This document shows positions 1-64,000 of a DNA stretch of 64,000 nucleotides, piece after piece. The notes below the pieces were generated by a model. The model saw only the letters and a list, made by a program, of their open reading frames with translations, ran no database searches and was not told the DNA's origin. Position 1 is the stretch's first letter, and each line of letters starts with the position of its first letter. The translations under genes were made by a program, and so were the position numbers. The DNA comes from Sphingobacteriales bacterium (lineage in GTDB: Bacteria > Bacteroidota > Bacteroidia > Sphingobacteriales > Sphingobacteriaceae). The stretch covers positions 28,914-92,913 of the forward strand of contig JBBSQW010000011.1 in NCBI GenBank assembly GCA_038243635.1. The letters are read 5' to 3'.

Positions 1-2025
1 AATTCTTAGTTTGGTAAAAGCAACCGGCACCAGAGTTATTTCTTCAGTTTCAGATGAAACATCTCCTTTATAAAAACCTTCACGCCCAGAAACTGGCAGA
101 TACGCCAAGCCGTTTACCACCTTCCAATCATTAATCTTTTTAGCTTTAGTTATAATTTCGACTGGCGCATTTAGTAAATTCCAGCGAAAATCTTTTTGCA
201 ATCCGCTAACTTTCACTTCAGTTTCTGTTAATGGATTTTCTGTAACACTCCTTGGCAAACCGTAGTTCCAAGCCGTAGTTGGGTGAACCTCAAAATATTT
301 TCCTTCGCTAGCCTCAGTTCCTTCGCTCCACTGCTCTCCAATCTTAAGCCCGTAAACCAACGGCCCACGTTCTATTGATCTTGAATTATCAACAGATTCT
401 ATCGCTTTTACCTGCATTGGCAAATGCAATACAACCTGATCTTTATTAGTCCAAGTTTTTTTGATATTAATAATTTGACCACCTTTTTCCTTGCTATAAA
501 ATTTACCATTTACAGAAATAACAGCTTCGCTACACCATGCGGGAATACGTAACTGAAACGGAAACTCTGCCTGCTTTTTTAAAGAAAAATTAAAAGTGAT
601 TTTATCATCAAAAGGGTAGTTGGTTACTTCTTCAATAGTTATTGGCGTTTGCTTTTCGCCGATTGTGGTAGTTAAAGAATTAGGGCTGTAAAGTAAGGCG
701 GCTATTCCACCGTCAGCAGTTTTGTGCCAAAGATTTTGGGTAAACTTTGTCCAGCCTTGGTGCATATTGGCATAACAACAAGTGTAACCACTCTTTACGC
801 CCAAAACGTTATTCATCGCTCTGTCAAATGGCAACGTAAAAGCAAAAACACCTCGGCTTATTTCAACCTGATTGGCAATCTGGAAATACTGCTTTTCGTG
901 GTAATCATCTGTAGTTTGCGGAGGCATGGCATTGAAAGTCATTTTTTCCAAAGCATCCATATATTTTTCATCTCCCGTAACGTTGATTATTTCTTCCAAA
1001 GAGAACATCGTTTCTACCGTTGCGCAAAGTTCTGTACCCTGTGTTGGCTGGTTACCGTGTAAATCTTCATCCGCAGAGAAAATCCCGTTTGGTAAACCAT
1101 GCAGCAACATAATATCTGCAAAACCAGTATTTAAATTTTTCAGATAAGTACTATCGCCAGTCCGCTGAAAATTGATTACAGGATCTTTTAAAGCCATGCC
1201 TACGTTTACGCCGTGGCGTGTCATCCAATCCTCTCCATTTGCATGTGCTGCGGCGCTCATTACCCAGTCTCTTCCACCAAACCAATTGCTCCAAGCATAA
1301 GACTGCGAGTTAATTAATGCCGCTAAATCCAACAAAGAGCTATCTTTAGTGATACGATATAACCATTGTACCATCATCACATTATCTATCCCTCGAGATG
1401 TTGCCCATCCGGTCCATTTACCAACTGGACATATTTTTAAAGCCTCTTTTTGGTAATTGAAATATTTTGTCATAAATGGAATTACGCGTTTATCTTGCGT
1501 TGCCGAATGATATTGCTGTAATACTTTTAACATGACCATTTTTGGCCACCAATCATCGCCCTTATCACAGTTTTCCAAGTCAACTTGTTTACCCGTTTCG
1601 CGTTCCCAATTGGTAATTGCACCGAAATATCCAGATGGACGCTGGTTTTCTAAAGTCCAGTTAATATATTTCATCACTTTGGCCTTCAGTTCTTCATCAT
1701 TCAATTGCCACGCCAACGGCACTGCGCCATCCAACCAATATGGTGTTTCTTCCCAAGAATCACCTTTACCACCAAGCCAACCGTTATCATCTTTTATCTT
1801 GTCGTAAATTTCGTCGATATGCCCAGTTGAGCCATCCTTCATAACGTTTAGCTGATCTAAAAGCCAGCCTTTCGGATGAATTTCTCCCAATGCCACAGGC
1901 TGAAATGCCAAGTTTTGGAAATTCTGTTTTTCTGGATGTACTGTGGTATCTGCGTTTTTTTGCTGAGCTGATATTGGTAGTGAAATCGCCAAATAAATAG
2001 CAGAAAGTATAATTTGATTCATAAA
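1..2025 (-). CDS. Secreted glycoside hydrolase, GH127/DUF1680-like (beta-L-arabinofuranosidase family), 5' end of gene in window, C-terminus runs off left edge
   Basis: Continuous minus-strand frame from ATG at 2025 (MNQIILSAIYLAISLPISAQQ signal peptide) to window edge. Translation contains E-L-C (TELCATVE) and a downstream Cys-Cys (GYTCCYANMHQGW), matching the Glu-x-Cys / Cys-Cys zinc/catalytic motif arrangement known for GH127. Not in ORF track because it is truncated. Confidence 0.6.
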
Positions 2026-2848
2026 ATTCACGGTAGGTTTTGTTATTCTTTATTTGGTAAATAATCTAAAAGTACTTTTATAAAACATAGTCCTACCGTA
2101 TCACAAGCCTAAAAACCAAATTTCTGCTTCGGTTTTTTCTACAAGTAGTTTATGGTATACGCTTTAATGTTATTGTCGTGGTTTATTTTTAGGTAAATAT
2201 CTTAGGAAACATACAAGTCTTTAATAATCTCAAAGAAGCTCAAAATCGTCGTAAAATCTCATCCATTACCTCTCAATATTTTATCAGTTTGTCTCAAAAC
2301 AGTTTATTTAGAAAATAAGCCTAACAAAAGATGAGCGCTCTAATATATAAACAAACTACAAATTTCATTTTTTGAAGTTTAGGTTAATTAGTTTAAACAT
2401 GGGCGAACATTCCCAATAACCTGCCAATTTATCGAAGAACACCTGTTAAAATGGAATAGTCGCTTTGATCAATTATTCATACAGACTGTCATCTACAGCA
2501 TTTATTGCCATTAAAGGAAAACCTATAGGTTACGGGGTTGGGTCGTAGGTTTGGCTCCCAATTTACTACTTAAAACGAGAAACTACCTTCAGCGGTCGCA
2601 CTATCGCTATCAACATGCAAATATTGTGATTACTTTTTATTTGTCATTCTTGTTATACCCAGATTACGCATTTCAGCATTCAATCTTTAAAAATGAAGTA
2701 ATAGTTAAAACGGAAACTATCCAAAAAAGAAAAAAACAACATTATGAGGGAAATAAGATTTTTGACATAAAGGCGAAGAAAACACCTACAAACGAAAAAA
2801 AGTTGGTCTCCAGCAGTATCGCTTTAAACCAACTTTGTATCTTAAACG

Positions 2849-2920
2849 TAGCCCGTAGGGGAATCGAACCCCTGTTACCAGAATGAAAATCTGGCGTCCT
2901 AACCCCTAGACGAACGGGCC
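2849..2920 (-). tRNA. tRNA-Glu (anticodon TTC), 3' CCA not encoded
   Basis: Reverse complement folds as cloverleaf: acceptor GGCCCGT/ACGGGCT (G1-U72 wobble), D stem GTCT/GGAC, anticodon stem CCAGA/TCTGG with loop TTTTCAT (anticodon TTC), T stem AGGGG/CCCCT with TTCGATT loop. Confidence 0.85.
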
Positions 2921-2951
2921 ATAAAAAAAGAGTTGTCTTTCAAACTCTTTA

Positions 2952-3026
<75 letters not shown>

Positions 3027-3111
3027 CTGTATTTTAATTTCCTTACAATAACTATCTTTCTGTAAGTTTTTAATCTTCAAAGCTTGTTAATGTTAAACAA
3101 GTTTAATATTG

Positions 3112-3183
3112 TAGCCCGTAGGGGAATCGAACCCCTGTTACCAGAATGAAAATCTGGCGTCCTAACCCCTAGACGAACGGGCC
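3112..3183 (-). tRNA. tRNA-Glu (TTC), second identical copy
   Basis: Identical sequence to 2849-2920 copy. Confidence 0.85.
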
Positions 3184-3242
3184 ATTAATTTAAAAGCTTG
3201 CCTTGCTTTAGCTTTACGCTTGAAGCCTTTAGCTTTCTAAGG

Positions 3243-3315
<73 letters not shown>

Positions 3316-3459
3316 CTATATGTTAATGCTTTACTATTTCAAATTTAAAGAAAACACATTCTGTTTTCTATCTTTTTAAGAACAAATCCTCGTTCTTAAT
3401 TGGTCTGCAAAGATATAATTCGTTTCTTTGTGCTCCAAATCTTTTTTACAATAAATTAA

Positions 3460-4338
3460 ATGACACATAAAGCAGGTTTTGTTAGCATCATTGGTAAGCC
3501 AAACGCAGGCAAGTCAACCCTTATGAATCAGCTAGTTGGCGAAAAAATGGCTATCATTACGCCAAAAGCACAAACTACCAGACATCGTATTTTAGGGATC
3601 GTAAATCACCAAGATTACCAAATTGTGTTCTCAGATACGCCCGGAATCATCAAACCAAACTACAAATTGCAGGAGAATATGATGCATTTTGTTGATGATG
3701 CTTTGGTTGATGCAGACATATTAGTTTTTGTAACCGATATCAATGAGAAGCAAGACGAAGAAGATGTTTTAGAGAAATTAAAAAACACCAATGCAAAAGT
3801 TTTGGTAGTCATTAATAAAATTGATGAATCAACAAATGAGTTAATAGAAGAGAAAATCAATTATTGGAAAGAGAAGCTAAATCCCGAGGGCATTGTTGGG
3901 TGCGCAGCTTTACATTCGTACAATACAGAGCCTGTAATGAGCTTCATTACGGAAAATCTACCAGAACACCCTGCTTATTACGAAAAGGATGAATTAACGG
4001 ATCGTTCTGAGCGTTTCTTCGTATCAGAAATGATTAGGGAGAAGATTTTCAAATTCTACAAAAAAGAGATTCCTTACAGTACCGAAGTTATCATCACTTC
4101 CTTTAAAGAAGCCAAAGATATCATTAGAATTAGTGCCGAAATTGTAGTGGAGCGTGATTCGCAAAAAAATATCATTATTGGCACCGGCGGATCAATGCTT
4201 AAAAAAGTAGGAACCTATGCTCGCCAGGATATGGAAGAGTTTTTACATAAAAAAGTTTTTTTAGAAATGTTTGTGAAAGTAATTCCTGATTGGCGAAACC
4301 GCGAAAATTATTTAAAAAGCTTTGGATACGGCGAGTAA
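3460..4338 (+). CDS. era: GTPase Era
   Basis: 292 aa; G1 motif GKPNAGKST, DTPG, NKID; C-terminal KH-domain region; typical Era length. Confidence 0.9.
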   Translation: MTHKAGFVSIIGKPNAGKSTLMNQLVGEKMAIITPKAQTTRHRILGIVNHQDYQIVFSDTPGIIKPNYKLQENMMHFVDDALVDADILVFVTDINEKQDEEDVLEKLKNTNAKVLVVINKIDESTNELIEEKINYWKEKLNPEGIVGCAALHSYNTEPVMSFITENLPEHPAYYEKDELTDRSERFFVSEMIREKIFKFYKKEIPYSTEVIITSFKEAKDIIRISAEIVVERDSQKNIIIGTGGSMLKKVGTYARQDMEEFLHKKVFLEMFVKVIPDWRNRENYLKSFGYGE

Positions 4339-4473
4339 CGCAAGTGTTATTATTCTTCAGACAAAATTAGAAAAATTTAGGGCAGTTTAATTTTAAGAAT
4401 GTTATAGAGATTTCTAAGCCTCAGTTTAATTACTGATATTCTTATTCGGGCGTTCGAGACGGGCTTTCCGCTT

Positions 4474-4545
4474 TATCTTTTTTTGTCATCCTGAGCAGAG
4501 TCGAAGGACAAAAAAAGGATACCGCTACAATCCCTAACGCAAAAT
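4474..4545. repeat. Intergenic hairpin repeat element, copy 1 (T7-GTC stem / conserved 19-nt loop / GAC-A7 stem, plus conserved tail ...taacgcaaaatt)
   Basis: tttttttgtc-atcctgagcagagtcgaag-gacaaaaaaa followed by ggataccgctacaatccctaacgcaaaatt. A second copy at 63121-63195 has the same flanks/tail but the hairpin core in reverse-complement orientation. Sits between convergent era and GHL10 genes. Confidence 0.6.
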
Positions 4546-4661
4546 TCCTTGCTTATACAGGTTTCTCCAACAATTTTTACATTTGGTCGATGTTATCACC
4601 GCACCACCCTCAAGAGATATTCAAAGGAATTCTTGGTATGCAAAAAAGTATGAACAAAATT

Positions 4662-6209
4662 CTACTCAACAGCCTTAGTCTTTTTTAACTTTATTTTAAA
4701 AGCTACAGACGGTTCACTTTCATTTTTTACCCGGTCTAAAGCCGTGACCACATAAGTGTAGGTTTTATCGTTTTTTGCGGAGGTATCTTCCCATGATGTA
4801 ATGTCTCCATAATAAATATTTTTAATAGCAGTTACATCCGTAACGTCTATTGGCATTTGGTCATCAAAACGGTAAATTACAAAACCGTATGCTTTTTCCC
4901 CTTTATTATCTGGTAGCGGAAGTTTCCAACTTAACAACACGCCGCTCTCCCCTTCAATACCCAAAAGATTTTGAGGTTTGTTAGGTGCAACGGAATCAAG
5001 CCATAGCATTAATGGTGGTAGCGCTGGGTACTTATAATAGTTCTGACTTAAAGTATCTGATACCCCTAACGGATTACGGGTTAGCGACTTCGAACTAAAA
5101 AATACGCTCCCTTGCACCCTTGGATTCGCTCTATTAAAGGTAATCTGTCGGCCAATTTGATCTGCATTTTTCCAAACTAGCTCTTTTGTTGCATTTACTT
5201 TATAAGCGCCATGCCCAATGTATAAATGTCGTCCGTAAGTATGGTTGCTCCACCAGTCTACTAAATTACCATAAGGCGCTGCTCTAGTCTCAAATGCCCA
5301 ATAAATTTGAGGATTAATATAATCTACCCAACCTTCTTGTACCCATTTCCTCGCATCAGCATAAATTCCGTAAAACGAATCCCCACCATAGCTTATAGAG
5401 CCTTCTGGGTCTTGCGATTTGTTTTTCCAAATACCAAACGGACTTACGCCAAATTTAACATAACTTTTATGTGCGTGTACACTATCATTTACTGCTTTAA
5501 TCAGTAAATCAACATTGTCTCGGCGCCAGTCTTTAATGTCTTTAATCCCTCTATTTTGAGTCCAAAATGTTGACTCGTCATCTATAAACTGACCCTTAAT
5601 AGCATACGGGTAAAAGTAATCATCAAAATGTACTCCGTCGATATCATAGTTGTCGACCACGTTTAAAATAATTTTATTAATGTATTCACGTACCTCGGGC
5701 AAGCCTGGGTTAAACAGTTTTTTACCATCATACTTAAAAAACCAGCTGGGTTTAAGCTTTGTGATATGGTCTGCGGTAATATTTTCTTCTTTTCCATCAA
5801 AGGTTGCTCTGTAGGGATTAAACCAAGCGTGAAGCTCCATTCCGCGTTTGTGGCATTCTTCAATGGCAAATTGTAAAGGATCATAAAATGGATTTGGTGC
5901 TTGCCCTTGCTTACCGGTTAGGTATTGCGACCATGGCTCAGTACCTTTTGCATAAAAAGCATCTGTTGCCGGGCGTATCTGAAACATAATGGCATTAATA
6001 CCTTGTTCTTGATGTTTATCTAATAATTTAATAAGCTCAGCTTTTTGTTGTTGAGTACTTAAGCCTGCTTTACTGGGCCAATCTATATTGACTACAGTCG
6101 CCACCCAAACCCCACGGAATTCTCTTTTTGGAGAGATTTCTTGTGCAGTTGAAATTAGCGATATGCTTGTGAACAGAATTGAAAAGAGGATGTGCTTGAA
6201 ATACGTCAT
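4662..6209 (-). CDS. GHL10-family (glycoside hydrolase-like 10 / DUF187) secreted protein with C-terminal beta-sandwich domain
   Basis: 515 aa, signal peptide; N-terminal REFRGVWVATVVNIDWPS...GINAIMFQIRP motif block typical of GHL10 family; part of SusC/SusD locus. Confidence 0.65.
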   Translation of the reverse strand: MTYFKHILFSILFTSISLISTAQEISPKREFRGVWVATVVNIDWPSKAGLSTQQQKAELIKLLDKHQEQGINAIMFQIRPATDAFYAKGTEPWSQYLTGKQGQAPNPFYDPLQFAIEECHKRGMELHAWFNPYRATFDGKEENITADHITKLKPSWFFKYDGKKLFNPGLPEVREYINKIILNVVDNYDIDGVHFDDYFYPYAIKGQFIDDESTFWTQNRGIKDIKDWRRDNVDLLIKAVNDSVHAHKSYVKFGVSPFGIWKNKSQDPEGSISYGGDSFYGIYADARKWVQEGWVDYINPQIYWAFETRAAPYGNLVDWWSNHTYGRHLYIGHGAYKVNATKELVWKNADQIGRQITFNRANPRVQGSVFFSSKSLTRNPLGVSDTLSQNYYKYPALPPLMLWLDSVAPNKPQNLLGIEGESGVLLSWKLPLPDNKGEKAYGFVIYRFDDQMPIDVTDVTAIKNIYYGDITSWEDTSAKNDKTYTYVVTALDRVKNESEPSVAFKIKLKKTKAVE

Positions 6210-6406
6210 TAAACCTAAGGATTTCTTTTTTTAAAAACGCAAAGATAGGGAATTTGGTATGTTAGGGAAAACAGAATTATGTAAAAGCGACTGCTTATTT
6301 TACAATAATCATTTAGACTACTTATTTAAACGACCAAGGTTTATATTCACAAAAAGCGCCCTTTACTTTCGGTAAAGGGCGCATAACTTAAAACAAAATC
6401 ATAATT

Positions 6407-7858
6407 CTACAAATCAAACCACATCTTGTCGAAATATTTAGGTTGTGGAGTAGGAATATTAGGATTTGCAGTTGTCTCATCAGGAGACAACTCAAATCTT
6501 CTGATAAGCGGACCTGCTGTTGCATCTAGAGGAAGCGTCAAAGCTGGAAACTCATTTCCATCCGAACCGGATCTTCTCCACTGAGTAAATGCTTCTAATG
6601 GACGATCCATTAAATCAATCCATTGCTGCGTGTGAATATCTTTTACTGGATCTACTGAAATTGCCAACACTGGCAATTGGGTAGTAAGATATGTGGAAAC
6701 CGCTGTAGCATCAGATTCATAAAAATCCATGGAAGCTTTTACTCCATTAGAAAACAAGGTTTGAGCTGTAGCCAAATCTTGTGTCACACCGAGACCTCTT
6801 GCGTAAGCTTCTGCTTGAAGTAAAGCAATTTCTTGATACGTTAAAATCAAAGATGGCGCATTTTTTCTATATATGTATGCACTTATTAAAGAAGTCGTTT
6901 CATCAGCAAGTTCTTCCGTTTTCACAGACTTATAATCTGTCGCGTCCTCACCTTTATCGAAAAACCTTGGAATACGAGGATCATCTTTTGGTTGCATATA
7001 ATCAAAAACAAAAGAATTCGCAAAAAACCACTGGTTTTCACCGTCTGTATAGGTTTTAAACAATCTGTATTTAGGATTTTCGTTATTAGTCTTATCGTAA
7101 TATGGATGAAGCCAGCTATCTGCAGGTGAAGCAATCATATCTGCGGCGTTAGCAAGCATTTGACCGACCTGGGATGCCTTAGTTGGGTCTTTATCAACCA
7201 TTAACATCAAAATTTTGAACTTGATAGAGTTAGCAACTTTTTTCCATTTTGTCATATCGCCTTTGTAGTAGATATCATAATCCGTAATCTTTAAGGGACT
7301 AGCAGGATCTATTTGTGCGCTAGCTTCATCTAACAACTTCAATAGGCCTTCCAACACATCTTTCTGAGCATCATATTTGGGATACGGAAATTTGTCTGCT
7401 TGCCACGCTTCAGTGTACGGCACATCTCCGTATAATGTAGTTGCTTCGTAAATCATTTGTGCCAAAACAATTTTGCACTGTGCAGCTGTATTGTTATTTG
7501 CAGGAACGGCACTTTCAGCATCGCGAATTGCTAACTGCAAATTATTACCTGCTGTACTATAAAAAACTTTCCAGGTATTACCTAAAGTGAAAGGACTTAA
7601 ATCATAAACGTTACTCTTCTCCCATCCAAAATCACCTCCACTAGCTATATTTTGTGCAAAAAGTCCTGTTGGAAGCCATAGGTCACCACTATTTTTATTA
7701 GCGTCCCAAGCGGTAATAGCGTAACCAAAAAGCAAATTAGGTTGCACTTTATTAGCTGTTAGCGGGCTCGTATTTATATCGAGAAACTTCTTACAGGATA
7801 CTCCTCCAATGGCAACCAGCACCATCAAAAGATATATAATTCTATTTATTGTTTTCAT
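6407..7858 (-). CDS. SusD/RagB-family nutrient-binding outer membrane lipoprotein
   Basis: 483 aa, lipoprotein signal (GGVSC), immediately downstream (11-nt gap) of SusC-like TonB-dependent receptor; size and position typical for SusD-like. Confidence 0.75.
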   Translation of the reverse strand: MKTINRIIYLLMVLVAIGGVSCKKFLDINTSPLTANKVQPNLLFGYAITAWDANKNSGDLWLPTGLFAQNIASGGDFGWEKSNVYDLSPFTLGNTWKVFYSTAGNNLQLAIRDAESAVPANNNTAAQCKIVLAQMIYEATTLYGDVPYTEAWQADKFPYPKYDAQKDVLEGLLKLLDEASAQIDPASPLKITDYDIYYKGDMTKWKKVANSIKFKILMLMVDKDPTKASQVGQMLANAADMIASPADSWLHPYYDKTNNENPKYRLFKTYTDGENQWFFANSFVFDYMQPKDDPRIPRFFDKGEDATDYKSVKTEELADETTSLISAYIYRKNAPSLILTYQEIALLQAEAYARGLGVTQDLATAQTLFSNGVKASMDFYESDATAVSTYLTTQLPVLAISVDPVKDIHTQQWIDLMDRPLEAFTQWRRSGSDGNEFPALTLPLDATAGPLIRRFELSPDETTANPNIPTPQPKYFDKMWFDL

Positions 7859-7868
7859 ATTTTATCAA

Positions 7869-10800
7869 TTAAAAAGATAACCTTAAATTTAAACCAATTG
7901 ATCTGGTTGAAGGAATACTGTTAAATTCTACACCCTCTCCAACACTACCTGCTCCAAAGAAGTTAGATTCTGGATCAACATGAGGAACGTGGCTTTTAAT
8001 TAACCAAAGATTTCTTCCTTCAATACCAAACTCCGCCCCTTTCAATACAGAATTACTCTTGAACAGTTCTTTCGGAAGCGTATACGCAAATCTAATCTCT
8101 CTTAACTTAACAAAAGAAGCGTCAAAAATATTCCCCTCTGTGTTCTCCGTTTTCGCTTGATTAATCCAGTACTCCTGAACAGAAGTCACAGCTTTGGTGT
8201 TTGGAATATAAGTAGTACCGCTTTTCACCACGCCTTTGTCAACAAATGGAGTTCTGTCTCCTCCTGTTTCTATAGCTAGACCATTAGCTCTCAAGCTTGA
8301 AACCGTTCCAGAATAGAAAACACCACCTTGGCGGATATCAACAAGACCGGAAAGACTAAAGTTTTTATAGCTAAAGCTATTGTTTATACCCAACATCCAG
8401 TCGGGATAAATGTTACCTAACCTCTGGTTAGCCACAACACTTTTTAAACCGTTGTTTGGATTGATTACAAAATCATCTGTACCAGGTGCTCTCTCAAATT
8501 TTGTACCGTATAGGCCGAAAGGTTCGCCAACTTGTGCTTTGATTTGTAAACCGCTCCAGCCACTTGCTAAACTATATTGTTTAAGTTCCGGAGTCAATTC
8601 CTCAACAATTTGCTTGTTTCTAGAATAATTTAAATTAATGTCCCAAGCAAAATCTTTCATTTTAACTGGTGTACCGGTAACAGCTAATTCAATACCCTTA
8701 TTGCTAATTAATCCAACGTTAACGTATTTTGCGAAATATCCAGTTGAAATTGCAACGTCAATTGGTATTAACTGATCTTTAGTCTCCGTGTTGTAGTAAG
8801 TAAAATCAAACCCAACTCTGCTTTTTAAGAATCTCATCTCTGCGCCAACTTCAAAAGATCTTTGTCTCTGAGGAACCAAATCTGCGTTAGGCAAAATGCG
8901 AGGACCTGTAAATGCTGTAGTAATTGGTCCAATAGGGAAAATATTTGTTCTTGCATCGACATACTGAAGGAAGATAGTAGATACAGGATTAAATTGGAAA
9001 TCTAGATTATAAGGATCCAGATCACTACCCACTTCTGCATAGCTACCTCTTAGTTTACCGAAGCTTAACCAGTCAAAACCTTTATTTCTCAATAATTCTG
9101 AAAACACAAACGCACCACTTACCGATGGGTAAAAGTATGATCTATTCTCGATTGGTAAAGTTGATGACCAATCATTTCTACCAGTGACATCTAAGAATAA
9201 AAAATCCTTGTAGGAAACGCTTAAGTTACCATAAACACCTACCAATCTTCTTTGAGAAAATCCTAGCGTGGGAGTCTTAGTAGAAGCATTAGTATAATTG
9301 TAAAGTTGGTCAATTGTTATATCAGATGCGTCAACAGTTGTACTTTGTGACTGCCTTTCATTAATGTTATTTCCTACTAATAATTTAAATTTGAAGTCTT
9401 TAACCAGCTCATTTTGCTCTAAAGCAACGATAAAATCGTTATTGATCTGGCGATATAATAAGTCGTAGTTAGAAAACTTACCGTTAATCACACCAGCTGT
9501 CCCTTTACGAGTAACAGAAGAACGTTTCTCCGTATAAATATCCCCTCCCAAATTATTGGATATGGAAATCCAAGCCAAAGGTTTGTAGTTTAGGGAATAA
9601 GAACCAACAAACCGATCCACTGTGTTACCACTTTTGTTATAGTTCATAATCCAATAAGGATTGTTACCTGTCTTATCCGTACTTAAGAAAATTTGATTTC
9701 CTGTAACTGGGTCTTGATAATTGTTCTTTAACTTTTCGATATCAATTGTCCTTGGCAATCCATAGATTGACGAGGTTATTATATTTGTATTGTTTGAACT
9801 CTGAGCAGGGCGTCCGCCTGAAGATATTCTACTGTATGTTCCCGAAAAACGAGACGATAATTTCTTAGAGAATTCTCTACCAGCGTTAAGGGAGAAATTG
9901 TATCTATCCAAAGATGTTTGTGGAATAATACCTGTTTCGTTAACTCCTGTGAAACTTAAACGGTAATCAGAATTATCCCCACCGCCTGAAAAAGAAACGT
10001 TATTTGTATAAGATGCCCCAGTTTGGAAATAGTCTTTTACGTTATCAGGATAAGCCTGTAAAGTTACTTGATTGCCTAAAAAGTCGGGAAATTGAGTATT
10101 TTGCACATCTGCAATCTTTGGCCCCCAACCGTTGGTGTACTTCAATCCGTACACGCCTAAGTTTCCTTGAGCATACTCGTTTTGAAAATCTGGGAGAACT
10201 AAAGGATTGTCAAATCTTACAGACGAATTTACAACCACAGCAGTTGTAGATCCCTTTTTACCACGTTTGGTTGTTATAATAACAGCACCATCCTTAGCTC
10301 TTGAACCGTAAAGAGCAGTTGCAGCAGCACCTTTTAAAATTGTCATAGACTCAACATCATCAGAACTTAAATCTCCGATACGGTTTCCGTAATCAATGTT
10401 ATTTGATGTTGTACCGCCTGATGCTGTTCCGTTACTAACTGTCATACCATCAATAACAAATAAAACATCGTTACCGTCTAAAGAGTTAACCCCACGAATA
10501 ACAATCTTTGCAGATCCACCCAGCGTACCAGAAGTTGAGTTAATTCTGACACCAGCAGCTTTACCAGCTATTGAGTTTAAAACGTTTGTTTCTCTTGCAT
10601 TAGTTAAATCTTCCGACTTCAAAACAGAAGCACCGTAACCCAAAGATCTTGCCTCTCTGGAGATATTTACAGCCGTAACGATAACTTCACCCAGCTGTTT
10701 GGTGTCATTCTCTAAAGAAATATTAATGCTAATTCTTGCTCCAAGTGTCACAATTTGGTTTAAGAAACCAATGTAGGAAACCTCCAAAGTGTTAGCGGAC

Positions 10801-10997
10801 GTGGGCACATTAAGTGCAAAGTTACCATTTGCATCTGTTTGAGTTCCTTGATTTGTTCCAGTTACTTTAACTGAAACGCCAGGTAATGGCAATCCATCTT
10901 CAGATGCTGTTACCTTTCCTGTAATCCTTCTATCTTGCGCAAGCACCGTGGATGCTATCAGCAACAAGACGAATAAACTTTGTACAAGTTTTTTCAT
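7869..10997 (-). CDS. SusC/RagA-family TonB-dependent outer membrane receptor
   Basis: 1042 aa; signal peptide, N-terminal carboxypeptidase-regulatory-like domain (ITGKVT...DGLPLPGVSV), TonB-box/plug region (ILKGAAATALYGSRAKDGAVIITTKRG), C-terminal ...LNLRLSF barrel terminus. Confidence 0.9.
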   Translation of the reverse strand: MKKLVQSLFVLLLIASTVLAQDRRITGKVTASEDGLPLPGVSVKVTGTNQGTQTDANGNFALNVPTSANTLEVSYIGFLNQIVTLGARISINISLENDTKQLGEVIVTAVNISREARSLGYGASVLKSEDLTNARETNVLNSIAGKAAGVRINSTSGTLGGSAKIVIRGVNSLDGNDVLFVIDGMTVSNGTASGGTTSNNIDYGNRIGDLSSDDVESMTILKGAAATALYGSRAKDGAVIITTKRGKKGSTTAVVVNSSVRFDNPLVLPDFQNEYAQGNLGVYGLKYTNGWGPKIADVQNTQFPDFLGNQVTLQAYPDNVKDYFQTGASYTNNVSFSGGGDNSDYRLSFTGVNETGIIPQTSLDRYNFSLNAGREFSKKLSSRFSGTYSRISSGGRPAQSSNNTNIITSSIYGLPRTIDIEKLKNNYQDPVTGNQIFLSTDKTGNNPYWIMNYNKSGNTVDRFVGSYSLNYKPLAWISISNNLGGDIYTEKRSSVTRKGTAGVINGKFSNYDLLYRQINNDFIVALEQNELVKDFKFKLLVGNNINERQSQSTTVDASDITIDQLYNYTNASTKTPTLGFSQRRLVGVYGNLSVSYKDFLFLDVTGRNDWSSTLPIENRSYFYPSVSGAFVFSELLRNKGFDWLSFGKLRGSYAEVGSDLDPYNLDFQFNPVSTIFLQYVDARTNIFPIGPITTAFTGPRILPNADLVPQRQRSFEVGAEMRFLKSRVGFDFTYYNTETKDQLIPIDVAISTGYFAKYVNVGLISNKGIELAVTGTPVKMKDFAWDINLNYSRNKQIVEELTPELKQYSLASGWSGLQIKAQVGEPFGLYGTKFERAPGTDDFVINPNNGLKSVVANQRLGNIYPDWMLGINNSFSYKNFSLSGLVDIRQGGVFYSGTVSSLRANGLAIETGGDRTPFVDKGVVKSGTTYIPNTKAVTSVQEYWINQAKTENTEGNIFDASFVKLREIRFAYTLPKELFKSNSVLKGAEFGIEGRNLWLIKSHVPHVDPESNFFGAGSVGEGVEFNSIPSTRSIGLNLRLSF

Positions 10998-11795
10998 ACA
11001 ATTTAAAAATAAAGTTAATTAGTAATTAGTGTTAATTATTACTAAATATACCACCTCCTACATGTTAAAAACAAATTAATATTTAACATTTTTTAACAAA
11101 ATAGGCTAAAATACTGATAAACAGACCATTAAAAAATTAATAAAGAATTAAGTGTTTTATATCATTTTTGTTACGAAAGACGCCGTCTGCTTTACGATAA
11201 ACACAACAATAATGCATTTTTGTTAAAAATATTTCAATATTAACAATTTTACTATGCTAACATAGTAAAATTTTAAACCTATTATTGATTTTGCTCATTC
11301 AAACCTAATTACCTGTTTATTGAATTTATTACTCAATTAATTTTAAAAAGTTAAAATAGATTTGAACTAGTTGTTCTGAGACAATCTCACCAAAAACCAC
11401 ATTTTTCCAAAATTTCATTTATCACTGATGCCTGAAATCGATTTACAACATAGCTAATAATTCAGCTACCCGAATTTGTTTTAATATAATGTGAGCACTT
11501 GCGGATATCTAAATCCACCTCTACTAAACGTTGGAGAAATTCCGGCTAGGGATCTTCAATTAGGAAACTTAAAAACAGCAAAGACCAAAAGATCAAAAAC
11601 TACAAGGCTTTTTGAGGATTGTTAAAACCAAATGCTTTGCCGAAAATAAGTGCGTTTAATATTCCTGAAAAATAATTCTAAAAAAATAAACTCAAAAACG
11701 GCATTCAAGATATATTATTCGCCGTTTTCCTATAAATCAGTAAAAAATAAACGAGTTTTATAGTACTATGTATAACATAATACCAACTAATACAT

Positions 11796-11803
11796 ATATC
11801 TTT
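11796..11803 (+). promoter_or_regulatory. Candidate Bacteroidota-type -7 promoter box (TAnnTTTG) for PadR gene
   Basis: tatctttg immediately upstream of PadR ORF; real PadR start likely the second Met (MRKGILEYC, ~11836), which would give a ~25-nt leader. Confidence 0.25.
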
Positions 11804-11808
11804 GCTAT

Positions 11809-12156
11809 ATGTTAGCAGATAATACTCAAACACAAATGAGGAAAGGTATTTTAGAATACTGCATTCTCTCCATCATATCTAGAGGCGAAATTTACGCTTC
11901 GGATATTATAGAAGAACTAAAGGAAGCAAGACTATTAATTGTTGAAGGCACTTTATACCCACTTCTAACTCGATTAAAAAATAACGGTCTGCTGGTTTAC
12001 AATTGGCAAGAATCCACCTCGGGTCCGCCACGAAAATATTATGAGCTTTCTGAAAGCGGGAAAGAAGTTCTTTTAAAACTAGACCAAACTTGGCAAGATT
12101 TAGCTTACGCAGTCCAAAACAGCATCAATAAAAGAGATTTATCATCAAACAAATAA
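11809..12156 (+). CDS. PadR-family transcriptional regulator
   Basis: 115 aa; GILEYCILSII...GEIYASDIIEEL...EGTLYPLLTRLKNNGLL winged-helix PadR signature. Confidence 0.85.
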   Translation: MLADNTQTQMRKGILEYCILSIISRGEIYASDIIEELKEARLLIVEGTLYPLLTRLKNNGLLVYNWQESTSGPPRKYYELSESGKEVLLKLDQTWQDLAYAVQNSINKRDLSSNK

Positions 12157-12166
12157 GACTAAAATC

Positions 12167-13813
12167 ATGAACAAAACCATAATCATAAACATATCTGGGG
12201 TAATTTTCCATATAGAAGAAGACGCCTACCAGCTTTTAAAAAGCTACATGGACGATATTAAAAGACACTTTGGCAACTATAAAGACAGTTTTGAAATTGT
12301 AAGCGATATAGAAGGTAGGGTTGCAGAAATGTTTTCTGAACAATTATTGGCAGACAAAAAGCAAGTGATTGTAATCGCTGACGTTACCCAAGTAACTACA
12401 AGGATGGGAAAACCTGCTGATTTTGAACCAGACGATAACGAAAATGAGTACACAGATTCTAACGAACCGACAGCTTCAACAAAAAAACTTTTTAGAGACA
12501 CAGAAGATCGATTTATAGGTGGTGTTTGTTCCGGTATTGGCCATTATTTTAGTATCGAAGCTAAGTGGGTTCGTGTTTCGTTTATCGTATTGCTGATTTT
12601 TGCCGGATTTGGTGTTTTGCCTTATGTATTGCTTTGGATTGTGATGCCAAGAGCTATAACCCGAGCAGAGAAAATGGAAATGAAGGGTGAAAAAATCAAC
12701 TTACAATCCTTCCAAAAAAATATTGAAGACGAATTGAATGCGGTAAAAGCAAATTTTAAAAACGTAAGAGAAAATGCGCCAACAATCGATAAAATCATCG
12801 GTTTTATTAGGGAAGCTTTTAATAAACTAATCTCGGTTTTAGGCGTAACGGGTAGAGTGACCATCAAGTTTTTTGCAATTGCTTTCATACTCATTTTGGG
12901 AATTTTGTTAACGGTTGCATTTGTTTTTCTAATGATTTTTTTAGGCTACACAGGTAGCGCAGAAGTTGAAACTATGTTTCCTTTAAATATGATAAACGAA
13001 GGGTTGCGACCAATTTTACTTACTTGTGCTTTTTTGGTCGCTGTGATCCCGTTAATATCATTGATATTTATTTTGTTACGGTTAGTTTTCAACAGCAGAA
13101 CAATATCCAAGAACATTACATATGGTTTAGCGGCGATATGGATTCTGGCTATCGCTACTGGAACTTTCTTTATTGCAAAAATCTCTACAGACTTTAAACA
13201 GGAAGCAAGCTATAGCGAAACTATAAACTTGAAGGCAAATGCCGCTAATACTTATATTTTACGTTTGGGAGATGAGCGAACAATACAAGAAAATTTTTAT
13301 GGTGATAGCACCAGTAGTAGAATAATAAAAATTAGTGGAAGTGATGCCGATTTTGACACGCCGGATGATTTAGATTTTGATTTGAAAGTAGCAGAAGGTG
13401 ACTTGCCTACTCTATCTAAAACTTATGCCGCCCGCGGACGTAATTTTAACCAGGCTTTAAAGAATGCTCACAAAATTGATTATTACTATCGCCAAAAAGA
13501 TTCTGTTTTAACTTTCGATTACCATTATGGTTTAAAAGACAAAAGCTTGTGGAGAAGTCAAAAAGTGGATATCAAACTGCACATTCCTGTAAATAGCAAT
13601 TTATTGATAGAAAAGCGATTAGCTGAGCGACTTTTTAGATACGAACTTGACGATTGCATAGATGAGGATGCTAATGACGATAGTTTGATTGCAATAACGG
13701 TTACCAAAAATGGTTTTTCTTGTAAGAAAACTGCCGACGCAATAAAAGAGCAAAAAAATTACAACAGCCGTAAAGATGTTCAAGAGGACGTTAGCGGCAC
13801 AGTGATATTCTAA
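12167..13813 (+). CDS. PspC-domain membrane protein (PadR-associated)
   Basis: 548 aa; DRFIGGVCSGIGHYFSIEAKWVRVSFIVLLIFAGFGVLPYVLLWIVMP is a canonical PspC domain; several TM helices; 10 nt downstream of PadR gene. Confidence 0.8.
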   Translation: MNKTIIINISGVIFHIEEDAYQLLKSYMDDIKRHFGNYKDSFEIVSDIEGRVAEMFSEQLLADKKQVIVIADVTQVTTRMGKPADFEPDDNENEYTDSNEPTASTKKLFRDTEDRFIGGVCSGIGHYFSIEAKWVRVSFIVLLIFAGFGVLPYVLLWIVMPRAITRAEKMEMKGEKINLQSFQKNIEDELNAVKANFKNVRENAPTIDKIIGFIREAFNKLISVLGVTGRVTIKFFAIAFILILGILLTVAFVFLMIFLGYTGSAEVETMFPLNMINEGLRPILLTCAFLVAVIPLISLIFILLRLVFNSRTISKNITYGLAAIWILAIATGTFFIAKISTDFKQEASYSETINLKANAANTYILRLGDERTIQENFYGDSTSSRIIKISGSDADFDTPDDLDFDLKVAEGDLPTLSKTYAARGRNFNQALKNAHKIDYYYRQKDSVLTFDYHYGLKDKSLWRSQKVDIKLHIPVNSNLLIEKRLAERLFRYELDDCIDEDANDDSLIAITVTKNGFSCKKTADAIKEQKNYNSRKDVQEDVSGTVIF

Positions 13814-14043
13814 TAACTATTATGTGTATATAATAGCCCAACAGTCACCACATAGATTTAAAGTTCTTGTTTGTGAAGACGAAGCATGTTTTTTTAGTTC
13901 GCATAGCGTTTCGCCTTGCGGAACATAACTATGTCTCCTACTTCTTTCTCAAAAAACTAAGTACCTAGGCGGCCTTCAATAATCAACGTCAGACTATTGA
14001 GTAAATATAATCGATGTAATTTCCAGATTTCTAAAAACAGGAC

Positions 14044-14077
14044 ATAAAAAAAGCAAGTCGGTTTGACTTGCTTTTCT
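14044..14077. terminator. Bidirectional Rho-independent terminator (carB / PspC-domain gene)
   Basis: aaaaaaa-AAGCAAGTC-ggttt-GACTTGCTT-ttct: 9-bp stem, A-run upstream and T-run downstream; lies between convergent genes. Confidence 0.7.
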
Positions 14078-14112
14078 ATTTAATATGGTTTTAAGCTTTT
14101 CGCTTCTAAAAA

Positions 14113-16929
14113 TTACTTACTCAAATACATCGATTTCTCTCTGGATAGTTGGATAAAGTATGGGTCTTCTAAATCTTTAATGAAACGAATGGCTTCACCA
14201 GTTGATTTCATCTCCGGACCTAATTCTTTCTGAATTTCAGGGAATTTATTATGAGAAAAAACGGGTTCTTTAATGGCATAACCTTCTAGCTTTCTTACGA
14301 TGGTAAAGTCTTTCAATTTTTTAGTGCCTAACATTACCTTAGTTGCAATGTTGATATAAGCCACACCGTAAGCTTTCGCGATAAATGGAACTGTACGAGA
14401 AGCTCTTGGATTTGCCTCGATAACGTAAACATCTTCTCCTTTAATCGCAAACTGCATATTCATCAACCCACGAATGTTCAATGCTCTCGCAATTTTCTCC
14501 GTGTATTGCTCCATCTTTTTAATAACTGCTGCTGATAAACTGAAGGTAGGCAGCACAGCGTTTGAATCTCCAGAGTGAATTCCCGCTGGCTCTATGTGTT
14601 CCATTAAACCGATGATATGCACCTCATCACCATCAAAAATACAGTCAGATTCAGCTTCTTCTGCTCTATCCAAGAAATGATCAATTAACACACGGTTACC
14701 GGGCAAATCTCCTAAAAGTTTTACTACTGCGGTTTCTAAATCTTCATCATTAATTACAATGCTCATTCCTTGTCCACCTAAAACGTAAGACGGGCGAACC
14801 AGCACCGGGTAACCAACTTCCTTAGCTACCGCGATAGCTTCTTCGGCACTTTCCGCAACGCCATATTTAGGGTAAGGGATGCCTAATTCTTTCAATAAGT
14901 CAGAGAAACTTCCACGGTCTTCAGCAAGATCCATGTTCTCGAAACTAGTTCCGATAATTTTAATTCCTTTTTCATGAAGTTTTTCAGCCATTTTTAAAGC
15001 CGTTTGACCACCAAGCTGAACAATTACTCCTTCTGGTTGCTCTAGCTCAATAATTTCACGTACATGTTCCCAAAAAACTGGCTCAAAATATAATTTGTCT
15101 GCCATGTTAAAATCTGTAGAAACCGTTTCTGGATTGCAGTTAATCATGATAGCCTCGTATCCTTCTTCATGAGCAGCAATTAAACCGTGTACACAAGAAT
15201 AATCAAACTCAATTCCTTGTCCAATTCTATTTGGGCCAGAACCTAAAACAACAACTTTTTTCTTTTTTGAAGGTATAGATTCGTTCTCGCCTTCGTAAGT
15301 AGAGTAGAAATAAGGGGTTTGTGCTGGAAATTCCGCAGCACAAGTATCCACCATTTTATATACTCGATTAATGCCTAAAACTTTCCTACGGTCGTAAACT
15401 TCGTCTTCGGTTACGTTTCCTAATATCCAAGCAATTTGGACATCAGAAAAACCTTTTTGTTTAATGGTATAGAAGAAATCTTTAGGGATGTTATTTAAAG
15501 AATAACGCTTAAGCTCTTGTTCCAGAGCCGTCATATCTTGAATCTCGTTCAAAAACCATTTATCAATTTTAGTAACTTTACGGATGGACTCTAAAGGAAC
15601 GCCCATACGCATCGCATCTTTTATGGCAAACAACCTGTCCCAACTTGGATGCTCCAACTTGTGCATGATGTCTTCAATGTTGCGGTTTTCTTTTCCGTCT
15701 GAACCTAAACCAGCTCTGCCAATTTCTAAAGACTGACAAGCTTTTTGTAAAGCTTCAATGAAAGAACGACCAATTCCCATTACCTCACCTACAGATTTCA
15801 TCTGTAAACCAAGTTCTGTGTTTGCGCCTTTAAATTTATCGAAATTCCAACGAGGGATTTTTACGATAACGTAGTCTAAAGTAGGTTCAAAATATGCGGA
15901 AGTAGTTTTTGTGATCTGATTTTCTAGTTCATCCAAGTTGTAACCGATGGCCAATTTAGCCGCGATTTTTGCAATTGGATAACCTGTTGCTTTTGAAGCT
16001 AAGGCTGATGAACGTGATACACGTGGGTTAATTTCGATAGCGATGATGCTTTCATCGGCTGGATTTACCGAAAACTGAACGTTACAACCACCTGCAAAAT
16101 TACCGATTGCTCGCATCATTTTAATAGCCTGGTTACGCATATCCTGGTAACAACGGTCAGACAAGGTCATTGCCGGCGCTACCGTGATTGAATCCCCAGT
16201 ATGGATTCCCATTGGGTCAAAATTCTCTATCGAGCAGATGATAATTACGTTGTCTTTATTGTCACGCAATAACTCTAACTCATATTCTTTCCAACCGATA
16301 ACCGCTTGTTCTACCAAAACCTCGTGAGTTGGTGAAGCAGTTAAACCATGAGAAAGTGCTGCGTCGAAATCTTCTTTTTTATGTACGAAACCACCACCGT
16401 AACCTCCTAATGTATAAGAAGGGCGAATTACCAATGGAAAACCAATTTCTTGTGCTGCTTCTTTACCTTCTAAAAAGGAGTTTGCAATTTTAGATTGCGC
16501 AACGCCAATACCTATATCAACCATTAATTGACGGAAAGCCTCGCGGTTTTCAGTTTTTTCAATCGCTGCGGTATCAACACCTATAATTTTTACACCGTAT
16601 TTTTCCCAAATTCCACGTTCTTCTGCTTCAATAGCTAAGTTTAAGGCAGTTTGGCCACCCATGGTTGGCAATACAGCATCAATCTGGCGTTCTTGTAAAA
16701 TCTCTTCTAAAGAAGCAACAGTTAAAGGCTTTAAGTAAATGTGGTCCGCAATTAGCTCATCCGTCATGATGGTTGCAGGGTTGGAATTGATGATCGAAAC
16801 TTCGATTCCTTCTTCTTTTAAAGATAAAGAAGCCTGAGAACCGGCATAATCAAATTCACAAGCCTGACCAATGATAATAGGTCCTGAACCGATGATTAAA
16901 ACTGATTTAATGGAAGTATTTTTTGGCAT
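14113..16929 (-). CDS. carB: Carbamoyl-phosphate synthase large subunit
   Basis: 938 aa; duplicated ATP-grasp halves, N-terminus MPKNTSIKSVLIIGSGPIIIGQACEFDYAGSQA, C-terminal MGS-like domain. Confidence 0.95.
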   Translation of the reverse strand: MPKNTSIKSVLIIGSGPIIIGQACEFDYAGSQASLSLKEEGIEVSIINSNPATIMTDELIADHIYLKPLTVASLEEILQERQIDAVLPTMGGQTALNLAIEAEERGIWEKYGVKIIGVDTAAIEKTENREAFRQLMVDIGIGVAQSKIANSFLEGKEAAQEIGFPLVIRPSYTLGGYGGGFVHKKEDFDAALSHGLTASPTHEVLVEQAVIGWKEYELELLRDNKDNVIIICSIENFDPMGIHTGDSITVAPAMTLSDRCYQDMRNQAIKMMRAIGNFAGGCNVQFSVNPADESIIAIEINPRVSRSSALASKATGYPIAKIAAKLAIGYNLDELENQITKTTSAYFEPTLDYVIVKIPRWNFDKFKGANTELGLQMKSVGEVMGIGRSFIEALQKACQSLEIGRAGLGSDGKENRNIEDIMHKLEHPSWDRLFAIKDAMRMGVPLESIRKVTKIDKWFLNEIQDMTALEQELKRYSLNNIPKDFFYTIKQKGFSDVQIAWILGNVTEDEVYDRRKVLGINRVYKMVDTCAAEFPAQTPYFYSTYEGENESIPSKKKKVVVLGSGPNRIGQGIEFDYSCVHGLIAAHEEGYEAIMINCNPETVSTDFNMADKLYFEPVFWEHVREIIELEQPEGVIVQLGGQTALKMAEKLHEKGIKIIGTSFENMDLAEDRGSFSDLLKELGIPYPKYGVAESAEEAIAVAKEVGYPVLVRPSYVLGGQGMSIVINDEDLETAVVKLLGDLPGNRVLIDHFLDRAEEAESDCIFDGDEVHIIGLMEHIEPAGIHSGDSNAVLPTFSLSAAVIKKMEQYTEKIARALNIRGLMNMQFAIKGEDVYVIEANPRASRTVPFIAKAYGVAYINIATKVMLGTKKLKDFTIVRKLEGYAIKEPVFSHNKFPEIQKELGPEMKSTGEAIRFIKDLEDPYFIQLSREKSMYLSK

Positions 16930-16960
16930 GGCGTAGTTTTAAGGGGATTTTACGCTTTGT

Positions 16961-16994
16961 AATAAAACAAAAATCCCGAATGCTTGTTCGGGAT
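16961..16994 (-). terminator. Terminator-like hairpin plus U-tract in carB 5' leader (candidate attenuator)
   Basis: On minus strand: CATCCCGAA-caagca-TTCGGGAT followed by TTTTGTTTTATT, ending ~32 nt upstream of carB ATG. No upstream minus-strand gene nearby that it would terminate. Confidence 0.5.
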
Positions 16995-17306
16995 GCAAAG
17001 GTAGGAAATGTAAACTTTTATTTAGAATAAATTTTAGAATTTCTTGATTTTGATATCGGAGGATGATGGATTTGTAAGTTCTATGTTTAAAGAGCTCTTC
17101 TTTTGGGCGTTCCCGCAGAAAAAAGTGGTTAGGTTACTCGTTGCAAATACTCTCCAGCACCTATCTGAGGTGATTTTTTTAAGTGAGCCAAAAGCTTTGC
17201 TTTGGAACTATCCGTAATGTGGCTTCCGTATATTAAAAAAGGTCGTTAAAAACAGAAGTTTGAATTACAACTTCAAACACGTATTTTTAAATAAAAAACA
17301 CGTATC

Positions 17307-17548
17307 ATGAGCACAAAACTAACTTTGACAGCAAAAAATCTGTCATTGAACGGGCTAAGTCTTACGCTAAAAGCACAGGAAGAAGTTTGTCAGAAATAAT
17401 AGAAAACTACCTTACAACGCTTACACAAGAAACTTCCGTCTATGAATTATCTCCAAAATTAAAAAGAATAGTGGGTGTAGTAAATCTACCTGCGGACTTT
17501 GATGAGAAACAAGAACTAAGATCAGTTCTAGAAAGAAAGCACTTATGA
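17307..17548 (+). pseudogene. VapB/DUF6364-like antitoxin, apparent frameshift near 5' end
   Basis: ATG at 17307 gives MSTKLTLT... then stops after 30 codons. The +2 frame from ~17325 reads FDSKKSVIERAKSYAKSTGRSLSEIIENYL...LPADFDEKQELRSVLERKHL but has no start codon. Frames switch within an A6 run. Likely a 1-bp indel (authentic or sequencing error). Confidence 0.5.
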
Positions 17549-17555
17549 TGATTTT

Positions 17556-17948
17556 TTGGACACCAATATAATTATCGATTTGATTGCTGATAGAAAGCCT
17601 TTCAGCAAACATGCCATCCAGATTTTTCAAAAAGCAGAAGAAGGAAATTTAAAACTTTTCACTTCTTCTCATTCCATTGCTACAACCCATTACCTATTGA
17701 AAAAATACGTGGAGGAGAAGGATTTAAGGAACGTATTATACAATCTTTTAGAATATGTTAGCGTAGTTGCTGTTGATATATTAAAAAAAGGATTACGCTC
17801 TAACTATAAAGGTTTTGAAGATTCGATTCAAATCTTTTGCGCATCATCCGTAGAAAACATTAACGCCATTATTACCAGAAATGTAAAAGACTTTAAAGGA
17901 AGCGAGATAAAGGTTATGACACCTGACGAGTTAACTTTAAGTTTTTAA
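17556..17948 (+). CDS. PIN-domain toxin (VapC-like), TTG start
   Basis: 130 aa; N-terminal LDTNIIIDL (PIN motif with Asp), conserved acidic residues; overlaps end of antitoxin frame. Confidence 0.75.
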   Translation: MDTNIIIDLIADRKPFSKHAIQIFQKAEEGNLKLFTSSHSIATTHYLLKKYVEEKDLRNVLYNLLEYVSVVAVDILKKGLRSNYKGFEDSIQIFCASSVENINAIITRNVKDFKGSEIKVMTPDELTLSF

Positions 17949-17977
17949 ACCAACTCACGATTTCGCATTATGGTAAT

Positions 17978-18079
17978 TCATTGTGATTGGTCGCACCAAA
18001 GAATACGAATATGGTTGGCCATAATTACGTAGCCATAAAGCCAAATGCATTCATCTAACAAAAGTTTCAAATTAAATCC
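17978..18079 (-). pseudogene. Truncated RAYT (REP-associated tyrosine transposase) remnant
   Basis: Minus-strand translation FNLKLLLDECIWLYGYVIMANHIRILWCDQSQ* aligns with RAYT residues ...SLRFLVAEKRIWVYGYVIMPNHSHILW of the intact gene at 18605-19114. HuH motif degenerate (HIR). N-terminal side replaced by a REP copy at 18079-18105. Confidence 0.55.
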
Positions 18080-18606
18080 TACCTGTGGTCAGTGCTTTCA
18101 CCACCTAATGTAGCTTCCGTTTGAACATCTGACTTCGTTGCCTCAACCTACAGGCATTTCATGGTGTGAGGCTCTCTTTTGTATTTGAAAAACACTAAAT
18201 AGTGATTTTATCCGGAATATGTACCGTTAACTTAAATTCCGTCATAACTTTCAAAAGAAGCGAAAGTTTATTGTACGTAAAGAACATTCAAAGTTTTTTA
18301 CCTGTGGTCGGTGTTATCACCGCACCACCTATGTGTTCCATGTATTTAGTAAGCAGTGAATCAGCAACGTTTTCACCTGTGGTCGGTGTGATCACCGCAC
18401 CACCTATGTGTTTCATGTATTTAGTAAGCAGTGAATCAGCAACTTTAGTGGTATGGTGATAACACCAACCACCGGGAGCGAACTAATTACTCGTGATGAT
18501 TCACCTGTGGTCGGGTTATCACCGCACCACCTATGTGTTCCATGTATTTAGTAAGCATTGAGTCAGCAACGTTTTTACCTGTGGTCGGTGTGCTCACCGC
18601 ACCACT
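18079..18606. repeat. REP/REPIN array, 3' side of RAYT
   Basis: Degenerate REP at 18079-18105; composite units (REP acctgtggtcggtgttatcaccgcaccacc + 45-nt tail tatgtgttccatgtatttagtaagcagtgaatcagcaacgtttt) at 18300-18374, 18375-18446, 18503-18576 and partial 18577-18606; inverted REP agtggtatggtgataacaccaaccaccggg at 18447-18476. REP core is a GGTG-TTAT-CACC hairpin. Confidence 0.85.
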
Positions 18607-19114
18607 ATATATGATCCATATAGTGAGTAATCAAAGGATCTGGAATATTTAAAATGTAATACTTGGCAGAAGAGAAATGATATTCTTCAGGCAAACTACA
18701 TAATTCTTTTTTAACAGGGTTATAATGAATGTAGTCGAGCTTTTGCTCTAATATTTCACGAGAAAACATTGTTGCTTTGTATGGTCGCCTTTCCCAAAAA
18801 TGATATAATCTATCCGCTTGAGTGCTTCTATAATTCTCAAGTTCAAGCGGGTGATGCTGGAGCATGTTAAACTTGATTTGCTGGGCTGTAAATTTAAGGA
18901 ACTGTTGCTGGACATTCTTTTCTACCCATTCATCTTGTTTCCTCCATAGAATATGACTGTGGTTTGGCATAATTACATACCCATAAACCCAAATCCGTTT
19001 TTCAGCAACTAAAAATCTCAAACTGTCCAGTACTATCTCCTTGTGTTTTGGCCAAGCCAGAAGAGTTTGCCAGTTAAGACAGGTTGCGGTAAAGAATTCT
19101 AAACCATTGGACAT
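18605..19114 (-). CDS. REP-associated tyrosine transposase (RAYT; IS200/IS605-like HuH Y1 transposase)
   Basis: 169 aa; HuH-type motif MPNHSHIL, C-terminal tyrosine region (SSAKYYILN), size typical of TnpA_REP; flanked on both sides by REP arrays; 3' end overlaps a REP copy. Confidence 0.8.
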   Translation of the reverse strand: MSNGLEFFTATCLNWQTLLAWPKHKEIVLDSLRFLVAEKRIWVYGYVIMPNHSHILWRKQDEWVEKNVQQQFLKFTAQQIKFNMLQHHPLELENYRSTQADRLYHFWERRPYKATMFSREILEQKLDYIHYNPVKKELCSLPEEYHFSSAKYYILNIPDPLITHYMDHI

Positions 19115-19136
19115 AAGTTAAATATAAAAAGAAAAT

Positions 19137-19640
19137 TGGTATGGTTATAACACCAACTGAAAAAAAATCGGTATCAAGAGTGGTGTGATGATAACACCAA
19201 CCACAGGATAAAATATAAAAAGAATAGCGGTATATCTGTAGTGGTTTGGTGATAACACCAACCCTGAAGAGTTATCACTAAGTTTTTAAAATTTGCGATA
19301 AAGCATACGAGCGGATTTCACCTCCATGTTTTGGCTCCACCAGATTTCACTGTGGTCGGTGTTATCACCGCATTACCTATGTGTTCCATGTATTTAGTAA
19401 GCAGTGAATCAGCGACGTTTAGTGGTATGGTGATAACACCAACCACAGGGAAAATAACACCAAAAAAAACCTAATGGGCTGATGATAAAATTAGGGTAAA
19501 CCTGTGGCCGGTGTTATCAACGCACCTTACAGTAGGTTGTGTTCGATACTGAATTGTTGAATAAATTGTAGTGGTTTGGTGACAGAACCCGCAGAAAAAC
19601 TATGACCTATTGTAGTGGTTTGGCGATGACACCAACCACA
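19137..19640. repeat. REP/REPIN array, 5' side of RAYT
   Basis: Inverted-type REPs (gtggt.tggtgataacaccaaccac) at 19137-19159 (degenerate), 19179-19207, 19239-19266, 19421-19450, 19568-19590 (degenerate), 19612-19640; forward-type REP plus tail at 19348-19420 and REP at 19500-19527. Adjacent forward/inverted pairs form REPIN-like doublets. Confidence 0.85.
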
Positions 19641-19731
19641 TAAAAGAGATAAAACTTATTCGACTCAGACTTATTAAAACGGGTCGAATCTACTTGGTTT
19701 TGACTTTGTTGGATTAGTGTTAATTAAGCTC

Positions 19732-20680
19732 CTATCCTTTGTTAATTTGAAAGATATTGGAAGCATACACAACCCTCACTGGTAACCCTTTTTGAATCCC
19801 GGGATTCCATCTTGGTGCATTCATAAGCACTCGTAATGCTTCTCCGTCGCAACCATCTCCTATTCCACTTATAACTTTACCTTCTACTATAGATCCATCT
19901 CCATCTACAATAAACCTAACCGTAACCCTACCTTCAGTACAATTATTTTCCGCCATTTTAGGATATCTTAAGGAATTACTTAAGTAATATGCAACTGATT
20001 CCCTACCACCTTTGAATGACGGCAACACTTCTTCTTGGGTGTAGTTAGTCACTTTTCCTTTATCGTTAATAGTACTTCCTTTTAAAAATTGGTCATTTTA
20101 TATTCAGCTAAGTAAGTTTCTTTACTTTTTGGATTGTATACCTTCCAAATTCCGTTTCTATCCCCTTTTAGGTAATCTTCCTCAACAAGTTCTCCATATT
20201 CGTTTGTAGCTTTATAGATCCCCGTTCCGGTTTTGTCTAAAAAATGATGCTCTAAAGAATCGCTAAGTGCCAACATCTTCTCAAGTTTCGCTTTTTTATC
20301 GTCATAAAAGTAATACACCTTTTTTCGCACACTATCGTTCTGAAAATAATAAGTAGCTATCCCATTTTGGCTTACGGCTTTGTACATTTCTACAGAAAGC
20401 TTTTTTCATTTGGATAATAGTTAATTACCTCGCCCTGATACCTGAGCCTAAAATTATTTGTTAATGAGTTACCAGTTTTCTTTAAGCTTTTATCCACGTA
20501 GTATTCAGTTACGGCATAAGTATTTTCGGGGCTTTTTATCAGACTTATGGTACGAATACAAACAGCACTATCAATAGTACTAACTGGGCAAATGCCATCT
20601 CCAACATAATAAGTACTTGTTTCTTGTGCTTGACAAAACAATACGCTTAGCAGCAGTGCAGTTATAATAAAAGTCTTCAT
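19732..20680 (-). pseudogene. Disrupted lipoprotein gene: signal peptide + MORN/YwqK-like repeats + TonB C-terminal domain, split into three ORFs by two frameshifts
   Basis: ORF 20680-20390 (MKTFIITALLLSVLFCQAQ..NYYPNEKSFL*), then 2 nt, then ORF 20387-20082 (MORN-like YYFQNDSVRKKVYYFYDDKK..GIWKVYNPKSKETY), then ORF 20052-19732 (TonB_C: PSFKGGRESVAYYL...GRVTVRFIVDGDGSI...ALRVLMNAPRWNPG). TonB_C frame is open upstream to just beside the stop of the middle ORF. Both junctions lie in homopolymer runs (A6; T5A4). Confidence 0.5.
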
Positions 20681-20753
20681 AATTTTAAATTCATTTGTCA
20701 ATAGTAATGTTTTTCTGGAATAATCTTTGCCTACTCCTTTCAAAATAATAATC

Positions 20754-21278
20754 ATGAAAAAGCAAATATTAGCATTCACATTTATTGTGTTCTTTATAAG
20801 TAGCTGCGCTACCTTACAATCTATTGTTAAATCAACATTTCCTTACACCGCAACTTTAATTATTCCTGCAAATCAGAGTACTGGTAAAAACTACTCGGCC
20901 ACTAGCTCTGCAAGTAGTCTTGATCAAATTTTTACCGGTAGTAATTCCAATACCGATCAAATTAGTGAGGTACGAATTAACTCTGCAAAAATTGAAGCAG
21001 TAAATCCATCCAACCAAAAGTTGGGTGTATTTAAATCCATCAAAGTTTACCTTTTGAATGGAAATACCGAAGTGATGGTTGCCTCAAGAAACGACATTGC
21101 TTCTACCGCAGGTAATAGCTTAGTTTTAGACATTGACAACAGCAGGTTTTTAGATAGTTATTTAAAAAATGGTCCAGTGCGAGTGCGGGTTGATTACGTT
21201 TTACAGAACAACTTAACAGTGGATTTAAGCGTGAAAGCCAGCTTAGGGTTTAATACCACACCTACTGCCAACAAATAA
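20754..21278 (+). CDS. Lipoprotein of unknown function
   Basis: Start taken at MKKQILAFTFIVFFISSC (lipobox) rather than ORF-track 20727; Ser/Thr/Asn-rich; no recognisable motif. Confidence 0.6.
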   Translation: MKKQILAFTFIVFFISSCATLQSIVKSTFPYTATLIIPANQSTGKNYSATSSASSLDQIFTGSNSNTDQISEVRINSAKIEAVNPSNQKLGVFKSIKVYLLNGNTEVMVASRNDIASTAGNSLVLDIDNSRFLDSYLKNGPVRVRVDYVLQNNLTVDLSVKASLGFNTTPTANK

Positions 21279-21422
21279 AAACAATCACATCTACCTTGAA
21301 AAATCTCAAACAGTAAAAACGGTTTGAGATTTTTTATTTTAGGATACATTAAAGCTGTTATATTTGTGTGTAGCTATTTTTCTGCAATACCATATCAAAA
21401 TTGAAACAAGCTTCAAAAACTG

Positions 21423-21953
21423 ATGAATAAAAGTTTGATTAAAGTTGCTATTGTTGGTCCAGAATCTTCTGGAAAGTCAACCGTTTCTCAAGATTTAGCA
21501 AAGCATTACCAAACACTTTGGGTACCAGAATATTCCCGATTTTATTGTGAAAACCTAAATAGAGATTGTACTTTACAGGATGAACTCAATATGTTTCACG
21601 GGCAGCTTGCTTTAGAAACAGCGGTAGAAAGTATTACTAAAAAAAATATTTTAATTTGCGACACCACTATTCTCACTGTGAAAATTTGGTGCGATGAACT
21701 GTTTGAAGAAACGCCAGCATTAGTTATTGATCAGTTAAAGTCTCACCCTTACGATTTTTACATTCTCTTAAAAAACGATTTGCCTTGGCAAGATGATCCC
21801 TTAAGGAATTTCAAAGGCAGAGGTGATTATTTTATGAATGTTTGGCGTAAAGAATTAAAAGTATTAAATGCTTGTTACCAAGAAGTAGGTGGCTTAGCAG
21901 ACCGAACGACGAATGCTATAAAAGCCACAGACGATTTTTTAAACGCTCTATAA
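21423..21953 (+). CDS. AAA-family ATPase (NadR/Ttd14-like P-loop kinase domain)
   Basis: 176 aa; Walker A GPESSGKST at N-terminus; overall pattern resembles NadR C-terminal nicotinamide-riboside kinase-like ATPases. Confidence 0.55.
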   Translation: MNKSLIKVAIVGPESSGKSTVSQDLAKHYQTLWVPEYSRFYCENLNRDCTLQDELNMFHGQLALETAVESITKKNILICDTTILTVKIWCDELFEETPALVIDQLKSHPYDFYILLKNDLPWQDDPLRNFKGRGDYFMNVWRKELKVLNACYQEVGGLADRTTNAIKATDDFLNAL

Positions 21954-21978
21954 ATTACATTATACTCCCTATAAAAAC

Positions 21979-24810
21979 ATGAAAATTAAACATCTCGCCT
22001 ACTCCATCTTAGCTTCACTTTTTGTAATGGCTTGTAGCCCCAAAGTGAATAACCCAACTACAAAGACAACAAGTGCGATAATCCCAACTGATAGTAGCGT
22101 TATTATTGGCAAACTGCCAAACGGCTTAACTTACTACATTCGTAAAAACGTGGAACCAAAAAGCAGAGCAGAGCTTTACTTGGTCAATAAAGTAGGTTCT
22201 ATTGTAGAAAACGACGACCAACTAGGCTTAGCGCACTTTACCGAACACATGGCGTTTAATGGAACGCGTGATTTCCCAAAAAACGAATTAATTAGCTACC
22301 TGCAAAAAGCTGGAGTTAGGTTTGGTGCAGATTTAAACGCTTATACTGGCTTTAACCAAACCGTTTACCAATTGCCTTTACCGACAGATAGTGTGGCAGT
22401 TTTTGAAAAAGGCTTTGATATTTTAGCAAACTGGGCGGGCTACGTAAGCTTTGATGATCAAGAAATTGACCAAGAACGAGGTGTAATTGTAGAAGAAGAC
22501 CGCCAAAGAGGTAAAAATGCACAAGAAAGAATGAGTAAGCAGTTGCTACCTGCGTTATTAGCAAACTCCAGATATGCCAACCGCTTACCAATTGGTAAAT
22601 TAGATATTCTAAACAATTTTAAATACGACACCATCAAGCAGTTTTACAAAGATTGGTACCGCCCAAATTTACAAGCTGTAATTGCTGTTGGCGATTTTGA
22701 TGTTGCTAACGTTGAACAATTGATTAAGGACAATTTTTCTGATTTAAGCAATCCAGAAAACGAAAGAAAAAGAGAAGAATACGGCATTCCAGATAATGCA
22801 GAACCACTGGTTAAAATAGTAACGGATCCAGAATTTCCTTATAACGTTGCATCTGTTACCTACAAGCACAAAGAAGTTATAGAAAATAATGAAGCACAAT
22901 TAAAAACTAAAATTTTAACCAGCTTAATTAACACCATGCTTAGCAGCAGGTTAACGGAGATTGTTCAAAAAGGAGATGCACCTTTTGTTTTTGCACAGAG
23001 CAATTACGGTGCTTTCCAAGGTGGTTTAGTAAACCTAGATGCTTTTAATAGTGTAGCTGTTTCAAAAGATGCAGCAGGTTTAGAGGCTGCTGTTAAAGCG
23101 GTACTAACAGAGAATGTAAGAATGAAGAAGTATGGTTTTACCGCTACAGAATTAGAAAGAGCAAAAACGGGTTTGCAAACAGCGGTAGATAACCAGTTTA
23201 AAGAGAAAGATAAAACGAAGTCAGCGGTTTTTGTACAACAATATGTGGAAAGCTTTTTAAAGGGGCAACCAATACCAAGTTTGGATTATATTCATAATTT
23301 TTACACCAAAAACCTAAGTGGTATTTCTGTAGGCGAGATTAACAAACTGGCTGCTACCTTTGTTACAGAAGACAATCTGGTTGCCATTATACAGGCTCCA
23401 GACAAAGAAAAAGAAAATTTACCAAGCGACGCTACGTACTTGACGTGGATTAAAACTGCCGGTGATAATGTACAACCCTACGTTGATAATACGGTTGATA
23501 AACCGCTAATGGCAAATAAACCTGTTGCAGGATCAATTGTAAACGAGAAAAAAATCGATGAAATTGGAGTTACAGAACTTACTTTTTCAAACGGTGTTAA
23601 AGTAGTTTTAAAACCTACTGATTATAAAAATGACCAGATTTTATTTACCGCAGCAAGTAAAGGTGGCACTTCTTTAGCATCTGACGAAGATTTTAGGTCG
23701 GCCCAAATGGCAGATGAATTAATTGGAAATTCTGGAATTGGAGATTTCGACGAAAGCCAGTTAGGAAAATTACTGACAGGGAAAGTTGCTAGCGTTAGGC
23801 CGTTCATTGGCACTTATGGCGAAGGCGTTAGCGGTTCCGCTAGTCCGAAAGATTTAGAAACGGCTTTACAGTTAAACTACTTGTATTTTACGGCACCAAG
23901 AAAAGATGCAAGTGTTTTAAAAACACAGCTTGAAAGTATGCGAACTATTCTAAGTAATCGTTTAACGCAGCCAACGGCGGTTTTTCAAGATACTGCTACT
24001 GCAGTTTTAAACAGCTATAAAAAACGAGCACAACAAATTACCATTCCAGAGCTTAGCGAAATTAACTTGGATAAAGCCGTTTCGTTTTACAAACAACGTT
24101 TTACTAACGCAGCCGATTTCGTTTTCACTTTCGTAGGTAATTTTAAACTTGAAGAAATTAAGCCTTTACTTGCGACCTATTTAGGGAGTTTACCAGCAAC
24201 CGGCAATAAAGAGACGTTTAAGGATTTAGGTTTAGAGCCTCTTTCTGGCGATATTACTAAAAAAGTGTACAAAGGTTTAGAGGATAAAGCGAATGTATCT
24301 TTGGTTTATCATGGTAACTACAATTATTCGGATAAAGAAAATTTACAATTAGATGCGCTTAAAGCGATTCTAGAAATTAAGATTTTGGAGCGCCTAAGAG
24401 AAAAAGAAAGTGGTGTTTACAGCCCAAGAGTCAATGTGACTTACGATAATGAACCAAAAGCACAATACAGCGTCGGCATTTCTTTCAGTTGTGCATCTGC
24501 AAATGTTGATAAGCTAATTGCTGCGGCAGTTGATGAGGTAAAAGAACTTCAAAAAGATGGTGCTTCTGCAGATGATATTCAAAAGTTTAAGGCAGAAGAA
24601 GTGCGTCAATTAGAACTTCGGATGCGTGAAAATGGCTTTTGGTTAGGCTACTTACAAAATGCTTACAATAATAATGATGACCCTAAAAAGGTTTTAACTT
24701 ATACTAAAAGCCTAGTCGAGGTAAATAATGCAAGCACTAAAACAGCTGCTAGCAAATATTTGAATACCAACAATTTTATCAAGCTGATTTTATTGCCTGA
24801 GAAAAAATAG
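21979..24810 (+). CDS. M16-family zinc metallopeptidase (pitrilysin/insulinase-like), secreted/lipoprotein
   Basis: 943 aa; signal peptide with Cys (VMACS); inverted zinc-binding motif HFTEH (HxxEH) with downstream E; two M16 halves. Confidence 0.85.
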   Translation: MKIKHLAYSILASLFVMACSPKVNNPTTKTTSAIIPTDSSVIIGKLPNGLTYYIRKNVEPKSRAELYLVNKVGSIVENDDQLGLAHFTEHMAFNGTRDFPKNELISYLQKAGVRFGADLNAYTGFNQTVYQLPLPTDSVAVFEKGFDILANWAGYVSFDDQEIDQERGVIVEEDRQRGKNAQERMSKQLLPALLANSRYANRLPIGKLDILNNFKYDTIKQFYKDWYRPNLQAVIAVGDFDVANVEQLIKDNFSDLSNPENERKREEYGIPDNAEPLVKIVTDPEFPYNVASVTYKHKEVIENNEAQLKTKILTSLINTMLSSRLTEIVQKGDAPFVFAQSNYGAFQGGLVNLDAFNSVAVSKDAAGLEAAVKAVLTENVRMKKYGFTATELERAKTGLQTAVDNQFKEKDKTKSAVFVQQYVESFLKGQPIPSLDYIHNFYTKNLSGISVGEINKLAATFVTEDNLVAIIQAPDKEKENLPSDATYLTWIKTAGDNVQPYVDNTVDKPLMANKPVAGSIVNEKKIDEIGVTELTFSNGVKVVLKPTDYKNDQILFTAASKGGTSLASDEDFRSAQMADELIGNSGIGDFDESQLGKLLTGKVASVRPFIGTYGEGVSGSASPKDLETALQLNYLYFTAPRKDASVLKTQLESMRTILSNRLTQPTAVFQDTATAVLNSYKKRAQQITIPELSEINLDKAVSFYKQRFTNAADFVFTFVGNFKLEEIKPLLATYLGSLPATGNKETFKDLGLEPLSGDITKKVYKGLEDKANVSLVYHGNYNYSDKENLQLDALKAILEIKILERLREKESGVYSPRVNVTYDNEPKAQYSVGISFSCASANVDKLIAAAVDEVKELQKDGASADDIQKFKAEEVRQLELRMRENGFWLGYLQNAYNNNDDPKKVLTYTKSLVEVNNASTKTAASKYLNTNNFIKLILLPEKK

Positions 24811-24854
24811 GTTAAAAAACTCAAAATCAATAGTCTTTTAACCTAATTAATTCA

Positions 24855-24882
24855 ATTGCTTCGGGATAAGCCCCGAAGCAAT
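24855..24882. terminator. Perfect 11-bp hairpin (attgcttcggg/cccgaagcaat), no U-tract; possible M16 peptidase terminator
   Basis: Seen directly; located 45 nt after M16 stop between convergent genes. Confidence 0.35.
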
Positions 24883-25175
24883 CTGTATCAGAATTTCAGA
24901 AACCTATTGATGTTAGGTATATCTTCTCATTCACAGCAATAGCCTTTAAAAAAGATTCTACGATATTGAATTTGTGTTTAGGGAAAGCAAGACTTAATAC
25001 TTCAAGAAGTTCATGCTTAAGAGTAAATGAAAAAGTGGAACTGGATTGGGTTAATTGCAACTACTTCTAGTATTAAAAAAAAGACATATTTAAAACCTTT
25101 TTCCTTCTTGTACATTTTTGTTAGCGGTTTAATGAAAACGAATACAATACCAAAGTAGGGTAGGAAATCCAAAAC

Positions 25176-25217
25176 ATAAAAAAAGGCTGTCTCAATTATC
25201 TTTTGAGACAGCCTTTT
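25176..25217. terminator. Bidirectional Rho-independent terminator (functional for rng on minus strand)
   Basis: aaaaaaa-GGCTGTCTCAA-ttatctt-TTGAGACAGCC-tttt; 11-bp stem; A7 on plus strand equals U7 after hairpin on minus strand, 20 nt after rng stop. Confidence 0.8.
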
Positions 25218-25239
25218 AGCTAAAATATAAGTTTCAAAA

Positions 25240-26790
25240 TTAAAGTTTAATCTCTTCCTCTTTTGCGCTTAAAAAATGAAATTCTGTTAAATGATAGGAT
25301 GATACTGAACGTACCTTAATCCACTGGCTGTATTTAAAAAACCACTTCATTTGTAAAGAAACCAGTCCTTTGGTAATATAAGCCTCAATGTATGGGTGCA
25401 CACATAGTGTTATCCCTTTCTCCGCCTGTTCATTTAGTACATAATCTAAATTAGCTACAATATCATCCATTAGCATAATACTAGCTGTAATCTCACCAGT
25501 TCCATTACAGCTTGGGCATTTTTCATTGGTCACAATATTCATCTCTGGGCGAACCCTTTGACGTGTAATCTGTACCAAACCAAATTTACTTGGAGGCAAT
25601 ATGGTATGCTTAGCCCTATCTAAAAGCATTTCTGATTTTAAATAATCAAAAAGATCTTTACGATTTGGAGCTTTGTGCATATCGATAAAATCGACAACCA
25701 CAATACCGCCCATATCTCTTAACCTTAGTTGACGAGCAATTTCTTTGGCAGCCTCTTTGTTTACCATGAAAGCATTTTCTTCCTGGTTTTCTGGGCTTGC
25801 CGTACGGTTACCACTGTTTACATCAATTACGTGTAATGCTTCGGTATGTTCTACCACCAAATAAGCACCACCTGCAAGATTTACAGTTCTACCAAAAGAT
25901 CCTTTAATCTGCTTTTCTATTCCGAAATGCTCAAAAATTGGTTCTTTACCTTTGTACAATTTTACAATTTTCTCCAACTCCGGAGAAATCTCATGTACAT
26001 AGGATTTTACTTCTTCGTAAATGGCAGGGTCGTTCACATAAACGTTAGAAAATTCATCATTCAAGAGGTCTCTTAGAATGGTTGAAGCTCTTCCCATCTC
26101 GCCCAAAATTCTTTTAGACGGATCTGTATGCGGTAACTTTTTCATCAAAGTTTCCCACTTAGAGATTAGATCTAGTAAATCTTTCTGGATTTCCGCTACG
26201 CCTTTATGCTCAGATACGGTTCTAATAATTACGCCAAAGTTTGCCGGCTTTATGCCTTCAACTATTTTCTTTAGGCGTGTTCTTTCTGTGTTACTTCTAA
26301 TCTTTTTAGAGATTGAAATTACATCAGAAAATGGTACTAATACCACAAATCTGCCCGCAATAGATAAATCTGAACTTAAACGGGGACCTTTTGTAGAAAT
26401 AGGTTCCTTAGCAATTTGTACCGGTAATAACTGATTTTTTGTAAGAATAGACGAAATTTTTCCGCCTTTATCAATATCAGCTTCTTTCTTAAAATTATCT
26501 AATAAATGATCTTTATAAGAATTACCTCTAACTTGCTTGTTAAGTTTTAGTAAAGATTGTACTTGCGGTCCGAGGTCTAAATAATGCAGAAAAGCATCTT
26601 TCTCGTAACCAACATCAACAAATGCAGCATTTAACCCGGGCATAATCTTTTTGATTCTGCCCATATAAATATCACCAACAGCATAGCTGTTGTTAAGTTG
26701 CTCTTTGTTAAGTTCTACGAGTTGCTTGTCTTGCATTAATGCAATCGTTACCCCACTAGAGGTTAGATTGATAATTAACTCCTTTACCAA
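25240..26790 (-). CDS. rng: Ribonuclease G/E family (Rng/CafA-like)
   Basis: 516 aa; N-terminal S1 domain (YAVGDIYMGRIKKIMPGLNAAFVDVG), catalytic DNase-I-like core (VVDFIDM...), Zn-link CPSCNGTG. Confidence 0.85.
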   Translation of the reverse strand: MVKELIINLTSSGVTIALMQDKQLVELNKEQLNNSYAVGDIYMGRIKKIMPGLNAAFVDVGYEKDAFLHYLDLGPQVQSLLKLNKQVRGNSYKDHLLDNFKKEADIDKGGKISSILTKNQLLPVQIAKEPISTKGPRLSSDLSIAGRFVVLVPFSDVISISKKIRSNTERTRLKKIVEGIKPANFGVIIRTVSEHKGVAEIQKDLLDLISKWETLMKKLPHTDPSKRILGEMGRASTILRDLLNDEFSNVYVNDPAIYEEVKSYVHEISPELEKIVKLYKGKEPIFEHFGIEKQIKGSFGRTVNLAGGAYLVVEHTEALHVIDVNSGNRTASPENQEENAFMVNKEAAKEIARQLRLRDMGGIVVVDFIDMHKAPNRKDLFDYLKSEMLLDRAKHTILPPSKFGLVQITRQRVRPEMNIVTNEKCPSCNGTGEITASIMLMDDIVANLDYVLNEQAEKGITLCVHPYIEAYITKGLVSLQMKWFFKYSQWIKVRSVSSYHLTEFHFLSAKEEEIKL

Positions 26791-26918
26791 CAGCTACTTT
26801 TTTAGAAAAGATTGTTAAATACAACCTTTTATCAACAAAGAAAAAAAAACACAAACAGAACATTTACGCTTAATAATTTAAACGCTAATGTTCTGCTAAA
26901 AAGTTCAAAGCTTAGCGC

Positions 26919-27011
26919 CTATTTCTTATTCTTATGTCTGTTTTTTCTTAAGCGTTTTTTACGCTTGTGAGTAGCCATTTTATGTCTCTTTCTTTTTTTA
27001 CCGCTTGGCAT
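26919..27011 (-). CDS. Tiny highly basic ORF (30 aa, MPSGKKRKRHKMATHKRKKRLRKNRHKNKK), possible ribosome-associated peptide
   Basis: Not in ORF track (too short). ATG at 27011, TAG at 26919-26921; 22 of 30 residues are K/R/H; located between rng and a TPR gene. Confidence 0.4.
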   Translation of the reverse strand: MPSGKKRKRHKMATHKRKKRLRKNRHKNKK

Positions 27012-27043
27012 AACTTTGAAATTTAATGTTTTATTTAATTATT

Positions 27044-27898
27044 TTAATTACTTAACTCTTTGATCTTACGATCCACAAATCCTGTTAAACTTGGATCAGC
27101 TGCAAGTTCTTTACTTTTCTGATAAGCTAAAATAGCTTCGGGCTTTTGCCCTAAGTTCTCGTAACTAGTTGCTAAGTAAAACCAAGCTTCTGGTGTTGGC
27201 TTAACATCAATTACAGTTTTAAACCTGTCAATAGCTTTTTGAAACTGACCTGATTTCATTGAAAACATGCCAAGGTTCATATTAGCTTTTTCGTTTTTTG
27301 GGTCTTCTTTAACCACACCCAATAGCAGCTGAATTCCTTGCATAGGGTTCTGAGTACCGCTAACATACGCCACGCCTAATCCAGTTTTTGCATCTAAGCT
27401 ATTTTCATTCAACTCTAACGCTTTATTATAAGCATTAATAGCCTTATTTACTAAGCCTGGTGTAACAGTAGTGTCGGTATTATTTTGGTATCCTGAAGTA
27501 AACCTATCGCCCGTGACCAACCAATTTGCATAATTTGGCTCTGCATTAGCAACTTCTTCGTAAGAAAACGCAGCCGCAGCAGGTTGATTTACATCATCCC
27601 ATTTTTTAGCAAGCTGCTTTTGAAGCTCGATTTTTTTAGCTCCATCCGCAGATTTCGCTTCCTTTTCAAGTTTTTCAATATCAGCAGCTAAACTGGCGCT
27701 AATCATCTGCTTTGATACAGATGTAACGGTTGTTGCACTTACTTCAGCGCTTTGAGTGTTTACAGTAGCACCCGCTTGCATTTCGGTGGCTTCTTCTTCA
27801 CCCTCCTGTTTCACTAAACCTTTGATATCTAAACTGTATAAAACAACCATTAGTACTCCTACTAATCCTATTACAATATATTGTTTAGATTTCATCAT
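27044..27898 (-). CDS. TPR-repeat membrane-anchored protein
   Basis: 284 aa; N-terminal TM helix, C-terminal tetratricopeptide-like repeats (AWFYLATSYENLGQKPEAILAYQKS...). Confidence 0.65.
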   Translation of the reverse strand: MMKSKQYIVIGLVGVLMVVLYSLDIKGLVKQEGEEEATEMQAGATVNTQSAEVSATTVTSVSKQMISASLAADIEKLEKEAKSADGAKKIELQKQLAKKWDDVNQPAAAAFSYEEVANAEPNYANWLVTGDRFTSGYQNNTDTTVTPGLVNKAINAYNKALELNENSLDAKTGLGVAYVSGTQNPMQGIQLLLGVVKEDPKNEKANMNLGMFSMKSGQFQKAIDRFKTVIDVKPTPEAWFYLATSYENLGQKPEAILAYQKSKELAADPSLTGFVDRKIKELSN

Positions 27899-27902
27899 GT
27901 CT

Positions 27903-28202
27903 TTATGCAGTTACAGCTATTTTATTACCATTTTTAACTTTATCAACAAACACTTTTGCTGGTTTAAAACTTGGTACAAAATGTTCAGGGATAATTATTG
28001 CAGTATTCTTTGAGATATTTCTTGCAGTTTTCTCGGCTCTTTTCTTAACTACAAAACTACCAAAACCTCTTACATACACATTTTCTCCACCTACCATTGC
28101 GTTTTTTACTACTTTAAAAAACGCCTCAACAGTCTCTTGTACATCAACCTTCTCTATTCCGGTTTTGTTAGCAATTTCTGCTATAATTTCTGCCTTTGTC
28201 AT
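27903..28202 (-). CDS. HU-family DNA-binding protein
   Basis: 99 aa; MTKAEIIAEIA...VRGFGSFVVKKRAEKTARN signature of HU/IHF fold. Confidence 0.9.
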   Translation of the reverse strand: MTKAEIIAEIANKTGIEKVDVQETVEAFFKVVKNAMVGGENVYVRGFGSFVVKKRAEKTARNISKNTAIIIPEHFVPSFKPAKVFVDKVKNGNKIAVTA

Positions 28203-28336
28203 TTGATCTATATTCTTTTAAAATTATTATGTTGTGCAAAGATTTCGGGTTGCAAAAGTATTGCTTTTAGTTGAATAAGGGAAATAAATAACTTAATTTT
28301 TTATTTCAACATCTTATTACACAACAATTAAGCAAT

Positions 28337-29422
28337 TTGCACCGCATAATTTTTACAAAAACCGAACAAATGGCGTTTAAAAATGAGCTAATAAGCTGGT
28401 ACAGAAACCATAAAAGAGATTTGCCTTGGCGTAACAGTAGTGATGCTTATTTAATTTGGTTGTCAGAAATTATCTTACAACAAACTAGGGTTGAACAAGG
28501 AATGCCATACTTTTTGCGTTTCGCGGAAGCCTACCCTACCGTAAAAGATTTTGCAACAGCGAGTGAGGACGAAATTCTAAGATTATGGCAAGGGCTAGGT
28601 TATTACTCGAGAGGAAGAAATATGCTTAAAAGCGCCAAAAAAGTGATGACTGATTTCGGTGGCACCTTCCCTACTGCTTACTCCGATTTAATTACCCTTA
28701 CCGGAGTTGGCGAATATACTGCATCAGCAATAGCCTCTTTTTCAAGCAATGAGTCAAAAGCGGTGGTTGATGGAAACGTTTACCGGTTGCTGGCAAGATA
28801 TTTCGGCATCAACACTCCTATTAACTCTACACAAGGCAAAAAAGAGTTTCAGGCTTTGGCCGATGGAATATTAGATACACATAATGCTGGCGAGCACAAC
28901 CAAGCTATGATTGAGTTTGGAGCATTGCAATGCAAACCCAAAAACCCCAATTGTGAGATCTGCCCTTTCATCACTTCGTGTTTTGCTTATAAACACCAGC
29001 AGATAAATGTATTGCCCGTAAAATTAAAAACGATCAAAATTAAAGAGCGCTACTTTCAGTTTTTTATCATCACTAACGAAAAAAATCAATTGATTATAAA
29101 AAGGAGAGGTAATGCTGACATTTGGGCGGGCTTATATGATTTGCCAAGTTTGGAGTTCGAAAAAGCAGAATTAGCAATGCCAAGATTTAATGCCTTCGCA
29201 AGTTGGTTTAAACAAACGCCTATAATTTCTAGCGTCTCAGATCAGGTTAAGCACATTCTAACGCATCAAAGGATATTTGCCAACACCGTCGAAATTAACA
29301 CTGATACCAGCGATGTAATTATGCAAGAAGGTTGGATTTGGATTGATTTTGAAGAAATTAAAAATTTCGGAATGCCTAAATTAATTTTTGACTTCCTTAA
29401 AAAAAATCATAAATTGAATTAA
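28337..29422 (+). CDS. mutY: A/G-specific adenine DNA glycosylase MutY (true start probably Met at 28370)
   Basis: HhH-GPD core (LPGVGEYTASAIASF), 4Fe-4S Cys cluster CKPKNPNCEICPFITSC, C-terminal NUDIX-like domain. Confidence 0.9.
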   Translation: MHRIIFTKTEQMAFKNELISWYRNHKRDLPWRNSSDAYLIWLSEIILQQTRVEQGMPYFLRFAEAYPTVKDFATASEDEILRLWQGLGYYSRGRNMLKSAKKVMTDFGGTFPTAYSDLITLTGVGEYTASAIASFSSNESKAVVDGNVYRLLARYFGINTPINSTQGKKEFQALADGILDTHNAGEHNQAMIEFGALQCKPKNPNCEICPFITSCFAYKHQQINVLPVKLKTIKIKERYFQFFIITNEKNQLIIKRRGNADIWAGLYDLPSLEFEKAELAMPRFNAFASWFKQTPIISSVSDQVKHILTHQRIFANTVEINTDTSDVIMQEGWIWIDFEEIKNFGMPKLIFDFLKKNHKLN

Positions 29423-29439
29423 AATTTATCGCTAGAAAC

Positions 29440-29901
29440 ATGTCAGGAATTAATAAAGTTATTTTAGTAGGTCACTTAGGTAAAGACCCAGAAGTGAGGC
29501 ATTTAGACGGAAACGTTTCTGTTGCGAGTTTTCCTTTGGCCACGTCTGAGTCATACAATAAAGACGGAAAAAGAATTGAACAAACCGAATGGCATAACAT
29601 TGTAATGTGGAGAGGACTGGCAGATGTAGCCGCCAAATATCTGCAAAAAGGAAAATTGGTTTATATTGAAGGGAAATTAAGAACTCGTTCTTTTGAAGAT
29701 AAAGAAGGACACAAAAAATACAGTACAGAGATTGTTGCCGAAAACTTTACGCTTTTAGGTAGAAAGACTGATTTTGAGGGCAGTACTACTAATGCTACAA
29801 CAAGCACCACTGCAACAACTGAATCGGAGCCAGAAACTCCAAAAGACCTTGGAACCGGTGAGTTTGTAAAAGACAATGATGAACGAGATTTGCCTTTTTA
29901 A
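29440..29901 (+). CDS. ssb: Single-stranded DNA-binding protein
   Basis: 153 aa; OB fold (INKVILVGHLGKDPEVR...TEWHNIVMW), disordered tail ending DLPF. Confidence 0.95.
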   Translation: MSGINKVILVGHLGKDPEVRHLDGNVSVASFPLATSESYNKDGKRIEQTEWHNIVMWRGLADVAAKYLQKGKLVYIEGKLRTRSFEDKEGHKKYSTEIVAENFTLLGRKTDFEGSTTNATTSTTATTESEPETPKDLGTGEFVKDNDERDLPF

Positions 29902-29918
29902 CTAATAAAATTTTTAAG

Positions 29919-29942
29919 AGCGACTAAAAAGTCGCTTTTTTC
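29919..29942 (+). terminator. Rho-independent terminator after ssb
   Basis: AGCGACT-aaaa-AGTCGCT-tttttt. Confidence 0.8.
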
Positions 29943-30140
29943 ATTCCTGACCAACAAAATCCATTTCAAAACTTGGACTCACTGCCAAGAAAAACTTTCA
30001 AACGGTTTTACGATTTTAGTAGACGACGAGCACAAAAAAATAAAATTTTCTGTAATTTACCGCTTTGCTATGGTTTTTAATTGTAGTAACGATTAACGCC
30101 TTCAAAACAAAAGAATCAGTTAAAACCTAACACCTATTAA

Positions 30141-31496
30141 ATGGCAAAACATATAAAAGCTATAAAATGCCCAAACTGCGGTAGCGTTGACAAAACGGAG
30201 ATCAAACCTGATTATTTTAAATGTAACAGTTGTCAAACAGAATATTTTTTGGACAATGACGACGTTAACATCAATTACAACCATAACTATAACAGTTCGT
30301 TTCTCGAAACTCTCAAAAAACACAAGAAAACCCTTATTTATATAGCCTGTGGTTTTTTTCTTTTGTTTATTCTTCCATCCATAATTACGGGTCTTTTTTC
30401 CAGCAATAAACAGCCAGTATCAAATGACAGCGCTTACAGTGTTCGGGAAGAAGAGAAAGAGGTTATCGATCAAGGTTTTTCCAGCAGTTTTGGAAACAGT
30501 ATTATCTTTTTGCAAGGCAAATCTCAAGAGCCAGTTACTCTAATAGTAGAGGGCAGGCGATATAAGGCGAGAGAGAATGAACTTAAGAATGGCCTTTATT
30601 ATGCTTTTTACAGCCCCACCAAGAAAAAACTTTTAGCAGAGCAAAAATTTAGCGATGACACTGATGATTCTTATAAGATAAAGTTTAAAAGACTTTCTGA
30701 CGGTAATATTTACACCATAGATAAACAAAGCCGAATTTTTAAAGTTGACGAAAATGATTTGAAACTGGTAGACATGGATGATCAGTTTTTCGCCAAAGTC
30801 AAAGGCCTTGAAGTGGGGGTTGCCAAGTTAGAATTTGTTAGAGATAGCTACGGAGACGGGTTTATTTTAACAACCAACGAAAACAAAGTCCGTTACTTTT
30901 ACCCATTAATCGGCAAATTATATACGGAGAAAGAATTTTATCAGGTTTCGGGTGGCTTCAACAACATGTTGGCAAATGCCAAGAATACAACCTTCCATCT
31001 TTTTACAAATGAAAGCACCTACTATCCAGAAGATTTACGTCAACTGTTAAAAGTGACCTATAAAGACAATGGAGCTGGCCCTAAAGAAATTATAAGTCAC
31101 GTGAGTTGGAACAAAGACTATGGCGGTTCCGGAATTTTTACAGATCGGGATCCCTATAAAAAGGTTTTAATAAGCGATTACCGTAAACAGAATAGCCGGA
31201 TTTTGAATTGGAAAGACATCACTCCTGGCAGGCTTTACCTTAAGCCTAGTATTGTTTTAGACGAAGGCGATGACTTAGTGATCAAATTTGATACTGATGC
31301 TAGCGAAAAACCTGTAATTAAATTGCAAAAGCTGAGCAACACCGATGGAAAAGTGGAGTGGACGTCAACGATACCAAAAGGGATGAGTATAAAAGCCCTA
31401 AAACGCTATAAAAATGGATTTATAGGTGTTTACGGAGATGGAACACTTTTGTTTGATGCAAAAGGAAACATAACCACAGATTTTAAAATAGAATAG
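30141..31496 (+). CDS. Zinc-ribbon / single-TM membrane protein with large C-terminal domain (YdjG-like?)
   Basis: 451 aa; N-terminal CPNCGS...CNSCQ zinc ribbon, TM helix LIYIACGFFLLFILPSIITGLF, ~370-aa unknown domain. Confidence 0.6.
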   Translation: MAKHIKAIKCPNCGSVDKTEIKPDYFKCNSCQTEYFLDNDDVNINYNHNYNSSFLETLKKHKKTLIYIACGFFLLFILPSIITGLFSSNKQPVSNDSAYSVREEEKEVIDQGFSSSFGNSIIFLQGKSQEPVTLIVEGRRYKARENELKNGLYYAFYSPTKKKLLAEQKFSDDTDDSYKIKFKRLSDGNIYTIDKQSRIFKVDENDLKLVDMDDQFFAKVKGLEVGVAKLEFVRDSYGDGFILTTNENKVRYFYPLIGKLYTEKEFYQVSGGFNNMLANAKNTTFHLFTNESTYYPEDLRQLLKVTYKDNGAGPKEIISHVSWNKDYGGSGIFTDRDPYKKVLISDYRKQNSRILNWKDITPGRLYLKPSIVLDEGDDLVIKFDTDASEKPVIKLQKLSNTDGKVEWTSTIPKGMSIKALKRYKNGFIGVYGDGTLLFDAKGNITTDFKIE

Positions 31497-31499
31497 TAT

Positions 31500-32501
31500 A
31501 TGGGCTTAGGAAGTTTTTTTAAACGACAATTATCTCAAGTTATTGAGTGGAAAAATCAGGATAAAGCATTGCTGGTTTATAAGTTCCCTTCAGTTGATGA
31601 TGAAATAAAGAATGCGAGTAAATTGATTGTAGCGCCAGGACAAGCTGCGGTTTTGGTTTACGAGGGCAAAATTGAAGATCATATTGTAGCGTCTGGGATT
31701 TACGATCTCGAATCTGACAACCATCCATTTATAACCACTTTGCTGAAACTGCGGACTAACTTCGAGAGTGAGCATAAGCTTAAGATCTATTTCTACAGAA
31801 AATCTGAAACTGTGAATATAGGATGGGGAACCTCACAAGCCATTAAATACATCGATCCAGTTTATAATATCCCTGTAGAACTTGGTGCAAACGGCAGTTA
31901 TTCATTCAAAATAAATGATTTCTTATACTTTTTTGATGAGATAGTTGGCTCGAGAGATGTTTTCACTGTTGCAGAGGCCCAATCACTTTTGCAAAGTCGT
32001 TTCCCGCAATCTATCTCGTCTGCATTGGCACAAAACGCCATCGCCTATCCTAAGATTGATGCGCAATTGCCAAAATTGGCTAGCGATATTAAAGAATTGC
32101 TAAACGCCGAAGCTGAGAATTTGGGTCTGGCGCTCACCGATTTTAAGATCAATGGGACTATTTTTGATGATGCCACCAAAGAAAGAATTGAGAAAGTAGC
32201 CAATATTACCGCAGAAGCAATGGCTGCGAAAGAGGGTGATTTAACTTACGTTGAACTTGAGAAACTGAGAGCATTGAGAGATGCTGCAAGAAATGAAGGC
32301 GGCTTGGCAGGTGCTGGATTGCAATTTGGTGTGGGAATGGAACTTGGAAAAACGTTTAACAACACAAAAGATACGCAGTTGAACGCTCCAGCAGATGATG
32401 TGGTCGTTAAACTTCAGCAGTTGAAGTTATTGTTGAATGAAGAAATCATTACCAAAGAAGAGTTTGACGCCAAGAAACAAGAATTGTTAAATAAAATGTA
32501 A
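31500..32501 (+). CDS. SPFH/Band-7-like (PF13421-type, YdjI-like) protein with C-terminal SHOCT domain
   Basis: 333 aa; N-terminus MGLGSFFKRQLSQVIEWKNQDKALLVYKFP...IKNASKLIVAPGQAAVLVYEGKI typical of the SPFH family annotated as virion-core-like/YdjI; C-terminal KLQQLKLLLNEEIITKEEFDAKKQELLNKM is a SHOCT motif. Confidence 0.65.
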   Translation: MGLGSFFKRQLSQVIEWKNQDKALLVYKFPSVDDEIKNASKLIVAPGQAAVLVYEGKIEDHIVASGIYDLESDNHPFITTLLKLRTNFESEHKLKIYFYRKSETVNIGWGTSQAIKYIDPVYNIPVELGANGSYSFKINDFLYFFDEIVGSRDVFTVAEAQSLLQSRFPQSISSALAQNAIAYPKIDAQLPKLASDIKELLNAEAENLGLALTDFKINGTIFDDATKERIEKVANITAEAMAAKEGDLTYVELEKLRALRDAARNEGGLAGAGLQFGVGMELGKTFNNTKDTQLNAPADDVVVKLQQLKLLLNEEIITKEEFDAKKQELLNKM

Positions 32502-32511
32502 TCGATTTATC

Positions 32512-32754
32512 ATGAAAAAAATCATAGGATTTGCCATTGCATTGCTGGGTATTTGTTTCATTGGCATTTTAATACTTAGAATTTGGGATATAGAAATTGT
32601 AACTATCTCAGATTTAGTTAATAGCGGATTAACGCTGCTTTTATTGGGTATTTTAATTACCGTCTTAATTGTTGTTTACGGATTGTTTTATAAAAACGCT
32701 TCAAAAGGTTATGATAAATCTGTGGGCAACAGGGCACACTTAAAAAATAATTAA
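32512..32754 (+). CDS. Small two-TM membrane protein
   Basis: 80 aa; two hydrophobic helices; 10 nt after preceding gene. Confidence 0.5.
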   Translation: MKKIIGFAIALLGICFIGILILRIWDIEIVTISDLVNSGLTLLLLGILITVLIVVYGLFYKNASKGYDKSVGNRAHLKNN

Positions 32755-32947
32755 ATTTTAAATAAACAAGTAGGGATTGCGTAATTGATAGCAGTGAAAA
32801 GCCCACATCCGCCAGCCGGCGGAGTGGACTTGTAACGAATAGCCCGACCTTCTTTTTATTCGGGATACGCCCAAAAAGACGATTTAAATATCATTCCTCC
32901 CTAATAATTTGGCAATCTTTTAGATTTAAAACCGGTTTAATTACTAA

Positions 32948-34621
<1,674 letters not shown>

Positions 34622-34643
34622 GCATTCCATAAATAATTTTTAA

Positions 34644-34676
34644 ATGGCTTGTGTTTTCACAGGCCATTTTTTGTTT
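34644..34676 (+). terminator. Rho-independent terminator after pgi
   Basis: ATGGCTTGTG-ttttc-ACAGGCCAT-tttttgttt (one mismatch in stem). Confidence 0.7.
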
Positions 34677-35108
34677 AGTTAAAAACCAATAATAATTGTT
34701 TGGCTACAAACTAGCATCATTTTATAGCGAGCAAAAGATCAATTCCTCCAGCTCATAAACACACAGTTTAGCTTTCTAGAATGACATTTTGTTGAGTTAA
34801 AACGGTATAATAATTAACCTGAGTTCAATTAATAAGTTTGCTTAACAGTATTCTAAATAATTTGTGGAGGGTTTAATAGCGTTAACGATGGGAGCGGCAT
34901 CCTTTTTGGCTTTTTTTCCAAAAAGATAAAGCGGACAGCGTGTTAAAACGCCCTTGTAATTAGTCACCTTCCTTTTTCACTATTGGACTTAGGTTATCAC
35001 TAAACACCTAATTTGCTGATTTTTAAAGCTTCTATACAAAACCGATTTTTTTAACTTACCTTTGCCAAAAAATTATGCCGGTAAGATAAGACCGGGAAAC
35101 CCCACATT

Positions 35109-36410
35109 ATGAGTAACATATTAGCGATCGTCGGGAGACCGAACGTAGGGAAATCTACCCTATACAACCGTTTAACAGAATCTAGAAAAGCCATTGTTGA
35201 TGACCAAAGCGGTGTAACCCGCGACAGACATTACGGTATTGCCGAATGGACACACAAAAGTTTTACAGTGATTGACACTGGTGGATACGTAGCAAATTCT
35301 GAAGATGTTTTTGAAGCTGCCATTAGGGAGCAAGTACACATTGCCATTGAAGAAGCTAACGTTGTTGTGTTTTTGGTTGATGTAACTACAGGAATTACCG
35401 ATTTGGATGCAGACATTGCACAAATTTTAAGAAAAAGCAAAAAACCAGTTTACGTTGCAGTAAATAAAGTGGATAATTACCAATTACAGTCTGATGCTAC
35501 TGAGTTTTACAGCTTAGGATTAGGTGAAATCTATTGTATTTCTTCTATGAGTGGTTCTGGAACTGGAGAACTTTTAGACCAAGTAATTACCAATTTTGAT
35601 GAGATCAAAGAAGAGGAAAACAAGCTGCCTGTTTATGCAATTGTTGGACGTCCGAATGTTGGAAAATCATCAATGATTAACGCTTTAATTGGTAAGGATA
35701 GAAATATCGTAACCGAAATTGCCGGCACCACCAGAGATTCTATCCATATCCACTACAACCAGTTTGGGCATGAATTTATGCTGATTGATACTGCTGGTTT
35801 GCGTAAAAAAACCAAAGTTCATGAGAACTTGGAATTTTACAGCGTTATGCGTACCATTAAAGCGCTAGAAGAGTGTGATGTGGTAATTATAATGATTGAT
35901 GCAGTAGATGGAATTGAGTCTCAGGACGTAAATATTTTCCACCTTGCAGAGAAGAATAAAAAAGGCGTTGTAATTGTGGTAAATAAATGGGATTTGGTAG
36001 AAAAAGACCACAAAACTGTTTTAGAATTTACAGACAAAATAAAACAGAAATTAGCCCCATTTACTGATGTGCCTATTGTGTTTACCTCGGTAACTGAAAA
36101 ACAAAGAATTTTTAAAACCATTGAAGCGGCTGCTAAAGTTTACGTTAACAAGGTGAAGAAAATTCAGACTTCAAAACTAAACGATATTTTATTGCCTATT
36201 ATTGAGAAAACGCCACCACCGTCTATCAAAGGAAAGCACATTAAAATCAAGTACATTACGCAAATTAACGCTACGTCGCCAATGTTTGCTTTCTTCTGTA
36301 ATTTACCGCAGTACATTAAAGATCCGTACAAACGTTTTATAGAAAACAAGCTGAGAGAGCATTTCGATTTTGAAGGTGTGCCGATTCAAATATTTTTTAG
36401 ACAGAAGTAA
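35109..36410 (+). CDS. der: Ribosome biogenesis GTPase Der (EngA), tandem GTPase domains + KH-like domain
   Basis: 433 aa; two G domains (GRPNVGKST twice), typical length. Confidence 0.95.
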
Positions 36411-36525
36411 TTAAGGGAGTCGGGAGTTGTTTAGTCCGCAGTCGGCTGTTTGAATGGCAACTCTTGACTACGGACAACGGACTTTAGACCACCGACCCTA
36501 ACTTTTTAACCAAATAAAAAACAAT

Positions 36526-36735
36526 ATGAGAAAATTTATTGCACTTTTTGTAATCACCACTTCCTTAGCATTCGCGGCTTGTAGTAACCAGCCAAAAACA
36601 GAGGAACAAATAGATGCTGCAAATCAATCTGCTGCAGATTCTTTATTAAATGAGGCTTTAGCCGATACTACAGTTAAGGACAATGTTGCGGTAGACAGTT
36701 TAGCGGTAGACACTACGCATGCACACGTTCATTAG
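36526..36735 (+). CDS. Small lipoprotein, unknown function
   Basis: 69 aa; lipobox LAFAACS; ends HAHVH. Confidence 0.45.
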   Translation: MRKFIALFVITTSLAFAACSNQPKTEEQIDAANQSAADSLLNEALADTTVKDNVAVDSLAVDTTHAHVH

Positions 36736-36766
36736 AATTTGTAAAACTAGCGATAAAAAACCTGGC

Positions 36767-38398
36767 TTAGGCTGGGTTTTTTAGTTTACTAAGCGCTGTA
36801 TTTACAAAATCGTCATTCTGGGTGTAGATACTATAAAACCCCTCTTCCCCAAAATAATACCTGGCAAGTATGGACTTGATTTGGCTAATAATTAAAGGCT
36901 TAGAAAGTAACGCTTGAGCTTTATCTACTTTAATTTTCTTGATGGAACAGTAGTTTAAAAAACCGGTATAATCTGCATCAGTAAAACGATAACTGTTTTT
37001 AAATTCATCTACTGTTTTAAACTGATTAATCTTTACGCTGTTGGTTAACTTGCCGTATACATACCGGGAAACTAAACCGCTAGCATTTATTTGTTGATAG
37101 ATTTCTGTAAACTTAGAAGTATCTAAAGCCACAAAAACATCCGGCATTATTCCGCCACCTGCATAAACTGTTCGTCCTTTTAAAGTTTTATACTTTTTTT
37201 GCTGATTTAAAAATGTGCTGTCTTTTAATGCGCTATCTAAAGATGTGTAATCACCATGTTCATACCGTTGATTAATTTCGTCTTTATAAACCTTAATACC
37301 TTTACTGTAAGATTTTTGGATAGACCGACCACTTGGAGTATAATATCTGGCAATCGTTAAATTCATTGCCGAACCATCGCCAAAACCAAACTGTTCTTGC
37401 ACTAAACCTTTACCAAAAGAACGTCTGCCAATAATCAAGCCTCTATCTAAATCTTGTATTGCGCCAGCTAGTATTTCACTTGCAGATGCAGTACCTTCAT
37501 CAATCAAGATAATTAACTTCCCATTCTCAAACATTCCGTCGGTAGTCGCTTTGTAATCAGTACGCGGCTCATGTAAGCCTTCTGTGTAAACAATCAGTTG
37601 GTCATCGCCTAAAAACTGATCGGCCAAAGCGGTTGCAGCACTTAAATATCCGCCACCATTTCCTCTCAAATCCAAAATAAGACTTTTCATCCCCTTCTTT
37701 TGAAGCGCATTTAGTTCAATACTAAAATCCTCTGCGGTGTTTGCTCCAAATCTGGTGATTTTCACAAAACCAATCTCAGGTTTAATTAAGTAGGCAACAT
37801 CCACGCTGCTCACTACAATTCTGCCACGTTCTATTGCTAAAGAAATAGGTTCGGTAAATCCGAATCTCAAAACGGAAACATTTAGCTTACTTCCTCTTTT
37901 TCCACGCAGCTTATTTACAATCAGATCTGTATCGCCTTTAACAACCATACTTTCTCCGTTCACGGCAATGATTTTATCGCCTTTTAACAAGCCTGCCTTG
38001 TCTGATGGTCCTTTCTCACGTACCGAAGTAACCAGTAAAGTATCGTTCAAAAGATAATACTCTATTCCTATCCCATCAAAATTACCTTCCAAGTTCTCGT
38101 TCTGCGATTTTGCCTGCATGGGTGGCAGATAAATTGTGTGAGGGTCTAACCCACTTAAAATTTCATCTATAGCCAGCTTTTGTAACGAATCAGTATTTAC
38201 AGAATCAACGTAATTGGTTTTAATAACCTTTAATATTTTATCTAATTTTTGATTGCTGCTGAATGCAAAAGAAGGAAATGCAGAATTGCTGTTGATAGCT
38301 CTATTTTGCTCGTAGGTTGCACCCAAAATAACTCCGAAAAAAACCGCAATTAGTGCAATAATGAAGTACGAAAAAGCGCTTTTTGGTGTGGAATTCAT
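36767..38398 (-). CDS. S41-family C-terminal processing (tail-specific) protease with PDZ domain
   Basis: 543 aa; N-terminal TM, PDZ (KGDKIIAVNGESM), S41 core (GLIIGRRSFGKGLVQ...). Confidence 0.85.
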   Translation of the reverse strand: MNSTPKSAFSYFIIALIAVFFGVILGATYEQNRAINSNSAFPSFAFSSNQKLDKILKVIKTNYVDSVNTDSLQKLAIDEILSGLDPHTIYLPPMQAKSQNENLEGNFDGIGIEYYLLNDTLLVTSVREKGPSDKAGLLKGDKIIAVNGESMVVKGDTDLIVNKLRGKRGSKLNVSVLRFGFTEPISLAIERGRIVVSSVDVAYLIKPEIGFVKITRFGANTAEDFSIELNALQKKGMKSLILDLRGNGGGYLSAATALADQFLGDDQLIVYTEGLHEPRTDYKATTDGMFENGKLIILIDEGTASASEILAGAIQDLDRGLIIGRRSFGKGLVQEQFGFGDGSAMNLTIARYYTPSGRSIQKSYSKGIKVYKDEINQRYEHGDYTSLDSALKDSTFLNQQKKYKTLKGRTVYAGGGIMPDVFVALDTSKFTEIYQQINASGLVSRYVYGKLTNSVKINQFKTVDEFKNSYRFTDADYTGFLNYCSIKKIKVDKAQALLSKPLIISQIKSILARYYFGEEGFYSIYTQNDDFVNTALSKLKNPA

Positions 38399-38713
38399 TT
38401 GTACAGCAAAATAAAACCATTAATGTTGTAATTACAATTATTTGAGTGTTTTTTAACAATAATAATTCACCTAAAAATAACGCTATCAAACAGCAAAGCA
38501 ATTAAATAGGAATGCTTTAACAAGCTTCGAGTCACAACTCTTTGCAAAAAAAGAACAGATTGAGATTCCAAGTCTCGAAAGAAAAATTTTTTGAGTATTC
38601 ATTAACGCAAAGCAGACAAAAAAAATCCTCCGAATAAAGGGAATATTGCATTTAGTAGCGGGCGAACAATTTCTTTTCAGCTATTTTTTTCCGACTTTCG
38701 TTAAAAAAACTAA

Positions 38714-39532
38714 ATGGGTATAGAAGTAACCGAGCAAGATTCGCTTTACAATAATTTAGAGCTAAAATCTACTTCAGAAATTTTAAGCAACATCAACAAA
38801 GAAGATAAAACCGTAGCACTTGCAGTTGAAGAAGTAGTTTCTAAAATTGAAGATTTTGTAAATGCCGCGGTGGAAAAAATGAAAGACGGAGGTCGATTAT
38901 TTTACATTGGCGCTGGAACTAGCGGACGCTTAGGTGTACTTGACGCTTCCGAGTGCCCCCCTACTTTTGGGGTTCCGTTTGATTTAGTAGTTGGCATTAT
39001 TGCAGGTGGTGATACCGCAATTAGAAGAGCTGTAGAAAATGCCGAAGACGATAATGAACAAGCTTGGAAAGATTTAGAAAAGTTCAATATTAGTAAAAAC
39101 GATGTTTTAGTAGGCATTGCAGCATCTGGCAGAACGCCTTACGTTATTGGTGGTTTAAAACGAGCTAATGAGTTAGGATTAATAACTGGTTGCGTTGTTT
39201 GTAATGCTGATAGCGCTGTAGCGGCAAGTGCAAAATACCCTATAGAAGTTGTTGTGGGACCAGAATACCTTACCGGCTCAACAAGAATGAAAGCAGGAAC
39301 TGCACAAAAGCTAGTTTTAAATATGATTAGTACCACCTTAATGATCAAATTAGGGAAAGTGAAAGGTAATAAAATGGTGGATATGCAGTTAACCAATAAC
39401 AAACTGGTAAACCGGGGAATTAATATGATTATTGCCGAAACTGGGACAACTAAAGAAAACGCCACGCAATTGTTAAGCACTTATGGAAGTGTTAGAAAAG
39501 CAGTAGAAGCTTTTTTAACTGACCTGGAATAA
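38714..39532 (+). CDS. murQ: N-acetylmuramic acid 6-phosphate etherase
   Basis: 272 aa; SIS domain FYIGAGTSGRLGVLDASECPPTFG and conserved Glu region. Confidence 0.9.
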   Translation: MGIEVTEQDSLYNNLELKSTSEILSNINKEDKTVALAVEEVVSKIEDFVNAAVEKMKDGGRLFYIGAGTSGRLGVLDASECPPTFGVPFDLVVGIIAGGDTAIRRAVENAEDDNEQAWKDLEKFNISKNDVLVGIAASGRTPYVIGGLKRANELGLITGCVVCNADSAVAASAKYPIEVVVGPEYLTGSTRMKAGTAQKLVLNMISTTLMIKLGKVKGNKMVDMQLTNNKLVNRGINMIIAETGTTKENATQLLSTYGSVRKAVEAFLTDLE

Positions 39533-39543
39533 AAACACAAAAT

Positions 39544-40110
39544 ATGCATGAAATAGAGCCTTATTATAAATGGAGAGACGATTATATAGCGTCAGAAGAT
39601 GAGCGCTCTCCATTTTATGAAATGGAATACAACGAATTTGAGTACGACAAACAAGTTTATAATTACCTTTTGCACCCGCAATGGGACTTTTTTGGATCAC
39701 ATACCCTTTACCTAAAAATTCTCTTTGTTGATTATGACCGTAATTACGCAATTCTTGAATTTATTGGGGAATGGAATGATGCGATAGACAACGATATTAT
39801 GTTGTTAAAAAGAGAAATTTTGGAATCTATCATGAGCGAAGGCATTGATAAATTTATCCTTATTGGCGAAAACGTATTAAACTTCCATTCATCTGATGAT
39901 TGTTATTACGAAGAATGGTTTCAAGAAGTTGAAGACGGTTGGATCGCTGGAATAAATTTTAGAGAACACGTGATTGATGAATTTAAAACCAACAACATTG
40001 ATTATTACATTAATTTTGGTGGTCAGCTTGATGATTTAAACTGGCGGCAGTTGAAACCATTGCAGTTTTTTGAAAAAGTTGAGGAGTTGATGACCAAACG
40101 ATTGAATTAG
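39544..40110 (+). CDS. Acidic hypothetical protein (188 aa), 11 nt downstream of murQ
   Basis: ORF only; Asp/Glu/Tyr-rich; no recognisable motif. Confidence 0.45.
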   Translation: MHEIEPYYKWRDDYIASEDERSPFYEMEYNEFEYDKQVYNYLLHPQWDFFGSHTLYLKILFVDYDRNYAILEFIGEWNDAIDNDIMLLKREILESIMSEGIDKFILIGENVLNFHSSDDCYYEEWFQEVEDGWIAGINFREHVIDEFKTNNIDYYINFGGQLDDLNWRQLKPLQFFEKVEELMTKRLN

Positions 40111-40274
40111 AATTGAGTACCACCTCGGTAAACAAAAACTAACAATATAAGAAAGCCACGCGAACGCGTGGCTTCTTCATCAAAAACCTAAACATTATAA
40201 CCGAAACAAACCATTAAATTTGCTGTAGATTTATGACGTTATAGCTACAAAAGGCTTAATCTGTCGTTCAAAAA

Positions 40275-40907
40275 ATGATATTTCAACTTACCGAAGAACT
40301 TATTTTTCCAAACCCGACGCTTGCTGATGAGGACGGCTTACTTGCTATTGCTGGAGATTTATCTTTGAACAGGTTAGTTTTAGCTTACCAAAACGGGATA
40401 TTTCCTTGGTTTACTGAAGATGACCCTATTTTATGGTATAGCCCACCAGAAAGGTTTGTGCTATTTCCCAAAGAAATAAAAATAAGTAAGAGCATGCGAC
40501 AGGTTTTAAATAGCAAAAAGTTTAAGGTAACACACAACCAAAACTTCAAAGCTGTTATTCAAAGCTGTGCAGATAGTAAACGAGAAGGACAAGATGGCAC
40601 TTGGATAAACAGTTTGATTTTAGATGCTTATTTAAAGCTGCACAAAAAAGGCTATGCCCACTCTATTGAAGTTTGGGAAGGCGAAGAATTAGTCGGTGGC
40701 TTATACGGCGTTTTAATCAATCGGGTGTTTTGTGGGGAATCTATGTTTTCTAAAAAAAGTAATGCTTCTAAAGTTGCTTTGATTTGGCTGTGCGAAAACG
40801 CCAATATTAAATTGATAGATTGCCAAGTTTACACTGAGCATTTAGAAAGCATGGGAGCAAGTTTAATTCCTCGATTTGAATTTCAACACTATCTCAAACA
40901 CAACTAA
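40275..40907 (+). CDS. aat: Leucyl/phenylalanyl-tRNA--protein transferase
   Basis: 210 aa; FPWF...PILWYSPPER...HSIEVWEGEELVGGLYGV...GESMFS motifs of L/F-transferase. Confidence 0.9.
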   Translation: MIFQLTEELIFPNPTLADEDGLLAIAGDLSLNRLVLAYQNGIFPWFTEDDPILWYSPPERFVLFPKEIKISKSMRQVLNSKKFKVTHNQNFKAVIQSCADSKREGQDGTWINSLILDAYLKLHKKGYAHSIEVWEGEELVGGLYGVLINRVFCGESMFSKKSNASKVALIWLCENANIKLIDCQVYTEHLESMGASLIPRFEFQHYLKHN

Positions 40908-41059
40908 AATAGCTGAGAAGTGTTCCTTACATTAATTGTATCTTTAGCAACATTGTAAATCGAATGAGTCAACCAACAACTAAATTAAATAGTATAAAAA
41001 AAATCGACCATAGACTATTAATCTATGGTCGATTTACCCAAATTGGGAATATTTATAAC

Positions 41060-42040
41060 CTATCTTACAATTACAGACATATCTACTCGTCTTGCGTTTT
41101 GTTCAGAAGATGATTTGTCCTCACCTCTAAAACTTACAATCAAACGATTTTTTGCTATTCCGTTTTCCATAAAAGCAGTTTCTACACTTTCCGCTCTGCG
41201 CATAGAAAGTTGTTTGTTATAGTCAGACTTTCCTATAGGACTAGCCCAACCTTCCATCAAAACTTTTGCTTCTGGATATGTCTTTAAAATTTGAGTGAAT
41301 TCTTTGATAGACTCAAAATAGTCAGCGCTCAATTTCTCTGAATTATTTGCAAAATAGACTTGTTGTTTAAAATAAGTCTTTTCTCCTGAATCGTTTTTCT
41401 TAACGGTTTTTCCAGGCGGGGTCATCTTCATTTCCAAGCTGTCCAAAGATCTTCTAACATCCATCAATCTGCTATTCATTCTGTCTAAGCTATCTTTCAG
41501 AGAACTTTCTCCTTTAACATTAGTAGGTTTAGCATTTCTCAAAGAATCGATTTTAGATTCTAAGTCTTTGATTTTATTGTTGTTTGAAGGAACCAAAGTT
41601 GTGGAGCTTCCAGTATTTGGGAGATAACCTTGACTAGATCCTGAATTGCCAGGAAGAATATAAGTTGAATTATCTCTATTTCTAGATGGAGCACCATTAT
41701 TATTTTGACCCATATTATCAACCCTTTGATTCAAGTAACGCAACTCGTTCAAGATTTGCTGATTTGATCCCCCATCATATCCAAAATTTTGCATAGTTGG
41801 ACGCTGTTGATAATTTTCTCTCAACTCGGCTAAATCTTGCTTTACCTGACCGCTTTGTCGCTCCATAAGCTGAGCTTTCCTAGCATCAGCTACTGTTTTA
41901 AGTAACGAAGCCAGCTCAGTTTTTGTCATTACGATTGTGTTTTTTTCAGTAGTCTTTCCGCTTTGAGCGAAAAGACTAGTTGAAAATAAAATACATACAC
42001 AAGGTAATATTGTTTTTAATTTATTTAGCTGCAACATCAT
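41060..42040 (-). CDS. OmpA-family protein with N-terminal Gln/Asn-rich coiled-coil region
   Basis: 326 aa; signal peptide; C-terminal OmpA_C peptidoglycan-binding domain (QQVYFANNSEKL...LMEGWASPIGKSDYNKQLSMRRAESV); starts 1 nt after upstream OMP gene. Confidence 0.8.
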   Translation of the reverse strand: MMLQLNKLKTILPCVCILFSTSLFAQSGKTTEKNTIVMTKTELASLLKTVADARKAQLMERQSGQVKQDLAELRENYQQRPTMQNFGYDGGSNQQILNELRYLNQRVDNMGQNNNGAPSRNRDNSTYILPGNSGSSQGYLPNTGSSTTLVPSNNNKIKDLESKIDSLRNAKPTNVKGESSLKDSLDRMNSRLMDVRRSLDSLEMKMTPPGKTVKKNDSGEKTYFKQQVYFANNSEKLSADYFESIKEFTQILKTYPEAKVLMEGWASPIGKSDYNKQLSMRRAESVETAFMENGIAKNRLIVSFRGEDKSSSEQNARRVDMSVIVR

Positions 42041-42041
42041 A

Positions 42042-44330
42042 TTAAAAATTTAGTTTGTATCCAACAGATATTCTGTGAATATCGATAAAATTATGAGCGG
42101 TGTAATCTGCAAACAACTTTCCGCCTAAAAGGTTGAATGATGTACCTAACACAATGTTAGGGCTAAAAGTGCTTTTACCAACAGCATCGTTATAACCAAG
42201 GCCTAAACCAATGTAAGGGTTCAAAATAACTCCTGCATCATAAGTAAATGGCAGTATTACGTTGGCGTTAATTCCGAAGCCAGTATTTTTACCTGGAACC
42301 AAATAGAAGTCTGGCATGAACTGAAACGGTGTGTTAGTAAATGCATAGTTTCCTCTAATTCCAATTACCATACCCACTCTATCAGCGATAGCGAAACCAG
42401 TAAAAACTGATGTTCCTTGATTTACCACCCATCCAGTTGCAACGCCTTTAATTTTAGCTTCCTCTTTAAGGGTAGTATTACCATCTGCATCTGTAACTAA
42501 CTTAGTTTCTGTAGGCTGTGCAATTTGCGCTGGACCTACAGGCGCTTGTTGTCCTGATGAAATTACTACTGTTTTATCTTGATTCTGGTTTTGAGCATTT
42601 CCACTCAAATTATCAACTCTATCAGTGTTTCTGTCGATTTTTCTGTCTAAATCATTTAACTTGTCAATAATTCTTTGTGAAGCATCTTCTTGACGAGCTG
42701 GAGTTAAATTTTGTTTGTATGATCCTGTGTTAACTTCTAACAACAAACGCTCTAAACGATCCATACGTTGATCAGTAGTTAACGTTTTGCGAGAATCTTC
42801 ATCAACACCCTGAATTACTTTTTCAATTAAGTCTTCAAGTTCTTTTGGTGTCATTTCTACTTTAGACTCTCTATCAGCATTTTTCTCTTTTATAGTAGAG
42901 TTAGATTTAGAACCTCTATCTAATTCGCGTTCTAGGCTTTTCTTTTCCTCAATAACTTCAACCGCTTTTTTAGTATCATTATTTTTGTATGCATCAGAAA
43001 GCTCATCTTCTAATTCATCAATTCTTTTTTGGTAAGCTCGTGTTCTGTTGTCAACATTCTCATCAATCCTGTTTTGTATCATTTTGTCAGGATCACCAGG
43101 TTTTTTTCCAAGTTGTAAACGGATACCAGCAGAGTAAACTGTATGCTTTTTCAATTCATCTGGCGCAACTGTGTTTACTAAATCATCAGCTGCTCTTTCA
43201 GAGGTAAACATCATATTCGCATCTCCAAACAATTCCAAATTTGTACCAAGTGGTACATTTAATCCTAAACCACCTTTTGCAAAGTAGCCTGAAGTAGCAC
43301 CAAATATCCCATCTTTGCCAACATAGCTATCGTAAGCATTTAAGTAACCACCACCCGCAGTAATGTAAGGTACCAACCCGCGGGAAACATTTAATTTTGC
43401 AATGAAGTCACCGCCATACATTGCTAAATTGTCCCAATCAGTAGAAACTTTTTCATCCTTCATAGCTTGAAAATAATAACCTCTCAGGCCAACATACTGA
43501 TTAAAATCAAAACCAACTTTGCCTCCAGCAAAATAAGAATCTGAAAAATTGCTCTCATTATCAAAATTAATAAAAGCACCAGCAGGTTCAAAAATCAACT
43601 TTAAACCACTTAATCCACCAGAATACTTATCTCGATATGCTCTATCAATTGCACTAGACTCTTCTGGAGTACGGCCACCTAGGTAAAGTTGCAAACCAGC
43701 TAAAACAGACCAGTTATACATGCGGGATCTGCTATTGTCGTTCAAAAAGTTTTGAATATCGCTTTGATCTTGGCCGTCTTGGTATATTACCGAAGAAGGG
43801 TTTAGATTAAACACGGTATTTTTAGCTTCTAAATTAAGAAACAAACGCTCTCCCAATTTAATTTGAGTCCCTAAACCCACATTGGCATAAATTTGCTCAG
43901 ATTTTTGTGTGTTTGCTGGACCGTTGATTGCGCTAGCATCAACTTTTAGTTTTTGTATACCAGCCCCTAAGGTAAAGTATGGAACAAAAGTACCGCGTGT
44001 GGGAATGTTTGCTTTAAACTCTCCACCAAAACGCTCAAGATCCACTTTTCTAGAGTTGAAGTTGTTTATGAACTGATCCGAAAAAGTTCCGAATCCTGCT
44101 ACCGTGTTTTTTAAATCTGTTGATTTTTCGTAACTTCCTCTAAGTTCGATTGCTTCGCCAAAACCAAAGCCTATTCTGCCTCCGTAAGTTACACCATCTT
44201 CGATGGCGGTCTTGTTATCAAACCAGTTATAGCCAACGGTAGGTTGTAAAGTTACAGTAACATCTTTTAATTGAGCAAAGGCACTGCTCCCAAGCAAGCC
44301 TAAAGTACAAATAGTAATAATTTTTTTCAT
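42042..44330 (-). CDS. Large outer-membrane beta-barrel protein: two N-terminal barrel-like segments, ~200-aa charged coiled-coil linker, C-terminal barrel ending ...GYKLNF
   Basis: 762 aa; signal peptide; alternating aromatic/Gly beta-strand patterns; highly charged E/K/R/D coiled-coil 430-560; C-terminal Phe typical of OMPs. Confidence 0.6.
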   Translation of the reverse strand: MKKIITICTLGLLGSSAFAQLKDVTVTLQPTVGYNWFDNKTAIEDGVTYGGRIGFGFGEAIELRGSYEKSTDLKNTVAGFGTFSDQFINNFNSRKVDLERFGGEFKANIPTRGTFVPYFTLGAGIQKLKVDASAINGPANTQKSEQIYANVGLGTQIKLGERLFLNLEAKNTVFNLNPSSVIYQDGQDQSDIQNFLNDNSRSRMYNWSVLAGLQLYLGGRTPEESSAIDRAYRDKYSGGLSGLKLIFEPAGAFINFDNESNFSDSYFAGGKVGFDFNQYVGLRGYYFQAMKDEKVSTDWDNLAMYGGDFIAKLNVSRGLVPYITAGGGYLNAYDSYVGKDGIFGATSGYFAKGGLGLNVPLGTNLELFGDANMMFTSERAADDLVNTVAPDELKKHTVYSAGIRLQLGKKPGDPDKMIQNRIDENVDNRTRAYQKRIDELEDELSDAYKNNDTKKAVEVIEEKKSLERELDRGSKSNSTIKEKNADRESKVEMTPKELEDLIEKVIQGVDEDSRKTLTTDQRMDRLERLLLEVNTGSYKQNLTPARQEDASQRIIDKLNDLDRKIDRNTDRVDNLSGNAQNQNQDKTVVISSGQQAPVGPAQIAQPTETKLVTDADGNTTLKEEAKIKGVATGWVVNQGTSVFTGFAIADRVGMVIGIRGNYAFTNTPFQFMPDFYLVPGKNTGFGINANVILPFTYDAGVILNPYIGLGLGYNDAVGKSTFSPNIVLGTSFNLLGGKLFADYTAHNFIDIHRISVGYKLNF

Positions 44331-44600
44331 CTGATATGATTTTTAATAACTAAAACCCCATTAAGTCAAGAATGATGCCAGTAAAAGGGTGTTTTTGGTA
44401 TTTAAATTAAAATGACAAACTAGTTGTTATCAACAGTTACCTGCTTCCGAAAATCATCTTGGTAACGAGAGGGAAATTAGAACGATAAGATTTCTTGAGT
44501 AATACATAATACGTTATAGGAAGGAGGTAGAGTGTGTTATAACAAAAAAATCCTCAGTTTATTAAACCAAGGATTTCAATTAACATATTAAAAATGCTGC

Positions 44601-45659
44601 CTATTGATACTGAATATAAATCGGTTTTGGCGTTAGCTTCAACAATTCTTCAGGAGTCATTAAACGGTGTGGTGCTTTCTTTAAATCGTTTTTGTAAAAA
44701 ATCTTAAATCCTACAAACTGAACTGGCTCTCTGTACAAGTAATGACGGTAAGTCCCTTTTTTCAACTCAGGCTCGCCCCAACCATCCATGTGCATTACCA
44801 TCTGCACTTCTTTTTGCTTTTTAATGTTTTGGTAATTCTTCACCATTCCTTGTGTAAAACGGTGTACCACTAATATTTTAGCAGGTAAATTATTTTCTTT
44901 TACCAATTTAGTCAAGTAACCAGATGCGTAATTGATATCTGCAGCATCATAGTAACCTATCCTTTTACCTGGTTTTTCTCCTGTTTTCATAGAAAACTCA
45001 GGATCGATACCTAAATGTACATTAGGCATCTTTAAATATTTCTCTAAGCGTGGCAATTCTTTTTGTAAAGTACTCAACGCTACCTGCACATCTAAAAAAA
45101 CGATAGCATTGTGCATTTTTGCAATTGCTAAAGCAGAATCTATCTGACTATCTGGCATACGGTTGATATACATATTATCCTTACCAGGCGTTCCACTTGC
45201 TACTGTCGCGATGTAATGTATGGCAGCTATAGATTTAATTACCGTATCTGCTTTATTCCATTTAGCAACTTCCGCATGAAGCATTCTCCACATTTCTTTA
45301 GGTGCGTATTCCCCCAAAGCACCCATTTTTTTAGAATAAAGGTTTCCGTAATAAACGATAACTCTGTTGAAAGGTAATATTGCACCGTTGATTGGCAAAG
45401 GATCAACTTTAACTGGCCATTTGCCGGTAGTATCGCCATTTGCTAAATATTTTTGTAAATCATAATATTTTGCAGAATCAACTGGCGTATTTGTATTTTC
45501 CTTTGCTACGTCTGCAGTGGCTTCAACCTGAGTTGAATCTTTTACTTGCTTTGCATCTGTTTGGGAAGTTTTACCGTCGGTATTTCCAGAGCAAGAGCAA
45601 AACAATGCAGCCGCAAGTACTAATTGAGGCAAAAGGAAATGATTTTTTTGAGCTAACAT
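44601..45659 (-). CDS. Lipoprotein of unknown function
   Basis: 352 aa; lipobox LFCSCSG; no confident family assignment. Confidence 0.55.
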   Translation of the reverse strand: MLAQKNHFLLPQLVLAAALFCSCSGNTDGKTSQTDAKQVKDSTQVEATADVAKENTNTPVDSAKYYDLQKYLANGDTTGKWPVKVDPLPINGAILPFNRVIVYYGNLYSKKMGALGEYAPKEMWRMLHAEVAKWNKADTVIKSIAAIHYIATVASGTPGKDNMYINRMPDSQIDSALAIAKMHNAIVFLDVQVALSTLQKELPRLEKYLKMPNVHLGIDPEFSMKTGEKPGKRIGYYDAADINYASGYLTKLVKENNLPAKILVVHRFTQGMVKNYQNIKKQKEVQMVMHMDGWGEPELKKGTYRHYLYREPVQFVGFKIFYKNDLKKAPHRLMTPEELLKLTPKPIYIQYQ

Positions 45660-45717
45660 TCTAATTAAAATTAAAGCGAAAAATAAGGCAAAGCATTGGT
45701 CTTTTACAAAAAAGATA

Positions 45718-46614
45718 TTAACAATTAAACAAACTAAATTTACCGAAAACGCCTAAGGGTAAGTTAATTCCACTTCGGGCTTTCAGATATAGCTCACCAA
45801 TGTTTAAATTTTCCACTTGTGGGTAAGCACCCCTTATTAAATTCTCCACAATAATGGATGAAAAACCTAAAGAATAAGTGTTTAAAATCAAGAAATGCTC
45901 TTCTGGATCTAGCAATTGCACCACGTCTCGCATCATTTCTCTAATCAAATCCTCAAGTTTCCATTTTTCGCCTTTTGGTCCATGACCGTAAGCTGGCGGA
46001 TCTAATATAATTCCGTTGTATTTTTTACCTCTTTTCAACTCGCGTTGTACGAATTTTAAAGCGTCCTCTACCACCCAGCGAATATCTTTTAAGTTAGATA
46101 CTTCTTGATTTTCATTTGCCCAACTCACCACTTGTTTAATAGAATCAACATGGGTTGTATCCGCACCCGCAGCTTTTGCAATTAAAGACGCACCACCTGT
46201 ATAGGCAAACAAGTTTAATATTTTAGGCTCTGGCGTTTTAAATTTTTTGATGGATGACGAAATAAAATCCCAGTTTACGGCTTGTTCTGGAAAAATCCCC
46301 AAATGCTTAAAGGACGTTAAAGCCAAACGGAATTTAATGGCAACATCATTGTTTTTATATTCGATGTGCCAACGATCTGGTGTTTTGGGATTCTTTTTAA
46401 CCCACTCACCGCTGGTTGCTGATCGTCCCTTAAATTTGATGTGATGCAGTTTTTGCCACTCGCTTTCTGGCAATAGCTTATCCCAAACGGCCTGTGGTTC
46501 TGGTCTAATCAGAATAACATCTCCAAATCGCTCTAATTTTTCAAAATCTCCACAATCTATCAATTCGTAATCTTTCCAATGCTGTGGAGTAAGTGCTTGT
46601 ATATTTGGCTGCAT
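45718..46614 (-). CDS. Class I SAM-dependent RNA methyltransferase (RlmI/RlmK-like)
   Basis: 298 aa; LNLFAYTGGASL (SAM motif I), ILDPPAYG (motif IV), PUA-like N-terminal region. Confidence 0.7.
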   Translation of the reverse strand: MQPNIQALTPQHWKDYELIDCGDFEKLERFGDVILIRPEPQAVWDKLLPESEWQKLHHIKFKGRSATSGEWVKKNPKTPDRWHIEYKNNDVAIKFRLALTSFKHLGIFPEQAVNWDFISSSIKKFKTPEPKILNLFAYTGGASLIAKAAGADTTHVDSIKQVVSWANENQEVSNLKDIRWVVEDALKFVQRELKRGKKYNGIILDPPAYGHGPKGEKWKLEDLIREMMRDVVQLLDPEEHFLILNTYSLGFSSIIVENLIRGAYPQVENLNIGELYLKARSGINLPLGVFGKFSLFNC

Positions 46615-46712
46615 GCGTTATTTAATTTTGAATGAGAGAATTTTGAATGAGTGAATTTTGATTGATAGAATTTTGTTCATTGTCCGTTGACCATTGACCA
46701 TCGACTATTAAC

Positions 46713-47465
46713 TTACTTCTTCTTCAACAATGTTTCCATCAGCTTAGTAGCGAAAACAAACTCGTTCAGTTCCTTATTCTCTGTAGAGGTAATTTCATCT
46801 TTCGAACCTTCCCACCATTTTTCTCCTTGGTGCAAAAATAAGATATGTTCTCCAATTCCCATTACCGAATTCATATCATGAGTTACGATAACGGTAGTAA
46901 TATCATATTCCTCTGTGATTTCTTGCAATAGCTCATCAATCATGATGGAACTTTTTGGGTCAAGGCCCGAGTTAGGTTCATCACAGAAAAGATATTTTGG
47001 ATGCATGGCAATTGCTCTTGCTATGCCTACTCTTTTCATCATTCCACCCGAAAGTTCTGATGGATAAAGCGCATTCTTACCTGCAAGATTTACTCGTTCT
47101 AACACAAAGTTAACCCTATCTAATTTTTCTGATTTGGATTGTTCGGTAAACATATCTAGCGGAAAGCGTATGTTTTTTTCTACAGTCATGGAATCAAACA
47201 AGGCAGAACCTTGAAAAAGCATTCCAATTTCTTTACGGATTTCTATCCGTTCTTGAGTGCTCATTTGTGTAAAGTCTCTACCATCATAAAGCACCTTGCC
47301 TCCGTTTGGCTCATGCAAACCAACCATGTTTTTCATCAGGGTTGTTTTTCCAGAACCAGAACTTCCGATAATCAGCGAAGTTACGCCGGGCTTAAAATCG
47401 GCGGAGATGCCTTTAAGCACTTCATTATCTCCAAAACTTTTGTAAATATCTTTAACCTCAATCAT
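46713..47465 (-). CDS. mlaF: ABC transporter ATP-binding protein, MlaF-like
   Basis: 250 aa; Walker A GSSGSGKTT, signature LSGGMMKR, Walker B LFCDEP; overlaps permease gene by 4 nt. Confidence 0.7.
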   Translation of the reverse strand: MIEVKDIYKSFGDNEVLKGISADFKPGVTSLIIGSSGSGKTTLMKNMVGLHEPNGGKVLYDGRDFTQMSTQERIEIRKEIGMLFQGSALFDSMTVEKNIRFPLDMFTEQSKSEKLDRVNFVLERVNLAGKNALYPSELSGGMMKRVGIARAIAMHPKYLFCDEPNSGLDPKSSIMIDELLQEITEEYDITTVIVTHDMNSVMGIGEHILFLHQGEKWWEGSKDEITSTENKELNEFVFATKLMETLLKKK

Positions 47466-48196
47466 AATAAAAGCTGTGCGATAACGTAATCAGAAATTAA
47501 AATAGCAATACAGCTAACTACCACCGCTTTTGTACTAGAGCGACCAACTTCAAGAGCTCCTCCGCTGGTAAAATATCCTTGGTATGCAGATACCGTGGTA
47601 ATTATAAAAGCAAAAACCAGTGCTTTAACCATTGCTACTACTAGCGTGAACGGGATAAAATCTGTAGTTAAACCTTGAATAAATTCCGCTGCGCTAACTG
47701 CTCCAGAAGCCGTACCCGCTAAATAGCCACCGGTAATACTTAATGCAATTGCAACAATTACTAATAGCGGGATCATAATTACCCCGCCTAATAATTTTGG
47801 TAAAATTAAATAGCCCGGAGCATTTATTCCCATAATTTCTAAAGCGTCAATTTGCTCGGTAACTCGCATGGTTCCAATTTGTGAAGCAATGCTACTACCG
47901 ACTTTACCGGCTAGAACCAGAGAACAGATGGTTGGACTAAGTTCTAATATGGTTGAATCTCGGGTAATGCCACCTATAATAGATTTAGGTATTAAATCGC
48001 TTGTCAACTGAAAAGCGGTTTGCACCGTTGTTACCGCTCCAATAAATATCGAGATGATGCTGATAATTCCTAAAGACCCTAAACCTATATCGACCATTTC
48101 TCTAAAAACCTCGTTTTTATAAATGCTCATTTTCTCTGGCCGTCTAAAAACTGCTCTTAGCATTAAAATATATTTTCCGAAATGATAAAATACCAT
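47462..48196 (-). CDS. mlaE: ABC transporter permease, MlaE-like
   Basis: 244 aa; polytopic membrane protein with MlaE-type conserved region; operonic with MlaF-like ATPase. Confidence 0.7.
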   Translation of the reverse strand: MVFYHFGKYILMLRAVFRRPEKMSIYKNEVFREMVDIGLGSLGIISIISIFIGAVTTVQTAFQLTSDLIPKSIIGGITRDSTILELSPTICSLVLAGKVGSSIASQIGTMRVTEQIDALEIMGINAPGYLILPKLLGGVIMIPLLVIVAIALSITGGYLAGTASGAVSAAEFIQGLTTDFIPFTLVVAMVKALVFAFIITTVSAYQGYFTSGGALEVGRSSTKAVVVSCIAILISDYVIAQLLL

Positions 48197-48253
48197 ATAA
48201 TTAAATTTGTGTAAAAATAAGCTTTTTTATCAATTGCAATTATTAAACCTAAA

Positions 48254-48976
48254 TTGCTTAAAAATCAAAAAATCATGAACATTTTAATTACCGGTGCAAC
48301 AAAGGGAATGGGTAAAGCGGTGGCTTTAGAAATGGCGAAAAATAATCACTCGCTTGCTTTGTGTGCTAGAAATCAAAAGGAACTCGACTCATTAAAAGAA
48401 GAACTTTTGGCAATAAATCCGAAAATTAATTTACTATTAATTCAAACAGATTGTAGCCTAAAAATAGAGGTGGCTACTTTCGCTGATCAAGCAATTGCAC
48501 ATTTTGAAACGATTGATGTTTTGGTAAATAACGTAGGTATGTTTTCCCCTGCTCCAATTCTTGAGGAGGAAGACGACATGCTTGCTATGCACTTTAATGT
48601 AAATGTTCTAGCTCCTTATATTTTATACAAAAAAATAGCTCCATTAATGCTCAAGAAATGTAAAGGGCATATATTTAATGTTTGCTCTATCGCGAGTATA
48701 CAAACAATTGTAAATGCTGGTTCTTACTGTGTAACAAAGGCGGCCTTACTTAGTCTTAACAATATCATGAGAGAAGAAACCAAACCTTTCGGAGTAAAAG
48801 TAACCGCTATTATACCCGGTTCAACGCTTACTTCATCTTGGGATGGTAGCGATGTTTCTCCTGATAAATTTGTACTGCCAGAAGATGTGGCAAAATCAAT
48901 TCATCAAATTATGCAATTGAGCAAAGGTGCAAATGTTGACCAAATAGTAATTACGCCACAAAGTGGGCAGGTTTAG
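48254..48976 (+). CDS. SDR-family oxidoreductase (true start probably MNILITGA at 48275)
   Basis: TGATKGMG Rossmann motif, YxxxK (YCVTK) catalytic motif. Confidence 0.85.
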   Translation: MLKNQKIMNILITGATKGMGKAVALEMAKNNHSLALCARNQKELDSLKEELLAINPKINLLLIQTDCSLKIEVATFADQAIAHFETIDVLVNNVGMFSPAPILEEEDDMLAMHFNVNVLAPYILYKKIAPLMLKKCKGHIFNVCSIASIQTIVNAGSYCVTKAALLSLNNIMREETKPFGVKVTAIIPGSTLTSSWDGSDVSPDKFVLPEDVAKSIHQIMQLSKGANVDQIVITPQSGQV

Positions 48977-48987
48977 AATTTAAAGAG

Positions 48988-49500
48988 ATGGAAAAAAAAT
49001 TAACAAGAGACCCGCAGGATAAAATGATAGCGGGCGTATCTGCGGGGCTTGCAAAATACTTTGAACTTGAAGTTACATGGGTTAGAATTGCTTTTGTATT
49101 CGCTGTTTTTTTTGGTGGTGGCGGATTATTGATGTATATAATCTTGTGGATTGTTGTTCCTGAAGATCGTAAACTTCCATATACTTATACAGATTACAAA
49201 ACGCAAACCGGAGAACCTTTGAGACCCACTAACCAAAGTAAAAACAATAGCAATTTGAGTTTGCTTTTAGGCTTTATACTGGTTGTAATGGGAACTTATT
49301 TTTTAATGGGCGAGTTTGATCTTCTGCCTTACTGGTTTAGTTTAAGAAAATTATGGCCTTTAATTTTCATTGTGTTTGGATTAATCATTTTAGCGAAAGC
49401 TAAAAAACGCAATGAAGCGATAGATGAGCAGCCGACTGATGAAAAACCAATAGAAGATGAATTTAATAACCCAAATCAAAACAGTACTAATCCACATTAA
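48988..49500 (+). CDS. PspC-domain membrane protein
   Basis: 170 aa; DKMIAGVSAGLAKYFELEVTWVRIAFVFAVFFGGGGLLMYIILWIVVP PspC domain, additional TM helices. Confidence 0.8.
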   Translation: MEKKLTRDPQDKMIAGVSAGLAKYFELEVTWVRIAFVFAVFFGGGGLLMYIILWIVVPEDRKLPYTYTDYKTQTGEPLRPTNQSKNNSNLSLLLGFILVVMGTYFLMGEFDLLPYWFSLRKLWPLIFIVFGLIILAKAKKRNEAIDEQPTDEKPIEDEFNNPNQNSTNPH

Positions 49501-49503
49501 AAG

Positions 49504-50457
49504 ATGAGAGCAAGTAAAATTTCCTGGGGTATTGTTTTTATTTTTATCGGTACTGTTTTCTTATTAGAGAACTACGGGATCATTGATTTTAGTTGGAGCT
49601 ACGTCTGGCGTTTTTGGCCACTTATCCTTATTGTTATGGGGATAAATATCATATTCTCTAGGTCAAATTCTAATTCGGGGAAATGGCTAGTTATTGGCAC
49701 CACTGTTTTTGCGTTATGTTTATTGGTTTATGCCAATGTAAATGCACCTAAAACTTTAAACAGACATTGGTCTTATAATTTTAACGATGATTATGATAAC
49801 GACGAAGATGTTGATACCGTAACCTCAGCCGCAGAATCACTTTACCAAGAAGATTACGACGCTAGATTTAAAACAGCAACCTTAAACATTAATGGTGGCG
49901 CTAGTAAGTTTGCTATCGCTAATGGAAACAAAAGCCTTTTTGAATCATCAACCCAAAATGACAACAACCATTACTATTTAAGAAAGACTGATACAGATAG
50001 TACCGTTGTTTTAAATTTTAATTCAAAAAACAAACACAACAGTTTTGATTTTGATGATGCCGATTTAAGCAACGTGAATATGAAAATTCACACCGCTCCG
50101 CTGTGGGACATCAATTTAAATATGGGTGCGGGTAAAGCCGAGTTTGATTTTAGTAATAATCGCGTTAAGCAAATTAACATTAAAGGTGGTGCGGCAGATT
50201 TTAAAGTAAAAGTAGGCGACCTTTACAACGATGTAAACTTATCCGCAGAAACTGGAATTGCAAAAGTTAGCATCCAAATTCCTACAGCTTCTGGTTGTAA
50301 AATCAATATCAAAACAGGTTTATCGACTACAGATTTTCCAGGTTTTAAAAAAGCTGATGACGGAAGTTTTACTTCGTCTAACTACAGTTCGGCTACCAAC
50401 AAAATCATGATTAACTTAAAAGGTGGTTTAAGCGATTTTGAGGTGAAACGTTATTAG
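49504..50457 (+). CDS. DUF4097/DUF2154-like (LiaF-like) membrane protein
   Basis: 317 aa; N-terminal TM helices then beta-rich repeats with GG..DF motifs (NINGGASKF, NIKGGAADFKV, NLKGGLSDFEV); 3 nt after PspC gene. Confidence 0.55.
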   Translation: MRASKISWGIVFIFIGTVFLLENYGIIDFSWSYVWRFWPLILIVMGINIIFSRSNSNSGKWLVIGTTVFALCLLVYANVNAPKTLNRHWSYNFNDDYDNDEDVDTVTSAAESLYQEDYDARFKTATLNINGGASKFAIANGNKSLFESSTQNDNNHYYLRKTDTDSTVVLNFNSKNKHNSFDFDDADLSNVNMKIHTAPLWDINLNMGAGKAEFDFSNNRVKQINIKGGAADFKVKVGDLYNDVNLSAETGIAKVSIQIPTASGCKINIKTGLSTTDFPGFKKADDGSFTSSNYSSATNKIMINLKGGLSDFEVKRY

Positions 50458-50459
50458 AA

Positions 50460-51068
50460 ATGAGCGAAAACCTTTATTATTTAGTTGTGAACGGCAAACC
50501 AACCGGACCTTTTACCATTGAAGAGTTACAAAGTAAAGCGGTAAAACCAGACTCGTTTCTGAAAACAGCAGGAATGGACGATTATAAAGAAGCGCATGAA
50601 ATCGAAGAATTAAGAATTGTTTTAGGCTTCACTCAAATTTTTACCGCTCCACAATATTACGCAGGATTCGATTTGCGTTTGTTAGCAACCGCGATTGACT
50701 GGTTTATCGTTTTCGGAATTTTTGCTTTTTTTGAACTTATCATTGCAATTTTCGTAGCCAACCAAAATGCTACCCAGCAAAATATCGCCAGTGGTTTATT
50801 GCTATTACCATTTCTAAAGCTATTCTATAACATTTATATGGAAAACTATCAGCAAGCCACTATCGGCAAAAAGTTGCTTTCCATTAAAGTGACTAACATG
50901 CATGGATTAGCGCCATCTCTTAAGGAAAACATAACCAGAAATCTTTCTAAAATAATAAGCACCATACCTGTTTTTGCTGGATACTTTTATTTATTCCTAA
51001 ACAAGCAACAGCAAACTTTGCATGATAAACTAGCGGATACCTTGGTGGTTAAAGATAGGTTGCTTTAA
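50460..51068 (+). CDS. RDD-family membrane protein with N-terminal GYF-like (DUF4339) domain
   Basis: 202 aa; YYLVVNGKPTGPFTIEEL N-terminal domain; RLLATAIDWFIVFGIF RDD-type membrane region. Confidence 0.6.
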   Translation: MSENLYYLVVNGKPTGPFTIEELQSKAVKPDSFLKTAGMDDYKEAHEIEELRIVLGFTQIFTAPQYYAGFDLRLLATAIDWFIVFGIFAFFELIIAIFVANQNATQQNIASGLLLLPFLKLFYNIYMENYQQATIGKKLLSIKVTNMHGLAPSLKENITRNLSKIISTIPVFAGYFYLFLNKQQQTLHDKLADTLVVKDRLL

Positions 51069-51176
51069 AAAATTGGCATTTCCTTTCTTCAGGTTCCTAT
51101 TCAAATCGGAATAATAATTGCAATAGCTTTTTAGCGTTTCTCCTCACATTAAACGCATTTTGCAATCCCGAAAAAA

Positions 51177-53765
51177 ATGAAAGAAGCTAATAAACTCAAC
51201 AAACCCCAAAGCTGGCGAAAATGGGGTCCATACCTATCCGAAAGACAATGGGGAACAGTTAGAGAAGATTACAGTGTAAATGGCGATGCTTGGGAATATG
51301 TTTCGCATGATATGGCCCGAAGTAAGGCTTACCGTTGGGGTGAAGAAGGAATTGGCGGACTAAGCGATGATCAGCAAGTTTTGTGCTTGGCAACGGCTTA
51401 TTGGAACGGCAAAGACCCGATTTTAAAAGAGCGACTCTTTGGACTCACCAACCCAGAAGGTAACCATGGTGAAGACGTAAAAGAACTTTATTATTACTTA
51501 GATAACGTTCCTTCCCACAGTTACATGAAGTTTCTGTACAAATATCCACAAGGTGAATTTCCGTATCAACAGCTTTTGGCTGAAAACAAAAAAAGAGGAA
51601 AACAGGATCCAGAATTTGAGCTTATTGATACTGGACTATTTGACGACGACCAATATTTTGATGTTTTCACCGAGTATGCAAAAAACACAGAAAACGACAT
51701 CCTGATTCAATATACCATTCATAATCGTGGCAGCGAGGATGCAGTGCTGCACTTTTTACCTACACTTTGGTTTAGAAATCCATTGGATTGGAGCGAGAGT
51801 AACAGACCAGTTATTTCTCCATTAGATTGCGACGTTTTAATGTTGCAAACCAAAAAACTAGGCAATTATTACTGTTATTTGGAAGAGCAAGCGCCTTTCT
51901 TATTTACCGAAAACGAATCCAACAATCAAAAGCTTTATAATTCCACTAATACAAGCAAACACGTAAAAGATGGAATAAACGATTATGTAGTCAACGGTAA
52001 AACAGAAGCCATAAACGAACAACAAAACGGCACTAAAGTCGCAATTCACTATCAAAAAACGATACCCACGAAAGGCAGTGTGACCATTAGACTGCGACTA
52101 AGTGATCAAAAAAACAGTAACCCTTTTAAAGATTTCGAAGCTATTTTCAAAGCTCAGCTATCGCTGGCTGATGACTTTTATGCGGAGAAACAAAAAGGAA
52201 AAAATGAAGATCAAAAACTGGTACAAAGACAGGCTTGGGCCGGAATGTTATGGAGCAAACAGTTTTATTACTACTATGTTAAAGAGTGGCTAGAAGGTGA
52301 TAAAAACGAACCTGCGCCGCCGCTGAATCACCAACGAGGGCGAAATAAAGATTGGGAACACTTGATGGCTGCAGATATTATTTCTATGCCCGATAATTGG
52401 GAGTATCCATGGTTTGCTGCATGGGATTTAGCTTTTCACTGCATCCCGCTAGCAAGTATTGACATTGGTTTTGCCAAACAGCAAATTTTATTACTGATTA
52501 CAGAACGTTATATGCATCCAAACGGGCAATTCCCAGCTTACGAGTGGAATTTTAGTGATGTAAATCCGCCGGTACATTCATGGGCGGCTTGGAAAATTTA
52601 TGAAATGGAGAAAAAAAATACCGGTAAAGGTGATTTGATTTTCTTAGAGCGGATGTTCCATAAAATGTTGCTTAATTTTAATTGGTGGGTAAATAGAAAA
52701 GACACCGAAGGCAATAACATTTTTGAAGGAGGCTTTTTAGGACTGGATAATATTGGTGTTTTTGATCGAAGCAAACCTTTGCCGGGCGGAGGAATTCTGG
52801 AACAATCTGATGGAACCAGTTGGATGGCGATGTATGCACTTAATATGATGCGAATTGCCATGGAACTCTCTTACCAGAACCACGTTTATGAAGATATGGC
52901 GGTAAAATTCTCCGAACACTTTTTCTACATCGCCGGAGCCATGGCTAACATGAACAATGTAGAAGGCGCAGGACTTTGGGACGAAGAAGATGGTTTTTAT
53001 TACGACATGTTGCACAGCGACGATGGGGACTGGAAAAGATTACGCCTGAGAACATTGGTCGGTTTACTTCCGTTAATAGCGGTAGAAGTTATTGAAGAAA
53101 ACAAATGGGACAAACTACCTAGGTTGGTTTCGCACATTAAATGGTTTACGGAACAAAGACCTGACTTAGCTATGTTAGTAAGCAATTGGGAGGGTAAAGA
53201 CGGAAAATCACAGTTATTAAGTTTGCTAAGAGGGCACCGAATGAAATGCCTTTTACGCAGAATGTTAGACGAAAATGAATTTTTCTCTGATTTTGGTATT
53301 CGTTCGGTATCTAAAGTTTACGAAGAAAACCCTTTTATTTTTGAGCTTGGCGGGGAAGTTTTTGAAGTAAAATACACTCCGGCCGAAAGCGATACCGGGA
53401 TGTTTGGCGGTAATAGCAATTGGCGTGGCCCGATTTGGATGCCCGTAAACTATTTATTAATAGAATCCATGTATCGTTTTCATGATTACTACGGTGATGA
53501 TTTCAAGATAGAAATGCCCACTGGATCTGGTCAATACACCACTTTAAAAGATGCGGCTAATGAAGTTTCTCATAGATTGATAGCTATATTTTTGAAAGAC
53601 AGCAACGGACAACGAGCTGTTTTTGGCGATAACAAAAAATTACAAGAAGACCCACACTTTAAGGATTACATTTTATTTCACGAGTATTTTAACGGAGATA
53701 ATGGCAAAGGTTTAGGCGCAAGTCATCAAACAGGATGGACTGGATTGGTTGCGATGTTGATTTGA
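51177..53765 (+). CDS. GH63-like glucosidase (MGH1-like six-hairpin glycoside hydrolase), cytoplasmic
   Basis: 862 aa; N-terminal WRKWGPYLSERQWGTVREDYS...AWEY block characteristic of this family; (alpha/alpha)6-type C-terminal region. Confidence 0.55.
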   Translation: MKEANKLNKPQSWRKWGPYLSERQWGTVREDYSVNGDAWEYVSHDMARSKAYRWGEEGIGGLSDDQQVLCLATAYWNGKDPILKERLFGLTNPEGNHGEDVKELYYYLDNVPSHSYMKFLYKYPQGEFPYQQLLAENKKRGKQDPEFELIDTGLFDDDQYFDVFTEYAKNTENDILIQYTIHNRGSEDAVLHFLPTLWFRNPLDWSESNRPVISPLDCDVLMLQTKKLGNYYCYLEEQAPFLFTENESNNQKLYNSTNTSKHVKDGINDYVVNGKTEAINEQQNGTKVAIHYQKTIPTKGSVTIRLRLSDQKNSNPFKDFEAIFKAQLSLADDFYAEKQKGKNEDQKLVQRQAWAGMLWSKQFYYYYVKEWLEGDKNEPAPPLNHQRGRNKDWEHLMAADIISMPDNWEYPWFAAWDLAFHCIPLASIDIGFAKQQILLLITERYMHPNGQFPAYEWNFSDVNPPVHSWAAWKIYEMEKKNTGKGDLIFLERMFHKMLLNFNWWVNRKDTEGNNIFEGGFLGLDNIGVFDRSKPLPGGGILEQSDGTSWMAMYALNMMRIAMELSYQNHVYEDMAVKFSEHFFYIAGAMANMNNVEGAGLWDEEDGFYYDMLHSDDGDWKRLRLRTLVGLLPLIAVEVIEENKWDKLPRLVSHIKWFTEQRPDLAMLVSNWEGKDGKSQLLSLLRGHRMKCLLRRMLDENEFFSDFGIRSVSKVYEENPFIFELGGEVFEVKYTPAESDTGMFGGNSNWRGPIWMPVNYLLIESMYRFHDYYGDDFKIEMPTGSGQYTTLKDAANEVSHRLIAIFLKDSNGQRAVFGDNKKLQEDPHFKDYILFHEYFNGDNGKGLGASHQTGWTGLVAMLI

Positions 53766-53769
53766 GTGA

Positions 53770-54120
53770 TTAGTTTGACTGGTTAATCAAACCATTGATT
53801 TCTTCTTTCAACAAAGGAAGATGTTTTATGAGTATTGCCCAAATATTCTCGTCTGAGATATTATCGTAAGCATGGATTACTTGATTTCTCAAACTAATTA
53901 TAGCTTTTGATTTTGTAATTTGATCTGCAATCTCAGGGTTTTGCTTTAGTATCCGATTGAGAGCTTCTCCTATAATTTCGAGATTTCTTTCGACAGCCCT
54001 CTTCAACATCAAGTTTTTCTTATATTTCGAAAAATCCTTTGCTTCGCTAGCAATGAATAAATCTATCTCGTCTATCGCAATTTTAACGTCGAAAAGCCAT
54101 TTAAGAATCCGCTCATCCAT
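53770..54120 (-). CDS. hepT: HepT-like (DUF86) RNase toxin
   Basis: 116 aa; RNQVIHAY (Rx4HxY) motif. Confidence 0.8.
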   Translation of the reverse strand: MDERILKWLFDVKIAIDEIDLFIASEAKDFSKYKKNLMLKRAVERNLEIIGEALNRILKQNPEIADQITKSKAIISLRNQVIHAYDNISDENIWAILIKHLPLLKEEINGLINQSN

Positions 54121-54412
54121 ACACTATCTTTTTCGAATTATTGATAGAATTAATAAGAATTGGGTTTTTTAGTGCTTGCTCTTCTAACAAATCAACTTTC
54201 CTTTTAAAAAGTGATTCTAAATTTTCTTTAAATCCAATATAATTATCAAAATATTCGGAAAGTTCTATGGGTTTAAATTTAACCAGAAAATCTAAGTCGC
54301 TTTTCTCGTTGAATTTAGAATTCATTGCTGAACCAAATAGGTACATTTTCTCAACCTGAAAAGTTTGACAAAGTTTTGTAAATGAATCTTTATGTTGCTC
54401 AACAACTCTCAT
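54113..54412 (-). CDS. mntA: MntA-like minimal nucleotidyltransferase antitoxin
   Basis: 99 aa; LFGSAMNSKFNEKSDLDFLV (GSx9-13DxD) motif; overlaps hepT by 8 nt. Confidence 0.8.
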   Translation of the reverse strand: MRVVEQHKDSFTKLCQTFQVEKMYLFGSAMNSKFNEKSDLDFLVKFKPIELSEYFDNYIGFKENLESLFKRKVDLLEEQALKNPILINSINNSKKIVYG

Positions 54413-54572
54413 AGTACGAATATATTAAAAAATCACCATTGTAAACCTGTGGATTTTTAACATAATAAAAACTTATAGATGAATGGTGTTTTAAAAGTCT
54501 CCTCAAAAAATACAACCCTCCCATTACGTCCTAAAATTAATTCTAAAATTCCCGAGCTTTTTTTTCTTAAAT

Positions 54573-55643
54573 TTGTACGCTATGCAGTCTAAAATCAATC
54601 AATACACTACCGAAATCAATGCTTTTGAACCCAAAACAGCAGAAGACTTAGAGACCTTCCGTATTAAGTTTTTAGGTACAAAAGGAATTATCAAAGATTT
54701 ATTTGACGAGTTTAAAGCGGTATCGCCCGAAGAAAAACGCGTTTTAGGAAAAGTGTTGAATCAGTTTAAGCAACTCGCGGAAGCTAAGTTTAACGATTAC
54801 AAGGACAACTTCACTGCTGGTGATACGCAGACCAATAAGGATGACTTAACCTTACCAGGTGAAGGATTCGAAATCGGCGGTCGTCATCCACTTAACTTAG
54901 TACGTAAAGAAATTGTGGAAATTTTCAAGCGTTTAGGCTTTGTTTTAGCAGAAGGCCCTGAGATTGAAGACGATTGGCATAATTTCTCTGCATTAAATTT
55001 CCCCGAAGAACACCCCGCGAGAGATATGCAGGATACATTTTTTGTACAAAAACCAACAGGTAACGCAGAAAACACGCTAGAAGAAAACGGGAAAGGTTCT
55101 TACGCATTACGTACTCACACATCTTCGGTTCAAGTGCGATTAATGGAGGCTGGCAATCCACCTTTCAGAGCTTTAATGCCAGGAAGAGTTTATCGTAATG
55201 AAGCAATTTCTGCTCGGGCACATTGCTTTTTCCATCAAGTGGAAGGGTTATATGTTGATGAAAACGTTTCTTTTGCTGACTTAAAGCAAACCTTGTATTA
55301 CTTCGTTCAAGAATTATACGGCGAAGGTACAAAAGTTAGATTCCGCCCTTCTTATTTCCCTTTTACCGAGCCATCTGCAGAGATGGATATTTCTTGCACT
55401 ATTTGTAAAGGGGATGGTTGCCAAATGTGTAAACATAGCGGTTGGGTAGAAATTTTAGGTTGCGGAATGATCGATCCTAACGTTTTAGATAACGTAAACA
55501 TCAATTCAAAAAAATACACTGGTTTTGCTTTCGGAATGGGAATAGAAAGAATCACCAATTTAAAATATCAGATTAAAGATTTGCGCTTATTTTCTGAGAA
55601 CGATGTTCGTTTCTTAAAGCAATTCCAAACTGAAGTGATTTAA
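54573..55643 (+). CDS. pheS: Phenylalanine--tRNA ligase alpha subunit
   Basis: 356 aa; class II aaRS motifs (FRPSYFPFTEPSAE, GFAFGMGIERI). Confidence 0.95.
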   Translation: MYAMQSKINQYTTEINAFEPKTAEDLETFRIKFLGTKGIIKDLFDEFKAVSPEEKRVLGKVLNQFKQLAEAKFNDYKDNFTAGDTQTNKDDLTLPGEGFEIGGRHPLNLVRKEIVEIFKRLGFVLAEGPEIEDDWHNFSALNFPEEHPARDMQDTFFVQKPTGNAENTLEENGKGSYALRTHTSSVQVRLMEAGNPPFRALMPGRVYRNEAISARAHCFFHQVEGLYVDENVSFADLKQTLYYFVQELYGEGTKVRFRPSYFPFTEPSAEMDISCTICKGDGCQMCKHSGWVEILGCGMIDPNVLDNVNINSKKYTGFAFGMGIERITNLKYQIKDLRLFSENDVRFLKQFQTEVI

Positions 55644-56060
55644 ATGAAGAAAATCGCGTTTTATTTTCCGCTATTCACAATTTTACTGATACAATCTTGT
55701 GGTAAAGAGAAAAACTACATCACGGATGTTCCCGTGGATATACGTATCCCGATTAACGATTATCGCTTTTCGGCATTAAATAGCGCTGGTGGATTTGTGA
55801 TTGTTAATGGCGGAGTTGCTGGAATTATCTTATACAAAAAAACTACAGGGCAAATAGTAGCGTACGACAGATGTAGCACTTATAATCCCGAAAGTAAATG
55901 TGCTGTAAACGTAAGTGACCCAAGCATTACCGCAACAGATCCTTGTTCTGGATCTATATTTACTTTAGAAGATGGATATTCCATAAAAGCACCAGCTACG
56001 CGACCATTAAAGCAGTATCAGGTTACTGTAACTAGCTCGCAACTTAACGTTTACAATTAA
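55644..56060 (+). CDS. Lipoprotein of unknown function
   Basis: 138 aa; lipobox LIQSCG; starts at the pheS stop. Confidence 0.5.
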   Translation: MKKIAFYFPLFTILLIQSCGKEKNYITDVPVDIRIPINDYRFSALNSAGGFVIVNGGVAGIILYKKTTGQIVAYDRCSTYNPESKCAVNVSDPSITATDPCSGSIFTLEDGYSIKAPATRPLKQYQVTVTSSQLNVYN

Positions 56061-56063
56061 TTT

Positions 56064-56639
56064 ATGGAAGTCGATAAAATAAAAGAAAGTATAAAAAAAG
56101 CCGCTCAAGATCTTTTCCGTAAGTATGGTTATCACAAAACTAGTGTAAACGAGATTGCCAAAAAAGCTAAAATTGCTAAAGCCACCATTTACAAATATTT
56201 TGAGAGTAAGGAACTGGTGTTACATGCTATTTTGATGGATTACTTAAAGGTGAGCATCAATGATTTGGTACATCAGAACAGTAAAAACATCAACAAAGAA
56301 GAACATTTAACTTTATTGATTTTGAGAGTCAGCAAGCTTTCTTATACCGTTTGTAACGAATTTATTGGTTGGGATTTCATAAGAGAGTCTACCAATGCAC
56401 AAGAGTTTTTAAAGAACCTTTCTGATGAGCTAGAACGTTTACTTTATCAAGAGTTTTTAGGTATTGAAGAGCTGAATAATGACGAAACTTATCCTGAAAG
56501 ACTTCGTTTTTTGATTAAGGCCAGTAAGAGTATTATTTTCTCCTTTGCCTTTACGTCGGTTAGCGATGCGGACGTTCGTAAGAACTTTATTTCTTTCCAG
56601 AAAGAAATTTTACCTTATTTGGTCAAGGCTGCTTTGTAG
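56064..56639 (+). CDS. TetR/AcrR-family transcriptional regulator
   Basis: 191 aa; HTH TSVNEIAKKAKIAKATIYKYFESKE. Confidence 0.85.
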   Translation: MEVDKIKESIKKAAQDLFRKYGYHKTSVNEIAKKAKIAKATIYKYFESKELVLHAILMDYLKVSINDLVHQNSKNINKEEHLTLLILRVSKLSYTVCNEFIGWDFIRESTNAQEFLKNLSDELERLLYQEFLGIEELNNDETYPERLRFLIKASKSIIFSFAFTSVSDADVRKNFISFQKEILPYLVKAAL

Positions 56640-56753
56640 ATAGACAATTCGTCACGTCGACGAGCGAGGACATCTAACAGATAGGTAAAAAATTCTAACA
56701 GCAGATTCCGCTTGTGAGAATTCTCTTTTACCCAGGTAAGCGTAGAAACGGAA

Positions 56754-57296
56754 TTATTGAATCTTATTCTTTTCTCTAGACCGCTTATAAATTTTCACTG
56801 CCATCATAATTGCTGAAGCAAAAATCACCAAGCCTACCAAGCCGTAGACCCAGTCGACGGCGCTTTTCAAAATCACAGTAAAAACAATTGCAACTAAAAA
56901 GATAGTAGCTAACTCGTTCCACAAGCGAAGCTGTGTGCTTGTTAACCAGAATCTTCCATTCTTCAACTGTCCAATAATCCCAGCGCACATAAAGTGGTAG
57001 ATAAGCAAACCAACAACAAAAGCTAGTTTGACCCACATCCAATTGGTATGCAAAAGACTAGGGTTAAGATAAAGCATGGTTAAACCAGCAGCAACCGACA
57101 ATACCATCGCTGGCGTGGTGATGATATTCCATAGCTTAGATTCCATAATCTGAAATTGCTTTTGCAGAATCAAACGCTCTTGCTCTGGCTTATCATTAGC
57201 CTCAGTATGGTAAATAAACAAGCGCACAATATAAAACAAGCCTGCCATCCAGCTCACTACGAAAATAATATGAATAGCAAGTACGTATCTGTACAT
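56754..57296 (-). CDS. hemJ: Protoporphyrinogen IX oxidase HemJ (CopD-like membrane protein)
   Basis: 180 aa; N-terminus LAIHIIFVVSWMAGLFYIVRLFIYHTEA matches HemJ family (HxxxxxxW...LFYLxRLFVYH); 4-5 TM helices; adjacent to hemE. Confidence 0.75.
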   Translation of the reverse strand: MYRYVLAIHIIFVVSWMAGLFYIVRLFIYHTEANDKPEQERLILQKQFQIMESKLWNIITTPAMVLSVAAGLTMLYLNPSLLHTNWMWVKLAFVVGLLIYHFMCAGIIGQLKNGRFWLTSTQLRLWNELATIFLVAIVFTVILKSAVDWVYGLVGLVIFASAIMMAVKIYKRSREKNKIQ

Positions 57297-57552
57297 TTTT
57301 AGGTTGTTAGGTGTAAGTTTGTTAGGTGGTTAGGACTTAGTTGGTTTGATGATTAGTTTGGTAGGTGGTTTGGATCCAGTTAGTTTGGTGGTTAGTTTGT
57401 TAGATACTTAATTAGTGATTTGATTGAAAGTGAGCGGTGATGATTTGTAACTCCATTTGACACGCTATATGCCTAAAAAATTAACAAAGTCACTCCTAAC
57501 AAACTAAAAAACTTCTAAGCCTAAAAACTAACCACCTAACCCCTAACAAACT
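57297..57552. repeat. Low-complexity GT-rich (TTAGG/TTTGG/TTAGT) tract with inverted AC-rich partner
   Basis: 57297-57420 GT-rich arm; 57489-57552 AC-rich arm (cctaacaaacta...ctaaccacctaacccctaacaaacta) whose reverse complement matches arm-1 motifs (gtttgttaggtggttagg). Confidence 0.6.
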
Positions 57553-58576
57553 AGTACTTAAATTCTTTAACCACCTCAACCGCGTACTTTACGTGATCAA
57601 AAGGAATATCTGGCATGATACCATGACCTAGATTGAAGATAAATCCATCTTCGCCACGCATACGCTCAAATAAACGATGGATGCGATCTTTAATTACGTG
57701 TTTATCTGCATACAAAATATGCGGATCCAAGTTACCTTGAACAGCAATATTGGATGGCATTATGTTTTTAATATTTCTTAAATCTGCGTTCCAATCAACA
57801 GATACCACATCTGGCTTTGACTCTGCCATTAAAGGCGCAAACACTGAACTTCCTTTACAGAAAGAAATTACAGGAACATCTTTTCTATTTAATTTAGAGA
57901 TGATATCCACGTTATATTGGTGCGAAAACTCTTTGTAATCATCCCAACACAAGGAAAGTGCCCAGCTATCAAACAACTGCACCGCATTAACGCCGGCAGC
58001 AATCTGTAGGTTTAAATAATCGATAGTCACAGCAGCAATTTTACTCAATAATTTATGAGCTAAAGCCGGCTGGTTATGAATGAAAAGTTTGGTTAATTTA
58101 AAATCTTTTGAAGAACCGCCTTCTATTAAATAGCTCATCACGGTAAAAGGAGCTCCAGCAAAACCAATTAAAGGAAGAGAACCGTTTAAGCGTTGTTGAA
58201 TAACTTTAATTGCATCAGCAACATATTGCAAGTTATCCATCACATCAACACGTAAATTGTCAATGTCCTTTTCATTTTTGATAGGATTAGCAAATCTTGG
58301 TCCTATACCTTGAGTAAAGCTTAAATCACCACCCATTGCTTCACCAGTCACCAAAATATCGCAAAATAAAATAGCGGCGTCAATTCCCAATAAATCTACA
58401 GGCAACATGGTTACGTCAGCAGCAATTTCTGGGGTTTTACACATTTCTAAAAACGAGTATTTGTTCTTAATTTCCCAATACTCGGGCATAAAACGGCCTG
58501 CTTGACGCATCATCCAAACTGGTGGGCGCTCTGTTTTTCTAGAAAACGCCGAATCTATAAACAAGGAATTCATCAT
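57551..58576 (-). CDS. hemE: Uroporphyrinogen decarboxylase
   Basis: 341 aa; N-terminal PVWMMRQAGR motif, conserved URO-D fold. Confidence 0.95.
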   Translation of the reverse strand: MMNSLFIDSAFSRKTERPPVWMMRQAGRFMPEYWEIKNKYSFLEMCKTPEIAADVTMLPVDLLGIDAAILFCDILVTGEAMGGDLSFTQGIGPRFANPIKNEKDIDNLRVDVMDNLQYVADAIKVIQQRLNGSLPLIGFAGAPFTVMSYLIEGGSSKDFKLTKLFIHNQPALAHKLLSKIAAVTIDYLNLQIAAGVNAVQLFDSWALSLCWDDYKEFSHQYNVDIISKLNRKDVPVISFCKGSSVFAPLMAESKPDVVSVDWNADLRNIKNIMPSNIAVQGNLDPHILYADKHVIKDRIHRLFERMRGEDGFIFNLGHGIMPDIPFDHVKYAVEVVKEFKY

Positions 58577-59088
58577 CTAATCTTCTGTATTTCTTTTTCG
58601 ATATTACTTAATATACTCTTGTATTTTGCAGTTAAAGGCAAATTTTCAGCTTGCTTAATCCACACCATTCCCTTTTCTTTATCCTTATTTCTAAGGCTAA
58701 TGTTCGCCAAATGCATTAAGGCTACGCCCAAATCACTAGCTCGCAAACCTAACACTGCTGACTTTCCTAGATACAATTCAGCTGTATCATAATCTGCGTT
58801 AGCAACTGCAATACTACCCAACATAAAGTGATAATAAGGCTTTCTGCGTTTATTTAAAAGTTCTGGATTTTTTACGCTATGCAATAAAGCTTTTGCTTTA
58901 TCGTAGTTTTTGAGCTTGAACTGCTTTGCGGCTAAAATGATAGGGCCTTCTTTAAAATATCCCCACATTACCAAAGCAATAAACATCCCGCTTAAGGCGG
59001 CAATCTCGTAAACTTTTAGCCAAGTAGCCAAGCCAGCAACCAAAGCCAGCAAAAAGCAAACTAAAATCCTCGCTTGGTTGCTAAACAT
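58573..59088 (-). CDS. Membrane-anchored TPR-like protein, unknown function
   Basis: 171 aa; two N-terminal TM helices; overlaps hemE start by 4 nt. Confidence 0.5.
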   Translation of the reverse strand: MFSNQARILVCFLLALVAGLATWLKVYEIAALSGMFIALVMWGYFKEGPIILAAKQFKLKNYDKAKALLHSVKNPELLNKRRKPYYHFMLGSIAVANADYDTAELYLGKSAVLGLRASDLGVALMHLANISLRNKDKEKGMVWIKQAENLPLTAKYKSILSNIEKEIQKIR

Positions 59089-59090
59089 TT

Positions 59091-59798
59091 TTATGCGTGA
59101 CCGTCGGTAAATTTATAACCTACCCCACGAATTGAGTGGAAATAAATTGGATTTTTTTGATCGGGTTCAAAGTACTTTCTAAACGTTAAAATAAAATTAT
59201 CAATGGTACGAGTTGATGGATAAACATCATAATTCCATACCGTTTCTAAAATCTGCTCACGCGAAACCGCCTCGTCTTTACGCTCAATCAAAAGCTTTAA
59301 CAACATGGTTTCTTTTTTGGTTAACGCGGTAATAGTTCCATCATCATTTTTCAACTCAAAAGAATTAAAATAAATGGTTTTATCACCAATCTTATAGGAG
59401 TTAATTTCTTTCAAATCATCACCTTTCATGCTTCTTTTAATCAAATTATTGACTCTTAAAATCAATTCTTCTAAATTAAAAGGTTTGGTTAAATAATCGT
59501 CCGCTCCTTTTTTTAAACCTGTAATTCTGTCTTCAGATGTATTTTTGGCAGTTAAAAACATGATGGGCACTTCGCTGTTTTCTAAACGAATTGTTTCCGC
59601 AACTTGGAAACCATCAATTTCCGGAACCATTACATCTAAAATGATCAAGTTGAATTTCTCCTCCTTATACACTTTAAGTGCCTTTTTACCATCGGTAACG
59701 GCTCTAACAAAAAAGCCTTCCATTTCTAAATTCAGTTTGATGGCCTCTAAAAGATGTTCTTCATCTTCCATCAATAAAATTCTTTGTTTTGCAGACAT
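59091..59798 (-). CDS. OmpR/PhoB-family response regulator
   Basis: 235 aa; receiver domain (LLMEDEEHL...ILDVMVP...LTAK) and winged-helix output (ILETVWNYDVYPSTRTIDNFILTFRKYF). Confidence 0.9.
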   Translation of the reverse strand: MSAKQRILLMEDEEHLLEAIKLNLEMEGFFVRAVTDGKKALKVYKEEKFNLIILDVMVPEIDGFQVAETIRLENSEVPIMFLTAKNTSEDRITGLKKGADDYLTKPFNLEELILRVNNLIKRSMKGDDLKEINSYKIGDKTIYFNSFELKNDDGTITALTKKETMLLKLLIERKDEAVSREQILETVWNYDVYPSTRTIDNFILTFRKYFEPDQKNPIYFHSIRGVGYKFTDGHA

Positions 59799-59811
59799 GT
59801 TCTTTTTCTAT

Positions 59812-60681
59812 TTAATTAAAAGAGACTTCAAAAACCGTTCCCTTTGGTTGGTTATTTTTAACTTTAATTTGAGCTTGGTGATGATCTAAAACTTGTTTCA
59901 CAATAAACAAACCTAAACCAGTGCCTTTTGTTCTTCGGGTATCTTCGCTTCCCACCCTATAAAATTTGTTAAATACTTTCAGTTTTTCATCATCCGGAAT
60001 ACCGATACCTAAATCAGCAACTTTAAAACACACTGTGCCGTTTGCTTTACGATGCAAATCAATATGAACCGGGACACAACTTGGCGAATATTTCACCGCG
60101 TTTTCAATTAAGTTAGTCACTACGGACGACATAGCAAACTGATCACCAGTAATATAAACATTGGGATCAATAGAGGTGATGATAGATTCTTTACTGCAAA
60201 CATGAATCTGCAAACGCGAAACAATTTTTTCTACCAATTCTGATAGGTTTAACTCTTCTTTAGGAAAGCTGTATGATTTATTCTCGATTTTGGTAGCCAA
60301 TAACATGTTCTCCACCAAATCGTCTAACCTTTCTATATCTAATAAACACTTAGAAATAAAACTGCGTTGCTGTTCTTTATCAAGTTCGCGTTTATTGATG
60401 GTTTGTAGGTAGAGTTTAATAGATGCCAAAGGCGATTTAAGTTCGTGAGTAACAGAAAGTAAGAAGTTTTTTTGCTGATCACTCGTCCTTCTCTCTCTAT
60501 TAATTGCTTGGTGAAGTTTATAAATACCAAAGGTCATCATGGTAATAAAAACGAAACCTTCACCTATAACCATTCCACGCCGGGCGGGCTGCAACTCAAC
60601 CAATAATGCGGCCCACCAAAAAAGTTGGGAAATCACGTAAAAAACGAGTGCATAGAATATGGTAATAGGTTTTAAACGCAT
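59812..60681 (-). CDS. Sensor histidine kinase (short, two TM helices)
   Basis: 289 aa; H-box SVTHELKSPLASIKLYL, HATPase N/G boxes (TNLIENAVKYS, GTGLGLFIVK). Confidence 0.9.
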   Translation of the reverse strand: MRLKPITIFYALVFYVISQLFWWAALLVELQPARRGMVIGEGFVFITMMTFGIYKLHQAINRERRTSDQQKNFLLSVTHELKSPLASIKLYLQTINKRELDKEQQRSFISKCLLDIERLDDLVENMLLATKIENKSYSFPKEELNLSELVEKIVSRLQIHVCSKESIITSIDPNVYITGDQFAMSSVVTNLIENAVKYSPSCVPVHIDLHRKANGTVCFKVADLGIGIPDDEKLKVFNKFYRVGSEDTRRTKGTGLGLFIVKQVLDHHQAQIKVKNNQPKGTVFEVSFN

Positions 60682-60683
60682 AT

Positions 60684-62057
60684 TTATTTACTTCTAAATA
60701 CAATATCTAAACACTCAAAAATTGCTCTTTTGGCTTTTTCTAAATCTAATTTACTATGTGCAGCAGAAACAAAGCCAACTTCATATCCTGACGGACCAAA
60801 ATACATTCCCCGGTTTAATAATTCACGGTGCATCATTTTAAACTTATCCATGCTGGCCGGATCAATTGCTTCTGAGGTTTGTACTTTCTCTGCATCAGTA
60901 AAGGCAAACCAAAAAATAGAACCAATTTGAAACACCTTAAACTGGTAGTTTTTAGAGCTTGCATAACGCTGAATAGCGTTTGTAAACTCTCCTGTTTTGG
61001 TATTTAATTCTTTATAAAAATTAGACTTTGCCAGTTCACTTAATTGTGCAATACCCGCTGCCATAGCAACCGGATTCCCAGAAAGTGTACCCGCTTGATA
61101 AACTGCGCCATCTGGAGAAATATTAGCCATTAACTTCGCCGAAGCTCCGTAGGCACCAACTGGTAAACCGCCTCCAATAATTTTTCCGTAGGTGATGATA
61201 TCTGGCTGAATACCGTAATAACCAGCGGCACCTTCAAAACCTACTCTAAAACCAGAAATTACTTCATCAAAAATCAATAAAGCACCGTTTTCTGTACAGA
61301 TTGTCCTTAGGTATTGCAAGTATTCTTTATCCTGCAACAGCAAACCATTATTTGCTGGTATTGGTTCAATAATTACTGCTGCTACCTGATCTTTGAACTG
61401 CTCGAAAGCAGCTTTTACAGCATCTTTATCATTTAAGGAAACCACAATAGTTTGGTCTGCAAAAGCTTTCGGAATTCCCGCTGAAGAAGTTTCGCCAAAC
61501 GTCACCAAGCCCGATCCTGCTTTTACCAATAATGAATCACTATGTCCGTGGTAACAGCCTTCAAATTTGATGATTTTATCACGTTTGGTTGCGCCTCTTG
61601 CTAAACGTATGGCAGACATTACTGCTTCTGTTCCAGAGCTTGTAAATCTTATTTTCTCAATGTATTTATTGTTCTTAATAATGAGCTCGGCAAGTTCTGT
61701 TTCCAGTGCTGTGGGTGCACCAAAAGACATTCCGTTTTGCATTACCTCTATCACCTTTTCCCTAACTTTTGGGTGATTATGACCCAAAATCAACGGTCCC
61801 CAAGAACAGCAGAAATCAATAAATTCGTTTCCATCAGCATCCCATAAACGGCAACCGTCCCCTTTTTCTATAAATAGCGGTGTTCCGTAAACAGATTTAA
61901 AAGCCCTTACCGGGGAGTTTACACCACCTGGAAAATACTGCTTGGCTTTTTCATATAGCTCTGCAGATTTCTCTCTAATGATATCAGCCTTCTCACCGTA
62001 TAATAGCGGTGTTTCCTCGTTGCTGTTGTTGAATATATTTTTTATTGAATCGAACAT
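60684..62057 (-). CDS. hemL: Glutamate-1-semialdehyde 2,1-aminomutase
   Basis: 457 aa; class III PLP aminotransferase; conserved lysine region (IITYGKIIGGGLP). Confidence 0.95.
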   Translation of the reverse strand: MFDSIKNIFNNSNEETPLLYGEKADIIREKSAELYEKAKQYFPGGVNSPVRAFKSVYGTPLFIEKGDGCRLWDADGNEFIDFCCSWGPLILGHNHPKVREKVIEVMQNGMSFGAPTALETELAELIIKNNKYIEKIRFTSSGTEAVMSAIRLARGATKRDKIIKFEGCYHGHSDSLLVKAGSGLVTFGETSSAGIPKAFADQTIVVSLNDKDAVKAAFEQFKDQVAAVIIEPIPANNGLLLQDKEYLQYLRTICTENGALLIFDEVISGFRVGFEGAAGYYGIQPDIITYGKIIGGGLPVGAYGASAKLMANISPDGAVYQAGTLSGNPVAMAAGIAQLSELAKSNFYKELNTKTGEFTNAIQRYASSKNYQFKVFQIGSIFWFAFTDAEKVQTSEAIDPASMDKFKMMHRELLNRGMYFGPSGYEVGFVSAAHSKLDLEKAKRAIFECLDIVFRSK

Positions 62058-62101
62058 TTTTTGAAAGCGTATTGCTTAAGGCCTAACACCTAAAGCTAAT
62101 T

Positions 62102-63073
62102 TTAAATCCATTTATTTTTTAAAACTTCTTTGGCATGATAGGTCAAAATCACATCTGCACCAGCTCTTTTGATACACATTAGTTTTTCCATAGTTGCCTT
62201 TTCTTCGTTTAACCAACCTCTTTGCGACGCTGCTTTTAGCATAGAATACTCGCCACTCACATTATAAGCTGCAATTGGCAAATCAAAATTATCTTTCAAC
62301 AACTTAATTACATCCAAATAAGCTAAAGCTGGTTTAACCATTAAAAAATCAGCACCTTCCTGCGTATCCAAAGCACCTTCAATTAATGCCTCACGCTGAT
62401 TAGCGGGGTTCATCTGGTAACTTTTTTTATCCCCAAACTTTGGTGCAGAATCTAAAGCGTCTCTGAACGGACCGTAAAATGCGCTTGCATATTTCGCCGT
62501 GTAAGACATGATAGAAACATTTGTAAAACCTTCTGCATCCAACGCTTCACGAATAAATTGCACTCTGCCGTCCATCATATCAGACGGAGCAATAATATCC
62601 GCACCTGCTCTTGCCTGAGCAACCGACATATCTCCTAAAATCTTTAATGTTTTGTCGTTAACTATTTCGCCGTTCTCTACTAAACCGTCATGACCATCAC
62701 TGCTGTATGGATCCATAGCTACATCAGTAACTACACACGCTTCGGGGAAACGAGACTTCACCTCTTTAATTGCCCTCAAATACAAGCCTTTCTCGTTTAT
62801 ACTCTCGCTCGCGGTTTTATCTTTTAACGATTCCTCAATATTTGGGAACAAATCAAAAGCTTTTAAACCCAACTCTAGACAACTTTCTACTTCATGTAAT
62901 AAGTTATCAATCGAATACCTAAAAATCCCCGGCATGGAAGCTACCTCAGTTTTTTGCTGCTTTCCATCAACAATAAACAATGGAAAAATAAAATTAGACG
63001 CATGAAGATGGTTTTCCTGCACCATATCTCTAATCACCTGCGATTTCCTATTTCTTCTTGGTCTGTTTAACAT
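62102..63073 (-). CDS. hemB: Porphobilinogen synthase (delta-aminolevulinic acid dehydratase)
   Basis: 323 aa; N-terminus RPRRNRKSQVIRDMVQE, active-site lysines, DVAMDPYSSDGHDG region. Confidence 0.95.
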   Translation of the reverse strand: MLNRPRRNRKSQVIRDMVQENHLHASNFIFPLFIVDGKQQKTEVASMPGIFRYSIDNLLHEVESCLELGLKAFDLFPNIEESLKDKTASESINEKGLYLRAIKEVKSRFPEACVVTDVAMDPYSSDGHDGLVENGEIVNDKTLKILGDMSVAQARAGADIIAPSDMMDGRVQFIREALDAEGFTNVSIMSYTAKYASAFYGPFRDALDSAPKFGDKKSYQMNPANQREALIEGALDTQEGADFLMVKPALAYLDVIKLLKDNFDLPIAAYNVSGEYSMLKAASQRGWLNEEKATMEKLMCIKRAGADVILTYHAKEVLKNKWI

Positions 63074-63120
63074 TCTTGTTGTTTAAATATTATTAGGGCG
63101 TTTTAACACGCTATCCGTTA

Positions 63121-63195
63121 TATCTTTTTTGCTTAGCCTTCGACTCCGCTCAGGCTGACAAAAAAGGATGTCACTGCTATCGTTAACGCAAAATT
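63121..63195. repeat. Intergenic hairpin repeat element, copy 2 (core inverted relative to copy 1)
   Basis: tatctttttt-gcttagccttcgactccgctcaggctgac-aaaaaaggatgtcactgctatcgttaacgcaaaatt; reverse complement of core matches copy-1 core with 2 mismatches; tails and left flanks co-linear with copy 1. Confidence 0.6.
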
Positions 63196-63496
63196 ATCTT
63201 CGTAACCATGAACTTTAGACTTAATTAGACTTCATTTATATATTTTTATTTAATGAATCTGCTACCTATCTGTGAGATGTTTCACTATCGTTCAACATGA
63301 CGGGGTGGATTTGCTTTAACTCCTGCAAGTTTGAACTAAATTAACAACCTAGCTCTGTGTTCTCCGCGTCCTCTGTGGTTAAAAAAACCTAGTCTATGGT
63401 GTTTCTCAGTGAAAAAACTCCGTGAACTCTGTGGTTATTGCTATACTTCAAACCAACAGCGCAAATCTCTCAATTCTCAAATCTCACTACTCAATA

Positions 63497-64000
63497 CTAA
63501 TTAACGTCTATGCCAAAAACAACTTCAGCCAAACCAATCTCATCTGGCGAAGCCGGCAAAATATATGTCACACCCATTTCATCAAATTTTACCCCGGTTG
63601 ATTTACCAATAGAAACGACTTGCTGACCCGGTTGCAGTAAATTATCAGCAAAATAAGCATCTACATTAGACGGGCTGGTAAACACTAAAACATCTGCATA
63701 AGTTGGCTCAACTTCTTCCTCTAAAATAGTTTCGTAAATTACCATTTCTACAATTTTGGTATCCTCAGAAAGACTTTGTTTAATGCTACGTAATGAATCT
63801 TTTGCTAATGGAAATAAAACTGTAGTTCCGTTTGCTACAACTGCAAATTCTTTTGAAATTTCTGCCGTGTCACTACTTTCTCCTACAAAAGAAACCGTTT
63901 TGCCTAAAGCTCTTAAAGCATCTTCTGACCCACGACCAACCACGCCAAACTTAATATCCTTTGGCAACAATGGTTCTAGTGAAAAAAAGTATTCGATTCC
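63497..64000 (-). CDS. hemD: Uroporphyrinogen-III synthase, C-terminal part (N-terminus beyond window edge)
   Basis: HemD-like pattern: KFGVVGRGSEDALRALG...VLVFTSPSNVDAYF...VVSIGKSTG; minus-strand frame open to window end. Confidence 0.7.
   Translation of the reverse strand, partial: GIEYFFSLEPLLPKDIKFGVVGRGSEDALRALGKTVSFVGESSDTAEISKEFAVVANGTTVLFPLAKDSLRSIKQSLSEDTKIVEMVIYETILEEEVEPTYADVLVFTSPSNVDAYFADNLLQPGQQVVSIGKSTGVKFDEMGVTYILPASPDEIGLAEVVFGIDVN

What the first reader, a model, noticed from the sequence alone, without database searches (positions are those of the whole stretch)
17978..19640. RAYT (REP-associated tyrosine transposase) embedded in a dense bidirectional REP/REPIN array in a Bacteroidota genome
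A 169-aa IS200-like HuH/Y1 transposase (MPNHSHIL motif) sits inside about 1.5 kb made almost entirely of a roughly 28-nt palindromic repeat. The repeat is present in both orientations (acctgtggtcggtgttatcaccgcaccacc and gtggtatggtgataacaccaaccac). It is often fused to a conserved 45-nt tail, forming head-to-head REPIN-like doublets, and one copy overlaps the transposase stop. This is the architecture described for REP/RAYT systems in Proteobacteria, where the RAYT is proposed to mobilise REPINs. Such systems are poorly characterised in Sphingobacteriia. The composite REP plus 45-nt tail unit and the two-sided array with at least 14 copies suggest an active or recently active REPIN population with its cognate enzyme.
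Basis: partly seen in the sequence, partly recalled or inferred. Interest (0 to 1): 0.75.

Follow-up and report, generated by a model that had tools for sequence, protein, structure and literature searches.

The report
RAYT transposase inside its REP-hairpin cluster
This is a real but already known kind of element: a domesticated single-strand DNA transposase gene (RAYT) in a Pedobacter-like bacterium, surrounded by 14 copies of the small DNA hairpin it is thought to copy. The one new detail is that the repeat's "45-nt tail" is a leftover of the transposase gene's own 3' end.

Summary
Window 18079-19644 holds 14 copies, 7 on each strand, of a ~28-33-nt hairpin repeat around an intact 169-aa ORF (18605-19114, minus strand). 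One further copy lies 14 kb away at 4575-4607.

The protein is a RAYT/TnpA_REP homolog:
- NCBIfam NF047646, E 4e-22, 1.4 bits under the cut-off.
- An AlphaFold model whose best PDB match is E. coli TnpA_REP (4ER8).
- Invariant HuH, WE, Y-x-H-x-NP and SS motifs.

The same hairpin flanks homologous RAYT genes in about a dozen Sphingobacteriaceae genomes. It is also dispersed without a RAYT in about 100 other loci, mostly as singlets or as inverted doublets of one preferred orientation. This matches the Bacteroidetes-specific RAYT subclass 2.6 of Quentin et al. 2018, so it is a new member of a known kind.

Corrections and additions:
- The "45-nt tail" is a relic of the last 14 RAYT codons. The composite unit is therefore [RAYT 3' end + REP], duplicated locally.
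- The locus also holds a decayed second RAYT.
- The REPtron plus a PIN toxin-antitoxin module fills 2.7 kb of an intergenic gap that is 113-283 nt long in four relatives.
- The HuH motif reads H-S-H, unique among 108 homologs.

Genome-wide REPIN activity in this organism could not be tested.

The parts
18605..19114 (-). Intact RAYT (TnpA_REP-like Y1 HuH) gene, 169 aa. It has H52-S53-H54, W107-E108, Y128-I-H-Y-N132-P133 and S148-S149.
   Evidence: ORF. NF047646 78.6 bits, E 4e-22. Invariant motif columns. AlphaFold pLDDT 84. Foldseek best match 4er8_A. HSH is unique among 108 homologs.
18573..18607 (+). 3'-flanking REP (type A, GTGGTCGGTG-TGCT-CACCGCACCAC). It overlaps the RAYT stop codon.
   Evidence: nhmmer E 2.8e-8; sequence. 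The same position and orientation are seen in 12 homologous loci.
19136..19162 (-). 5'-flanking REP (type B, degenerate), about 20 nt upstream of the RAYT start codon.
   Evidence: nhmmer E 1.1e-4. The equivalent 5' REP lies about 40 nt upstream in homologous loci.
18296..18371 (+). Composite unit 1: REP-A (18296-18328) plus a RAYT 3'-end relic. The relic reads NVADSLLTKYMEHI on the minus strand (18330-18371).
   Evidence: PSSM 32.0 bits, against 3.5 for the best unrelated window.
18371..18477 (.). REPIN-like doublet 1: REP-A (18371-18403, +), RAYT 3'-end relic (18405-18446), REP-B (18446-18477, -).
   Evidence: (I1). PSSM 18.6 bits. ssDNA fold -20 kcal/mol, z -3.5.
18500..18573 (+). Composite unit 3: REP-A with a 1-nt deletion (18500-18530) plus a RAYT 3'-end relic (18532-18573).
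   Evidence: PSSM 31.5 bits.
19179..19265 (-). Two further type-B REPs upstream of the RAYT (19179-19211 and 19240-19265). The second is truncated where a PIN-gene 3'-end relic begins.
   Evidence: nhmmer E 2.3e-8 and 4.3e-7.
19263..19290 (+). Tentative relic copy of the PIN gene's last 28 nt including the stop codon (24/28 identical to 17922-17949). It is followed by a weak RAYT N-terminal relic up to about 19344.
   Evidence: the repeat finder D8 and D11; alignment. Chance is not excluded.
19345..19453 (.). REPIN-like doublet 2: REP-A (19345-19376, +), RAYT 3'-end relic (19378-19419), REP-B (19421-19453, -).
   Evidence: Arms 92% complementary (I5). Fold -22.7 kcal/mol, z -4.5. PSSM 32.0 bits.
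19499..19596 (.). REPIN-like doublet 3: REP-A variant (19499-19526, +) and degenerate REP-B (19570-19596, -). The 43-nt spacer is not tail-like.
   Evidence: Spacer identity to the tails is at the shuffle mean.
19613..19644 (-). Outermost REP-B, 88 nt downstream of the TonB_C gene stop. It is probably the counterpart of the solo REP at the same site in relative L123.
   Evidence: nhmmer E 4.6e-7. L123 REP at 7728-7757, directly after the TonB_C stop.
17975..18105 (-). Decayed second RAYT copy (residues about 34-64, with stops). It abuts the PIN stop codon and is truncated by a degenerate REP at 18079-18105 (+).
   Evidence: Family HMM 26.5 bits, E 1.9e-9. tblastn 48% identity, E 9e-6. 77% nt identity to 18935-18999 (D6).
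17307..17948 (+). DUF6364-like antitoxin (apparently frameshifted near 17320-17335) and PIN-domain toxin (17556-17948). Together with the REPtron they are part of the extra 2.7-kb segment.
   Evidence: Pfam PF19891, PF13470. Segment defined by comparison with L123-L126.
4575..4607 (+). Dispersed solo REP, 14 kb from the array and 30 nt from a Flavo-1 RNA motif.
   Evidence: nhmmer E 3.1e-6; the DNA search 2 mismatches; Rfam.

Best explanation
The locus is a REPtron: one intact RAYT gene bracketed by inverted copies of its cognate REP hairpin, set in a locally amplified REP cluster. The host is a Pedobacter/Pelobium-like member of the Sphingobacteriaceae.

Shown:
- The protein has the RAYT sequence signature and fold.
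- The REP is a bulged 10-bp hairpin with a conserved unpaired 5'-CCT tag (AGG on the other strand) in place of GTAG.
- The same hairpin flanks orthologous RAYTs about 40 nt upstream and about 20 nt downstream in a dozen genomes.
- The hairpin also occurs away from any RAYT, often as inverted doublets in one preferred orientation.
- The stem shows C:G to T:A covariation.
The repeated unit is therefore [RAYT 3' end + downstream REP].
- The two tail-bearing doublets have the layout 5' REP, last 45 nt of RAYT, 3' REP. That is the RAYT unit with almost the whole gene missing.
- A second, decayed RAYT copy lies in the same array.

Inferred, by analogy with E. coli TnpA_REP (PMC3333891, PMC8266576):
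- The enzyme binds the folded single-stranded hairpin plus tag. It cleaves nearby through Tyr128 with HuH-bound metal and rejoins strands.
- This mobilises REPs or doublets in trans at low frequency.
- It also amplifies units locally, here including a cleavage or junction site about 47 nt inside its own 3' end.
- The tails most likely descend from the older, now decayed RAYT copy. They are 86-95% identical to each other but only 60-64% identical to the resident gene's end.
For: Protein:
- NF047646 at E 4e-22. All 38 aligned homologs hit this model, best E 3e-26.
- A profile of the homologs hits only 4er8 in the PDB sequence search, E 9e-4.
- Foldseek best match 4er8_A, E 4.7e-6, TM 0.63/0.65, ahead of the IS200/IS605 TnpAs.
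- Invariant N51 H52 H54 W107 E108 Y128 H130 N132 P133 S148 S149.

REP:
- 14 local copies plus 1 distant copy.
- Stable ssDNA hairpins.
- Consensus from 140 copies shows conserved AGG 3' of the stem (A 0.87, G 0.78, G 0.96).
- Covariation counts: C:G 126, T:A 17, T:G 7, other 3; Fisher p 2e-14.

Architecture in other genomes:
- A 5' REP in the same orientation and a 3' REP in the opposite orientation around RAYT in 12 loci.
- More than 117 stretches from about 78 assemblies carry the hairpin. Several genomes have multiple loci, for example SMC90 with 6 and NFX135 with 4.
- In loci without a RAYT, adjacent REP pairs are '+-' 39 times and '-+' 4 times.

Tail as RAYT 3' end:
- Nucleotide alignment with gene ends of other species.
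- A PSSM of the family's last 14 residues was scored over 127,918 six-frame windows. It ranks the gene end (46.4 bits) and the four tails (32.0, 32.0, 31.5, 18.6) as the top five. The next best window scores 3.5.
- Orphan [tail + REP] units also occur in L041 (two), L043, L013 and L050.

Other:
- Second RAYT relic.
- Literature match to subclass 2.6, including the Runella REP GTTGTTGGTGTTATCACCAACAAC.
Against: - The protein is 1.4 bits below the NF047646 cut-off and gives no Pfam PF01797 hit.
- Its HuH motif is H-S-H, whereas 102 of the 108 homologs checked have H-[IVLM]-H. The enzyme may be impaired.
- Only 1 of 15 REPs in the 64-kb window lies outside the array.
- The source genome could not be retrieved. 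A genome-wide REP or REPIN population in this organism is therefore unproven.
- The composite tail was not found in metagenome contigs.
- Most dispersed REPs in other genomes have no tail.
- No biochemical data exist for this subclass. The cleavage site and the active strand are inferred.
Confidence: 0.8

Rival explanations
1. The array is a product of host processes, and the RAYT is now inactive or irrelevant. Those processes would be replication slippage or unequal recombination between direct REP copies, together with decay of duplicated RAYT genes. On this view the locus is a fossil, not an active REPIN source.
For: - 14 of 15 REPs in the window are local.
- Head-to-tail 75-nt units (18296, 18371; 18500, 18573) are the pattern expected from slippage.
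- Unit copies are 86-95% identical, so they are not very recent.
- The H-S-H motif is unique in the family.
- The composite was not found elsewhere.
- Neighbouring genes look degraded: TonB_C is split into 3 frames and the antitoxin is frameshifted.
Against: - The RAYT ORF is intact and 60-79% identical to hundreds of intact homologs, with all catalytic motifs conserved.
- [Tail + REP] units with nearly the same 5' boundary (47-48 nt from AGG to the stop) recur in independent lineages: the window, L041 and L043. Two of them are not next to a RAYT. Random deletion does not predict this.
- Slippage needs a pre-existing REP at that internal gene position.
Confidence: 0.3
2. It is an autonomous IS200/IS605-type insertion sequence. 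The REPs are its left and right subterminal hairpins, and the whole gene-plus-ends unit transposes.
For: - The gene is bordered by hairpins, as in IS200/IS605.
- The fold also matches ISDra2 and IS608 TnpA.
- RAYT neighbourhoods are not syntenic between species.
- The REPtron-containing segment is absent from the orthologous carB-TonB_C gap of four relatives.
- A second decayed copy exists in the locus.
Against: - The best structural and profile match is TnpA_REP, not TnpA_IS200.
- The Y motif is Y-x-x-x-N-P, the class 2/TnpA_REP signature in PMC6006769, not the class 1 form.
- The two ends are inverted copies of the same repeat.
- Hairpins far outnumber genes. They occur alone at about 100 loci, whereas each multi-locus genome sampled showed one RAYT locus.
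- There is no tnpB.
Confidence: 0.08
3. The hairpins are primarily host regulatory elements, such as terminators or mRNA-stabilising structures. Their clustering next to a transposase-like gene would then be incidental.
For: REPs in E. coli have such roles (background in PMC6006769). The solo REPs here sit just downstream of genes: 4575-4607, and L123 after the TonB_C stop.
Against: - No terminator-like sites are found in the array, as there are no T-runs.
- 14 copies in both orientations within 1.6 kb have no regulatory rationale.
- The strict association with RAYT flanks in a dozen genomes is not incidental.
Confidence: 0.05

Closest known systems
TnpA_Y1 subclass 2.6 of Quentin et al. 2018 (PMC6006769), equal to RAYT Group 5 of Bertels et al. 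2017: Bacteroidetes-specific RAYTs with atypical flanking hairpins
   Same: - Phylum.
- NH[LIV]H-type HuH context and a YIH[QNY]NP Y motif.
- SS motif after the catalytic Tyr.
- Hairpins that lack GT[AG]G and have copies elsewhere in the genome.
- Table S1 of that paper lists, for Runella slithyformis AEI49282.1, the REP GTTGTTGGTG-TTAT-CACCAACAAC. It has the same loop and inner stem as the REP here.
   Different: - The W motif here is WE, not WQ.
- Length is 169 aa against a typical 179 aa.
- The HuH-to-Y distance is 76 residues against a median of 82.
- The hairpin here is strong (-9 to -10 kcal/mol), whereas that paper reports a weaker secondary structure for these REP-like motifs (classes 2.6 and 3).
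- Assignment to 2.6 was not tested by phylogeny.
E. coli K-12 REPtron: TnpA_REP (YafM, PDB 4ER8) with REP/BIME
   Same: - Best structural match.
- A single gene bracketed by inverted bulged REP hairpins within a REP cluster.
- REPs dispersed in trans.
- A published model of local BIME amplification through cleavage at linker sites (PMC3333891).
   Different: - 17% sequence identity.
- The tag is CCT rather than GTAG.
- The HuH reads NHSH here and HMH in the 4ER8 chain.
- REP copy number appears to be tens rather than hundreds. This is an extrapolation, not a count.
- Here the amplified unit carries a piece of the transposase gene.
Pseudomonas fluorescens SBW25 REPIN-RAYT system (Bertels & Rainey 2011, PMC3116915)
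   Same: - Inverted REP doublets with a fixed spacer that can fold into a long hairpin.
- A RAYT flanked by them.
- Tandem REPIN clusters.
- The hypothesis that REPINs derive from the flanks of an ancestral IS200-like element.
   Different: - No population-level evidence here, such as a master sequence, hundreds of copies or observed excisions.
- The doublet spacer here is recognisably RAYT coding sequence. I did not find this described for SBW25.
IS200/IS605 family (IS608, ISDra2 TnpA)
   Same: HuH/Y1 fold, subterminal hairpins and single-strand chemistry.
   Different: - A weaker structural match.
- A different Y-motif class.
- Inverted identical ends.
- No tnpB.
- Hairpins greatly outnumber genes.

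Membership tests
RAYT / TnpA_REP (Y1 HuH, class 2) | HuH metal-binding motif on a beta strand | tested here: met
   N51-H52-S53-H54 aligns with the HMH of 4ER8. H52 and H54 are invariant. The middle residue is Ser, unique among 108 homologs, so the motif is present but atypical.
RAYT / TnpA_REP (Y1 HuH, class 2) | Catalytic Tyr in a Y-x-x-x-N-P motif, the class 2 signature in PMC6006769 | tested here: met
   Y128-I-H-Y-N132-P133. Y128, H130, N132 and P133 are invariant in 38 homologs. The motif aligns with DYIYINP of 4ER8.
RAYT / TnpA_REP (Y1 HuH, class 2) | Curated HMM membership (NCBIfam NF047646; Pfam PF01797) | tested here: inconclusive
   NF047646 scores 78.6 bits against a cut-off of 80, E 4e-22. 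All 38 homologs hit it, best E 3e-26. PF01797 gives no hit for this protein and only weak hits (best E 2.5e-4) in 35 of 38 homologs.
RAYT / TnpA_REP (Y1 HuH, class 2) | Fold closest to TnpA_REP | tested here: met
   AlphaFold model pLDDT 84, pTM 0.83. Foldseek rank 1 is 4er8_A, E 4.7e-6, TM 0.63/0.65 over 164 columns. IS200/IS605 TnpAs follow at E >= 6e-4.
REPtron | Gene bracketed by inverted copies of a palindromic repeat that also occurs elsewhere in the genome | tested here: met
   In the window: REP at 18573-18607 (+) and 19136-19162 (-), plus a distant copy at 4575-4607. The same layout is seen in 12 homologous loci. There are dispersed copies at several loci per genome in relatives.
REPtron | Single full-length RAYT per REP family per genome | not testable with these tools
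   The source genome was not retrievable. Within 64 kb there is one intact gene plus relics.
Canonical GTAG-tagged REP (E. coli / Pseudomonas type) | 5' GT[AG]G tetranucleotide at the foot of the hairpin | tested here: not met
   The consensus of 140 copies has CCT (AGG on the other strand) next to the stem. The opposite flank is not conserved beyond one A. This agrees with the description of subclass 2.6.
REPIN (Bertels & Rainey) | Two REPs in inverted orientation with a short, fixed spacer, forming a long hairpin | tested here: met
   The window has three doublets with 42-44-nt spacers. Folds are -20 to -23 kcal/mol. In loci without a RAYT in other genomes the orientation bias is 39 '+-' against 4 '-+'.
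REPIN (Bertels & Rainey) | A replicating population: many near-identical doublets dispersed over the genome | not testable with these tools
   Only the 64-kb window of the source genome is available. No doublet lies outside the array. The metagenome scan for the composite gave 0 hits.
IS200/IS605 insertion sequence | Multiple near-identical copies of the whole element; distinct LE/RE; often tnpB | tested here: not met
   There is one intact gene. The only other copy is a diverged relic (48% aa identity, with stops). The ends are inverted copies of one repeat. No tnpB-like ORF is adjacent.
RAYT function | Binding, cleavage and strand transfer on the cognate single-stranded REP | not testable with these tools
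   This needs biochemistry. It has been done only for the E. coli, Stenotrophomonas and Marinomonas enzymes (PMC3333891, PMC8266576).

The most novel reading that the evidence does not exclude
The [last ~45 nt of RAYT + REP] module may be a genuine RAYT-generated unit whose 5' boundary is a cleavage or joining site inside the enzyme's own gene. The doublets of the form '5' REP, RAYT tail, 3' REP' would then be newly born REPINs made by internal deletion of a RAYT unit, in the manner of a MITE. That would be direct sequence evidence for the proposal of Bertels & Rainey (2011) that REPINs descend from the flanks of an IS200-like ancestor. It would also show the process recurring in several Sphingobacteriaceae lineages.
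Probability: 0.25. Interest if true: 0.6.

Novelty: new member of a known kind. Interest (0 to 1): 0.38.

Why it matters
RAYT/REP systems have been dissected almost entirely in Gammaproteobacteria. This locus gives a clean, compact Bacteroidota example with three useful properties:
- A well-defined hairpin: CCT tag, bulge, TTAT loop.
- That hairpin is conserved almost unchanged in assemblies labelled as three orders: Sphingobacteriales, Cytophagales and Chitinophagales.
- Repeat units still carry a recognisable piece of the transposase gene.

If those units are RAYT products, they would mark where the enzyme cuts. They would also show how REPIN-like doublets arise from a RAYT unit. Both points are testable with a short oligonucleotide cleavage assay.

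Otherwise the finding is ordinary. The gene family is already named RayT by annotation pipelines, and it was surveyed in 2018.

Tried and rejected
- Source contig retrieval. I looked up the exact RAYT protein, its database twin P0001 and CarB. None is on record, so genome-wide REP counts for this organism were impossible.
- Metagenome scan for the window's tail-REP junction: 0 hits.
- Metagenome scan for inverted doublets with 30-60-nt spacers. Only 3 loci were found, and their spacers are unrelated to RAYT. Tail-derived spacers are therefore not a general property of the family's doublets.
- Pfam scan of the protein: no PF01797 hit for this sequence. I rejected this as evidence against homology because the RAYT-specific model and the fold agree. 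The literature also notes that PF01797 aligns only partially with TnpA_REP sequences.
- Synteny of RAYT neighbours across species: none found.
- Third doublet spacer (19527-19569) as a diverged tail: identity is at the shuffle mean, so this was rejected.
- Extended palindrome including the A-rich flanks: not supported by the 140-copy consensus.
- Rfam scan and terminator scan: nothing in the array.
- RAYT homology of 19291-19344 after the second PIN-end copy: weak, kept only as tentative.
Full report
OBSERVATION

The region was read directly. ORFs and repeats were listed.

A profile built from the local copies finds 14 copies between 18079 and 19644:
- Seven on the plus strand: 18079, 18296, 18371, 18500, 18573, 19345, 19499.
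- Seven on the minus strand: 18446, 19136, 19179, 19240, 19421, 19570, 19613.
- One further copy at 4575-4607.

With up to 3 mismatches the 25-mer matches 8 times, against 0 in 100 shuffles.

Each copy folds as single-stranded DNA into a 10-bp stem with one bulged base and a 4-nt loop. Free energy is -9 to -10 kcal/mol and z is -4 to -5.

Plus-strand copies are 'type A' (GTGGT-C-GGTG ... CACC-G-c-ACCAC). Minus-strand copies are 'type B' (T ... A at the same pair). This is a compensatory change.

The 169-aa ORF (18605-19114, minus strand) contains MPNHSHIL. Its TAG stop overlaps the last stem base of the REP at 18573-18607.

Only the phrase 'almost entirely repeat' is an overstatement.

THE PROTEIN

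Sequence evidence:
- Pfam gives no hit at E<=0.01.
- NCBIfam NF047646 'REP-associated tyrosine transposase' matches at 78.6 bits (cut-off 80), E 4e-22, over residues 5-148.
- More than 670 homologs exist, mostly 60-79% identical. They come from Pedobacter, Mucilaginibacter and other Sphingobacteriaceae. JGI names many of them 'REP element-mobilizing transposase RayT'.
- All 38 aligned homologs hit NF047646. 35 of 38 hit PF01797 weakly.

Motifs. The invariant columns are N51, H52, H54, W107, E108, Y128, H130, N132, P133, S148 and S149. These correspond to the HuH, W, Y-x-x-x-NP and SS motifs that Quentin et al. use to define TnpA_REP subclasses.

Structure:
- A profile of the family hits only E. 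coli TnpA_REP (4ER8) in the PDB sequence search, at E 9e-4.
- The AlphaFold model has pLDDT 84.
- Its best Foldseek match is 4er8_A (E 4.7e-6, TM 0.63/0.65), ahead of ISDra2, IS608 and IS200 TnpA.

One oddity. The middle residue of the HuH motif is Ser in this protein only. Among the 108 homologs checked, 102 have I, V, L or M at this position and 5 did not match the motif search. The change is a single ATT-to-AGT transversion. It may reduce activity, or it may be an assembly error.

THE REPEAT IN OTHER GENOMES

These come from about 78 assemblies.

Nearly all assemblies are labelled Mucilaginibacter, Pedobacter, Daejeonella, Sphingobacterium, Hufsiella or Pelobium. Some are labelled Cytophagales, Cyclobacteriaceae, Spirosomataceae or Chitinophagales. 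Three singletons are in unrelated phyla. By my own estimate the pattern should give about 9 chance matches, which covers those three.

Several genomes have copies at widely separated places. SMC90 has six stretches between 1.0 and 7.5 Mb, NFX135 has four, and M. oryzae has five.

Thirteen of the stretches carry a RAYT homolog. In twelve of them the gene has a REP about 40 nt upstream in one orientation and a REP about 20 nt downstream in the inverse orientation. This is exactly the arrangement in the window.

In the roughly 100 stretches without a RAYT, adjacent REPs are '+-' 39 times and '-+' only 4 times, with spacings of 6-84 nt. This is a REPIN-like doublet bias. Half of those stretches hold a single REP.

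The consensus of 140 copies is A-GTGGT-[G/A]-CGGTG-ATAA-CACCG-ACCAC-AGG-CTAAA. There is no conservation on the other side. Read on the opposite strand, the tag is 5'-CCT, not GTAG.

At the one stem pair left free by the scan pattern the counts are C:G 126, T:A 17, T:G 7 and other 3 (Fisher p 2e-14).

WHAT THE '45-NT TAIL' IS

A tblastn search with the RAYT against the window unexpectedly hit the four tails. They read NVADSLLTKYMEHI, against the gene's C-terminus NIPDPLITHYMDHI.

Aligned with the 3' ends of RAYT genes from other species, the tails match codon for codon up to the REP. For example, Pedobacter alpinus has ...CTTACTCATTATATGGAACACATATAG|GTGGTGCGG, and the tail has ...CTTACTAAATACATGGAACACATAG|GTGGTGCGG.

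A position-specific score matrix was built from the last 14 residues of 107 homologs, excluding the window's own protein. It was scored over all 127,918 six-frame windows of the 64 kb. The gene's own end scores 46.4 bits and the four tails score 32.0, 32.0, 31.5 and 18.6. Everything else scores 3.5 or less.

The composite unit is therefore [last 14 codons of a RAYT + the REP that follows the stop]. The two tail-bearing doublets (18371-18477 and 19345-19453) have the layout 5' REP, RAYT tail, 3' REP. That is the RAYT unit with all but 45 nt of the interior missing.

The units are 86-95% identical to each other. The tails are only 60-64% identical to the resident gene's end. Their translation is closer to the family consensus (LLTHYMEHI) than to the resident protein. 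They therefore descend from another RAYT copy.

Such a copy exists as a relic at 17975-18064, covering residues 34-64 with stops (HMM E 1.9e-9). It abuts the PIN gene's stop codon and is cut off by a degenerate REP.

The same PSSM over about 950 kb of related loci finds 12 gene ends and 7 orphan tails (L013, L041 twice, L043, L050, L095 twice). In L041, L043 and the window, the distance from the preceding REP's AGG to the relic stop is 47-48 nt. L043 and L013 have no RAYT in the stretch held.

Most dispersed REPs have no tail. Three metagenomic doublets have unrelated spacers. The module is therefore recurrent but a minority form.

GENOMIC CONTEXT

CarB (14113-16929) is 93% identical to the CarB proteins of Pelobium sp., Pedobacter alpinus and P. 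cryophilus.

In four relatives a TonB_C gene ends 113-283 nt upstream of carB. In the window that gap is 2.7 kb (17048-19731). It contains a DUF6364/PIN toxin-antitoxin pair plus the whole REPtron.

One relative (L123) has a solo REP directly after the TonB_C stop. It is in the same place and orientation as the outermost REP of the window (19613-19644).

The locus is therefore polymorphic among relatives: no REP, a solo REP, or a full REPtron with TA. The direction of change (gain or loss) cannot be decided. In E. coli, both precise loss of tnpA_REP and its replacement by a hicAB TA pair have been described.

RAYT neighbourhoods are not syntenic across the species sampled.

HOW IT MOST LIKELY WORKS

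Shown: the RAYT fold and motifs, the conserved bulged and tagged hairpin, the inverted bracketing of the gene, dispersed solo copies and doublets, and local duplication of units that include the gene's 3' end.

Inferred from E. coli TnpA_REP:
- That enzyme binds folded ssREP plus tag.
- It cleaves at sites beside the inverted REP and in linkers, up to hundreds of nt away.
- It rejoins strands.
- It is proposed to diversify and locally amplify BIMEs.

By this analogy the enzyme here would use Tyr128 and HuH-bound metal to cut near its hairpins. It would occasionally move a REP or doublet in trans, and it would amplify units next to itself.

The recurrent boundary about 47 nt inside the gene coincides with the Leu-Asn codons (C)T(T/G)AAT. 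These resemble the REP's own 3' flank, CT(G/A)AA. This fits either a preferred cleavage or joining site, or microhomology-driven recombination. I cannot tell which.

COMPARISON WITH WHAT IS KNOWN

Quentin et al. 2018 described subclass 2.6, equal to Bertels Group 5. Its properties are:
- mostly Bacteroidetes;
- NH[LIV]H, YIH[QN]NP and SS motifs;
- genes flanked by atypical hairpins without GT[AG]G, with copies elsewhere in the genome.

Their Table S1 lists a Runella slithyformis REP, GTTGTTGGTG-TTAT-CACCAACAAC. It has the same loop and inner stem as the REP here. This locus fits that description, apart from a WE rather than WQ motif and a slightly shorter protein.

It is therefore a new member of a known kind.

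I did not find the RAYT-3'-end module described in the papers read. Bertels & Rainey 2011 only hypothesised that REPINs derive from the flanks of an IS200-like ancestor.

VERDICT

Novelty is low to moderate.

Open points:
- whether this particular enzyme (H-S-H) is active;
- whether a genome-wide REPIN population exists in this organism;
- whether the tail-bearing units are enzyme products or recombination debris.

Noticed in passing
window 17048-19731, compared with L123:7717-8001, L124, L125:7888-8001 and L126:7852-8001: The DUF6364/PIN toxin-antitoxin pair and the REPtron together fill 2.7 kb of an intergenic gap (TonB_C to carB) that is only 113-283 nt long in four relatives. L123 has a solo REP at the same spot. 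A TA module next to a RAYT recalls two earlier points: the hicAB replacement of tnpA_REP in some E. coli strains, and the 'addiction' idea of Bertels & Rainey.
   Followed up: partly
window 18953-18961 (codons H52-S53-H54 of the RAYT): The HuH motif reads H-S-H. Of the 108 homologs checked, 102 have I, V, L or M in the middle position. A single T-to-G change (ATT to AGT) would explain it. It could be an inactivating mutation or a sequencing error.
   Followed up: partly
window 19732-20779 (minus strand): The TonB_C-domain gene next to the array is split into three reading frames (20680-20402, 20393-20112, 20097-19750) relative to orthologs of about 320 aa. It is probably a pseudogene with two frameshifts, or the result of assembly errors.
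   Followed up: partly
window 17307-17548: The DUF6364 antitoxin-like gene starts with ATG at 17307 (MSTKLTL...). The family-matching frame is shifted by one base near 17320-17335, in an A-rich run. From the ATG the frame stops after 31 codons.
   Followed up: partly
window 4453-4545, 34874-34949, 63100-63194: There are three Flavo-1 RNA motifs (Rfam RF01705, 50-59 bits). The first lies 30 nt from the dispersed REP at 4575-4607.
   Followed up: no
window 2849-3315 (minus strand): There is a cluster of four tRNA genes. They look like a duplicated pair, with two at 64.8 bits and two at 62.6 bits.
   Followed up: no
L043:1268-1290: A second hairpin type, CTTGTTGGTGTTGTCACCAACAAG, has the outer-stem sequence of the Runella REP in PMC6006769 Table S1. 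It sits between two copies of the main REP type in a Mucilaginibacter MAG, so two REP subfamilies coexist in one cluster.
   Followed up: no
L126:15131-17119 (Pedobacter alpinus, near carB): A 189-aa product with a faint PF01797 hit lies next to a DDE_Tnp_1 transposase. It is a different Y1-like gene from the RAYT of that genome, which is on another contig (L049).
   Followed up: no
L118:902-2679: The closest RAYT homolog (79% identical, from a Logan contig) has REPs on both sides. It is followed by a phage-integrase-family tyrosine recombinase gene. This neighbourhood differs from the window's.
   Followed up: no
L052, L100, L114: There are single exact matches to the REP pattern in assemblies labelled Comamonadaceae, Bifidobacterium and Agromyces. 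They are probably chance matches (I estimate about 9 across the collection) or bin contamination.
   Followed up: no
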